A stretch of 64,000 bases of DNA, from assembly GCA_965113315.1 (NCBI GenBank), contig OZ220363.1; one strand, written 5' to 3'. Below, piece by piece: positions 1-64,000 of this stretch (positions are counted from its first letter, which is position 1; every line of letters starts with the position of its first letter). The stretch comes from Podarcis vaucheri. Lineage: Eukaryota. The notes under the pieces were generated by a model. It was not told the origin of the DNA. It made no database searches and was given only the letters and a program-made list of their open reading frames with translations. A program made the translations under genes and the position numbers.

Positions 1-94
1 AACTGCGGAGAGTATCTGAGCCTTATAAAAAGAAAAGAAAACCTCCACACCACTGTCCTTTGGCTTTCATGCAGTAGTGTTGATGGTGAAGGGC

Positions 95-118
95 AGGGCA
101 AGAGGTCATCTTAAATCA
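95..118 (+). promoter_or_regulatory. DR2-like nuclear receptor site next to a Pbx-Hox site
   Basis: AGGGCA-AG-AGGTCA (95-108) followed by TTAAATCA (TGATTTAA on minus, 111-118). Motif match only. Confidence 0.4.
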
Positions 119-852
119 TTTACAAACATATCCCAGCGTTTCATTATTTCTACTTTGTCGACGGCAACACACAGGATTCCAAAAGTTCATGCATTGTGGC
201 CGACCCGGTTCCTCTGTGTTGTCTTGCGCTCAGCTCCCTTCCATTCTCCCTCTGTTGGGTATTCTAAGCAAACCAACTTGGGATAAATCAGAGCGAGAGT
301 GCATGGGATTATATGTACGTGTCTGCGTGTGTGTGCATATATGTATATGTGTATGTGTGTGTACACACATATATGTATCTATAGACATGTATGCATATAT
401 ATCATTAAGCATCTGTGAGCAAATGGCTTTTTAAGCAACGACCTGCTCCTTTTCATGGAATTAGGGGTGGCTTTTTCTTTCCAGAAGGTGGTCTCCTTGG
501 GACAGAAATGGAAGAGCAAGTGGATCACTTTACGGATTTCTGAATCAGTACCTGCTCTCTGAGTTGGCTAAAGAGGCATTCTTATTTCTAATGAGAAGAA
601 TGCGTGGGTACTCCCCACTCTTGCTCCCTTTGATGAGTAAGTATTTAAGCAAGAAATGCAAAACGGTCCAATTCTACAGAATATACGTTTTCAAATGTTA
701 CTTCTCGGGGATAGCGGAATTAAAGGGTGGCCTGGGACAGGACTAATCGGAGAAAGGGCTTTCTTTAATTTAAACAAAACAAAACATTTTAAAAAAAGAA
801 TCGTTCGAATATTTTGTGCAATAGCCCAGATTTTCATATTTGTTAGACGCTG

Positions 853-869
853 TGACCTGCGTTTCACCT
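853..869 (-). promoter_or_regulatory. HoxD4 5' retinoic acid response element (DR5)
   Basis: Minus strand reads AGGTGA-AACGC-AGGTCA, matching the known Hoxd4 upstream DR5 (recalled as AGGTGAaatgcAGGTCA) at the expected position upstream of HoxD4. Confidence 0.85.
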
Positions 870-1049
870 TATTGCGCGACTTGCTCAGACAGGTCAAAGC
901 CAAAGGAGTTATTGATGAACAAAAGCGTTAAACATTCACCTCGTGCTCAACTGCCCGTACAAATTCTTTTGATCCACCAGGCCGTTTTTGTATTCTGGTT
1001 CATAATCAGTATGCTGCAGCTAAGTTTAAGGAATATTTTTTAAAAGAAG

Positions 1050-1097
1050 AGGAAGGAAGGAAGGAAGGAAGGAAGGAAGGAAGGAAGGAAGGAAGGA
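1050..1097. repeat. (GGAA)n microsatellite
   Basis: Direct reading. Confidence 0.95.
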
Positions 1098-3659
1098 TAG
1101 AAAATGAAAGGGTGGTGCTTATTTTCTTGTTAAGTTTTAAGGCTGGCCAAAGAAAACTGAGGCAAGGGTAAAAAAAGGGGGGATTTCAGTAGGAAGGAAG
1201 AAAATGTGGGAAATCCCAGTCACCCTCTTAGTGGTTTAAAGCCATCCAAAAGCCATACACAGCACAATATTATGATTTTAAAACAGGCAGATCGATGTAT
1301 CAGTCTGGGATTTAAAATTAGCAAAGTAAATGGCTCAGAGCTAAGGAAGGAAAGCATAAAGGAGACAGAAAGATGTGCCGAAAATAATCGCTTTTAGAGG
1401 TTGAGTAACATATGGTTATATTGGTTTCCCTTTTTTTCTAAATAGGGAGGTAATGTATTGTATCTCAGGACAGCAGGCTAGAACTCAAGCTCCACATATA
1501 ATTATGCCACATATACTTGCAACCATTGAACTAATCATAGCCTTTTTTCCTTTCCCCTTTATTGAAATCCAGCCCTCCCTCTCCTATTATTTTTACCTCT
1601 TGTTTCCCCTAAGTTCAGACAGCAATATTATCTGTATCTGCTTTCTTCCACTATTTCATATAAATGTCAACCACTCTATCTCGGGAACACTTCACTGACA
1701 CCTAACAATAACGTCATTAACACAGCCTTGGTTGCGATCCTATGCGTATTGACTAGGAGTGCACCTTTCCATTGCAAGCAGCAGGCCTTTATGCCCAAAA
1801 TAAAAGGGGAGGAGATACAACAGCATTTAGAGCATAACTCCTCGTTGGAGCATTAGTTCATCCTCAAAGGCTGCCATACCGAGAGGGCAAGCGCAATCCG
1901 TATTTTGGATCTCCACCAAAAGAGGAGCCAACCAGTAGAAGTGCTTGCCCCTGGTACATGATAGATTCAACATTTGCACAGGGAAACACGGCATGACTTT
2001 ATCCTGTTAAAATGCTAATCCTGCTCGTTAGCTGGAAAGAGCTTAAGAGAGGCACAAGATGGGCACCTTCACCTGCAATTATCTCCCCAGAAACTGCACA
2101 ATCAGCGTTTGCTGTGATCTGCAGCCACAGACCGCAGGAGGATGGGAGAGGGAGACAGAGAGAGAGAGAGAGCAAGCTTGAAGCCCCACGAGCCGTCCAG
2201 TACAAAACAGCCTTGCAGAAACAACCAAAAACACACCATCTCTGTTTACAAACTCAAACGTTTACAAGGCGATGTTTGGAAGCCCCAGCAAATTTTGCAC
2301 ACACGAAAAGGAGAGGGAAAAAAGTGCACTTACTGTAGACGCCCTTCCATTGTCCCGAACCTGTTGCAATGGGGGGAAAGAGGAGAAAGAAAATAAACAA
2401 AACCATTTCGTATTGTTGTTTTTCCATGTATAGATGATACTGATCATAGTTGGGGGGGGGGAATGCACGCATTGCATCTCTATTTAGATATGAGAATGTT
2501 AAGGACACAGGCAGGCATTGCATATAAAGGTGACAAATCAACACACTCCCCCCCTCCCAATTGCTGATTTGCCTCTTTTGTTAAATTCTTTTTGTAATAA
2601 AAGCCAGCCAAATTAAATATTTCAGTCAGAGTTATCATATAATTGTATACGATCATCCTTACTGCTAGTTTCAACTATGTTTCTATAAAATGTTTTATCT
2701 GATAAAGATATAAAGGATTCTTCCTCCAACTGAGTTAATCCCAAAGTGACAGAAATCTTACCAGCGTAGTGAATCCCTGAAGAGCCCTGGCCAGTATTTA
2801 GTCAGTAACCCGCTTGCTTAAAAATCCATACCATTTTCCCAACATGAACTTGTAAACATCATAATTATTATAGTAAATATATTTTACTGTTTACTTAAAC
2901 AGATTTCCCTTTTTCTGTCTGTGTCTTTCTTCTCTTATTGTAACAAATAAATTCTACATTACCACCCACGTGGAGAGAGAGAGAGAGAGACTGTTTAAAC
3001 AATGTTTTCAAAGAGAAACAACCAAGGTTGAGCTATTTTGAAAAACATCCCCTTCACTTTTGCCTGCGCTATCCCTGAGAAGGGCTGTATAGACACCCAG
3101 ACCAGCTTAAAGCAGGGAGCAATCATTCCATCGATGTATCATCTTATCTCTCGTTCCGTTCCTCCCTTCACTCTCCTTCTAGAATAACAGCCAGAACGCA
3201 GTGCCCTTGAAATCTCTGCAAATTAAACACTTAATGAAGGATCTACCGGCTTAAACCGAGGTTGGTTTCTTTCACAAAATTAAAATTAAAACCGTCGACG
3301 TGCGATTCACTGACAGCTCTCTTAAAACTTGGAGCAAATCCGAAGGAAATGCTATTCCTATAATACTTCCGGGCTTCCCTGGATCTGCTCTTTTCATTCA
3401 TATATACAGTTCCAGGGAACACTCAGACACACGGTCACTGGAGAGAGGGACTCGGTCACATATGGAGCGCAAGAAGAGACTTACTGTGAGCTTTGCCAAA
3501 GGGAAGAGGAAGGTACCCCCGGGAGAAGCAGAGGTCCTGGGCGCTTGGTTTCAGGCAGAGGTCTCCTGCCTAACACTTTCCCTGTCACTGCTCCCAGGAA
3601 CTAAAGCATCTGCACTTGTATGCTCTTAAACTAATTTATGGTGGGAATTATATTTTGGC

Positions 3660-3790
3660 TTGTCAACTCTCAAGCCATAAAACAAAGTTTATTGGAATCA
3701 CGTGCTTCGAAAGAGCCACTCAGGACTTATCTCGACGGAACAATAAATAACCTCTAGCTTTAAACTTTTATTCACTTATATAAAGAGGGC
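3660..3790 (-). promoter_or_regulatory. Candidate distal promoter for long HoxD4/miR-10b host transcripts
   Basis: E-box CACGTG (3699-3704), CCAAT box (ATTGG 3691-3695) and Cdx/Hox site GCCATAAAA (3674-3682). A consensus donor CA|GTAAGT lies downstream on minus at 3485/3484. Confidence 0.5.
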
Positions 3791-5149
3791 CTGGAAGGAA
3801 GGGGGGTTAAAGAGAAGGGGGGAAAGGGGGTAACCCCGCCACACATCCTGCGTTCTATGAAATTTAAAGTAGTCCAAAATAGCGAGGGCCAGGCACTGGA
3901 GGCCTTGCGTGGCTGTAGCGTTTAGGCCAGGCTCTTTTTTTATTAATAATAATAATAATGAGTTGTGCCAGGACAGGCCCCAGTGGCAGTTTAGATCTCC
4001 CCTTTAAGGAGGAAAGGAACGTGTGAATTTCGCTGTGAGTACCGATTCAAAATTTATTTGAATGAATATGTATGTGGAGTGGTGGGAGGGAGGGAGGGAA
4101 GGAGGGAAGGAGGGACGATTTTAAGCAACACCAAAGGCCATCACGTTTGTGGGATCCTCCCAGCTAGCCCACGCCCAGCCTCCTCTCTATGGTCAGGCCC
4201 CAGGCACTCGGGTTACGCGACCGTCCAGACGGCTGCGATGCACACACAACTTTGGAGCGAATGGTGCCGTTTTGCAGGATAAATGGTTCTGTTGTCTAGG
4301 GTTTGTCAGAGGAAGAACGTGTTTATCTATGTCTGTTTGCTAAGCAGCTACGGAAAGTGCTGGGTGTGGGTGTGTGTGGAACTGATCGATAGCAAAACCT
4401 CCATGTGCAAGAGCAGCGCAGCAGACGTTGGGTGGGCGCAAAAGAGAGAGGAAGGCCATCATTTTCAGCTCCTGTTTGGGAGCTTCCAAGAGGGATCTGG
4501 CTGGCCACCGTGAGATCCAGAATGGATCTAGCAACACAGTTCAGCAACTCTTTATCAGGCGGCCTCTTCTGGGCCCCTTCACACTAACCAAACTGTTTCA
4601 CAGCGCAGGGAGATACACGGGACTTGTAAAAGTGACAAAACAGCTCAGCCTATTCGTGTCGTCGTCCCCCTCCGCCGCCTCCCGAAAACTTTGATAGCTG
4701 AAGCTTTAAGGAGGGGAGTCATAAAGCAATAAAAAGTAGTCTGGTGTGAAGGAAAGGTAGGAGGGAGCAGAGAGAGGTGGGGGGGGAGAAGGAGCGGGTG
4801 AGTAAGTCAAATTGGATTTTAAAGAAACTAAAATTCTGAGACACCGGAAGTCAAATGTCCCTGTGAAGGTATAACCTTTTGCATGCAAAGTTGTGTGTGA
4901 GAAAGAATCTGTATAGATATATAGATATAAAACTAGGGGTGGCAGGGATAAATGCTTTTCCAGTTGTGTAGGTCAATGGACAAAAAAAATTTGGTAAACA
5001 ATGCTCCAAAATGAAACAAATAAGATAAAACGGCAAGGCAAGATAAAGGCAAGTACCTTCTGACATTTAAAATGAGCAGAGCAGAAATGTTTGAATGGAG
5101 AAGGCCCCGCCCGCCACTTGGCTCTCCTGCCATGTGAATTGATCTTATT

Positions 5150-5180
5150 ATTACAGGGAAATGATTTATGAAAATGACTC
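5150..5180 (+). promoter_or_regulatory. Pbx-Hox type site in non-repetitive sequence
   Basis: TGATTTATG at 5162-5170 with flanking ATTA cores. Motif only. Confidence 0.35.
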
Positions 5181-6554
5181 CAAAGCATGGGTGTGCATGC
5201 GTCGCTGTAAGGCTGTAAGGTTCAACCGAGGAGGAAGGTATCCGAAGTCATTTAGGTGAGCAGGACTTTTGTCATATCCTCCAGGGGAGGCCAGGATTCT
5301 TAGGAACAAATGCAACTGACGTTCACCTGCTGGAAAGGCTAGATTCTTTCGAAGGTTCTTCGGACCAGAATAACTTCCCTGCATCTAGTTCAGGCAAAGT
5401 GTTTGGAAGTTTACATACTATTTTAAACTAACGTTCTCTCACCCCCACCCCTTCGTATATACATTACTTTAAAATAGTAAATCTCCCAATGGGGGTGGGT
5501 GGGAATTAAGAGGGATTTTCATGTGTGGAGGAAGGGTGTTATTTTACTGCAATGTGTGCAGAGACTCAAAACATAAATTAGGTCTCTCGGTTTAACAGGC
5601 TTACCAACCACTTATGTTGAAAAAGTAGCCACACTCAAATCCTAATTTTACTTTACGTGACACCTTCGGTAATACCGCGGGATGCAAGTTCAGAATTTCG
5701 GGCTCTCGTTGTTTTCTAAGATGTTGTTCAAATGGTATAAATATTTTTTAGAAAAAAATAAAAAATATCGCTCCAATCCAAGCGAAAGTCTGGTCAGCTT
5801 TCCAGAGCTAATGAAGACTCAGATAAGCCAAACGGGACAAAATTATAGAAACTTTTTCCAAGGGACGGGGAACACAAAAAGAAAAAACACAAGCAAATAT
5901 TTATGGGGCACGGATTCGGATCAGTAAGCCTCCACGAGGCTGCCTTGCAAATCAGGCCCCCTGTTACACTCAAATCCCCAAAATTGGTAATCTAGAATAC
6001 TTGAACTGTAGACAGTTTAAACACGATCCATATGGATCATGTGCATTAACGGACATTATTGATTGATTAGACTTTAATTTTGATGGAACTTGCCTTCAGC
6101 AAAGTGTGCTTAAAGGCTTGCGTCTGCCGTTTAGTTCAGCTGCTTTAGCTATCAAACTGAATTGAAGCTCCAATGACTTGCAGTAGTATCCTAAGTACCT
6201 CTCTTGGGGTAGAGTCCTACAACTGGACTTAAGCAGCCCAACCGTGAGAAGGACTAACATTGTTCTCAGTGTGTCTGGTTTCAGTGACACAAGTTTAGAA
6301 CACAATTTCCATTCAAGTACTTCCTCTTACCTTGGTGATTGATTCTGTGTGCACTCCTGAGGATGAGGATTTGTTCTGAGAACATATTATTGACATTAGC
6401 ACTAAGGTTTCTACTATTGGACATAGATTCTAAATGTTGATCCCCTTTCCTGATCTTCATTTGGATAGTGTGTCCTGACCACTTAACAAAATAGTATTTT
6501 GTCCCTTCTGCAAAAAAATCCTTCTAGCTGTGATCCAAGTCCCATGACATCAAA

Positions 6555-6689
6555 GTTCCAAGCCAAGGTGCTGCTCTCCATATATTTTGGGCTACCACTC
6601 CCATAAGTCCCAGCCAGCATGGCCAAGGGTCACAGATGATAGGAGTTCTCATTCATAACACATTGAGGACACCGAGTTGGCCACCCCTG
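6555..6689. mobile_element. Degenerate hAT-type palindromic MITE
   Basis: Arms GGGCTACCACTCCCAT...ATAGGAGTT and terminal GTTGGCCACCCCTG resemble the squamate hAT MITE seen intact at 9765-9900. Left end is uncertain. Confidence 0.6.
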
Positions 6690-7489
6690 TTCTAAGTGGA
6701 CACATGGACATCTGAGGCACTTGATTCCTGCTTAACTCAATAGGCCAAGTTCTTGCCACAATGCTCAACCTGTGTCTGGGCTGTACTACTTTAGAGTCCC
6801 AATCACATGGGGGCTCAAGTGATTGAACATGCCTCTATACCCTCCACCCAAAACCTGTGTAGAAACCTTCTCCAAAAAATCTAGTTTGTTTGTTTGTTTT
6901 TCTATTCCAATAATTTTGTTTGTAGGAAGAAGTATTGTGCCATGTGAATTCCTGCCTGCAGCCTGAAATGCTAGGACCCAAAAGAAAATTTGCTACTTTC
7001 TGTGATAAGTAGAACAGAGTCAAACGGTACAGTAGAACTGTGATAGGTAGAAGAGTCAAATGGTACAGTCTGTGAATACAGAGCCAGTAAGATTCATTAT
7101 CTAATACACAAGGCTAGCAGCTGATTTGCCTCCTGTTTTTGCACAACACAGAGATTGGTCACTCAGTCTAGGTCTCCCATACAATGCACTGCAGAACACC
7201 TTAATTTAGGGATAGCCCAAGACATCTTCCTGCCTGGTGTGCACAGCAGCATTTTGCCAGTTCCCACTCCCCCCATCCCAGTGAAATTACTTAATACCCA
7301 AGACCAGCTATGGTCTTTTGGACCTGAATCAGGAAACCCCCTTGCAATAACACCCCCTTGCACACACACCCTTGCAATAACAGCAATAATGCAAATAATT
7401 TAAATAAACAATTTGCTGCACCTTCATGACATCCAAAACCAGCTGCCTGAGGCTGCTGCATCATTGTCTCCCATGGCAGGCCGGTCCTA

Positions 7490-7615
7490 CCTTCAATGCT
7501 AAAATTAGAGGCGCCGGGTTTCAAATCCCTTTGAAACTCACTCGCTGCCCTAGAATACCTCTTCCTAAACTCATACTTGTACTGGTTAGTTGTTCCTCGG
7601 TGATTAAACAAATGT
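7490..7615 (+). mobile_element. Old MIR/CORE-like SINE fragment
   Basis: B-box-like GGGTTTCAAATCCC followed by GAAACTCACT and GGTTAGTTGTT..GATTAAA, similar to a recalled CORE-SINE. Highly diverged. Confidence 0.4.
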
Positions 7616-8898
7616 GCTCTGCACATGTTGAGAGACACTCAGGTCTTCACATTTTCCTGGCTCATCCCAAAAGTTCTGTTTTCCAGCCCTGGAGACTGGC
7701 CTCAAATCAAATGCTTTGTGACTATAAAATAGCATTTAGACGTGTTTCTGTTTTCTCAAAGTTATAGGAAGCACATCACGAAGCTAGTAAAAAGTTTTAA
7801 TCCACACAAAAAGAAGAAGAAGAAAAGAAACAGGAAGAAACATACATTTTACATTGAGTGCCACAACTAAGGAAATGACCTGCAATTTTTTAAGTGGTCA
7901 TCAAAGATAACATAGGCTTCACTGGTGACGATATGCACCTAGAAGGGAAATGAGCATAGAAAATCAGATTAGGAACGGAGGGGTCCAGTTCACAGGTGCA
8001 AAGCCTTCTTTAACAGGCAGGAAGAAATACGGTCAGAAATAGATTCTCCCTTTCTTCTTCTTCTGTACAAACTTTGCACTAAATCAAAATAAACTCGTAC
8101 TGGACCGTGATCAAAATGCCAGCACAGATTACTTGGTTATGTCTCAAAACGAGAAGTGCCTAAGAAGTCTGTTTCAGCTCCTTGGCGCTAGCCCATACAA
8201 TTTAGGATAAATGCATCCACTGGAAATTGGCAAGGGGTTTAATGCCCCGAAACCACAGAAAGGAGGAAATAAGGCAAATGAGCTGTAGGAGGAGATGACG
8301 TGGCCTTTCATTAAATGTGGTCAAGGATACATCAGCAGAGAGGGAAAACGGGGAGCGTTCTCAGGTGAAAAATTAGAAGTTTGCAAAATGGCTCGGTTCA
8401 AAGCGGGTTAGTGCTATGCGGAGCCTTCAAAAGTCCTGGCCCCAGAGAAGGCGTGGGCAAAGGAGAGAATAACTTCGCTTTTATCCCGATTCTCCTCAAG
8501 GAAGCAGAACAGAAGCCCCTCACCCCCGTATATGAACACAGTAAGATCGAGTCAAACTCAAGCTAATAACTTGCATTTAATGTAAACAGGACTCAAAGTA
8601 AGAACTCTTATTCAAGAGTTTATACATTTATTTACCATCCCGAATACATTTCACCTGGAAAACAAGTCCTTTGGTTTTAACTGCCGTCAGAAACCTGAAG
8701 TTTTGCACCTCAGAACCTGCTCTTCTTTTGCGAACGGTGGGTGGCAAACAGAGGTTGTAGCCAACTAAGTCATACTCCGAGTAGAACCACTGAAATCAAT
8801 GCTCTTAACTGACTTGACTCTAATAATGTGGTTTCAATCCGTCTATTCTTGAGTAACGCCGGATATCACCCCAGATCCAAAGTGTGCATTCATAGCAC

Positions 8899-8934
8899 CA
8901 TAGAATTGTAGAATTGGACGGGACCACGAGGGTG

Positions 8935-9004
<70 letters not shown>

Positions 9005-9040
9005 TTTATTTATATCCCGCCCTCCCCAGCCGAAGCCGGT
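8899..9040 (-). mobile_element. Retroposon 3' ends: CR1-type tail interrupted by an (ATA)n-tailed retroposon
   Basis: CATAGAATTGTAGAATTGGACGGGACCACGAGGGT is a reverse CR1 3' end. It is followed by (ATA)n at 8937-9004 and TTTATTTATATCCCGCCCTCCCCAGCC, a reverse squamate LINE/SINE tail. Confidence 0.6.
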
Positions 9041-9764
9041 AGTAAAACAACCTGCAAAGCAGGAATTGTTTTTGCCCAACGTGGTGTTTAAACCCATGAC
9101 TTTGAGATCCTTTGCTGCCTTCTGAAGAACTTCTACAGCTGCAAAGAGGGATGGTTGAGTGAAAGTCCTACTGAAGCGTCTTTTGCTTTTTTGCCCTTTG
9201 TAGGACCTGATTTCACCTCAGGTAGCCGTCATTCCTCTGATTTAAGTTCTACAATCTGATTTCATCAGCTATACTCATTCGCCTCAAAAATGTGTGCTGC
9301 CACCCTAATCTTAGCTAACAAGAAGTAAACTCAATGGGTTTCAATTCTTAGGATGGTGACCCACGACAGGAATTATATGGGAATAGGTTCATTTGAGGCA
9401 GTTGGGTTAGCCTCTGATTGAACGTGCATGGATGATCTGGCAGGATTCTGTAGCCAGAAGAAGGACACAGTTAACCTTTCTTTATTAGAAAATATTAGGC
9501 AGGTTTGGGGTTTCATAGAGCTCTTTCTCATTCCAATAACTTTTGATAAGAAGGCAGCATAAGAGACAGAAGAACATAATGCAAGCCTGTTGGATCAGGT
9601 CAATTGGCCCACCTAGTCCGACATCCTGTTCTCAAGGTGGCCAACCAGATGCATGTGGGAAACCAGCAAACAGGATTAGAGCATGAGAGCACTTTGCCCA
9701 CCTGCAATTCCAAGCAACTGATATTCAGAAGAACCCACATACATAAGCCCTGTACAGTATAGGG

Positions 9765-9900
9765 CAGGCATAGGCAAACTCGGACCCTCCAGATGTTTGG
9801 GACTACAATTCCCATCATCCCTAGCTAACGGGACCCGTGATCAGGGATTATGGGAATTGTAGTCCCAAACATCTGGAGGGCCCGAGTTTGCCTATGCCTG
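9765..9900. mobile_element. hAT-family MITE, 136 bp, near-perfect palindrome
   Basis: TIRs CAGGCATAGGCAAACTCGG / CCGAGTTTGCCTATGCCTG, with arms pairing over ~60 bp. The 8-bp flanks gtataggg / gtgcaggg are a 6/8 TSD. Confidence 0.9.
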
Positions 9901-9904
9901 GTGC

Positions 9905-10020
9905 AGGGAAGCTTTTTAAGGTTTAATGCTTTGTTATGCTTTTATATATGCTGGAAACCACCCAGAGTGGATGGGGCAAAACAGTCAGATGGGCGGGGTA
10001 CAAATAATAAATTATGATGA
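9905..10020 (+). mobile_element. LINE (L2-like) 3' end with AT-rich tail
   Basis: CCCAGAGTGGATGGGGCAAAACAGTCAGATGGGCGGGGTACAAATAATAAATTAT resembles an abundant lizard LINE 3' terminus (recalled). Family assignment is tentative. Confidence 0.55.
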
Positions 10021-10120
10021 TGATGCCTCTGACAGTGAAGGCAGTGACCAGTAACCGTTGACAGCCTTCTCCTTCATGAATTTGTCTAAGCCTCTTTTAA
10101 TTTCATAACTTCAAAATGTA

Positions 10121-10386
10121 CAGTGGTACCTCGGGTTAAGAACTTAATTCGTTCTGGAGGTCTGTTCTTAACCTGAAACTGTTCTTAACCTGAAGCACCA
10201 CTTTAGCTAATGGGGCCTCCTCCTCCCCCTCTCCTCCTCCTGCTGCTGCTGCTGCGCCACCACTGCACGATTTCCATTCTCATCCTGAAGCAAACTTTAT
10301 CCTGAAGCAAAGTTCTTAACCCGAGGTGATATTTCTGGGTTAGCGGAGTCTGTAACCTGAAGGGTATGTAACCCGAGGTCCCACTG
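10121..10386. mobile_element. Tc1/mariner (Tigger-like) MITE
   Basis: TIRs CAGTGGTACCTCGGGTTA / TAACCCGAGGTCCCACTG flanked by TA target duplications (10119-10120, 10387-10388); internal TTAACCTGAA repeats. Confidence 0.9.
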
Positions 10387-10809
10387 TAGTGTGTTTGACC
10401 AACAAGAATTTGTTTTGATCACCCAGTCACATGGCAAGGAACCTTGCATTTCTTCAGGATACTGTAGAATCATGTATTGACTGTGGTGGCCATTCATGTT
10501 GATCAAGACCACTCTCTGAGGACAAATGAAAGAAAGACAGAAAGAAAAAGCTAGACTGCATTGCTCAATTAGACTAAGACGTTCTGTCTCCAATAGTGAC
10601 CAGGCTATGAAAACTCATAACCAAGGGATTAAAACACAGAGAGTTTCACATAGCTAGGAAGATAGCTGTGCAATACCTACCCAACTTAATGAAGAGAGAA
10701 AGCCAGGTTAGTGTGAGATGTGACATTTTAAATATCTAGGGGCTGCAGTCCCATCCATCCTGAAGTAAGCCCCATTGAACTCAGTCTAGCTTACTTCTGA
10801 GTAGACACA

Positions 10810-10960
10810 GGAATGGAGGAAGCTGCTTTATACTGAGTCATTCCAGTGATCCACCTAGCTCAGCCTGGGAGTGGCAAGGAACATTCCTAGCCCTTCTTGG
10901 AGATGCCAAGGATCTTCTGCATGCAAAGCAGATGTTCTGCCATTGAGCCATAGCCTTTCC
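10810..10960 (-). mobile_element. tRNA-derived Squam3-like SINE, degenerate
   Basis: GGAAGCTGCTTTATACTGAGTCA..CTAGCTCAG..GGAGATGCC..CTTCTGCATGCAAAGCAGATGTTCTGCCATTGAGC resembles the reverse of a squamate tRNA-SINE (recalled consensus). Confidence 0.65.
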
Positions 10961-12164
10961 CTGTGTATAGTATTGTGTTGTATAAGTTTATGTTATGAAG
11001 GCAGGTGCTCTGACTCAGGAAAGAAGAAGATGGCACCATGGATGGAGACCACAAATGTGAAGAGGAGGGCAGTGCATATCTATTGCACATGCCAATAGGA
11101 GACAGGGAGACAGAGAAACAGAGGGGTGGGGGGAGATGGTTGTGTGGCACAGAAGGTCAATCTAGGCCAAGTACTTGTGTCATGACTGTGGAAGGTGAAC
11201 CTTGAAAGAGTCCAGTGAATGAGGTTGGGAGTTGTGGGGGTAGGGAAGGCAGACAGAAAGAAAAAGCTAGACATGCAATTTGCTTTTATCACCTACAATT
11301 GGGAAGACTACAAGCCAATGGACTGGATGTTTTCAGCTCTGTTAGAAGTAAGAGACCTTTGAGAAGAATGGCTACCATTTTAGGGGCCATCAGAGATCAA
11401 AGGGAAAGCAAAGGAAGCAGGAGAAGAACAACATCAAAGATCAGACAGATGATGGTCCCCTGAAGTAACTAGCTGTGACCACTTGTTTACTATGGTACAA
11501 AAGGCTGTCTATACAGCCTCATAAACAGGGACTGCACTTGAGGGTGAGGAGGCTGGCTGATGGTATTTTAAATGGCACTGGTCTGTGGGAGACCCGGGGA
11601 GTGTAGTGAGATGATTATGGGCCATTTCAACTGTGGTTTTTAATAGGTAGCTGTAATATGTCTTTTGTCTGGTCTAAAGAGGTCTGGCTGACTGGCTGCA
11701 CCCACAGGTATGTGCGTAAGACTGAAAAGATGGGATGGAATATGAGCACTACTTGTGGGGCAGTCCTGTGCCCCCTTGAATTCATTGGGATTTACTTTCA
11801 ACTTAACATAGATAGGATCAGGCTGTGAAGTGCATGAAGGCCTAGCAGATGAACAAATATGTAGCTCTCCATTGACCTCAATAGCTTGCCTTGGTAGATC
11901 TACCCTTAAGATCTCAACTCTGACTGATCCTATCATAGTTACTCAAAAGTAACTTTCATTGGGATCTACTCTCAATGCAGTGTATGTAGGATTGTAGCCT
12001 TCCAGCTCAGTCTTGAAAACTCAGTGAGATTTAGGCTGCAATCCTATCCCCATTTACTTGAGAGTAAGACCCTCTGAGCTGACTATTACTCACTTCTGGA
12101 TAAACATGTGTAAGATTGCCCTGTTAATAATACAAATTCCTTGAGTAGAGTGCAGCTGGCTTCC

Positions 12165-12950
12165 AGTTTCAAATGTTGGGCCAGAACTAGCCAAGTGAAA
12201 TTCAACAGAGATTAAAGTAAAGTCCTGTGTTTGTGTACCAAGAATGAAAGACACAAATACTGTATAGGATCAAAGCAGCCTGCTTTGGCAGCAGTACATA
12301 GGGAAAGGATCAATAAAGGATCAATAAGTTGATCATAAGCTAAACATAAGCAGTATGATGCAGTTGCTAAAAAAACCCAAAACACCTAAATGCAATATTA
12401 GGATATTTTAAAAGAAGCATAATGTCCAGATTAAAAAAAGCAATAGTTCCACTATATTCCATGCTGGTCAGGCTACAACTGGAGTACTGACAAAATTGCG
12501 CATGGCCAGAGGAAGGGGACCAGGATGGTGAGCAGCATGGTATCCAAGTCTCATGAGGAACCATAAGAGAAGTTGCCTAGTTTTAGTCTGGAGAAAAGAG
12601 AATTAATGATCACAGCCTTCAAATATCTAAAGGACTGTCATGCAGAACAAGATGGAGCAGGCCTGTCCTCTGTTGGTCCAGAGGGCCAGACTAGAGCTCA
12701 TGGGTGGAAATGGCAAGGAAGTAGTCTTTATCTAAACATTAAGAGAGAATGGCAAGGGCTGTTCAAGAGTGCAATGGGCTGCCTCCAGAGGTGGTAGCCT
12801 CTGGGGTAGCCCCTGCTGGAGGTCTTTAAGTAGAGGGTGGACTGCCATCTGGCAGGGATCCCGTCACTGAATCCTGCACTGCAGATATGGCACTGACCAT
12901 TAGACTGGACTGGATCACTTCAATATTCCATTCCAACACTATGGTTCTAT
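12165..12950 (+). mobile_element. CR1 LINE ORF2 (reverse transcriptase C-terminal) fragment with 3'UTR, decayed
   Basis: Translation FSLEKREL-MITAFKYLKDCH..GL.S..PEGQTRAHGWK..LNIKR matches the CR1 ORF2 motif FSLEKRRLRGDMIAVFKYLKGCH..PEGRTRSNG. The copy has stops and frameshifts and ends in TTCCAACACTATGGTTCTAT. Confidence 0.88.
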
Positions 12951-13394
12951 CAGGGTCAAGAAATGTAGAGCGTTCGGAAACTATTTAGGCTCCTCCCCTT
13001 CCCTAAAACGGTTGTAGCTTGCTTTCCAGAATGCTGAGAACCAAGAGTGCCTTAGCCTCTCATGAAATTACAACCTCCCAAATGTGAAATTGTTAAACGT
13101 GTAGTTTAAGCATAAGATTACATTAGCCAAGTAAAGGGACTGTTGTTGTTGTTATTTCATTTGATCTCTTGTGACAATTGCTTGGGGAGGGCAAGAAAGT
13201 GTCGCAGAGAGCTGGAATTTCGTGATCACTTTCTTCCTCGAACCTGCTTGCGCGGGGTGGGTTAATAGAGGCTTTCTGGGCTGCCCTTGCAGACAGCGGG
13301 TCCCTGCCATGTAACAGATCAGCAGAGTCAATGCAGCCGCTCTCTGGCTGAGGGCAGGTCTTAAGATGCACAGGGCTGCGAGGCTTGTCCTACA

Positions 13395-13408
13395 GCGCCT
13401 TCTCCTGG
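13395..13408 (-). promoter_or_regulatory. Candidate CTCF site, HoxD8-HoxD4 spacer
   Basis: CCAGGAGAAGGCGC(TG) on minus, one mismatch to CCASNAGRKGGCRC; lies in a CpG-rich patch. Confidence 0.5.
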
Positions 13409-15518
13409 ACGAGCGGCCAGACGACAAAGTGACTCTTCACATCACAGGGGCTGGTGGGCGGGGAGGGGGAGGGAGGAGAGGGGCAGGGTCTCCATGTGAC
13501 ATCTGCTCCCAAATCAGATAGAAGAGGATTAGGGAGAGGGGGAGAGAAAAGGAAATTAGAAGGAGTAGGGAATCCCTTCTGGGAAATAACGACAAGGATG
13601 AACCGCACCTTTGTGGCGCCCCTCGACTCAAATATCAGGTGTGCCGAAGGCCTTCTGATTCCTGTATAGATAGTGTCCCTTCAGACTCTGCAAGGTTCCT
13701 ACCATCCTGAGCGTAGTCATGCGGGTGTGTGCGCGCTTGCAGGCTTCACTCTCAAGGGATTTCCTTACATTAAGCACGTATACGTAATATTAAACAATGT
13801 TTTGATGTTGAAGAAGGGGAGGCATCCCGCCTTAAGTCAATATTAAAAGAGCTATTAGCAGCTGAAACTGAAAGGCACGCCCGCCCCCACCGCCTCTGAA
13901 TATGTTTGCTGGACAGGAAACGCGGAGCTGAGCTGTTTTGTTCTTGGCCCAGGCTGAGGGTCTGAGAAAAGCAGCTGAGAATATGTGGAGGTTGTTTAAA
14001 GGGACGGGAGAAAAGGAAGCTGGCAGTGTGGACCGAGATCTGAGGCTGCATGGGGGAGACTGCGCTAGCCAGGCTGTTCTGCGTCCAGCACAGGAATGCA
14101 GACGGACACAATAAGAAGGAACATAACGAGCGACTAGCAAACAGGAAGGCAGAGTAGGCTGGCAACGTTTCAAAGGCAAAAGGAGCCTCTGACACCACTC
14201 AAGGCGAGACCCCAGACTCTTAACATCCTTCCTGATCCTTGGCTGGTTCCTTGAGCAGAACCATTGGCCTCAATAGCAATGCGTCCAGGCACGGTCGGTG
14301 ACTAACAATCTGGGAGTTCTCTGTCCTGCTCAGAGTGAAGAGAGGCCTGTCGCTTGGCCGATTTCAGAGCCAGTCGGCCAGACAGAGACAACAAACCAGT
14401 TGCCAAACAACCAACAAGCCAGCATTGATGGCCCATTTTCTCTTTCTAGCTAAAAATCTAGTAAAATCGGTCTGGCATCCAGGAGTTTTAACCCAGGCCT
14501 AGCCTTGTGCCGGATTGTGGCTAAGGGCTGCTCCATGAAACCCGGTGACTGCAGCCTGGAAGCCACATGGATTTAAAGGAACTGCGCCGACCTTATTCTT
14601 AACCCCACATAGCTCCTGCCTCCACGTCAGGTCTACGTCTTCCTGGTGGTGCTTTGAAACAGTCCAACATTTAAAAAGGTCTCCGATTCTTCTTCTTCTT
14701 AAATCTCAAAGCTCGGTTGATTCATTCCCAAAGCGCAGTTTGCCGTCAGTTTGGAAGAACTGCTGACTATCCTAGGAGCCAACCCAAACCAGCAACCCTA
14801 CCTTGATACAGCTACCTATCCACCGTTCAATTTTAAGTCTGCAAACAAGAGAAAACCGGAGGGCAATAATGTTCTCCATACAAAGCTTTAGCTATCGCTA
14901 CAAAGAGCTCTAAAACAATGCGTTGCTTTTCCTTCTCCTTAAAGTGCTTGACCCCTCCTCTCACTTCCACCTTTTTTTTAAACGAAAGCCCTTCAACCCA
15001 TTTTTCCCCTTCCCATGCTGAGATCATGCAAGTGTTTGTGTCGTCCCCACGCACCCCCCCCAAAACACTTTAACTCACACATGTTTCATGTTTGCTGCCC
15101 TCAGCTTCCTCCTTGGAAGATTTTGAAAGGGGAGATTTTCTCCCTCGCATCCAATTAAATTATACTTCCTTTTTAGGAAAAAGCAGGTTTTCAAAAGCCA
15201 CTCGGCATAAGGATTTTTAGGGAGATATTTATCTCCAATGTGGTGTTATTTTCTGTCTTAAGCTCTGTCCCACTGACCAAATGAACTGTTTATGGCGATT
15301 CCTTTTTCCTCTCCCCCTCACCACCCCACACTCACTTCCTGTTTTTTAGCTCTTAACACTAGCAGTAGCAGCATTCAGTGCCGCAATGCAGTAGAGCTGT
15401 AAATACCTTTAACAGCTGCCTGCCAACCAAAGAGTGAAATACTGTCTTTGTTCGGATTCTCTCTCCCACCCCCAGCTCCAAGCACTCATACAGCAGCCCC
15501 TGAGAAATATAGTTCACT

Positions 15519-15553
<35 letters not shown>

Positions 15554-17882
15554 ACACCACGAATAGCTTTTTAGAGCTTTGGGTGAATGGGTATTTAAGG
15601 GCACTGAACCCACCACCAATGTACAAAAGGCAACATATGAACGGGTGGGTTCTTCTTCACTAAGGACATGACCATTTCTGAGATTATTTTTCCTTACACA
15701 AATTGTTGCCTTGTTGTGCATTTTCAGCTAGAAGTGATTAAACTATCCACGTTTGACCACTGGATGAATTCTCCTTTCTTGAGGGGGTCGTAACGTGTCT
15801 ATTTATGAACTCTCTCCTTTTTTAGGGGGAAATGAAATGAGCAGCCCCAAATTCAATACCCCCCCAATCAATTTGATTTCAGTGAGCTTGGGGGCAAACT
15901 CTCATAAAATTCAGTGGAAATCACAATGGTAGGGTGGTCGAGCCTAAAGCTGTATGCCTAAAATGGTGGTTTAAGGTGGAAAAATGCGCTGAAATCAGTG
16001 CCCCTTTCTTCCAATGAATCGAATGCATTTAGAATCAGGAGTCTGGGTTTTTCAGCACCAAGCACTCTGGCACTTTAAGTCGAAGAACATGAATATTTTC
16101 TGTAAAAAGAACAGTCATCCAGCAAACGTGATTTTGTTTTGTTTTATTTTATTTCTTTAAATCCACGTACTTTGTATTGGGTTACGAATCTACGATGGGT
16201 TAGATCTTATGGTTAAAAAAAAAAGATGCGGAAATTTCAATAATGCAAAGGCAAACAAACCAATCAACAATGTGTCTCCAACTTAGCTATAATAAATGCA
16301 GTCTAACTGGGAGGGAGGGAAAGGGAGAAGCAATATACCAGAGGGGAAAGTGGGCAGACTTATATATGCACACATGATTTTTTTTTTATTTAGGATGGTT
16401 TGCGACTTTCTGCTATAAACTGTAGCCATTAAACTGTAATCAACAATCACCTTGCAAGATTGTGATGGTATTTTACTCCCACCCAGCACCCAGCCCAATA
16501 ACTTTCCCTAGACTGATTGCTAGAAAACCAGAACTCCACATTCTGTAGACTGGATCGAAAAAAGAGGGGAAACCGGATTCGAGTGATTAAGTGTTGACTT
16601 CCAACAAGTCGCAAAAAGGATATACGAAGTAGGCATTCTTTACAGAATAAAATTTGAGTGCATTAGCAAGATTGAAATTTATTCCTATCACCTATAAGTT
16701 ATTTTAAATTGTGGGGTGATCAAATATTTATGCATAGTAGTACGGCCTTTAAACAAAACTGATGTATAAGCAACATTACATTAATATATTTAATGCATAT
16801 ATAAATCACATTATGCAAACCAGTTTTCAGGAAGACCATAACATAATAAACATAACATAACATAATAATATACATTCGACCTTTTTTTTTAAAAAAAATG
16901 ATTTGTCTAGACCGGACAACAGCCCTGCTTTAAAAATAAATAAATAAATGAGGTGATGATTCAGCGTAACATTTTAAATAGAAATAAAGACGCCTAAGGC
17001 TACATAGCAACAACAGCAAAGTTATAGGGGAAATATATTAGATATTTGTATCCAGTCTGCAATCTTATGCCATATTTACGTAACAATTAATTCCCACTGT
17101 AAGGAATTTATTCACTGCCAAGTAAACATGGATAAGATTGGACTGTCTTGAGCTATATGGATTATTCCCCTTCCCATAATTGTTGCTATAAAAATAAACG
17201 TATTGAATCCTCATGTCACCCCGCTCACAGCCAGAAAGACAGACAGATAATCTCCCTTGGTTCAATTAGGCCTGATCGATATAAAATATATTTTTGAAAA
17301 CGTCTGAGCGCCACGGTGATGTCATCCTCCCTCTAGACCACAATAATCCGCAACGCCTTTACTCCAGAATTCGTTGTCTTGCTACATAAGAGTAAGTACC
17401 TGCTATGTTGCAGCCATATTGGTGTCTGCTTAAACCTTCCACGCGTTAGCTACCGTGGAACACGCCACATGCGTCGTGCTCTTTATGACAATGCACACTA
17501 GGAAGTGTTTTGACCGCCCTAGAAAAAACCATCTAGCCGCTGCTCGATCTATTCCAAAACTGTTATATATATCCGACAGTATGACACAAACATTCCTTGC
17601 CATCCCTCCCGCAAAGTACAGTTTTAACAATCCCCTGATGTTTTCACGACTGCAAACATTTGGCCTTCGCTTTGCAAGCAAAATCCTAAAACAGGGTCTT
17701 GTTTTCTGTTCAGGATTCCCCCCCCCTCCTCCCCGCCCTCCCAGTCATCTTGGTAGGATTAATCGGATGAAAAGTCGGACTCCCCAGCACAGAAGAAACC
17801 CCAGATCGTAAGCCAGTCTCCCTGCAACAAATCTGGATGTAGGAGCGCTTAGCTTTGCTCATTATTAGTGACCCGGATGGGG

Positions 17883-17911
17883 ACACACACACACACACAC
17901 AGACACACACA

Positions 17912-17942
<31 letters not shown>
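17883..17942. repeat. (CA)n microsatellite
   Basis: Direct reading. Confidence 0.95.
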
Positions 17943-17944
<2 letters not shown>

Positions 17945-19074
17945 GTTGATAATGAAAGGCATGCGGATGGAATCCTGCTGTTAAGAAAAACCACTAAAGG
18001 AGGGGAGGGGGGACGAGGCAACAGCGCACAAGTAGAAATTGCAGGACATCTCGGTCCAAATAATTTTGCTAGTAGTTTTTGTTTGGGGATTTTTTAAAAT
18101 TCTGCTTCGGCAGTTTCTCTTGCTTCCAAACCTACTCTTGCCTCCCCAACCTCAGAGGCATTCAATTCCACTAGTGAACCACGCTAGTGGGGCGGGGAGT
18201 GCCTATCTCAGCCTTGTTCTTCGTGGCATGGAAGCCAGGCAGGTGGCAGCAGAAGGCGGCGAAGCGCTTCCAAGCCTAACCCACCGCACCACCTCGCCTC
18301 TGTTGCCTCCGCTTGGGCGAAGAAAAAAACCACAGGCGCTTGCAGTGATGGTGGTGACGGGCACCCGCCTTGCCCACTTTCTTTTATGACTTACGGAGTC
18401 ATTCTCCGGCGCCTGAGCGAAAGTAGGAAGCCCTGCAGCGATGCAGACGAGTCAGGAATAAAATGGGGGGAAGGAGGAGGAGGTGGTGGTGGTGGTGGTG
18501 GAAAACGAGAGCTGAAAAATCCCTTACCCGTTCGCTGCCCCGGTGGAAGGGCGTGGAGCCCAGCCGCATCCCTGTAATCCATTAGGGGTCGCGTTCGGTA
18601 GCAATCCGAGTCCCATCCCGATCGGAAAAGCCAAAGAAGGCAGGAAAGGCAGGCAGGCAGGCAGGTAGGGCTGGGAGGAAAGAGAGCTCGCTAGATAAAC
18701 AAGCTGCCTTGCTGGCAAAGACAAGGGAGCTCTGCCCCCCCCCTCCCAGTCCCTCCCCGCCCACCCTAACCCTTCACCGCACTCCGCGTCTCTGCTAGGA
18801 CTGGAAACTGGCAGGGTAGCAGCGGAGGAGGGTGGGCGTTTGCGTGTGTGCGCGCGTGTGTATGTGCGCGAGCGCGTGTTGTTTTTAAAACCCTTGGACC
18901 GGACTGGATCGGTACTCAAACATCATAGCGAGCGCAATGCACCTTATCGGAGACAAAGGTTAGAAAAAGAAGGGTTGAGGCTGTGGGAAAGACAGAATGC
19001 AAAAAAAGCGGGGGGGGGGATTTGCCGGGGAAATCAGGAAGGGAAAAGGAGGGGGGAGGCCGTGAAAGCCATCA

Positions 19075-19190
19075 GCGCTCGCACATGACCAGGCGCAGCC
19101 AATGACGTGCCCAAATAGGTCATAAAAGGTCTATTGCGAGTTGTAAATTCTCTTCAAACAAAAAGGAATTTACTGCAATTCCTTGCGGAT
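19075..19190 (-). promoter_or_regulatory. Hox-type promoter-like element 3' of HoxD8 (CCAAT + E-box + Cdx site)
   Basis: Minus: TTTTATGAC..CACGTCATTGGCTGCGCCTGGTCATGTG, the same motif grammar as the HoxD10 and HoxD9 promoters. Sits in a CpG-rich region (~18.2-19.6 kb). Confidence 0.6.
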
Positions 19191-21752
19191 TTTCCCCCCC
19201 AACCCAGGCTGCTACAAGCAGTGGGTTTTGTTTTCCTGGGTTCATTTCTTTCTGCCTTCTCTCTCTGCTGTTTGTCTTTACGCGCTACCAAGGCTCACCA
19301 CCACCTTTCTGTTGCCTTGGCCCGTCTCAGGGAGCAGCAGATCGGTGGGAATCTTCTGAATGATTGATTGACGCAGCCCAGTCCTCAGCCCCCTTACCCC
19401 GGAGGCCAAACGCTGCCGAGCAGAGGCCCTGATTCGATTCGGAAGCGTTTAGCCCAAACATAGGGGCCTGAACCCACACCCTACCACTTGCCTGTGAGCA
19501 ACGCAACAGCGCGTAAAAGTCCATTTGCTGCGGGGGCGGGAGAAAGTCCAGCAGGCGAGGGCCCTTTTGCTAGGTCTACATTATGTCTAGGCCGCTGGGC
19601 TTTAGAATTGCACTGCCTCACTCCGACCCTCCTTGCCCTGCGCTGGGAAGGCTGAAGGGGTTGGGAATGGGGAACATCCCAATGAAACTCAGCTCCTGCA
19701 AATCTCGAATCTACTTTACTCCAAAGGCTCGTCACGTTCCGGAGCTCCTGAAAGCTCCGTTTGGAGTAGCAAATAAAAACCACCCGCTTGTGCGAATTAA
19801 TGAGCGTCTCTTCCTTGTTGCAGGAAAAAGCCTCTCCAGAAGCTTTTCCGGCCCTGGCTGCGGATGGAACGTTGACGAGAGACAACAAAGCCTCCCTTGG
19901 CTGCTGATCCATTGATTTGTAACGTTCTAGAACGCGCTGGGAGTTCTGCGCTCTGGAGGAGTAACCAGGCGTTCTAGCGGATCTGCAATGGCAAAAGAAT
20001 TCGAGACGTGGAAGGAAGGGTGGACGAGGGAGACAAAGCATGCCTCCAGTGTTTAAAACGGCCTGCCCTTCTTGAACTTTAAATCTCAACCGACATAAAT
20101 ACACCCAGCATTTTGTCCACACACGCTACAGGGACGTTTATTCTGGTTCCGTTTTCTTTCATGCAGCAATTGGGATTGACTGACTGCACACTTAAGGGTA
20201 CTCACTTAAGGCCCCCCTGGACTCAGTCGCGCACTTACAGCTGAACAAATGTGTGTACAAATTGCATTATTTGGATGTTCAGTGCGGTTCACTTTCTTCC
20301 GCTGGCGATAGGCTGGAAGTTGTGGAGAAATTTGCCGCTGTCTGTAGTGTGGGATCCAAACTCTGTTCACTTGAATTTTGTTGCTTCCCTCCGTAACCCA
20401 AAGGCCGGCTTTAATAACTGGCGAATTCATCCAATTATTTATGGTGATTTAGGTGGAATTAGGGTTTAAGCGCCTTTTATTGGAAAGCGACTTTCCGGAC
20501 AGGTTCAGACTCACTTGAGATTTGCCTCCAAGTCAGCTATGTCACTGGGGCCGGTTTGAATATCTAAGATGTGGGTTTCTCGCCTTGAAGGACCGCATAG
20601 CGACTCCGCAAGCTTGATTTCCACCCAATTCCAAAATGGCCGCTTCCTCGTAAATAATCAGGATCGACAAACTCTAGGACAGTGTTATGTTTGATGGTAT
20701 TAATTAGATTCGTCATTCATGATGAATTGTGGATGTTAATATATTGATTAAATATATTATAAAGCATACTGCGTTGCAATGTGCACGTATATATAAATAT
20801 ATTCAGGAGAATATGCGCAGCAAATATTCGGATTTCCCTCCTCCAGAATCAATTGTCTTCAGACATTTTTATCCAATTTTGGAATAAATATCGGATAATA
20901 CTTTTTTCTAGCTGAAAGGGTTTATGGTTTAAGTTGCTCAAAATGACTCTCCCTCCGCTAGGGCTCAATTGAACTAAGGCTTTGCCCTTCGTTGCAAAGG
21001 TATTGCTACTTTACCAATAATGTCTGCAAATATTTAACTTGTATGTTTACATTTAAAGTAAAATAAAATCACCATCCCTTCTATATAGGTTTCTGGAAGT
21101 TCGCTTATCTTAGACCCGCATAACCAATCCCAGACTGACCACTGAGACGTTTTGCCGCATTTATGCAAATCAATGCACCAAATTGTTTTGCTTCACAGTT
21201 TTTGCCGCAGTTCCTCTACGTGAACGGGTTCCCAGCCCACTATGGTGCTTGTAGAGTAATGCGGTGGCCAAGGAAGGCGTTTCCGGCGGGGAGGGACTAT
21301 TTTCTGAATTCGAGAAGAGCCTCGAAAATTATAGGCGCTGAAAGTATATTCTACTTTCTTCTTAGCTAGCTGATTTCACAGCTAACATGACTGCTGAAAT
21401 GTACATATATACTAACACACACACGCACAAAGCAAGCAAAACAAAATGAACAAGACCCTTTCTCTCTCACCCTCCGTGTGTGCGTATGTAGGTGTGTGTG
21501 TATGTCTATAGAGGAATCTTCTAGTTAAGGCTAAATCCTCCGGATTCTGGTTAGATGAGAGCAGACTTTGACCTGGTATCTGTTCACTCATTTCGCCTTA
21601 CTCCACTTCACCCTCTCTTTAAAGATTTAAAGTGAATTTGTTTCAGGGGCTTTGATATGGGCAAACAAGAAACTATTGACTGTCTCCAAGACTGATAATA
21701 AGAACAATGGGAAAGATTCAGCCACAGGACTTCAACACATTTCAGTCCTACT

Positions 21753-21754
<2 letters not shown>

Positions 21755-21826
<72 letters not shown>
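21755..21826. repeat. Compound (TC)n(CA)n microsatellite
   Basis: Direct reading. Confidence 0.95.
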
Positions 21827-21829
<3 letters not shown>

Positions 21830-23119
21830 GAAGCCCTTAGGACTTACAGCGACCTAATTTTGGCTGATAAAAGTGGCCCGAGTTAACACGCCTTGCAGCG
21901 AGAAAAAGGCTCGATGAACTGGTGGACAGGGTACCAAACGGTGATGGAGTATTGATGCAAATATAATGCCTCTCAGTTTTGAGAACTCTGTTGTTCTACA
22001 TGTTACATATAAAATGAGCTACCAAGAGGTTGCTGATTTCCTGCCATTTCGGGTCTTTCCGGGTTTCTGTCTACAGTCACCCATCGAAAAGGATTTGGTC
22101 CTGTGGAAAAGCAACAGAACTGCGCTTAGCTGAATTAGCTGAAGTCGAATTCTTATCCTCCACTAATTTTTGATGAAGTGTGGCTTCTTCTGCATATATG
22201 GGCCACTTCATACACAATTCCTCTTAGGCCTCTGTGTGTGGTTTCTGGGGGCTGCGCGGGGAGGGCTCCCCACACCATTTGAAGGCCCTTATTTCCAGCG
22301 ACAGACAATTTGAGGTTTCTTGCGCGAGAAGGCTCTACCTTTTAATTATCTGCACGATTTAAGATTGAGAAGCCACTTCTTTGAAATTGCCAGGAGAATT
22401 CTGGTGGTTTCCTTGCACTTTGATGTGGAGATATGATTACCTGATTCAAGCCAGCGCCCGTGAGAAAGTCCTTAATAAATCCCGTTGAAGTGAATGGGAT
22501 TTGATAGCATTAAGGGCAGGCAGGATCACCCAAAAGCCGAGAAATAAAATCACACACACACACACACACCTCAGTTTTCTCACCAACCAAGCGGTGTGTG
22601 TGTGTTTTTTTTGTTTTTTGTTTACTGGGGAGAAAATGTCGAAAATAAAGCTAATAAAGTTAATGTGTAAAAAAAAATGTGTAAGCCAGTGGGAATCTCA
22701 CGCGTTATTCAGAACCTGGGACAGTTTTTTGTTGTTTTGCTATCGCTCCATGAGAAGTGTTTTCAGTCATCTGCAGGACTTCCATGCTTTGATAGTCTTA
22801 AATTGCCCGTTTTCTGCTGAATAACACCTACTACAACAAACCTACCACAGACATTGGACAAAATCCATAGAACGTTGGCACGCCTGGACCCCACTGGAAT
22901 CAATAGAGTTCTGATCGCAAGTGTACTGCACACGCGGACCACAATCCAGCGATGAATTAAGGACTCTTGCACAGGTACCTTATTTATAGTGCTTAAGCAC
23001 TCTGATCTTCATCCTGGGATTATAGGCATTAACAATGCATAGGCCCGTTATATCTTGGGATTCTATGAACTAATGAACCCAAATAGCGGTGTGTGTGTTA
23101 TATCCATCTGCAGCTATTT

Positions 23120-23300
23120 CAGAGTTGGCTTCTGGAGCGGCGCAGGGCTGAATCCCATCCCTGCCGTTAACTCAGACCTCGTTCCAATCCCGTCGCAGCC
23201 ACTAACACCTCTCAGTCTCATCTCCTTTTTACTGTGGGTATAACACGGACCTCCTGCCTTATAGTGCTGTTGCATGTATGGCACAGACAGCATGTGAAAG
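23120..23300 (+). mobile_element. MIR/CORE SINE, old
   Basis: CTGAATCCCATCCCTGCC..CACTAACACCTCTCAGTCTCATCTCC..GGGTATAACAC..CTGCCTTATAGTGCTGTTG..GCATGTGAAAGC is collinear with the MIR core. Confidence 0.5.
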
Positions 23301-24066
23301 CCTACTGCTCAGGGTGATTTTTATTACTCCTGTAAACACTAATTATCGCAACAGCTAAAGTCTGACCATGATGAGGAATTGCACTTCTCCAAATGGTGGG
23401 AAGAACACGAAGACAGTCACTGCTGTACAAACGATTAAAAAAATAAAAATAATAATTCAGCCATAGTGTTAGTAGTAAGAACGGCAAGTTTTTTTATAAA
23501 TATAGCACAGGCACCTCTGGGAAATCCTTAAAGTTTTAGATGGGCAATTGACAAAATAATGCTGCTAATCAAACTTCCGCTTTACTTCCAACCCAGACTA
23601 GACATACGCAGGGATGTTGCACGAATGACATAGCATGGGGGGGGGGGTCTTGCTGAATCCAGCTAGCCCGCCATGCTTTCTTCAGCAGCGGCCTGAGCAG
23701 CCTACATCAAGCAAGGCATGAAGAAATGGAGAGAGGCATCTCGTGCTGTTTATCTAGTAATATGGTAGACTGCTCCCTTATGACGGGGATGGTTGGGGAA
23801 GTTTTCTGCAACACCAGGCTAGGGCTTTCCGTTAATTTTAAACCTCCTTGCTTTGATGGGTGTCACACTGTGCTCACTGCAGCTTCCTCGCAAGTGTCCA
23901 TAGGACTGCAGCCTCTGGGACCCAGCGCAGAGAAAGCTGGTTGCCCCCTTAAGCCTCTCACTGAGACCAACATTGCTCCATTGCTTCGTATTGAATTTAT
24001 TTACGATTAATTTTAAACTGGATTGGGACCGTGCCATATTCGGGATAGAAACATCATGTGCCTTTT

Positions 24067-24147
24067 GGCACAATCCTAGGCATGTCTACTCAGAAGTAAG
24101 CCCCGTTGGATTGAGTGGGGTTTACTTCCAAGTCTAGGATTGTTGCC
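24067..24147. mobile_element. Short (~80 bp) palindromic non-autonomous DNA element
   Basis: Arms GGCACAATCCTAG / CTAGGATTGTTGCC and inner AGTAAGCCCC / GGGGTTTACTTC. Related copies occur elsewhere in the window. Confidence 0.7.
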
Positions 24148-24770
24148 TGGACGACCTGATCCGGCCTTCTTCTTCTTCCTGTACTTGGCAATGCAACCAC
24201 TTCCAAGGGTCAAGCCTAAAGCATGCTTCCCTGAAAGAAACCCGGTTGAAAACCGAAACACACACGTCTGTGGAAGTAAGTGCGCTGAAAACAATAGGAC
24301 TCCACTTCATGTGTACAGGGCAGGCGTTTTCCACAGAGAACCGAATCAGCCTCCTATAGCAGATAACTAAACGCTCGAATACTTTTCATTTTTCAGTAGC
24401 TACCATAAGGCTAATGCAACTCGGGGAATGCAGCAGCAAATGCGTAATGAAGCTGCCCGTTAGAGCTGTACCCAAATCCTGCCCGCTGAGCGCCGAAGGA
24501 AAAACCTTCGTGCAGTCAATGCAGACAACAGCGAACGCTGTATCCTTGAACGCCTCGGCCTCATAGCTGTTGGACGGTTGGGCTATTCTCTCGGCAAAAC
24601 CGCGAAAGTTTGCTTGGAGTAATTTGACCTACATTTTCTAAGTCCCGCTGCACTTTTGGGCTCCGCAGAGAGGTGGCTGTTGTCGTTTTTATTAAAAACA
24701 AACCAACCAGCCAACAACAGGAACGTAGGAAGAAACCTGACCATGGATATTACAGTGGAATCACCTTTGT

Positions 24771-24776
24771 TTTATT
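24771..24776 (-). terminator. Candidate HoxD8 polyadenylation signal
   Basis: AATAAA on minus ~560 nt after the stop; a second AATAAA at 24688-24693. Confidence 0.45.
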
Positions 24777-25336
24777 TCGATCAATTACCGATCATTCAGT
24801 ATCAATGTGCCATTAAAATATCTCCTTCTTCTTCCCCCTTTCCCACACCCCCGCAAAAAAAATCATTATAGTGTCTAAATTAATTTACTTTACAAGAAAT
24901 AAGTTGGAAGGAAAGTTTGGAGATTACAAGTGCACTTGCTTGATTCGAGCATTTGGGTTGGGTTTTGGCTTTTCTGTGCTTGGGGACAGGAGAGGAGAGG
25001 AAGAAAGGAAGACAAAGACCGAGGAGGGGACGCGTAGAAAATTGCTATATAGTTTTCGGTATCAAATTCCACGTGAGGGGCGAAATGGAGAAAGATGCAG
25101 CAGCAGCAGTCAGCTGGGACTCGGCTTAGGGCGCCCCGGGTGCAGTAACAAATAAAATAAAACTCTCACCTAAGTACAGAAACATCATAAGGTAGCTTTA
25201 AAAAACAAACAGACTGACAAGGTCGGGCCCTTGTGAAAAAGGTGCCTGAGTAAGACCGGTGAAGGCCGGGAGGAGAGGCCGCTGGTGCCCTCGCGCGCCC
25301 GCTCTCCCAGGCATTGTCTTTGGCCAAGGAGAACCT

Positions 25337-25638
25337 TCAATTCGTCGGGCCTTCTGCTCCTTCTTCTAGAAGGTCCTCCTGGGCTTCTGTCTTGGCCTCC
25401 TCTCCTTCCTTCCCCTCCTGCCTGCCGGCCGGGAACTTGTCTTTGTTGTTCTCCTTTTTCCACTTCATCCTCCTGTTCTGAAACCAGATCTTGACCTGCC
25501 TCTCCGTGAGTCCGAGGGCATGGGAGACCTCGATTCTTCTTTTCCTGGTCAGGTAGGGGTTAAAAAGGAACTCCTTCTCCAGCTCGAGAGTCTGGAAGCG
25601 GCTGTAGGTCTGTCTCCCTCTCCGCCTACCAGGAGCTG
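25337..25638 (-). CDS. HOXD8: Homeobox protein Hox-D8, coding exon 2 (homeodomain)
   Basis: Tandem acceptor TAG|CAG|, then [73 protein letters not shown]. Confidence 0.96.
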
Positions 25639-26519
25639 CTATTTGAGACGAAACAAAAAAGCACAGCGTTTCTTTAAAACGAAACGAAACCCCACAAATA
25701 AACTGAAAACAAGTAGGACTCCCCCCCACCCCGCGCGCACACGACGCCTGCTTAGAGATTTGGAGAACATCCTAAACTGGTTTACTGGGAAATAAGTCCC
25801 ACGGGGGTCTTCGCGACGCCCTAAGGAACAAATGTCATCTAACTCCGTGGGATGTACTTTCTACTGCATGACCAGAGGCTGAGGCAAGTCTATTCGATCC
25901 AGCTGTATTCCAGCGAACAAATTTAGCGCAGGCACGTTTATCCAGAAATAAATCCCACTGCACTCAGCAGGGCTTCCTCTCCAGGGAGGAGGTTGAGGAA
26001 TCCCCTTTAAATCAAAGTACTCCGAGTTATCTGGTCTAGGGTTGTTTGCCTCGCTTGCGCTTAACGCGCCACAGCAGCACCTCCCTGAAAGGAGACTACT
26101 TCTAAAGACTGGTCGAATTATTTGTTTGTTTGTTTCATCCCACGATTCATAACATTTGTGGCTTAACGGCTTCCAGTCCGTGGTGGGGCTGATTATCGAA
26201 GGGGGTGGAGGGAATCGTGGAAAGTGTGCTGGAAGCTGGAAGTTATAACAGCACCGCAATAATTGCATGTCAATTATAGGTGAGAGAGAGAGAAAGAAAG
26301 AAAGAGAAAAGCGGGGATCTGAATTTAGGGATAGATGCTGGGTTGTAATTTGTTTTGGAGAGGAAAGGCTTGAGACGCACAGAGGGAAAATGGGGCCGCT
26401 GTAACCAAGGCAGGAGAGGAAAGTAAGAAAGAGAAGAAAGAGAAGAAAGGAAGGAGGCAGCGACTGGGTTGCCGCGGCGCCAAAGGCAAAGGGAAGCGGG
26501 GGGTTCGCTCGCGTCCAAC

Positions 26520-27120
26520 CTTGTGGTCTCATCCAGGGGAACATTGGAGAAGGAGACGCGCCCTGATTTAAGTGCTCTGGGTCCTCGCCAATATTAGCAC
26601 TGGACGATTTACAGTCAGGATACTGGACCAGCTCGGCCTCTTGGTGTGTCGTAAAAATCGGCTGTCTCTGTAAGTTATCGTATCCGTAAAACTTGGCAGG
26701 CTCTCCCGGACAAGGCAGGCCGGCGCAGGGGCCCTGCGGGGCCAGAGGAGGCGGCGGCGGCGGCTGGTGGTGGTGGTGGTGGTAGGCTGAGGGGCTTCCT
26801 CCGGCTAGGTGCCCGTGGTGCCCGTGGTGCTGCTGGTGATGGTGGTAGTATTCCGGGCCGCTGCCGCCCGAGCCAGGCCCAGGTGGGGGCTGCGGAGGGG
26901 AGAAGCCCGAGGCGGCGGCGGCGGCGGCCGCTGCAGCCGCGCTGTTCCCGTAGAGCAGGGCGGCCGCGGCCGCGGCGGGCGCAAAGTGACAGTCGTAGTA
27001 AGCGGGATTGATGGGCTGCTCGCCCCCTCCTCCTCCTGCAGCTCCTGCCGCCGCAGCTGCCGCCGCCGCCGCCGCCGCTTTGTACTTGGAGTAGAGCGGA
27101 TTGACGAAGTAGGAGCTCAT
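26520..27120 (-). CDS. HOXD8: Homeobox protein Hox-D8, coding exon 1
   Basis: [67 protein letters not shown] (hexapeptide). Donor CAAG|GTTGG; 601 nt, phase 1. Confidence 0.96.
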
Positions 27121-28199
27121 CGGAGGGCGGCGGCAGGGGGGGCGGCGAGCGGAGGCGCCACCACCAGCAGCTGCAAGAGAAGGAGGAGCAGCAGCAGCAG
27201 CAGCTGGGCCAGCCGAAGCCCACGAACCACTGCCTCGCTACTCCTTCCTTACTCCTACTTTACTCAGCCGGCCCGCCGCCGCTGCCCCTGCCACCACTGC
27301 GGACGGCAGCGCTGGTGAGGTCCGGAGCTGGGATCTAATCGCTGCCCGACTGACTGACCTGCCTCACTGCTTTTACTATTTCCTATTAGGCACACACAGG
27401 CAGCTCCGCCGCCGCCGCCGCCGCAGCTACACACTCACATGGGCCGGAGTTCAGGGCAAGGCAGGAGAGCCTGTTGGCTTCGGTTTACACTCACCTCCCG
27501 GAGGCAGAAAACGAGCCCCGGGAAATAAATAAATAACAGCGCAGCAGCCCCATGCAGCCATCCATGGCAGCCGAAGCTTGCCCCACCGGCTGTTCAGGCA
27601 AGCGGCCTCTTTTTCTTTCTTTCTTTTTCTTTCTTCCTTCCTTTCTTCCTTCCTCCTTTCCTTTCTCTCCCCACCCCCACCCGCTTCAGCCTCCACACCC
27701 GCAGCCGTATGCATATTTTCTCGAAAACTCACCAAGCAGAAAGAAAGTAGGAGAGATCAGGGTGAGATAAAGCGCAAGCACCCGGCTGTTGGATGGAGAG
27801 GCCTAGCGGAGTCCAGCTTGGGGTGGAGGGGAGGGAGAAGAGGGGATTTGGCTGGCTTGGTGACAACCCCTGCTGTAAGTTCTACTTTTATTTTTATTTT
27901 TAAAATGAGACTACTTCTAGGCCAAGTCTTGAAGCATACCCTCCAACATTTCTCCGATGAAAATAGGGACATCATTTTATTATTTTATTTTATTTTATTT
28001 TATTTTACCCCGCCCATCTGACTGCTACTATGGGAGGCTTCCACCATACATTATATAAAAACATAATAAAACGTTGAACATTGAACAACTTCCCTATGCA
28101 GGCCTGTCTTCAGATGTCTTCTAAAAGTACTATAGTTATTTCTCTCCTTGGCTGGGGGAGGAGGGGTGTCGCATAAGCCATCATTAGATCCTTAGAGCC

Positions 28200-28800
28200 C
28201 TGAGACATGAAACCATCATAAAGGAGGACACGTGTCTCTGGACGTGTACAGAGTTTTGACCCTACTTCCACACACACCAAGGGTGATAGGGGATCAGAGC
28301 TTCCACTTCCGGGGTCAAAGGGCATGGCTTTTAGGCAGTGGTGCCGCTTCCTCACCCCCATAAACCCATTAACCACCGGCATTGGAGGAGTGGGTATCCT
28401 TCCTGCGCTCAAATCCAATGGTATTGGTAAAGTCCAGGCCCAGAAGGTCATAAACCATCAAAGGCTGGAGGGGGCAAGGGCAGGGAGAGGCCCAGGCAAA
28501 CGGCGGAGATGTTGGGTAGCAAAACTAGGCGAAATCAATGGGTGTTTTGCCATTGATCTCAATGGAATGTGGATTTCCATTAGATAAGCAAGTAAATAAG
28601 TAAATATAAGTAAAATAAACGAGGCTGCGGGAAGCGAGCTCAGGCCAGCAGGCCGATTTCAAACGCGGTGCCCATTTACCCTTGACGCACTGCGCGCCTG
28701 GCTGCAGATCCCGGATTAATTGATACTTAATGGAAGTCATGTCCATGAATATGCTTTCCATCATTTCACCCTTGGTGGACGTCATTAGCCAAGCCAAGCC
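28200..28800. promoter_or_regulatory. HoxD8 upstream enhancer-like region (Cdx + TCF/LEF motifs)
   Basis: GTCATAAA (28447-28454) next to ATCAAAG (28457-28463), further CATAAA sites near 28217 and 28360, and a TAAT-rich block at 28710-28790. Confidence 0.45.
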
Positions 28801-29388
28801 GAGCGAGGGAGAGTGGCGGGTGGATGGCAGTGAGCGAGCGAGCGAGTATGGGGAGCAGTACCGGCGAGCGCTAGCATAGCTGGCGGGGCCGGAATCCCAA
28901 ATAAATGAATGTTTTCCGAAGTGGAAGGGACGCAGAGAGGGAAGAGGCTGAGGAGGAGGAGGAGGACAGCAGCAGGATCGCGCAGTAGCCTTTCCCCAGC
29001 TCCCTGGACAGTACAGGCCGCTGCCCGCATTTAAGCGCCTTCCTTTCCAGAGCTGGAGGGCCGAAATTTTGGCCAAGGCTGGCTCCTCTTTTCTTGGTTT
29101 TGGGTAGCCAAACGAGAAGGGCGCATGGGACTTCCCTGTTTTCCCCTGATGCTTGGGGTGGACCGAGGAGTCTGGTGAAAGGGAAGGGGGTAGTTCAGCC
29201 TGTTAGATCCGAGGCAGGAATTCGAATACATACGACCTTTCTTTTCGGGGCATTTTCCCTGTAGTTACAACCAAAGCGGCTGAATAGAGGTAGCCCCGTG
29301 TGGAATGCAATCGTGTGGACAGATTCCGAGATGCAGTAGCGTTTGCCCTCATTATTTGAGGAAGGGCGAAAGGGGCGGGGCGGAGGCT

Positions 29389-29396
29389 ATTATTAC

Positions 29397-29445
<49 letters not shown>
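29389..29445. repeat. (TAT)n microsatellite
   Basis: Direct reading. Confidence 0.95.
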
Positions 29446-29448
<3 letters not shown>

Positions 29449-31222
29449 CACACACTATATCTCACAAAATAAATGCCATTCCGTTCTGGACTCACTGCAA
29501 AACTAAACTAAGAATAAATTATATGGGTGAAATAGTGCACAGAGCCAGACAGAGAAGCGCGAGAAGACAGAGACGACAATCTGGTGTGAGTTCAATAAAA
29601 TTATTGTGGTTGCATGACATGTCTCTTTGTCATTGTCCTTTCACGAGAAGTTGTCCTGTTCTTTTCTTTTTACAAATACTAGCATCTATCCCCCGCCCGC
29701 CACGTTTATTCGCGTAACCCAGCCGCATAAAATGTACGCTGTGTAGTTTCCATTTTGCGTTTCCCTTTTCTAGTTTTATGTTGTGAACCGCCCTGTGATC
29801 TTCCGGTGAAAGGCGGTATACACATTTCATTAATAATAATGATTAAAATGTACCGTCTTTAACTTTAATAACAAAAGACATGGGGCGGGGAAAAGAAAAT
29901 TCCACAATAATTTAAGGAATCGAACATTGGAGTGTAACTTGGGAGACGCAGAGGAAGAAGAGCGTTTTGAGGAAGCTTCCCCATCCAGTTGTGTTGAGGA
30001 AAGAAGGTTGCAGTATTGCTGAATCACTGCTGTGGTGGAGCTTAGATCAACCAAACTCTGCTACTTACGCTGTGAAAATACGTTCCCGTCTATGCAATAA
30101 AACAGGCACCCTACTGATACAGATGGAATCATTTTTATCTGCAGAAATAGATCCGGGCCTTATAAGCTTTTCTCCAGCGTTGACAGTGTAGAGTTCGCTC
30201 GAGTGGAGTTACCTGGTCTCTTCAGCTGTTGCAACTATTTCAGATTCATCAGAGCGAATGTTGAAGCGCGGAATGAAAGACCAAATCCAGCGCTTTCTTA
30301 GCGTGGTCTCTTGGGATACCAAATTCTCCAGTGAATTCATTTTCTCCTATTGACTTTCTATAGTCTAAAGAAACCCCCTTTCTGTTTATCTGATAACACC
30401 CTTTTGAGATGTTTTGTTAAGATGCATAACCGTGTGCGCATCTTTTTAGATTCTGAAATCCTACCTGGGGGGGGGGTAGGACTCGGAGGGATGGATGTGT
30501 GCGTGTGAGGAAATCAAATACAAGTTTAATGGCAATGCAATGGAAAACCCTTTCGTCGCAGCTGAGTCTCTTTTAGAAAGAGAGAGGTCCCGTGTGCGTT
30601 TCCACGTCGAAAGAGAGGCCTCCTCATTGTTTTCTCTTCTTTCCTTCTGCAGTTCTTAAACCTAATCCGAATCTATATTTCCTGGGTTTGAAAAAGGAGG
30701 GTAAGAACAGACGAGAAATATACTAGAATACCTTCCTGGATTTAGAATACTCTCTGGTGGTAGTTAGAATAACAGTCAGAAAACAAGCTGCGGCCGTAAG
30801 ATGTTCGATCCGCATTAATTCTTCCTTTTTTTGTAAAACGTGCTTTCTATACGCATACATATCTATAATTGAAATGAGGTGTTCTCGTCGAACTTTTTGT
30901 AGAAATTCTAATCATAAAAAGAATGAATTGATTTCGCCTGTAGACACAAATAGCCCCCCGCGCGCTTTTATTTTACATGCCCATACTCTGCAGAAATTAA
31001 ATTTGGTGTCACTGGCAAATTTATACGGGTGGATACTTTTTCAGGTGCTGACTGCGTACATCTCGCCACTTAATTAGTTAGATCATAGCAAAGGACGGTC
31101 ATGTTCGTTTATTTTTAGCTACAAACACAAAATTCATTGATTAAAAGAAACAGCTTGTACATATTTTAAATAAACAAATAATCCTGGCCGAATACAGAAA
31201 ATTATCAGAATATGGAGCAACA

Positions 31223-31236
31223 CCGCCCTCTAGTGG
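31223..31236 (-). promoter_or_regulatory. CTCF site between HoxD9 and HoxD8
   Basis: CCACTAGAGGGCGG on minus, near-consensus CTCF core. Confidence 0.75.
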
Positions 31237-32948
31237 TGAGATGAAATCTTGTTCGGCAACCCGGGTTGACGCCACATGTTTATGCTTTTTCTACGATGAA
31301 TGTGAAAGAAAGATATTTGCAAGGAACACTTGGTTGTTGTTTCTAATAAAATATTTCTTTTTCGCTGGCTAAAGACGATTAAAGTCATGCAAAAAAAATT
31401 CAAAGGAGCGTGCAATTGTTACAAAGAATGAGAAATATCCTTCATATTTACAAGTGAGAAGGGGTATATGCCAAGTCCTATATCTTGAATGACGGGAAAA
31501 TGTTTACAATGACTACACAATGCTGCCTTTTGTTATCAAGAGCACAGGATTTTAATCATAGGAATTTTGCTTAACCAAAGAAACGACGTCTTTATGCCTA
31601 ATGAAGTCAGATTAAGTGAAAACACGAACGAGGAAGCACGTTGCTGTTCCAGTGCAGTTTGCATAAAACCAAACCTCCCGTTTCTGTTTTGTCTGTTTCT
31701 GTTCTATGCTTCGATTTCAAGCTCAGAAACTTTCCTGCCTTGAACTTGCCTAGGTCATTTTATTTCTCCCTTTCCCCATCGGAGAGCTGGTCAGTTTCGG
31801 CTTGCGCACTTACACTTGGAATCATAACAACATCCTCCTTTCTGCTTTATTGTGACACTCAACATATCCAAAAAAAGAAACGGACTCTTAAGCAAATGTT
31901 ACTCGGCTTATTGGAAGCGGAGGGCTAGTGGTTTGGGAATGGCAGCGTTTCCATGTTTCCAAGCACATCCAGCTACGTAGCTGGGCTGCAATGGCATTTT
32001 GAAATAAATAAACGTGGACTTGGGTTCAAACCTTGGCAAGTTTAGATTCGGTCCCGTTCCAGCCAAGGTGGACCTTCCCCAACGCTAAAGTCTCGCCTGT
32101 TTCAAGTTCTATGTATTGCCCTAACCTTTACGAGTGTTGTTGCTCTTGCACTTTTTGCACACCAAGCTCTTCGTCTTTTTTGTTTTTTGTTTTCAAAAGA
32201 ACCCCTGACTTTCTAATATATGGCTACTTCCAGGTCCATTGGCATACCCAGCCGAATTGGTCTTAATCTCCTCACTTTTCAGACTTCAGCGGCGTCCAAA
32301 CTGCTGTCTCGCCCAGCCGGGGTGACATATTGAAATTTATAGTACTGATTTTAAGACCTGGTTTTGTCTGCATCGGTGTTCTATCCTAACAAACGCAAAC
32401 ATCAAAATAAGATGGTCTCAAAGAGAGAAAAGCGCCATCGCATATCGTAAACTCATTAGGTCCAGACGTCTAGCCTTCTCAATGGTTTTATTACGCCTCG
32501 GTTCTTCCTGTTTTAAAAAGAATTATAGGTATAGGGTTGACAATGAATGGGGAAGCAAGGCAACACCTTTTCCTAGGCCTTAATCGCTGTGGGTCTTTCT
32601 GAGGGGAAGGGGGAAGTGATAGCATCTACAGACCCCCAGGTCTCGGTGCCTGTTTCCCTTCACCTTAAATCTTCTTTCAAATGGCTTGAGAGGCCATGTT
32701 TTCCTCGAGACGCTTAATTAAAATGGTGTCTCACATCAGAACAACGCTCCTCTTCTTCTCTAAAATATCCCAGAAACCTGCCGCCCACACCTCAATTGCA
32801 TTGTGTGTGTGTGTTGGTGTTTTTAAATACAATGTACATACATGATTCAGCTAAAGTTTAACACTTGGACGTTCCATTTATTTCCATTGAGGAGTTATGC
32901 ATGTGCTGAAATCTCTACATCAGGGTGGCTTCAAAGTCCTTATCAGAA

Positions 32949-32990
<42 letters not shown>

Positions 32991-33807
32991 CGCGCATATA
33001 TCTGGTGATATGTGCCGATAACCGTATGATCGAAAAGGACGTACATACTAAAGCAGCTCTTGACAAATACCGACAGAGCTGATCATCATGTCTATCAAGT
33101 GTCTTTAAGGTCCAAGAATTTGAATGAGCGAAATGCCGTCATAATTATGAACTAACTTCAGTCTTATTTGAGGACCTCTATGTTTTCCTTACAGATTCCC
33201 ACACCCCACCCCTGAAATTGCTACATGAACCTTTCGGGGTTTTGTGGGGGGTTTTGGTTATGTTCCGGATTTATTTTTTTAAGAAAGGGTACGAAGCTTG
33301 CGCCACGCACCACCACTCACAATTGCAGCCAGGAAATATTATCAGAAAAGAAGGTCGTAGAGGCTATGAACCCGGGGCAAACGCTCTCGACCTGTCCTAG
33401 GATGTATCTCCGCATATTTAGATCGTGGCTTAAAGACCAGTTCTTTTGCTCGGTTGCTGGCAGAGGTGGGGGGGGGAGGGAGAGATTTGGGAGCAAGTCA
33501 GGTTCAAATAGAAAAGATATCAAGGAGGAGTGGGGAAGGGAAGGAAGCAGGGCGGGCGGGGGTCATGCAGGCCTGCTCTGTACTAGCTGTTATACAGTTG
33601 ACCTGCTGAAACCCTTCCTTCGTGTCCACGATTGGTATAATAATATTCAGGAGTGGAGAATGATGAACCGGTGTCGGTGGATACCTCCTGCCTCTCTAGG
33701 AACAGAGGAAGCGTCCCTTCGTCTGCAAATGGCTTCCTGCGGCTTATATGCAAGGCATCTTTATTACAGAGAGCGCAGAAAGACTGGGATTTTCTTTTTT
33801 TCCTTTG

Positions 33808-33861
<54 letters not shown>
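33808..33861. repeat. (CT)n microsatellite
   Basis: Direct reading. Confidence 0.95.
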
Positions 33862-33865
<4 letters not shown>

Positions 33866-34251
33866 GAGGGGGCGGCGGTTTCGTTTATACTCCGGCGCTG
33901 CCTGTTTATTTCCACTTTGCAGAGAGAAGTCAAAGGCAAACCGCGGGCGCGTTTGCACGCACATTACATCTTATTCCCCAGCACACGCAAACCCCCATCT
34001 TCCCAGCCAATTTATTATTATTACTACTGTTATTTCACCAGCTCAGCTTTTATTATAATAACCTATGACAATTACATTATTATTATTATTTTAAAAATTA
34101 AGTCATTAGGTAGAGTTCCAGGCCTCAGTCAATGGGGACGGGTGCTCAGAACTGTTAAGCCGCGGGGCCTGTGGAAGTTAATACTGTTTCAAGTACCGCT
34201 TTTAATACAGTGCACTGGAGAGGATGAAACGGGCAGCCAGGGGGGAGATAT

Positions 34252-34254
<3 letters not shown>

Positions 34255-34318
<64 letters not shown>
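34255..34318. repeat. (TA)n microsatellite, 3' of HoxD9
   Basis: Direct reading. Confidence 0.95.
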
Positions 34319-34324
<6 letters not shown>

Positions 34325-34972
34325 TCAGAGCCTCGATCTGGCAAGACTCTTGCTAAGCATAACCTGCAGAAGGAAAGCGATGCGCAGGGTCTGGAGTCCT
34401 CCCCTCCCCCCTCTCCGCTTTTCCTTTTTGGAAAGTCCGAGGTAAACGCACTATTGCCATCAAGGTAATCCTCGCTGTCATTCAGTATTATCGTCTTCAT
34501 CGCCGCCTTTGCCTTCAGTTTGGAAAAGCGACTGTCCCCCCATCTTACAACCCCTCCACTTTCTCTCTTTCTTTCTCTCTCTCTCTGTCTAGTCTAGGGT
34601 CACTTGGAAGTAGCATGTCAAACATTTAGTATTTAGTATTTAGATAAAGCCACCCCCCAAAAAAACAACAACCCTAACGTGCACTCACAATATCTTAAAA
34701 CCAAACTGGAGGCGCGGGGAAAGAAGCAACTTTTACCAAATACATTCTCCACACCCAGCCCTTTCCTTTCCAGAATACCTGACATCGACCACATTACTGC
34801 TATAAACCCACCAGATCAATAGGAAGTTTTCGAGCCAGTGGACCTGGCAACATAATAATAATAATAATATTAATAATGGCAATGACAATAATTAATATCG
34901 ATACTTTTGTGTGTATCTTCATAGAAAGCCCAGCACATTTCCACAAACGCACGCACGCACACCCTCAAGGCG

Positions 34973-35214
34973 CTAGTCCCCTTTATTCCCTTTTTCCTTG
35001 TTCATCTTTTTCATTTTCATTCTTCGGTTCTGAAACCATATTTTAACCTGTCTCTCGGTCAGGTTTAAAATCCTAGCCACTTCGTAACGGCGGTCGCGGG
35101 TGAGGTACATATTAAAGAGGAATTCCTTTTCCAGTTCCAGAGTTTGGAATTTTGTGTAAGGGCAACGCTTTTTCCTGGTGGAACGAGCGTGAATCCAGTT
35201 CGCGGCGGGGTTAT
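34973..35214 (-). CDS. HOXD9: Homeobox protein Hox-D9, coding exon 2 (homeodomain); absent from the ORF track
   Basis: Read manually: acceptor CTCCAG|AT, then [80 protein letters not shown], with TAG at 34975-34973. Confidence 0.96.
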
Positions 35215-35641
35215 CTGGAGAAGGGAGAGCAAGAAGGGGGGGGGGGGAGAGAGAAGGTCAGGGTTCGGAGGGAGAAGAGGGGCAGGCATTGAAGTAGGGA
35301 GAGGGTTGGGGAGGGGAGAAAGGTCGTTAAATTAATTTAACGGAGGATGCCTGCTCTTTTCACAATTGAGGAGGAATTATCATAAAACCTTGAATGGCCC
35401 GGTCTGTTTACTGTACAAATGATGTCTTCTTGATGGCCGTAGGTGGTTATGGGGAGCCTTTTTTATGGCTGCTTGTTGCCGCTTGCGCTCGAGTAGGCGT
35501 CTAGACGTTTTTATAGGTTAGTAAAACTATCGGTTTTGCACATTGGAGCCTTACAGGTTGGGGTAATAAATCAAAGCGGGTGCAATTTCTTTTCTTTCTC
35601 TCTCTGGCTCGGATTTTTTAAATTTTTTTTTTTAAACTTAC

Positions 35642-36614
35642 TTGGGTCAAGTTGCTGCTGAGGCTTCTCCTCCTTCAGATCGCTGCTGGGGCTAGCATTG
35701 CGGCTGCAACCAGACGCTGGCTTGGCCGGGGTGGCGGTACTGCCGTTGCTGCTGCTGCTGCTGGTGGTGATATTGCTGGTGGCTGCAGCTACGGCGGCCG
35801 CAACCGGGAGAGAAGAACCGTTGCTCACTGTTGTTGTTGTTGCTGCCGCCGCCTTCTCGCGGGGCTCTGCCAGGAAGGAATTGCACGTGTACTCGGGCCC
35901 ATTGACCCCCGAGGGCTCCCTAGACGGCGCGCACTCAGTTCTTTTGGAAGGAGACTCGGAGCTGCAAGACGAGGAGGAAGAGGAAGAGGAGACGGTGGCG
36001 GAGGAGGAGGAAGGAGAGGGCCCCACCGGACCGGCGGCGGCGGCGGCTGCCCCGCTCTCCGGCTTGACGATCCCGTAGTGGCGCGCGCTGGAGGAGCCAC
36101 CGCCGGCGCCGTTGGAGGCGATGCTGGTCGTCGCCGCTGCAGCAGCAGCCGCAGCAGCAGCCGCGGCACTAGCGGCGGAGACGTTGCTGTTGCCTCCGCC
36201 GCCGTTGCCGGGGCTGCTGGGGAAAGAGGCGAAGGGCTCAATCCAGGAGCGTACGTATCTGCCTCCGCCGCCTCCGCCGCCCTCGCCCGGTCCGCCTAAG
36301 TGCGGCTGGGGCATGTAAGGGTGGTAAATGCCGGGCATGGGCGCCGGAGGCTGAGGGTGCACGGCGGGCCACGAGGCTGGGAAGACGGCCGACTTGGGCG
36401 CGAAGCTGCAGGAGGAGAAATCCGAGCCCTCGGCCACCACACCTGAGGATGGCCTGGGGGTCGCATGGTGACCTCCCTGCAGGAACCGGGCAGCCCCTCC
36501 GACGCCGCCGACGCCTCCTCCTGCTCCTCCGACGCCGCCACCGTACACTTCCTCGCTGTCGTGGCCTATGAGGGAATCGACATAGTAGTTACTGAGGGTG
36601 CCGCCGGTCGACAT
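35642..36614 (-). CDS. HOXD9: Homeobox protein Hox-D9, coding exon 1
   Basis: [66 protein letters not shown]. Donor CCAA|GTAAG at 35642/35641; 973 nt, phase 1. A weaker in-frame ATG lies at 36644. Confidence 0.95.
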
Positions 36615-36739
36615 TTTTTGGAGGCTCCCTCCGTAGCAGGGCATATGATGGGGGGAAGGCAAAAAAGGTTACTCTGTTAACTGTAGATGATCGCCTGGCC
36701 CGGAGAACAATCGTAGTATTTTGCAGGCGGCCAGGCTCA

Positions 36740-36780
36740 GCCATTGGTCCCTCCGCCCACGTGATCATATTTACCAATAC
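36740..36780 (-). promoter_or_regulatory. HoxD9 proximal promoter motifs
   Basis: Minus: ATTGGTAAATATGATCACGTGGGCGGAGGGACCAATGG, i.e. two CCAAT boxes, an E-box and a GC box ~130-165 nt above the ATG. Confidence 0.7.
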
Positions 36781-37232
36781 TCCAAGTAAATCAATCCGCT
36801 AAACTGAAGGGGTTGCTGTGATTCAAGCGGAGGTGGTGGTTGGAAAAGAAGGGATACGAAAAGGAAAAACCCAAGAAGGCAACAAGCTAAGACAACAACC
36901 TCCTCCCGCCTTAAAAAAAAACTAAAAAAAACCAACAAACAAAAAACCCTCATTCCCATCCTCTAAGGAAAACATTAGTCTCCAAAACGTGTAATTGTAT
37001 ACAGGCAGAGAGAGAGAGAAATCCTTCCACTCTCTTGCCTTAGGCTTAGCAGGACTCCAAGCGGGCGTGGCGCGCTACTAGCAGAAGCAAGTTCGGGGAC
37101 TATTTGTTCGCCTCCTTTGAGAGGTTCCTGCCATTCATTCCGCTGCCATCAGCCTCAAGCACGGAAGTTCTGCAAAGGCTTGGCTTGTCCTTGTCTTTGG
37201 AAGCTGCCGAGGAAAACCCCCATTGAAATCAT

Positions 37233-37280
<48 letters not shown>

Positions 37281-37507
37281 GGAGGGGGGAGCCCAGCGAG
37301 ATCCCCGCCTGTGAAAACAAACCCTGCCAAAAACTGAGAGTGTGTAACGACTCCTCATAAAACAGGAAAATGTTACAGTAAAAAAAAAAAAAGCGCAACA
37401 ATACAGGAGAGGGCCACTTTTTCCAGAGCAGCTCTTGGTGTCGTTTCCTTTAAAAGGGGGGAAAAAAGGAAAAACAGCAACACAGGGGCAGAATTGAATG
37501 ATTGAAA

Positions 37508-37540
<33 letters not shown>

Positions 37541-37590
37541 GGAAAGAGCTGCCCATTGTGTTGTTTTAAAACAGGTGGAAGACCTCTCCG

Positions 37591-37679
37591 CAATGATTTT
37601 ATGCCTATCAATAAAATTTTTATGAGGTGCATTTGATTATAGATTAATGTGTCCCTCTAATAAAATGGACTGATGGCAC
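37591..37679. promoter_or_regulatory. HoxD9 upstream Hox cross-talk region (HCR)
   Basis: Minus: GGGACACATTAATCTATAATCAAATGCACCTCATAAAAATTTTATTGATAGGCATAAAATCATTG, dense in TAAT/TTAT sites ~1 kb upstream of HoxD9. Matches the recalled mammalian HCR bound by HOXD8/9/10. Confidence 0.75.
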
Positions 37680-37696
37680 ACGAGGAAAAAAAATCT

Positions 37697-37747
<51 letters not shown>

Positions 37748-39216
37748 AACACCAGTCTTTACTACAGTTTTCAAACTTTGGAATCAAACGGGGTCGTTGT
37801 CATTACTTCCAAGGTACTCCAGAGTTTGGGACCCTGAAATGCACGAAATGAATGAATGAGCCCCTTGGACAAGATCTCATTGTAAATCGAGCCCTCTTTG
37901 CAAACATTCTGCGAGAAAGACGAACTCGAGGCACCAGTGGCTAGAACTTATCCCCACTCCCCACCTCAACACCTTCCATTCCTTAATTTTATTTCCTGGA
38001 TATTTTCTAGTAAGCACAAACTCCTCCTCCGCCAACCCCCACCCCACCCCCCGCACCATAGAAGTCAAGGAGATTCAATCTGGTTCAACCACCTTTATTA
38101 TTTACTATCAGAGACCAAGTATCCAGAGCAGGTTTTGAACCTGAAGCAAACGCTTCGCCGAGGATTTCAAGCCAACTGAGCCATTTGTTATCATTCCTCC
38201 TTTTCCCCCCTCCTGCTCCTTCTTCTGTTTGATTCCGAGAAAGCCTAATATGATTGACTGAGGAGAGAACGTGCAGGGCTACTTCAAATCCAAATCTTTG
38301 CTTGGAACAAAACAAAGGAAGACAAGAAACGCCTCGAGAGAAGCCGACAGGACTGCGTTACATATCTGGACGCTGGAACCAGATTTGTAGGAACCCATCT
38401 CTCTCACTGTTTGGTCTCTTTGGGTTTTATTTATTGCAACTTACTGTTTTCTTTATGTGTGATGGAACTCACGCCCACTTCCTTGCATCTCTCTTTCTCT
38501 GTGTGTCTACATACACTCAATGTTCATGCTCACATACCAGTTCAAAACAACCTAAGTATGCGGAAGCCATTGCCCTCGATTCCAGCTGAATTTACTTTCA
38601 GAGGAAAACGAGTTTGAATCATAGCCGTAAGTGCCATTTTCTCACGACAACATCACGGAGTGTTTATTGAGAGCGAGTAAAAAGGAAAGGAAAAAAACAC
38701 CAAATATCTCTAGGTGTCTCAGTGAGGGAGAGACGCTTATATACTGAAGTTATGGATATTACAAAACACAAACCCAGAGCTCTGCATAACATCTCACAAA
38801 TACCCAACGACCTGGTGTTAGCAAAGACAGAGAGAGTATACCTATCATCTGTGTACACGACTATATACAAATACATACACAGGTTTTGTGCGCGCGCGTG
38901 CATACATGACATCTTTTGTACGCCCTTTGAATTTAGATACACACAGTTTACTATTGATAAATCAGTACTCCCCCCCCCCCCAAAGCATCCATCTATATAA
39001 GAATAACTTTATCAGATAATTAACCAAAACACTGGGGTCGGGTTGGAGAGATGTGATGTCACTCGTTCTTTCATGAACTGTCTGGGTGTCATTAGGTTAG
39101 CAAATATTTCCAACATGTTAGAGGCAATTTCCTGATTTGGAAGTCAAGGAGGGGCATTTGTTGTTAGTTACGAACCCATTTCTCCAGAAGCTGAGCCGGC
39201 AGTTTCTCAAGCTCTC

Positions 39217-39355
39217 NNNNNNNNNNNNNNNNNNNNNNNNNNNNNNNNNNNNNNNNNNNNNNNNNNNNNNNNNNNNNNNNNNNNNNNNNNNNNNNNNNNN
39301 NNNNNNNNNNNNNNNNNNNNNNNNNNNNNNNNNNNNNNNNNNNNNNNNNNNNNNN
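39217..39355. other. Assembly gap (139 N)
   Basis: Run of N in the HoxD10-HoxD9 intergenic region. Confidence 0.99.
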
Positions 39356-39738
39356 CAAGTATTTGGACTTCAGCCTGGAGTCATGTTCATTTGCAAACTC
39401 CTTTTAAGGGACTTTCTGCTTCGGATCTCCCCACCCCACCTCACCCGACCCCCCCACCCCGCCTTCCTAACCCCTTCCCCAAGATAAAGTGGCTGTGAGC
39501 AAGATTTCGCAGCGATGTCCGGGGAGGGCGTTGCGGAGAGTCGTGAACTTCATTATCCTGATGTGGGCTACAACGAAGGAACCACAGAAAACAAACACAT
39601 GCACAAAGCAAAATAACCCAGGATTGTCAGGAAACCAAAACGTGTGAGCGTTTGGAGATGAAGCGGGGAAAGGCCCTGTAGACGGAGACTAGGCAATATG
39701 GCTTCCTTTATTTTTTTACAACACTGCAAGTAGGAATC

Positions 39739-39794
<56 letters not shown>
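39739..39794. repeat. (TAA)n microsatellite
   Basis: Direct reading. Confidence 0.95.
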
Positions 39795-39795
<1 letters not shown>

Positions 39796-40383
39796 GTGTC
39801 TAGGGTACATGAAAAGCAAGGGAGGTGAAATGGAATAAAACAACTGCATTTATTTCGCACGCTGTATTTGTAACGATATATACAAACTGCAGTAAGGATT
39901 TGCAATAAGAGCACATTTTGGCTGGCAATCGGGGCTCTGGGCGAAGGCTCGTTACGGCTCCCGTTTTCCTTCCTAAAAGTCAACTTACCGTTTATGATTG
40001 AATGGGATAAAGGTGTCCACTTTCGGTCATAACATTTCACTAGCGTTTTGGCGCTCCCTTGTCAAGACTGTCTGTTCCCGACGCCCTAGGCCATTTCCTC
40101 GCGACCTTAGCAATTGCTAAAGGTATTATTAGGACTGACACAGACAAATCTACCCCCCTTTAAAAAAATATATATCTACGAGCTCCCACACTAGTAGGAG
40201 GGTTTGGGTTGGGGGTGTGGGTGTGGGGTGATGGCGGGGTGCGCGGGAGGGAGAGTCTTTGAGCGCAAGGGAATGGCAAGGAGAGCCTGCGAAATGGGCG
40301 AAATGGTAGCGTTTTCTGGTTCGGTTCGGTTCGGATTTGGATTTGGAAAGACCAACCAAAGGAGCCTCGTGAACTTTACAGAG

Positions 40384-40389
40384 TTTATT
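40384..40389 (-). terminator. Candidate HoxD10 polyadenylation signal
   Basis: TGTATAATGC-AATAAA on minus, ~0.9 kb after the stop. Confidence 0.55.
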
Positions 40390-40892
40390 GCATTATACAT
40401 GCGAATAGGACATGCACAAAGAAGAAGGCGTAGGAAAAAGAAGAAGAAGACATATTGCTTGTTATACCACTACGATTCCACGTATGCACCACAAGGGGAA
40501 GAGAGAGAGAAAAAAATGTCTACAGTTGAGGAAGAATGAAGGATTCCATTGCACGCACGAAGGACAAGTTTGACGCACACGGGAGAAAGGGGAGTGTTAC
40601 ATCTTAAAATGTGCTTTTTAAAATTCCTTTTCCTCTCACTCTCGCTCTCGCACTCTCACTCGCTTTGCCTCCCCCAGCCCCCCACCTCTCAAGGAAGAAA
40701 AAAATGCTTATTTTTCTTTCTTTTAAATAATTATTAAAAGTATTGTCATCTACTCAAAATGGCATGGCCCGTGTAACAGCCCCCCCATAAATACCACGTG
40801 GTGAGTTAAAAAAGACATGGAAAAAGTCACATTATCTGGATGTCCAACAGCTCCAATAAGTTAAGACCAAATGATCATATTGAATCAGTGTT

Positions 40893-40899
40893 TACCCTG
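40893..40899 (-). promoter_or_regulatory. miR-10 target site in the HoxD10 3'UTR
   Basis: Transcript reads CATCGTAATG-CAGGGTA, a 7mer-A1 match to the miR-10 seed (ACCCUG). Context matches the recalled mammalian miR-10b/HOXD10 site. Confidence 0.75.
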
Positions 40900-40940
40900 C
40901 ATTACGATGAGAAAAATAATAATAAATTACACGTGCTAGG

Positions 40941-40941
<1 letters not shown>

Positions 40942-40983
<42 letters not shown>

Positions 40984-41024
40984 CATATATATATATACAT
41001 ACATATATATATATACATATATAT
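40942..41024. repeat. (TA)n/(TACA) microsatellite in the HoxD10 3'UTR
   Basis: Direct reading. Confidence 0.9.
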
Positions 41025-41272
41025 ACTCGTCGTAGGAACATACATAAACACTTGCAGCACTAAAAAGAATGACAAAAGGTCACATTCTATCAGAAATTAA
41101 AAAAAATGGAAAATGAAGGGGGTCTACTTTTGTCCCCCCCTCTCTCTGTCTCTGTTCCCCCCAAAGTCTTTCCTACATATATATATTTATTATATATATA
41201 TATATTTATATATACCAACTGGTGGTAACTGAGCCCAGGTCTCAATCCTTTCAAGCCCCCAGTTGAACCGGT

Positions 41273-41550
41273 TTATGAGAAGGTCAGATTGGCGGTCAGT
41301 TCTCGGATCCGGTTCTCTCTGCTCATCTTCTTGAGCTTCATTCTGCGGTTTTGAAACCATATCTTGACCTGCCTGTCAGTGAGGTTTACGCTCTTACTGA
41401 TCTCTAGGCGGCGCTCTCGAGTGAGATACATATTGAACAAGAACTCTTTCTCTAATTCCAGTGTTTGATGTTTAGTATAGGGACACCTCTTCTTTCTGCC
41501 ACTCTTTGCAGTTAACCAATTGCTGGTTGGAGTATCAGACTTGATTTCCT
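41273..41550 (-). CDS. HOXD10: Homeobox protein Hox-D10, coding exon 2 (homeodomain)
   Basis: Acceptor CTAG|AG, then [91 protein letters not shown]. Confidence 0.97.
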
Positions 41551-43127
41551 CTAGCAACATCAAAGGAGAAGGAAAGAAGGAAGGAAGGGAAAATAAGAAA
41601 GAAAAAGAAAAAAGAAACACCTCAGTCTGTTATAGAGTACCCTTGGCCATGAACCTACTACATCCATTGTGTCTGGCAGATATGGTGGCTTGGGGGTATT
41701 AAACATTGCTAACGGAGGTGTGTACATTGGGGCAGGGCGGGTTGTTTTTTTTTAATATAATGATAGTGATACAAAAAATGGTGTCCACATTCGAGTTAAA
41801 CAATGCCAGCAGCAACACTATTTTCCACTCTCTGGGTTATTTCTGCAGCTTTCCCCAAACATTACCTCTATGCATTCTCCCTGCTAATCCACATATTTCA
41901 AAATAGCCTGTGACATTGGGAGCAATATGAATACTGTCATCTTCCCAGTGGTTCGCATTTTAGTGGATGTGAACTGTGCAAACCAACCCCCGCCTTATAA
42001 AGCCACTTGTTTGGGAAATGCCTCAGTTAAAAACAGTACTATCCCCAATCATGTTGAAAGAGATTCATCTGCATCACTCATGAAATTAAGCAAACACCCC
42101 GGGGGGGGGAGGGAGGGAGGTGGCCTTTTTAGTCCCCAACTAACACCAACATGGAGGGGGGCGAATACCTAAAAATCAACTGTATTTATCGTTTTCACTT
42201 TTAATTCCCCATCTCTTATTAGATGCAAATGCCAGACCTGGGCTTAATAAACGTGGTCTGTATTGTTCTGCACTTACTACGAGTAACAAATGCACAGTAG
42301 AGATTGACAAGTTAATTTTTACTAAAGGCATGGTTTCTGAGGGGCCCCCGCCCCGCTCTTCCACCATATTCTCCACTCTCCAAACGAAGCCCCTGCGGTC
42401 CTCCCCCATCTTGAAATAAACAATGCAGTTCCTTCCATTATTTCATAACAACATTCAAAGCCTAGTGAAATTAGGAGACCCAAACTTGTCTTATCTATAG
42501 TACCTTATCCCAAATTTAGACTTCCTTCGAAGAAAGGGCCTTGCCTTATTCTCCTCATACTTTATATGGGCTCTGCGGCACCTCCCTGTTTTATTTTATC
42601 TCGTCTAAAGGAAAACAACAACCCCACAACTTTTTATTACCATGCTTAGCAATCGACTGTGCTCTTCACAGAGAAGATCCACAGGAAATATTTGATCCCA
42701 ATTTGACCAAGGGGGGGGGGGGAGTAACAGTGGGTGTAATTTAAGAACCTCTAATCTGAAGGAGCTGCTGGAGCAGTTATAATGCAGAAGCCTTGGCAAG
42801 AGAGAAACGAAAACACCCTTTTCCTGGCTGAATCTCTGGGATTCAAAAGGCATAAAACGATGGGTGTCACCAACATCGTGGCCAGGTCCTAAGGCATCCA
42901 TGCCCTTCTATTTCCTTTTTGTTTTTCCAATTGCAAAAACAACACATACCCCGCACCTGCAGAAGCAGAAAGAGGTGACGGGGGGGACCCTGTCTGCTGA
43001 GCAGTTATGGCTGAGCTTAAAGCATTAAATGCTCCTGTGGTTTACGAGACTGGCGTGCCCAAGTTAGTCTGCCACCACGATCGGGTATCTGCCCCCCACA
43101 GCCGCCAACTTCTGCGATCATACCGAC

Positions 43128-43932
43128 CTTTGCTTTCCTTCTCTTGGGTTTCTGGGCTGGAAACGGAGGCTTCAGCCAGGCAGCTCCTGTCGTCTTGCAG
43201 CGTGGACTTAGACTCGGGACTTTCCACTTGAGAGACTTTGGCAGAGTTGTCTGAATGGTGGCTGCTGGTGCTGCTGGTGGTGTTGGTGGCGGCGGCGGCG
43301 GTGGCGGCGCTGCCGCTGTTGGGGTTTTCATTCATTTTCTTCTCCATCGGAAGTTGCGAAGCTATCTGCGGTTTGGAAGCGCCGCGAGGGTTTAACTGCA
43401 ACATGACAGTGGAACTCGTTTCGGGGCTGTTATGGTACTCTTGGGTTTTCCCAGTGGCGTAGGTCTGGCTCAGCCTGAAATATCCTGGGACGGGGACCTC
43501 GGGGTTTTCAATGGAGCACGAGTCAGAGACCAGCCTCTGGTATGAAGGGACGTCGGACGAAGACACCAGCTTGGAGCGCTTATCAGAATACATGCAGCAA
43601 TTGGTTTCTTCCTTAATATTTGTCGTGAAGGAGCAGGTGGGGACCTGCTGAGTAACAGGTTGCTCTATTCGGCAGGACCTGTTCGGATCAGTCCAGTTGT
43701 CTACTTGAGGTATATAAGGGTGTACATTCATACCCATATTTTGATGGTTGACTTCTCTCTTGGCCAGAGACGGTAGAAGTCCACAGGTTTGCATCCCATA
43801 AGTCCCAATGTCTGTGCTAGGTGGCATGTACATACTGGCGCTGTTGGAATAGAAACTATCGCTCCTGCAGGCACTGATCAAGGAATCGACTAGGAAAGTG
43901 TTGGCGGCAGGAGAGCTGTTGGGAAAGGACAT
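43128..43932 (-). CDS. HOXD10: Homeobox protein Hox-D10, coding exon 1
   Basis: [74 protein letters not shown] is diagnostic of HOXD10. Donor AAG|GTCGGT; 805 nt, phase 1. Confidence 0.97.
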
Positions 43933-44028
43933 TTTGGGGAGGAATTTGAAGAAGAGAGATTGTGTCCTTTGTAGGCTGACATCTCTACGAAAACATTCCC
44001 TGTGTAATTGTGGATGCCTCTGCACAAC

Positions 44029-44095
44029 CACATGACAGCTAAGCCAATGAGATTTGAAAATGGCCTTGAGCCGCTACCTCCCCGCCGGTCACGTG
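44029..44095 (-). promoter_or_regulatory. HoxD10 proximal promoter motifs
   Basis: E-boxes (GTCACGTG 44088-44095, CACATGAC 44029-44036), CCAAT 44044-44048 and YY1-like AAAATGGCC 44057-44065. Confidence 0.7.
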
Positions 44096-47000
44096 CTCCG
44101 CGGGACACTCCGGGCTGCGGCGCAAAGGTGGTCAACAGCGACATCTAGAACGTCGAGGAGAAAGTGCGCGCGCTCCTCCAAGCCTGGGAGCTCCAGCGGC
44201 GGCAGCAATATTAGTAGCAACCTTTTCCCCTGCTTTTTTTTTTTTGGTCCTTTTGCAAAGGCAGCCCTGGCGCACTGCGCTGATTTAAAACAAGGAAATG
44301 CGTTGAACTGATCTGACCCCCCCATACCCCCCCCAATCTCGCAACTCTATCGTTGTTGCTGCTGGGTTGTTGTTGTTTTGTTTTGTGTTTTGTGTGTGTT
44401 TTTTAACACCACAAAGGAGTTACTGTCCGAATTCAGGCTGATCCTGAGCCATGCCCCTTTGCTCCAATATCAATATATATATACATATATATGAGACAGG
44501 TACTTCAGGAAAATCCCTGGCTGGCTTAAACAGAGGCAAGGGGGGTGGGAGATGGACGCAGAGGCGCGCGCAGACACACAGAGAGATGGAGGGAGTGGGA
44601 AGGGGAGACGCATGCAATCCTACAAGGCGAAATATGTGGGTCTTCTTCTCATTCTCCCCACCTGTGAATAGTAATGGTGATGATAATAGTGATAAAAGTG
44701 GTTTCCCCGATCTCCAGTCCTCATGGTTGCCCAACATCTCCTTCAAGTTACATGAATTGGCGGCAACTGACGTCCTCAGAAGAGACGTCCCTAAGTCTCA
44801 GCCCTGGACAACACATCCTTCTCTTCTCCACTACTTCCTCCTTTCACTTCATAATCAAACACTTTCTAAAACAAAAGCCACAACATATAATAAAGGTCCC
44901 AAAAAAGTTGTGTGTGTTGTTTGTTTTTTGAGGGTGGACAGCTGACTATGTCTGAAGTGTAGGCGATCTCCCAACGTGTCATAATTTGGGGAAGATACAA
45001 AGGGGTGGTGGTAGCGGTGGAAATAATGTTACCTTTTATGGATTTTGTAAAAGCATTGGCTCCTGACAAGCGCAAGGTACAAAAGGTTGTGGAATTTATT
45101 AATACAGATTAAGAAGAATCAGAGCGATCAATAAAATCCTCATCTACATTCTTGAGCCACTTGGTAATTTTCTTGCTTCTGAAGCTTTTTCAAGAGTTAT
45201 ACCCTCTGTTGCCACACACGGGAAGATATTTTATTAACAAATCAATCGAGACTTTGTAAAGGATAAGATTAATAGTTAAGATTTAGCATAATGGTGTTCG
45301 CGTTATGAATTATTGAAAATTATACTATTGATTTTTCCTCTTCGCTGCTAACCAAGAAGGTCAATTTTTGTTTTAATACAAATCGTCAAATATTAAAAGC
45401 TAGGAAAAAAAATTTTGGTCATAAGTTTGGTTTTATAGCTCCAGCAGATTCCTAAAATAAAATAATTAATAAATAAGATGAGGGTCCTTTCTCATAGTAC
45501 ATAGGTGAAGAAATTCTCTTTGCCCACGAAAATGGCACCAGAGAAAAGGTAAAGTTTTCGTAGACGATGTTGCTGAACTTCACACAAAAAAACCCCCCAC
45601 ATATTCACTCACAACGCGGTAGCCCGCATCCCACAACGGAATCTGCTGGCTTCTTACATTATTTCATTACCCAACTTCATATCTATTAAAAAAGGGCGAT
45701 AATAAACACCTGAGCCCACCCCTCCCTAGTTCTTGACCACAGGAATCGTGGGCAACTCTACCTATGGAGAAATTTGGACGCTTCTTTCAAAATAGATTTC
45801 CCCACTTCGATGTTCATCCTTTCTTTTCCTTATATTTATACCCGCATCACTCCCTTTTCTTGAAACACAAGGGGACACATATCCTTGAAATTAAGGACTG
45901 TTCTCTCTCCCCCCCCCCCTCTCACCTTCGGGACTTTAAAAACATTCATATTTTCCCTCTCCTCCCCGCTTGTTTGGCAGTGTGTTTTTACTCCAAAGGT
46001 GTCTCTTTTATTCATAAAATGTCACACGCCGCACGCCACACAGGAACCATCTACTTGAGGTTAAATGTTGCCTTGAGTCCATCTATTTATTCCAGGCCTT
46101 GAGCTCATCCCTATCAGCAAACCTTCCTTCTCTCCTTTGAAATAAGAACCTCGGGGAAACTAAAACAGACCCTTTGAAATGGCACCCACGGCCTCTCCAA
46201 TGACTGCAAGAAGCTTAATTTTCCGTCCTGGTTTTTTCACCCTTATGTCTTTGGCACTTTGGGGGGCTTGCTTCACTTTCCCCCCTCTTCTTCGTCTTCT
46301 TCCTCCCCTATCCATTTGCCGAAAACAACCCCCTCGCCCCAGTTTGAAATCTCGCTGTGGCAATGAGACAGACCCTTTTTGAAAAAGCTTATCGCAGCTG
46401 TTCAAATACAACATCATTGTCAGGTTAAGAGCCGGTGGGTTTTACGGCTCCAGCCGCCTCTCTTCTCTCCCTCTGTCTCGCCCTCTCTCTCTATGGCTTC
46501 TGTGTTTGTCGGAGAATCTCCAGCTTACCTTCGTAAAATAAGCTACATTCCACCATCACCACCCCAGATAAACATTTTCTCTCTTTCTTCATGGACCCCT
46601 TTAAATTGCGGGTCCATAAGCCATGCCCTTGTCCTGGATAGGGGCTTAGAAATAAGGGACACAGCAACGCAAGGAAGCGGTGGTGGTCCCAGTGTAGGAG
46701 AGAGGATTTTTGTCCCCCCTCCTTTTCTCCAATTTGAGATCATTATCAGAGCCATTGCTAAGATTTTGTCTGAGCTGGGGAACAAACAAAAGTGGAGGTC
46801 ACTATGCTCCCTCTTTGGGGGCCGGCTTTTTATGTGCTTTCCAGCAATTTCCCTTCCTCCCCCCCCCCTTTCCCTCTCCCCTCAAAACAAGACGCCAGAC
46901 AACCCACCGAGTTTAAAGCAACCCAATACTATTTTCTGGTCTGCATTTTAAGACTTGACTGTGAAATCTAATCAGTTTTTTTAAAAAATAATAATAATAA

Positions 47001-48879
47001 TAACAATTCCCCTTCAAACGGCCTTCCGTAATTCTTACTTACACTTTAAGAAGTGCCCTAGAAATCTCCCAATGGCCACATCCTCTTTATTTTATTTTGT
47101 TTTATTTTGGCTATATGTTGCCCAGTTGTAACATTAAAGCAAGCCAGACTTTCCCCCCTGTTTTCCATCTCAGGGGTGTGTGTTGTTTAATGAACTGACT
47201 CCGAGTCTTCCCTTTAGAGTTAGGACATTTCGCTAGATTTGAGGCGCAAGATACTAATGCCGCCATCTAATGACCTCCAATTATTTTGTTAGATAAACCA
47301 TGTGTACGGTTAAGGCTCTCCAGTTCTGAAGCAATCCATTGATCATCACCAATTACTACTTTTAATAAAAAAGAGTAAGGGTGGGGACAGAATTTGAGCA
47401 GGCTTGGGCAAATATATTAAAGTGTGTGGGGTGGGGTGGGGAATGGCACTGAAAACCGAAAACCTTAAAATTTGTGTGACACATCTAAAGGTTGAATAAA
47501 CATCTCATTGGGAAATGGGTTACTCAGACCTTGTGTGTTTAACGCCACTTCAGTTTTAAATCATATTAAGATGGAATTGTAGTAATTAACATTAATAAAT
47601 AAATCAATATTGTGCCATAAATGAGATATACAATCTACATTAATGCAAAGGTTTTCCTCTTTTACTGTCCCATATTTTTTCTTCAAAGGGGGTGAAACCC
47701 CCCGAAAAAAAGCTCCATTTATAACTCGATTACTATTTGCAGTAAAATATATGTTGACATCCCCCTTTTCTGTCTTAATAAATAATAGAAAATAAAACCC
47801 GAGAGGAAAAGTCGATACTTTAAACTTTAATTTTAATCCTTCAGATTTATTCGACATTTTGTGCCTGGCCGTTTGATGCCCTTTTTGGGCTTTGTTTTGG
47901 AATGTATGTAGGGACGTATTCAAAGATATTCCTCCTACCTTTTCCTCTTCTAACTGCAATTTGTTTTATTCTCTTCTCATTATTAAAGGGATGGGGGAGG
48001 GGAAGGAGCCTACCCAAAAGTGGGGGGCAGATATTTTGCAGCTGTGGACTCTGAACTGGACTGACAAATATTGTTCAAAAGATTGGCATTCAGACGGGTT
48101 CCCTGGAAGCCTATCTAAATGTTCCCTTCCTCCTTTCATCTAAGTATTATTTAATCTGGAGGCGTTTACACATTGATTCAGTTTATTTCATTCCACACCA
48201 CTGCAGAGCAGAGGCGCTGAAAGGTATTCCTTTTAATTAAGAAAGGAAATTAGTGCCATACAATATCGTGGCTTTTCGTCCCATCATAACACAGCAATTA
48301 AATGATTCTGCTTTCTGAGCCTCACGTTGTTATGCGGAGCAGAGACAACGTCCCAAATATTTGGATTAAAAAGACGAGGGAGATGTGTGATGAGACCATC
48401 GCTCTTGGTAATGCACAGAACATAATTAACTAATATTAACCATACTACATGAGATATGAGGGAAAAGTCAACATCACGCCCTCCCTTATTTTTTGCTCTG
48501 CAGATATTATATGCATCTCTATAGCTATATAGGTATCTAGGTCTATAGATATCTATAGATGTACCAACTGATACACGTCATAAACGAATCTCCCCTGAAG
48601 AGGATCCACGTTTTGTCCATTGTTTATCATAAGCCTTTTGTACACAAAAGCACGAGTTCAATTTCAGACTCTCGCAGCCTTTACTAGAAGGGTCTGGCCA
48701 GGTTAATGTCTTTACAGCATACATCCTCTACTCTCTCAATTAATTAGAAGCTCCGGAGAGACTTAGTACTGTATACAATAGCATTGGCCGTAGTCTTGAG
48801 TTACAGTTATTTAAAACATGGAAGTATCAATGCGGCATAAGCTTTAGCAGATTTGGCAACCTTGGATGGAGGGATAGAT

Positions 48880-48922
<43 letters not shown>

Positions 48923-50484
48923 TAGATAAATAGATAGATAGACAGAGAGACTTTTGTATTTTTAAATTGCCAACGTTTTCTGCGCCATCTTAACACTCTC
49001 AGATCAAAAAGGCTTTGGGAAATTGCTGAAAATCATAACCAAAATGAACTCCCATCCCCACACCTCCCCAGGTCCATCACACGTGCGTGAAGGTTCCACA
49101 AAGAACAAAGGCGAGATTTTAAATATCCAACTAATTTAATGAGCAGAGTATATATAATACGCATATAGCCCCAACCACAATGTTACATTTTTTTAATTTT
49201 CAAAACAAGGTCTTAATATAAATGGGAGGGGAGGGGAGGGGTGAGGGAGAATTCTAACCGTGTAGTTTAGTCTTCATGCGGTGTCTGACAAGGCGTGCGT
49301 TAATTTAACAGTCGGGCGAAAGCCCCACACCAAACATTAACCTTTTCTACATTATTCTTTCCCAAAATAGATTCATCTTACACCATCCCGTTTGTTATGG
49401 ATCTTAAATGGCAAATATCAATTTCATTTGTGTTTCAACATAATGGTGTGTTTTTTAAAAAAACAAAAACATTTCATTTTATTTCAGAACACTTCCGTTT
49501 ATTTCAGGCGGAAAGGCTATTCTAGGTAACTGGCGTAACAATGAACTCCTTTTTATATATATAAAAAATTAAAAATCCACTGGAAAACAATGCGCCCAAC
49601 ATTCATTTGGTAGGGATGACTTTGAATGTGTCTAGTTTATTGGATTACACAATGCCAAATTTCGAATCCATATTATGCAGAAGGAGAAAGGCGGAGGAAA
49701 GCAACTCTGATCTTTGGTGTTTTTACCTAAAAGTGCGTTTTCGGAGACAACTAAGATCTCCCAAATCAGATGCCCTTTTTGTGGAAGGGGTTCTGTTTTT
49801 GTTTTAAACATTTTAGGGGTCCTTGAAATACATAATTCTCTTTCCGTTTGTATCCTTTCTGTGAAGAATGAAAATTAGTTTCACAATATCGGGTCAAGGT
49901 GACGAAATGATATCCACCATACGCAAAATGCCCGAATCTTCTCTGGTAAATAAAGCTATCTCTAGAGAAAAGGCACCCCCCCAAAAAAAAAAAGAATACT
50001 CAGCAGCCCATTTTCCCACTGATTAAAAGTACACATTATTTTTAACATTGAACTATCTGCCTGCGTTGGTCTTCTAATGAAAAAATCTCGACCTAAATAT
50101 AAACTGGCTTTGATCACATTGGTATTCTTGGGGCGCTATGATTGCGCTGAAAGAGAAACAATTAGAATTTCGTTCTGTTGAGGAAATCCAGGAGATAAAC
50201 TACCCCGTCCTAAAAAATTACTAGTTTTAAAAAAATTCTTATGCATCATATTGTAAAAGATTATGACCCAAAATAATTTTTTTAAATGAAATACGTCTTG
50301 TTCGTGTCATGGTCATGAGTTACTTGTTTAATAAATCCTGTTTATGCTCTATTTTCTCATTTCCCAAACCCTGAAAACTTATCGTTGCTTATATATTAGA
50401 TATTTTATTAGTAGCAGGGTGATTGGGGACGGGGGTGGAAGTACACTTGAACATCAGGACAATTAGACATTCTGGAATATTAGC

Positions 50485-50498
50485 GCGCCCTCTTGTGG
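50485..50498 (-). promoter_or_regulatory. CTCF site between HoxD11 and HoxD10
   Basis: CCACAAGAGGGCGC on minus, consensus CTCF core. Confidence 0.75.
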
Positions 50499-51540
50499 TA
50501 TTTAGCAGTCCGGCATGCAGGGAATTTTTTATTTGAAAAAAACACTGCATGCTTTCTTCTTGCATTTCTGAGACATTATTCTGTTGGGTTTTTTCTTCGA
50601 AAAAAAGCTTTTATATTTCTATTCCTATATATTAAAGCTTTTTTCGAATAAAAAACCCAACGGAGTTGTCTTAGGACAACTGTTGTTGGTGAATTTGAAT
50701 TGATTCGCCGTTTTGGTACATTCCTGACTGAAGAGTAAATGATAAGGAAAGTCACCCCCTTTTTAATAAAACAGTTTAAGGCATCAGGAAAGCACACAAT
50801 ATTTTCCTATAACGTTAAGAGGATATTTTTTTCAGGCGCCTTGAGACTATAAGTTGAATTATTTGGACGTCCTATGGGCTCCAAATCACAAGTCAGTTCT
50901 TTTTCGGATAATCTGCGTCACATTGAATTCCATGAACCAATTCTCATTTATTTTAGTGGCACTGATTTGCAACTGTTGCTTTTGACTTTATTTATTTATC
51001 TATTGGGATTTTTTTTAAAAAAAAAAATATTGTATTGACCTGATTTCTGTATGTATATCACTACCAAACAGTAAAAGAAAAATTTGAGAAGAAATGGCGG
51101 CTTATGCCTTGCGGGGCGGGAGGTTGGCTAGGGACAGAATTCTAAATATGGTTTCAGGAGGAATTAGAAGAGATTTCACAGCAAATAAGCTGTTAGTCTG
51201 GAGAAACTGCAATGGAGTTAGTCTGGAGAATCCTGCAAATGCCCCTGGTAAGAACTGATGAAATGGACTATTTCCTGGTGGAAGTCGAAGCGCTCCAAAG
51301 ACCTACGTGGTGGATTCGCGGGTGTGGATAGCTATGCAGTAAGAAGTGTGTTTGTGTGTGTGTGTGCGCGGGCGCGCGGGCGCGCGCGTGTGTGTGGTGG
51401 GTGGGTGGGTGGGTGTGCGAGAGAGAGAAAAGCCAGAGAGCGGGGGGAGGAAGTAAGAAATGGGGGAAAGAGGCACACAGAGAGAGTGGGTGGTGGTTGA
51501 AAATAAGAGAGGAACCTTTAAGGCTCCTAATTATTCAGAA

Positions 51541-51584
51541 AGGTTAAAGGTGATGACCTTGACATTTTGGAAGTTCAAAGGCAG
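51541..51584. promoter_or_regulatory. Nuclear-receptor site cluster, probable Hoxd11 region IX (RIX)
   Basis: AGGTTA-A-AGGTGA-TGACCT-TGACAT...AGTTCA-A-AGGCAG (DR1 plus IR0) ~1.9 kb 3' of the HoxD11 stop. RIX is a known nuclear-receptor element at this position; the name is assigned by position. Confidence 0.65.
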
Positions 51585-51839
51585 ACACTTACTGTTTTCC
51601 TTGCTTAAGAGTTTCAAGTTTTAATTTTTGGCCATGCCTACCTGAAGCCTCGACGCTTAACGTTTGTTTTATATGTTTCGCTCTCATTTTATCCGTCCAG
51701 TTTGGCCTTTAATTGATGCAAAATGGACCCACCGCTTCTCCCTCCCCCGCCCTGCTCTCCTTCTTTTTTTAAGCCAAATTCTTTTCTCACTCGTCTCCTT
51801 TATTGCTCGTTGCGGAAATCTCTTTTTCTGCCACCAGAA

Positions 51840-51950
51840 GGTGTACAATATAACCCAATTAAGCTGTTTAGACCCTGAGCTTTTATGGTGTTGTCTAGAC
51901 AGTTCAAGGTTTTGTAAACAGCCTAGCTAGGTCGCGCAATATAAAAATAG
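51840..51950. promoter_or_regulatory. Probable Hoxd11 region VIII (RVIII) enhancer
   Basis: Non-repetitive block with TTTTATGG, CAATTAA and GTAAACA (forkhead) sites between the HoxD11 3' end and the RIX-like cluster. Assignment is by position only. Confidence 0.45.
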
Positions 51951-53452
51951 AGGCGAGGACCTCCACCAAACCCTTCTCGGAAAAATAGTAATAATTATAA
52001 GAATGATAATGATAATGAAGAATGGGCAGCTTGGTGGCTAATTAGATTATTTCTCCCGTTCCTTTGTGTGTGAATATAGGGTGGAATATCAGGAGGCACC
52101 TTTTAAAAGATTTGTCCTCCTTATTCCAGTACCAGTCACCCATCCTTAATTAAGTTCAAGTTTTGGAGTGGGAAGTTTCGTTTCGACTGGAACTCTAAGT
52201 CGCTATGCTAGTTCGCTTCGCCTCCCCAAAGTTCATTATAGTGGATCTGTTATCCACTATAAGTCGGATCAAGATGTGCTTTACAATATAGCGCATTTTT
52301 AAAATACAGGATATGTTCCAGACAGAGTTTTAAAAGCAACACCTTTTAACTCCCACTTATTTAAATGGCATAGATTTACATACTCTTTTTCCCCCCAGGC
52401 TGACATGTTGAGTTTTCCCCTTAAAATAACAAAACCTGGGTAAGCCCGCCAGGGACGTTGCTCCTGTTTTGGGGTTTTTTTTTTTAAAAAAAATTCTCAT
52501 TATAGCGGAGAAAGAGAGAACGAACAGGTTTTTTTTCCCCTTTGAAATGTAGGGGCAGGAGGGGAGCACATAACGGTGGGTCGGACCACACTCTCAGCTA
52601 TTAGTCGATTTCACTTGACACCAGCAGGGACCCGAACTATGGACCTTCAGAGATGGCACTGCTCATAACGCACGCGGAAAAGGCAACTTCAACCTTACTA
52701 GGAACCATTTGTTCACATGAGCAAGACAGTGTCCCGTGCTGCTTCTTTTTAAAAACAACCCCCCCCCCAAAAAAAAGGCAATGGAAGCCAGATATATCTC
52801 TCTATACTGGCGTGCGTAAAGGTAGCTACCGAATTCACAGGGCCACCTTTTCGACAACGACAACGAAAGGAGGAAGTTGAGAGGAGTCACTCTCTCCTAT
52901 CTCAGACCCAACAGAAAGCGGGCCCAACACGGCTGTTCCATAACGCGCTTCTTTCTTAACTACCATCTACATTCGAGGTCTAGTAGCGGCCTCCGCCAGG
53001 AACTAAGGAGAAGTGGGTGGGGAGGGGATGAAAGCAACACGGTGGGTAGTTTCACCAAAGAAAAAGAGAGAGGATGGAAAGGGAGTGGAAATCCAGACAA
53101 AACGACAACCCCCAAACCCAAAACTCCAACGACACACAACAAGGTTAGAATGGACTATTGGATTTACCCTCTCGGTTTCTGGTCCCCCTTTGGAGGATTC
53201 CTCTCCGCCAAGCGCCCCAAGACCTCTCGTGGACACAAGGGATGTTTGGAAGAACCAGATCTGTTGAGCATGGGTGAAATAAAAACAATAAAAATAACAA
53301 TAAAGGGAACTTGTCCGCAGGGTGGATGTCGTGTAAACCTCTTGATTATTATTTTTTTTGAAAATTATTATTATTATTTTGCACTCAGGTGGCAGGTTGC
53401 ACCAGGGAGGGAGGTCTTCTTCGCCTCTCCTTCTCCTCCCCGCTTAGTCCTC

Positions 53453-53688
53453 TCAAAACAAGGGGTTCCCCGTGAAATACTGCAGTCGATCTCTGTTCAG
53501 TTTCTTTTCTTTCATCCGTCGATTTTGGAACCATATTTTGACTTGTCGATCCGTGAGGTTTAGCATCCTAGACAGCTGGAGTCTTTTCTCTTTGTTTATG
53601 TACACGTTGAAGAAAAACTCCCGTTCCAGTTCTCTTATCTGGTATTTCGTGTAAGGACATCTTTTTTTCCGGGATCGCTGGGGAAGTG
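53453..53688 (-). CDS. HOXD11: Homeobox protein Hox-D11, coding exon 2 (homeodomain)
   Basis: Acceptor TCCAG|CA, then [74 protein letters not shown]. Paralog group 11; the neighbouring genes are D-type. Confidence 0.97.
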
Positions 53689-54738
53689 CTGGACATTCAG
53701 GAAAGGAAGGAAAAAAACACAACCCAATAATGATGATAATAATAATGATAATAATGAGGGAAGCGGGGTGGGAGACAGAAGGGGGAAATTAGGAACGAAG
53801 AAATTAAGAAGCTGACATATGTTGTCCCACTCAGAACACTTTCAAGCAGAGCTACACTTCCTAAGGACTTACTGTAACTATTCCCTGACTCCCTGAGAAA
53901 CCGACCACTGAAACATCCAGGGAGTTTTCTGCCTCACGCTAGTCAACTTTGTCAAAGTGGTTTTTGGAAGGTGTGGGTGGAAGAAGAAAAGATGGAAATA
54001 ATAATAATAATAATAATCGACGTAATCCCAAGCTTATACTACCCAACTCCATTTACAGGACTGAGAGAAGGGCATAAGTGGAATTGTTTGAAACTGACTT
54101 TGCAAAGTACACCTCTACCCGTTCGGTTGGGACCCTAGTTTTTCCCCCTCCCCTTCCACAGTAGAATGGTTTGCCGAAAAGAATCCTGCCTCTCTCAAAT
54201 GTCAGTCCCAAGTCCTGCCCAGACAGGATCCCCACTGAATTTTATACACACACACACACACACACACACATACATATACATATATACTATATATATATCT
54301 CACATACCAGTATATGTCTGAACACCCCTCCCCAAAACTTTGGGAGCTCTCAGCCTCCCAATCAACAGTTTCGTCACAATTAACATCCTCCTCCAAGAAC
54401 ATCTATAAGTTACCCTCAATGGGTTTCCTATCGTAAACACGCTTTACAACGGTGAGGGAAACCTTATAGGATATATAAAAGCCCTTCGGATGCTTATAAA
54501 ATCTCACATAAAAAAGACCTCGGGCTTGACAAAGTGGTGGCCTCGTGCTCCCTCCCTCCCTCTCTCTCTCTCTCCCACCCACCTACTCACCCATCCTCCC
54601 TCCACCCACCCCACCCCTCTCAAATTTTGGCTTTCCTCTCGCTCCCCGCCTCCCCAACTTAGCAAATAAATAAATAATCAACAGCTCGGGAAAGCGGGGC
54701 TGGTCGTGTTGCTCTGCGGACTGGGCGCCTCTCCTTAC

Positions 54739-55474
54739 CTGAAGTGCTGCTGTTGCTGCTGCTGCTGCTGCTCTTGTCCGGTCTGGCCTCCCCCGACGGC
54801 GACTCGGCGCTGCCCTCGCTTGTCACTTTCTTTTCCTGGCCGGGCAGCGGGGAAGCTTTGCCACAAGTGTTGCTGGCGAGCTTGAGGTCGCCCTTGTCGC
54901 CCTCTGGCTCCGGGTAGGGGGTGCCTCCTCCGCCTCCGCCATGCGCCGCCTCGTAAAACTGGTCGAAGCCCTGCGGGAGGATCCCGTTCCTGCCCACTGC
55001 GCTGTAGAAGTTGGCGGCGGCGGCCGCAGCAGCTGCGGAAGCGGCGGCGGCGGCGGCCGCCCCGTGGTGGTGGTGGTGGGCTCCGCACACGGGATCTGCC
55101 TTGAAGAGCATGTCTGTCCTGCGGGTGGCCGGCTGCAGAAAGTCCCTGCCGTGCATCACCTCCTCGTAGTAGCTGCTGGGCGCGTAGCTGCCGCCTCGGT
55201 AGGGCCACTTGCCGCCGCCGCCTGCGCCGCCTGCGCCGCCGCCGCCTCCCGCGTAGTCCCTGAACGCCGCCGCCGCCGCTTCGCGCACCGGTTGCACATG
55301 GGGAGGCAGGTTGGAGGCGTAAGGGAAAGTCATTTGACAGGAGGGCGACTGGGACAGGAACGGGGGCTTGCCGGAGAAATCCGAGGAGGAGACGTAATAG
55401 GCGGCGGCGGCGGCGCACCCGGGGAGGTACATGCTGGATGCCCCGTGGCTGCCGCAGTCGTCAAAGTCACTCAT
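54739..55474 (-). CDS. HOXD11: Homeobox protein Hox-D11, coding exon 1
   Basis: ATG at 55474 gives [61 protein letters not shown], the Hox11 N-terminus. Donor CAG|GTAAG at 54739/54738; 736 nt, phase 1. Confidence 0.96.
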
Positions 55475-55639
55475 GTCTTCTCCTCCTCCAGCTGCTGCTG
55501 CCTCTGGGCGAGGGCGAGCAGGCAGCGGCAGCAGCAGCAGCCGAGCCAGCGCGTGGGAGCCGGAGGAGCCCCATCTATCTGCGCGCGAGGCTTTGGGCAG
55601 GAGCAGCCACCACCAAGGGGGGAAAAATCCCACCGTGTG

Positions 55640-55692
55640 CTGACGTGCAATTCATCTTGATTGATTCGAGTGGTAATTATGTCACGTGACGG
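55640..55692 (-). promoter_or_regulatory. HoxD11 proximal promoter motifs
   Basis: Palindromic GTCACGTGAC (55681-55690), TGATTGAT and TGACGTG ~170-215 nt above the ATG. Confidence 0.65.
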
Positions 55693-58600
55693 CAGGCGAT
55701 GGTAGAAATGTCCTTATATCTAGGAACGGCTCCCCTTTTCGCCCGCCTGCCTTCGCCAGAGGTTCCTTCTCTCCAAGAATGCCCTTCTTCCGAGAGCTTC
55801 CCAGATCTCTCGCTCACACTCACACACGCACGCGCTCTCTCTCTCTCTCACGCGCAAAACAGGCACAGGTTTGGACAAATAGGACCTTTTCCAGCTCTTT
55901 CTCTCTCCCCCCCTCACCTCCCCAAACTCCACACACACACACACACTCCCCTTCCCCTCCTCCTCCCCCCCCGTTTCACCCCCCTTTCCCCAACCAGGAG
56001 TCTTGATAAGCTATAGGTAGGGCAGCAAATCACCTGGGAATGCCATCCTTTGCCCAGATTCCTGCGCGCATACATCTCACATACACAGCCCAGACCTATA
56101 TATCCTAGCATAATCCTCCACAGAACTGGAAAAGAGTCAGACACACAAAGCCTACGACACCATGTCCTGGTTTGAGACACAAACAGGAATAGTTTGTATT
56201 TCTATAAAAAGAACAAGAACAAACAGTCACCGGAAATGCAGTCAGGAAAGGCTTAAGGGCCAAGAAGGTGTTTAGGGAGAATATCTCTCACTTTCCAGAC
56301 TTTGCAAAGCAACCGCCAATATTTACCCTGATTGGAGCATCCTTTCTCCTTATTAGAAAAAAGCATGTAGCTTGTTGCTTCTCTCTCTCTCACACACACA
56401 CACACATACACACACACAAATGCTTGATAGCTAGCCAGCCAGCCAGGGTGTCTTGTAGCAAAACCAGGACGTTTCCCCTGTTTCATTTAATATAACGCAG
56501 TTTTTCCAACTAGAAATTCTGTTGCTTGCTTCCCTTCCCTACTTCACGATGTCATTTTGTACCGGACAGAAAGAAAGAAAGAAAGAAAGAGCGAGAGAGG
56601 GAGGGAGGTAATATGGAATGGGGACTAGGTCTATCTGTCTATCTGTCTAATCGATGCAGAGTCTTATATATAGGCATCCACTTCCACCGCCACCCGCGTT
56701 TCATCGAAGTGTGAGCCTCGTTTCCGAGCGCCTGTTGGACTGACAGAACCCTCGGCTGCATCAGACATCTTAGGGTGGGGCAACTGCCCCAGCACAGTCG
56801 CTTCCTTCTGAAAAGCAACACTCAGATCCACGCAGAAACACACCGCAGCTTCAATGTCACTTGAAGGGGGAAGGGACGGGGGAAAGACACAGTATTTGAG
56901 AATTAAATTCCGAAACACAGAACCGCACAAAGCACCTTCACCTCGCGGTTGTGCGGTTGGAATCGCTCCCTCGCCCTTCTCCCTTTCCTTCTCCTTCTAC
57001 ACATTCAAGGCGCATGAAATGAGCGAGGACACATTAAATCAGATACACACCGAGAATCCCCACGGAAGAAGAGGCACATGTCTTCTGACAACAGGTAATA
57101 ACAGAAGACCGGTTCTTTCCTCCCGGTTCTTTCCTTTGGCTGTAGTACAATGTCAAGTTTAACCCCACAACTTTGTTTCTCCTCCTGGTCGAAACAGTAC
57201 CAGAACACCGTCGCTTTACTAAAGACAACAAGCTGGAAATCCATGTCTATTTCCCGTCCTTTCCCACTCCCCAACTTCTGAGGGCTATTAATAGAATAAG
57301 ATAAAGAGGACATCTAAGATTATTATCCAAGATACTGATAGTAAAATGAGATGGAATTTATTTTCTCTTATGAACCGTAGCCAGGAGCACGAAAAAGAAA
57401 CCAAAAAACCTCGAAAGAAATTGGATTTCAAGGCCATCTAATATGACTTTCTGAAGGGGGGGGGATGATTTTTTTTAATTATTATTTTAAAAAAAACACG
57501 CATTCCGGTCTCAACCTTGTAACGTCCTATACATTCAATCCTTTAGAAGCACGAAGGCGAATTAAAACAACGAGGCTAATCGTAGTCAGACGGGTTTAAA
57601 AGCCTTAGTTCAGTGTGGGCTTTCGAGCTGGCTAAATAGGTGTAGGATTGGAGCAGTGTGTGTGTGTGTGAAGATTTGTGTGTAACACACACACAAATAC
57701 ACCTCCCAAACAGGAAGAGAATACGAGATATTATTATTATATACTTTGTTATACTGTTTTACATTAATGAGAGGCTTATATGGATATATAACGACACATA
57801 TTCGTTTGATGTCCTCGATAAATCCCAAAATGACCAAGTATCTTGGACAAGGGTGCCTCCTGATTGGCATCCGCAGTGACTCACAAGTCCTAAGCCCTCT
57901 TTTGCACTTAGCTCTAGGAAGGAAGCCGAGAAGGTAGGAGAAATACCTTCATCTCTATATGAACCTCGTTCCTAATTAAAAAATAGAAAACAAAAGGGGT
58001 GGGGAAGTAGAAGGAAGGGGAAGATCATATGCCCAAATGGTATCCAGTTCTCCTTCGAGTGTCCACCATTTAACCATGGTTGCCTTGCTTGTATGGCGCC
58101 CATCCACGAATCCCCACCACAAGCTCACACCAAACCTGCGCAACAGATCCGGGCATAAACCAGCCGCACCACCCAATGTCCATTTAGCCAGACACAGTTC
58201 CACCTCCTTTCTTTCGAATGCTCGCGCTTGCTTTTAGGTTTTGCTGCAATGAATGGGCTCCCCTCCCCTCCCAAATGTTGACTGCGCAGCTAAAATGGCC
58301 CCTGCGTCTCCTATCGCAATGGAGCGAGGCAAAGGCTTTCTCGCTTGCGCGGTTGTCTCCAATATATCCTCCAAACCAAGCGCCTCAGGATCATGCGGAA
58401 AAAGCAGACGATTCGATTCCAAAAGCAGACGATTCCCCCCCCCCTTATTCGCCCCCACCCATCTACGCACCCTCCAGTAACCACACCACAGGAAATCAAC
58501 ATAAAGCTAATAACCAGCATCCTGTCGACCCCCACCCCCACCTCACCTCTCCTTTTCAAAAACCCTTGAATCAGCTACATATCTGGATAGGAGGCAACTA

Positions 58601-59159
58601 GTTTCCACCATTCCAAGTTCAAGGACACGGTGGTCGTTTGTTAATAAGGAAAAGGAAACGAGGGGGGGGGGAGAGAAAAAAACGCCCTCCACGATTCTTG
58701 CAAAAGACCACTTACAGTCTGGAAATGCCTATTAAACAAACCACAGCAAAAGAGAAGAATCTGGTGTCCTTGAGTCACTCAAGGATTCCTACCCTGATTA
58801 AGACGCGAAGAGAAATCTGGGACTTTTCCACAGACGCGTCTTCAAAATGGGTCGCCCTTGTTCTATCCGGCGCGGTAGCATTTCAAACCCGGGAACTAGC
58901 AAACCAACACCCCAACCCCGCCGCGCCCGCCTGCAACGCGCAACATAGCACAGAAGGGTGGCTTTACCGTTCGGCGTCTTGCAAGGTCTGTCGTCGTTGC
59001 CTCCTGGAACTAGCCGGTTTTCCACTGCGAGTGACATCTCCAAAGAAGCCTCCGTGAAAAATTAGGACGGCTGGCATAACGGTGTCGGAGCGAGGGGGGT
59101 GGGGGCGGAAGAGAGAGAAGCAAAATATGCCTGGTCCGCACGGAGAGAAGGTGCTGTAT

Positions 59160-59400
59160 ATTTGTGCCACCCAAGATAAGACACTAACTTGACCTTAACT
59201 TTGTTATGGCGCCCCTAGTATCTGGAGAACGTGAACAGACACTGTCTGGCAGCTCTCGTAAAAACTGACTGGAGAAGCGATTCTGAGTCATTTCATTTAT
59301 GGCCACTACAGTTCTGCAAGAAAGCTTTTCCTCCCTGCCAAACTTTAATTATTTATGCTCTTTTAGGAAACACAAAAGCGCCCAGAGCCATTTAAAACAA
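59160..59400. promoter_or_regulatory. Motif-dense element upstream of HoxD11 (possibly region X)
   Basis: TGACCT 59190-59195, CTCGTAAAA 59255-59263 (Abd-B/Hox13 type), TGAGTCA 59284-59290 and TTTATGGCC 59296-59304. Confidence 0.5.
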
Positions 59401-62223
59401 TCAGAGGGACGTTCCTTTTGCCTTATCAAACTCCCAGGCATTGCAAAAAGCACCCCCGGCTTAGCCTATCAGAGCGAAGGACTCGTCCCCGCGACGCCAA
59501 CAAGATGCGGATTTGGGGATTGACTCCAGGAGGAAGATGTATGCGGACATGTGTGTCGCTAATGAAGCCATACAATCATGTTGGGGATGTGTGTGTGTGT
59601 GAAGGGGAGGGAGGGAGGGAGGGAGGGAGAGAGAACCTTATTTTCTGCACACCCCACCCTCCAAATCGCATCACACTACATACACACCACACCGCCACAC
59701 ACACACACGTACATACACACCCCAACGCTGAATGCGGGTCATTTACAGCGGCACCATTTCTTTCTGTGTACGATAAACAGAAAAAGAACAGCAGTCCTCT
59801 ATCCTTCCAGTCAAGGATGGAGCTTTAACTGAGATGCCCCTCACAAAGCATTTAAATAAATAAATGCAAGATTAAGCTCTAGGCCAAGTAATGCTGCAAT
59901 CCTACGCACATTTACCTCCGAGGAAGCCGTCCTGATGCCAACGGGAGCTCACACGCCTCCATGAGCATTGATTCCTGCTGTAAGAGGACTTGCTTCCCAG
60001 AAAACGTGCTTAGGATCGGAACCGGGTGCAAACCCCATTCGGAATCCACCATGGGCAATTTGCCTATGGAGTCCGACAGCGTGTAAATTGCAGTTGATCG
60101 GCATGTGAGGATGCGCAGATACAAAGCTAACTCATGTGTGGTTATCGCCATTTTCAGGTTTTTATCCACAGCAGCTATAACTGTTCCGAATTTAATGTCT
60201 AGTACCCTGTCTCTCTCTCTATATATATAGATACCTACAAGATAGCCCCAACCTCCCCCGTCCCTATGATCTTTTCCCTAGCTACAGTCACATATACAGG
60301 CATATATGATGTCGACCTACCTAGAGCGGCCATGACACCGAGCGAATAGTATCTGTCGCAATGCGCTTCTCCAGTGATATGCATTTTTGGAGCAGTTTAC
60401 CGACCATTGTGTGTCTTGAGTGCTTGTACGCCTCGGAACCAACAGTTGTTGTTTTTTTGAACACGTAAATACCAGGAATATTTATTTCGGTGGCTTAATT
60501 AAAAAATACATGGACACACTACATATAATGTGCGTATACTGATACTGCTTCTTTCTCTCACTCATTTTATTTCACTTCTCACAGACTAATTGCAAGTCCA
60601 TAATCATCCACAACTGGAAACCAAATGAGCTTAATAAAGAACGCACCGTCATTTCTATATTTTCCGCCGCTAATGGTGCGATCTTGCACAACCGTTGAGC
60701 CTGGTGTTTGCAAGGAGTTAGTGAAAGAGAGAGTAAAATAATAATTATAATGAAAAAGAGGACCATTAAAGGATGCCCTTCGCTTTTGGGTCAGATGTGC
60801 TATTTGCGAGGTAAATCGCCTGTAGATGCTAGCAAAAATAATCTCAACATGGAAGGAAGTTGGTTGTATTCGTAGGATTGATTTTCGTTAATTCAGTCTG
60901 TATTTTATAAACATTTATTTAGCGACTTAGAAAACTAAACAAGACCTTGATTACCTAATCAGCTCTGTTGTGGCCTCCGTTGTCTAACGGGAAAAAATTG
61001 GGAATAGAGATGGAAAGGAGTCGACCATATAATTGAAAAAGAATCATTAGCTCCCAGTCATTCCATAACCATCATTGTTATTCTGAGGCATCATTAAATA
61101 TTTGTCTTATTTTAATTATATATATATAATTAGCTTTTTCTCTATAGCAGTATTCAGATATTTAAAAATATCGATTCCTTCTTAACCATGCTTATCGCCT
61201 CAGACTTCTCAAAAAGGGGGGGAATTGTAGAGAATCATTTTTAAGACAACAATGCACTGTAAATACCGCATTTTCCCCCCTTGCAAAATGGAAATTGTTT
61301 AACACATCTGATAAACTGCTACGGCCATCTACAGTTAAATAACATCTCCGCTCAAAACCATGCCTGGGAAACATCTGAAGGAGGTAAAGTTCAAACATTT
61401 AGTTAATGCTAAAAATGTAGATAATAAACATGAACTTCGTTTTAATTCCTCATTTGCGGGGTGGATGTGAATGAATGAATGCTGGGCTGTTAGCTCTGGA
61501 GAGATCTGGAAACGTGAAGGATCAAAACAAATCACTGATCAAGGGTTTAATTTGAAGATCAGGGAAAACAAATTTCATTTTATCCTTTGTGGGAAAATAT
61601 ATTTCTTTCCGCATTCGAGGCGTCTGAATTGTGAACTACTCTCTCGCTCTTAGAAAACTATTATTACACACAGTTATCAGATGAACATGAAATTATACCA
61701 CACCTCCACTCAAATAAGCTTCATTAGTTTCCTTGTGTGCCTACAGAATCACGGTGTAAAGGAAAAACAGCCCCCAAGGTAGATCCCTGACCAGTTGTGC
61801 TTAAAAACTTGCTGGCTTGGCGAGGAGTTTTGTTTTGTTTTGTGATGTGTGGTGTGGTGTGGTGTGAGTGTTTGTGAAAGCAGGGGCTGGAAACAGGCGG
61901 CCGAGATGGAGCAGAGGATATTCGGAATGAGTCGCATCCTTGATTCCTTTGTGTCTTCCCTCCCTTTATTTTGCGCGCAGCCTTTGGACAAGGCCAAAGT
62001 CAAGCTAAAGAGGAAGGAAGGCTGCAAGCAGCCGAGACAGAGCGCTGAGCCAAGGGCAGCCGGCGAGAGGGGCAGTTTGGGGCGGGGGGGGGAGGCAGAA
62101 CAAAACAGAAACAAACCGCAAATGGCAGACAGAGTGTCGGAGGGTGGACGGTAGGGAAAGGAAGCGAAGATGTTTGGATAAGCCTTTGGAGGCGCGGGCC
62201 TAAGTTGTGTTCAGACTTAGGCC

Positions 62224-62314
<91 letters not shown>

Positions 62315-62315
62315 A
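62224..62315. repeat. (AAAG)n microsatellite
   Basis: Direct reading. Confidence 0.95.
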
Positions 62316-62569
62316 TACCAGAAGGAGACTGGGTGCCAAAGGTGCGCCTCAGGCATGGCGGGAGGCACACGGAGAACAAAGAGACCTGTGGCACCGTCAA
62401 GACGACAATCCAGACTATTTGGCAAGACAGAAGTTTCTGTGAAGTGCGGTCTACTTTGCCCAATATCCTACATAACGGTGGTGGTGAAATCTCCTGGGAC
62501 TCAGGATCCCATTTGGTGTTGTATGTGGCGAACGGTTAAGAATGTGGACTGCCTTAAGAAAAGGTGGTC

Positions 62570-62670
62570 AAAGAATAGAATTGAAGAGCGGGAGGGACCC
62601 CGACGGTCATTTAGCCCAACCCGCGGCAACGCAGGAATCTCAGCTAAAGCATACAGAGCAGATGGCCGTT
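62570..62670 (-). mobile_element. CR1-type 3' end fragment, diverged
   Basis: ATAGAATTGAAGAG..GGAGGGACCCCGACGGTCATTTAGCCCAACCC..GCAGGAATCTCAGCTAAAGCAT..CAGATGGCC is collinear with a reverse CR1 tail (compare 8899-8935). Confidence 0.6.
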
Positions 62671-62774
62671 TTCAAGGTGTCACTCTGTTTCCCCTCCTCC
62701 CCGCGACAGACTAGCAGGGCGGCCCCTCTGGAAGCGACTGCAACGGGAGGCGCGTGGACGTTGGTTATTAGCAC

Positions 62775-62943
62775 CAGTGGCGTAGAGTGGGGGGTGCAGG
62801 GGGAGCCGGCCGCACCGGGCGCAACATCTGGGGGTTAGGGTTAGGGGGCGCAAATCCACGGGTTAGGGGGCGTAAATCCATGGGTTAGGGGGCGCAAATT
62901 ACTTGCATTGCCCCGGGTGCTGACAACCCACGCTACGCCACTG
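62775..62943. mobile_element. hAT-family MITE (169 bp) with perfect 8-bp TSD and an internal 22-bp tandem repeat
   Basis: TIRs CAGTGGCGTAG / CTACGCCACTG; TSD ATTAGCAC at 62767-62774 and 62944-62951. Confidence 0.92.
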
Positions 62944-64000
62944 ATTAGCACACACACGCGTGCACAAGTTTGCACTCCGTTTGCTTGTGGCGGAGGCGCC
63001 TTCCGTTCCAGCGCAGCCTTCGAGGGGTGAGACCAAGCGACAATGCCTGCGTCTGGAAACCGAAGCAATAAGGCAAGAATAGTCGTGAAGCCACTCCTCG
63101 CTGTCAAGGGACAAAGAACCCTGAACGGGATCCTCTAGGAAAGGCGGCTTCCTCCGCCCTCCCCACTGCGGCGCAGGCCCCACCGCCACGCGCAAAATAA
63201 GACCCCGGTAACATCTTCACTGCTCCCCACCAAAATCTGCATGAGAAATACTAACGATCCAGGGAGCCTAACAGCCTAACACCCCTCGAGCATTTTCAAT
63301 TCACACAGATTTTTGCTTCAGGGCAAGCAGACACAGCCGCGGTTTTGTCACCTCCATCTTCCTTCCATTCCTGGGAGAAACGCGAAGATCTTTCCATCTT
63401 CTGCTCCCAAACACCTCCCATCTCTCTCTGTCTGCTCTCTTCCCCCACCACACTTTTATCTAACAATCAGGGCTCCAGAAGTGGGGGGAGGGGTTGTTCC
63501 AGCAATCCAGAGACCACGGAGGGGGCTCAGGCAACGAGGCCAAAACGCCGGAACGCCTTGAGAAGTAACCGAGGAAGATGACAGCCAAACCTTGGCTGCG
63601 AGGTCACGTGCCTTTGTCGCAATAAATACATGTGTGCGCATATGTGTGCGTGTCTGTGTGTAGCTATTTCAAAAAATATACATTTTATTGTGAACCACTT
63701 AAAAAAAATATATTCCAACGCTTCCTTGTTTTGTGGTTTTGGTAAAACAACCCCCCCCCCTCCACGCACACTCCGCATCCTACTGCAAAGTAGCTGGAGC
63801 CACACACGGATTACCTGCCAATGCAACAATTTTAGGGCCTTTCCCATTCAGCCAGAGTCACACATAATATTCTCCCGTTGCTTTCACGCAGATCCAGGCG
63901 GCGGGCGGGCGGGCGCTCGACGCGTTTCTTCCCCCCAACTGAAGTCTTGGTGAGGGTGGAATGAATGTTAAAGAACATAACAAAAGAAAGAAACAGACGA

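Follow-up and report, generated by a model that had tools for sequence, protein, structure and literature searches.

The window analysed here, a stretch of 64,000 nucleotides from contig OZ220363.1 of the lizard Podarcis vaucheri, carries on its minus strand four homeoboxes of the paralog groups 11, 10, 9 and 8 and represents a part of the HoxD cluster. The gene starting at 43932 is identified as HoxD10 because of this set of homeobox groups and because its N-terminal 45 residues are 100% identical to those of named HoxD10 proteins; its coding exons and the features found upstream of them are collected in Table 1. The main ATG has A at -3 and T at +4, and the following in-frame Met codons of the coding sequence (CDS) are at 43833 and 43827. 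Exon 1 also encodes an Ala/Thr/Ser-rich low-complexity stretch (43250-43320, minus strand), and the lacertid HoxD10 proteins (357-361 aa) exceed their bird and mammalian counterparts (339-340 aa) by about 20 residues.

Table 1. Features of the HoxD10 locus in the window
Feature	Position	Strand	Remarks
HoxD10 coding exon 1	43128..43932	minus	main ATG 43932; donor position read from sequence
HoxD10 exon 2 with homeobox	41273..41550	minus	acceptor predicted from sequence
Overlapping HoxD10 uORF, 30 codons	43890..43982	minus	codons 1-15 in register with the HoxA10 N-terminal extension
Minimal HoxD10 uORF (MFS-stop), 3 codons	43985..43996	minus	64 nt above the main ATG
Proximal promoter-like block	43997..44150	minus	common to HoxC10, partly to HoxA10; putative promoter role by analogy with Hoxa9 (PMC9456764)

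The preliminary description of this DNA had drawn attention to an upstream ATG (uATG) at 43982, 50 nt above the main one, which opens a 30-codon reading frame overlapping the CDS out of frame, and all of this is seen in the sequence. The uATG reads GTAGAG-ATG-TCAG on the minus strand, a moderate context with G at -3 and T at +4; the distance of 50 nt (50 mod 3 = 2) puts it out of the main frame, the stop of the uORF ends 43 nt past the A of the main ATG, and a second stop in the same frame follows four codons beyond the first. A structural RNA element at 43880-44005 was considered and dropped, since the region folds no better than its shuffles (z -1.12, 28/200).

The 9-mer ATGTCAGCC is present in all three Hox10 leaders of the same genome; in 193 kb comprising the four Hox clusters, both strands counted, it occurs four times, three of which sit 48-54 nt before a Hox10 start. 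In HoxA10 the homologous ATG is found at -54, in frame and open, with MSARKGYLLSSPNYSTTA preceding the conserved Met, while in HoxC10 it is found at -48, also in frame, and opens only 10 codons (MSASGCSIPL-stop), with the stop 15 nt before the CDS. The promoter and leader can be aligned across HoxD10, HoxC10 and HoxA10. For the 70 nt before the main ATG, the D10-A10 pair gives a score of 45, which none of 2000 dinucleotide shuffles reaches, whereas the D10-C10 and C10-A10 pairs are marginal in the same test (93 and 97 of 2000). The scores of 18 control pairs with the leaders of Hox9 and Hox11 were reached by 265-1998 of 2000 shuffles in 17 cases and by 24 in the remaining one, A10-C11; a homology of the HoxD10 leader to the leaders of Hox9 or Hox11 is unsupported (265-1635 of 2000). 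Counted from the uATG without gaps, D10 and A10 agree in 31 of 45 nucleotides and, in register, in 10 of 15 residues, as compared with 8 and 5 of 15 in the other two frames. Since this gapless match runs through codon 15, the frame-changing deletion would have to lie within the last few codons before the main ATG. The differences fall on codon positions 1, 2 and 3 as 4, 3 and 7, and this small excess at third positions (7/14) is weak and could be produced by constraint on HoxA10 alone. Judged by these comparisons, the ATG at 43982 would be the HoxD10 copy of a start codon common to all three Hox10 paralogs, with the reservation that the pairings involving HoxC10 are marginal.

The homology of the uATG to the first Met of HoxA10, which had been proposed from the likeness of the first residues (MSA.KG), is thereby upheld by the shuffle test, the shared 9-mer and the alignable leaders, and the likeness itself is fuller than was claimed. 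A HoxA10 extension of 17 codons (51 nt), as assumed in that proposal, is the usual ortholog state (70 of 90 records), but in the present genome the extension has 18 codons (54 nt), and the supposed 1-nt difference between the two paralogs amounts here to 4 nt (50 versus 54). The contrast drawn between an in-frame A10 and an out-of-frame D10 stands as well, but has to be widened to a three-way picture. The 17-residue extension annotated in most bony-vertebrate HoxA10 proteins resembles the D10 uORF in its ATG, its first codons and its distance from the CCAAT box, and differs in being in frame and open, whereas the tetrapod D10 frame is shifted near its 3' end and the C10 frame of this genome, although in frame, is closed by a stop.

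Among the HoxA10 proteins (n = 90), 70 carry an extension of 17 residues and one of 18, whereas in 19 the annotation begins at the conserved Met; the query contained the extension, which biases the set towards extended records. The set spans teleosts, bichir, sturgeon, coelacanth, lungfish, amphibians and amniotes, and the 18-codon form of this genome is shared, among the 90 matches, only by Lacerta agilis. Six extension positions are invariant in 70 of 70 extensions, the invariant ones including M1, S2, R4, K5, L9 and P12. According to these records, the HoxA10 extension is in frame and conserved from teleosts to mammals. The human HOXA10 peptide given in the preliminary description agrees with the mammalian records, although the single record named as human starts at the inner Met, and a mouse Hoxa10 primer in the supplement of PMC9456764 has the same context at the A10 ATG. 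None of 51 HoxC10 proteins has an N-terminal extension. A deep search with the A10 N-terminus returned 10 matches, eight of HoxA10 type with the 17-codon extension and two unrelated, with no shark or lamprey among the named ones.

For HoxD10, 312 proteins were examined, of which 45 without the N-terminal motif (Hox9 members, fragments and fusions) were dropped, 221 start at the main Met and are uninformative on the leader, and 46 run through it. The records are not independent, an out-of-frame leader is visible only in models that the gene caller extended across it, and the residues of the main frame (Asp-Val or Tyr-Val) fix the spacing only, fitting ATG and ACG alike. In 36 of the 46 the leader as translated in the main frame agrees exactly with that of the window, which gives a spacing of 50 nt; 16 of these are named (15 placental mammals and a caecilian) and 20 unnamed, four of them bird-like. 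Spacing and frame are kept in 36 of the 37 tetrapod-type records spanning the leader and in all 15 named placental records showing it, within the limit that translations cannot tell ATG from ACG. The remaining tetrapod-type record, from Gekko kuhli, is in frame at 51 nt, is flagged UNVERIFIED_CONTAM and possibly contains an assembly indel; other gecko records start at the main Met.

The fish-type records behave differently. Sebastes fasciatus and S. umbrosus (P0149, P0212) are in frame at 60 nt (MSSYK...), and five unnamed records (P0147, P0200, P0208, P0210, P0211) at 57 nt (MSAYK...), which makes, together with the gecko, 8 in-frame leaders among the 46 informative records. Two out-of-frame leaders of 53 and 65 nt were found, and three more of 65 nt, so that the fish leader lengths are 53, 57, 60 and 65 nt; in one 90% cluster of fish proteins, among the 15 members listed, five are in frame and ten start at the main Met. 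The seven extended fish HoxD10a proteins begin at the homologous ATG with an in-frame extension of 19-20 residues and would be natural A10-like variants of D10, and the fish peptides point to slippage of a pyrimidine repeat within the leader. Accordingly, the out-of-frame state is not fixed in all HoxD10 orthologs, which counts in part against the preliminary description; the 50-nt spacing is kept in nearly all tetrapod-type records that show it but not in those of fishes. As far as the records go, the ATG region appears to be both ancient and shared, with a fixed frame in A10, an almost fixed spacing in tetrapod D10 and a labile frame in the D10 of fishes; the tetrapod spacing may, however, reflect hyperconservation of the whole leader rather than conservation of the frame.

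Whether the uATG lies in the mRNA is addressed indirectly by published data on mouse and human. Hoxd10 and Hoxc10 are among the 13 Hox mRNAs for which conserved uORFs in CAGE-defined mouse leaders were listed by Ivanov et al. 2022 (Hoxa1, a9, a11, b9, c4, c8, c9, a6, c10, d10, d11, c13 and d1), each scored uORF being checked against aggregate ribosome profiling, and both are given there as conserved from mammals to tetrapods (PMC8892498). Membership of that class requires the uAUG to be conserved in 90% or more of the placental mammals, and a context counts as suboptimal if it lacks a purine at -3 and/or G at +4 (PMC8892498). The lizard HoxD10 uORF shows two of the class features, an upstream AUG-initiated ORF and a suboptimal context, and it is like the listed uORFs in the presumably short leader and the AUG without G at +4. 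The mouse Hoxd10 uORF is likely identical with the present 30-codon one, the alternative being the 3-codon frame. The uORFs of Hoxa1, a9 and a11 inhibit reporters and respond to eIF1/eIF5, and reporter tests concern these three only in the passages covered (PMC8892498). Hoxa10 is absent from the 13 named genes, and the main text of that paper gave no hits for 'hoxa10', 'overlap' or 'homologous'.

In the human annotation, the 5' UTRs of HOXD10, HOXC10 and HOXA10 each contain one of the 5' hyperconserved elements of homeotic genes, of 70, 98 and 81 nt, respectively (PMC7484617). The human HOXD10 5' UTR is, therefore, at least 70 nt long. These elements are read there as sites of the RNA-binding protein RBMX, in contrast to the present reading, and start codons are not treated in the passages covered (PMC7484617). 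In Hoxa9, the distance from the CAAT box down to the major start site is about 60 nt (PMC9456764); from the CCAAT box to the uATG it is 66, 74 and 68 nt in the D10, C10 and A10 of this lizard and 69 nt in its HoxA9. The mouse CAGE leaders, the human 5' UTR annotation and this CCAAT geometry together suggest a short HoxD10 leader, with the transcription start about 5-20 nt above the uATG. A paper linking the Hoxd10 uORF to the HoxA10 extension, or stating the A10/C10/D10 homology, was not found in a search that missed most of the subscription literature; in the parts covered, the main text of PMC11317171 has no mention of HOX, and 10.64898/2026.03.29.707813, PMC3595034 and PMC3091776 contain nothing on Hox10 start-codon homology. 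A Hoxd10 uORF, probably this one, is already in print for the mouse, and the three-way homology of the start codon would be the new part.

On these grounds the out-of-frame uATG of tetrapod HoxD10 would lower the output of full-length HoxD10 by diverting a part of the scanning ribosomes, a reading to which a probability of about 0.6 is given. The uATG is expected to lie within the mRNA, close to the cap, and to be leaky, leaky scanning at a cap-proximal AUG of moderate context being the most likely mode. Under the scanning model, ribosomes starting at the uAUG would cross the main AUG out of frame and terminate downstream of it without making full-length protein, while those skipping the uAUG would start at the main AUG. 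Because the uORF stops beyond the main start, each initiation at the uAUG would cost one full-length protein; ribosomes might restart at Met34 or Met36, which lie 56-62 nt beyond the uORF stop, but with 30 codons already translated this is expected to be inefficient. Following the example of Hoxa1, Hoxa9 and Hoxa11, the output of HoxD10 is predicted to rise with stringent start-codon selection and to fall with lax selection.

The main rival to leaky scanning is a promoter element acting at the DNA level: the motif would be conserved as a downstream core-promoter or transcription-factor site of the three Hox10 promoters, with the ATG arising incidentally, of little consequence in D10 because of its closeness to the cap and made coding only in A10. 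Besides a CCAAT box 66 nt above the uATG, the promoter-like block comprises an E-box-like site and, at about -214, a 14-nt motif. The CCAAT-to-uATG distance of 66 nt in D10 is much the same in C10 (74 nt) and A10 (68 nt), which favours such an element, and HoxA9 has 69 nt. In a genome pattern search for the CCAAT box, E-box-like site and uATG motif together, only HoxD10 and HoxC10 matched (reversed control 0). The 14-nt motif, itself containing an ATG, is present in HoxD10 (window 44131-44146, minus strand) and HoxC10 (L002, about 1815-1828, minus strand) and not in HoxA10, and its core AGATGTC, recurring above the CCAAT box at about -214 in D10 and -221 in C10, is a further point for the rival. 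The ATG of this upstream motif is at -212, out of frame, in the lizard HoxD10 and in frame (-210) in many mammals, from which it follows that a motif of the AGATGTC type can be conserved without a fixed frame. The upstream motif, about 215 nt up, is likely outside the mRNA, and the annotated 410-residue HoxD10 models to which the mammalian in-frame ATG gives rise may be artefacts of read-through transcripts. The rival is also in line with the fish D10 leaders, whose frame and length vary while the ATG stays, and with the precedent of Hoxa9, where the supposed translational elements turned out to be promoter elements (PMC9456764). However, translation of the mouse Hoxd10 and Hoxc10 uORFs was scored in aggregate ribosome profiling (PMC8892498), and the D10-A10 match over 15 codons is in register. 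The DNA-level explanation is held to be rather improbable, and the promoter and translational roles are mutually compatible.

In HoxD9 and HoxC9 an E-box precedes a forward CCAAT box, and in the Hox10 promoters a reverse CCAAT box precedes the E-box-like site; the distance to the leader is similar in both. A study of Matsunami et al. 2010 is reportedly devoted to paralogous Hox elements and may cover the shared block. The ATGs at 44033 and 44144, in the uORF frame, were not taken as used starts, being near or above the CCAAT box. The genome locus L003 was rejected as a chance match; by eye, a retrotransposon-like reading frame apparently lies near its end.

In two-uORF leaders of the ATF4 type, a long spacer between uORF1 and uORF2 allows timed reinitiation. 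HoxD10 has likewise a very short first uORF and then an overlapping out-of-frame one, but the MFS frame stops 2 nt ahead of the ATG at 43982, and with such a spacer, which lacks the length characteristic of the ATF4 type, delayed reinitiation cannot toggle the second uORF. A different relay may still be conceived, in which ribosomes finishing the 43996 frame cannot reload initiator tRNA within 2 nt, skip the inhibitory ATG and restart at the main AUG 52 nt further on, the choice of transcription start then setting the repression. The arrangement is present in the sequence, an ATG of HoxA10 at -70 matches that at 43996 in the same frame relative to the CDS, and with 70 nt or more the human leader would reach past the latter ATG (PMC7484617). 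Yet the ATG at 43996 (-64) would lie within a few bases of the predicted cap, HoxC10 has no matching ATG, and the fish-type D10 records read Ile-Val-Phe at this place, which excludes an ATG there, so that the relay is judged unlikely. The -70 ATG of HoxA10 (L013, 5443 onward) opens an overlapping out-of-frame uORF of 104 codons of its own.

The least credible reading is that the uORF peptide, as a remnant separated from the N-terminal peptide of A10, is itself active, in cis by stalling or in trans by binding. Of its first 15 residues, 10 match A10, including the invariant M1, S2, K5 and L9, but D10 differs at R4 and P12, which are likewise invariant in A10, and an identity of this order is to be expected at 69% nucleotide identity (8/15 in another frame). 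The second half of the uORF is an alternative frame of the CDS, and C10 keeps only 10 divergent codons. Both the relay and the active peptide are less likely than the DNA-level element.

Among the posterior Hox genes, short in-frame extensions may be more widespread. An in-frame ATG stands 30 nt ahead of the conserved Met in HoxD9 (window about 36590-36620, minus strand), HoxC9 (L016-L017) has one at -24 (MNVKEGGT-M), and fish HoxD9a records begin with MSRKPSK-M or MSRKRSK-M. The HoxA11 leader (L015) has the known uORF at -40, of 11 residues, and in this lizard also an ATG at -24, which is in frame and would lengthen HoxA11 by 8 residues.

Returning to leaky scanning at the uATG, the same initiation event is predicted to have three outcomes: in A10 an extended isoform would be made, in C10 a short uORF would be translated with termination and reinitiation, and in D10 the ribosome would be lost. 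As A10 and C10 are both in frame, an in-frame ancestral state appears to be the simpler reading. A more extended scenario, offered tentatively and held to be possible but not probable, is that a single upstream AUG predated the Hox cluster duplications and served at first as an in-frame alternative start, from which one stop (C10) and one small deletion (D10) made three translational devices. In that case, the three Hox10 proteins would respond in different directions to a global change in start-codon stringency, by the isoform ratio in A10, a mild loss in C10 and a strong loss in D10, and slippage in the leader repeat would have returned D10 to the A10 state in some fishes.

The annotation is also at stake, as regards the start of HoxA10 at Met1 versus the conserved inner Met and the reality of the 410-residue mammalian HoxD10 models. 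The Hox10 proteins set the lumbar-sacral and limb pattern in a dose-dependent and partly redundant manner. If the above scenario is true, the frame switches of fish D10 would be natural experiments on Hox10 dosage, and one inherited start codon tuning each paralog differently would represent a compact form of paralog divergence at the level of translation.
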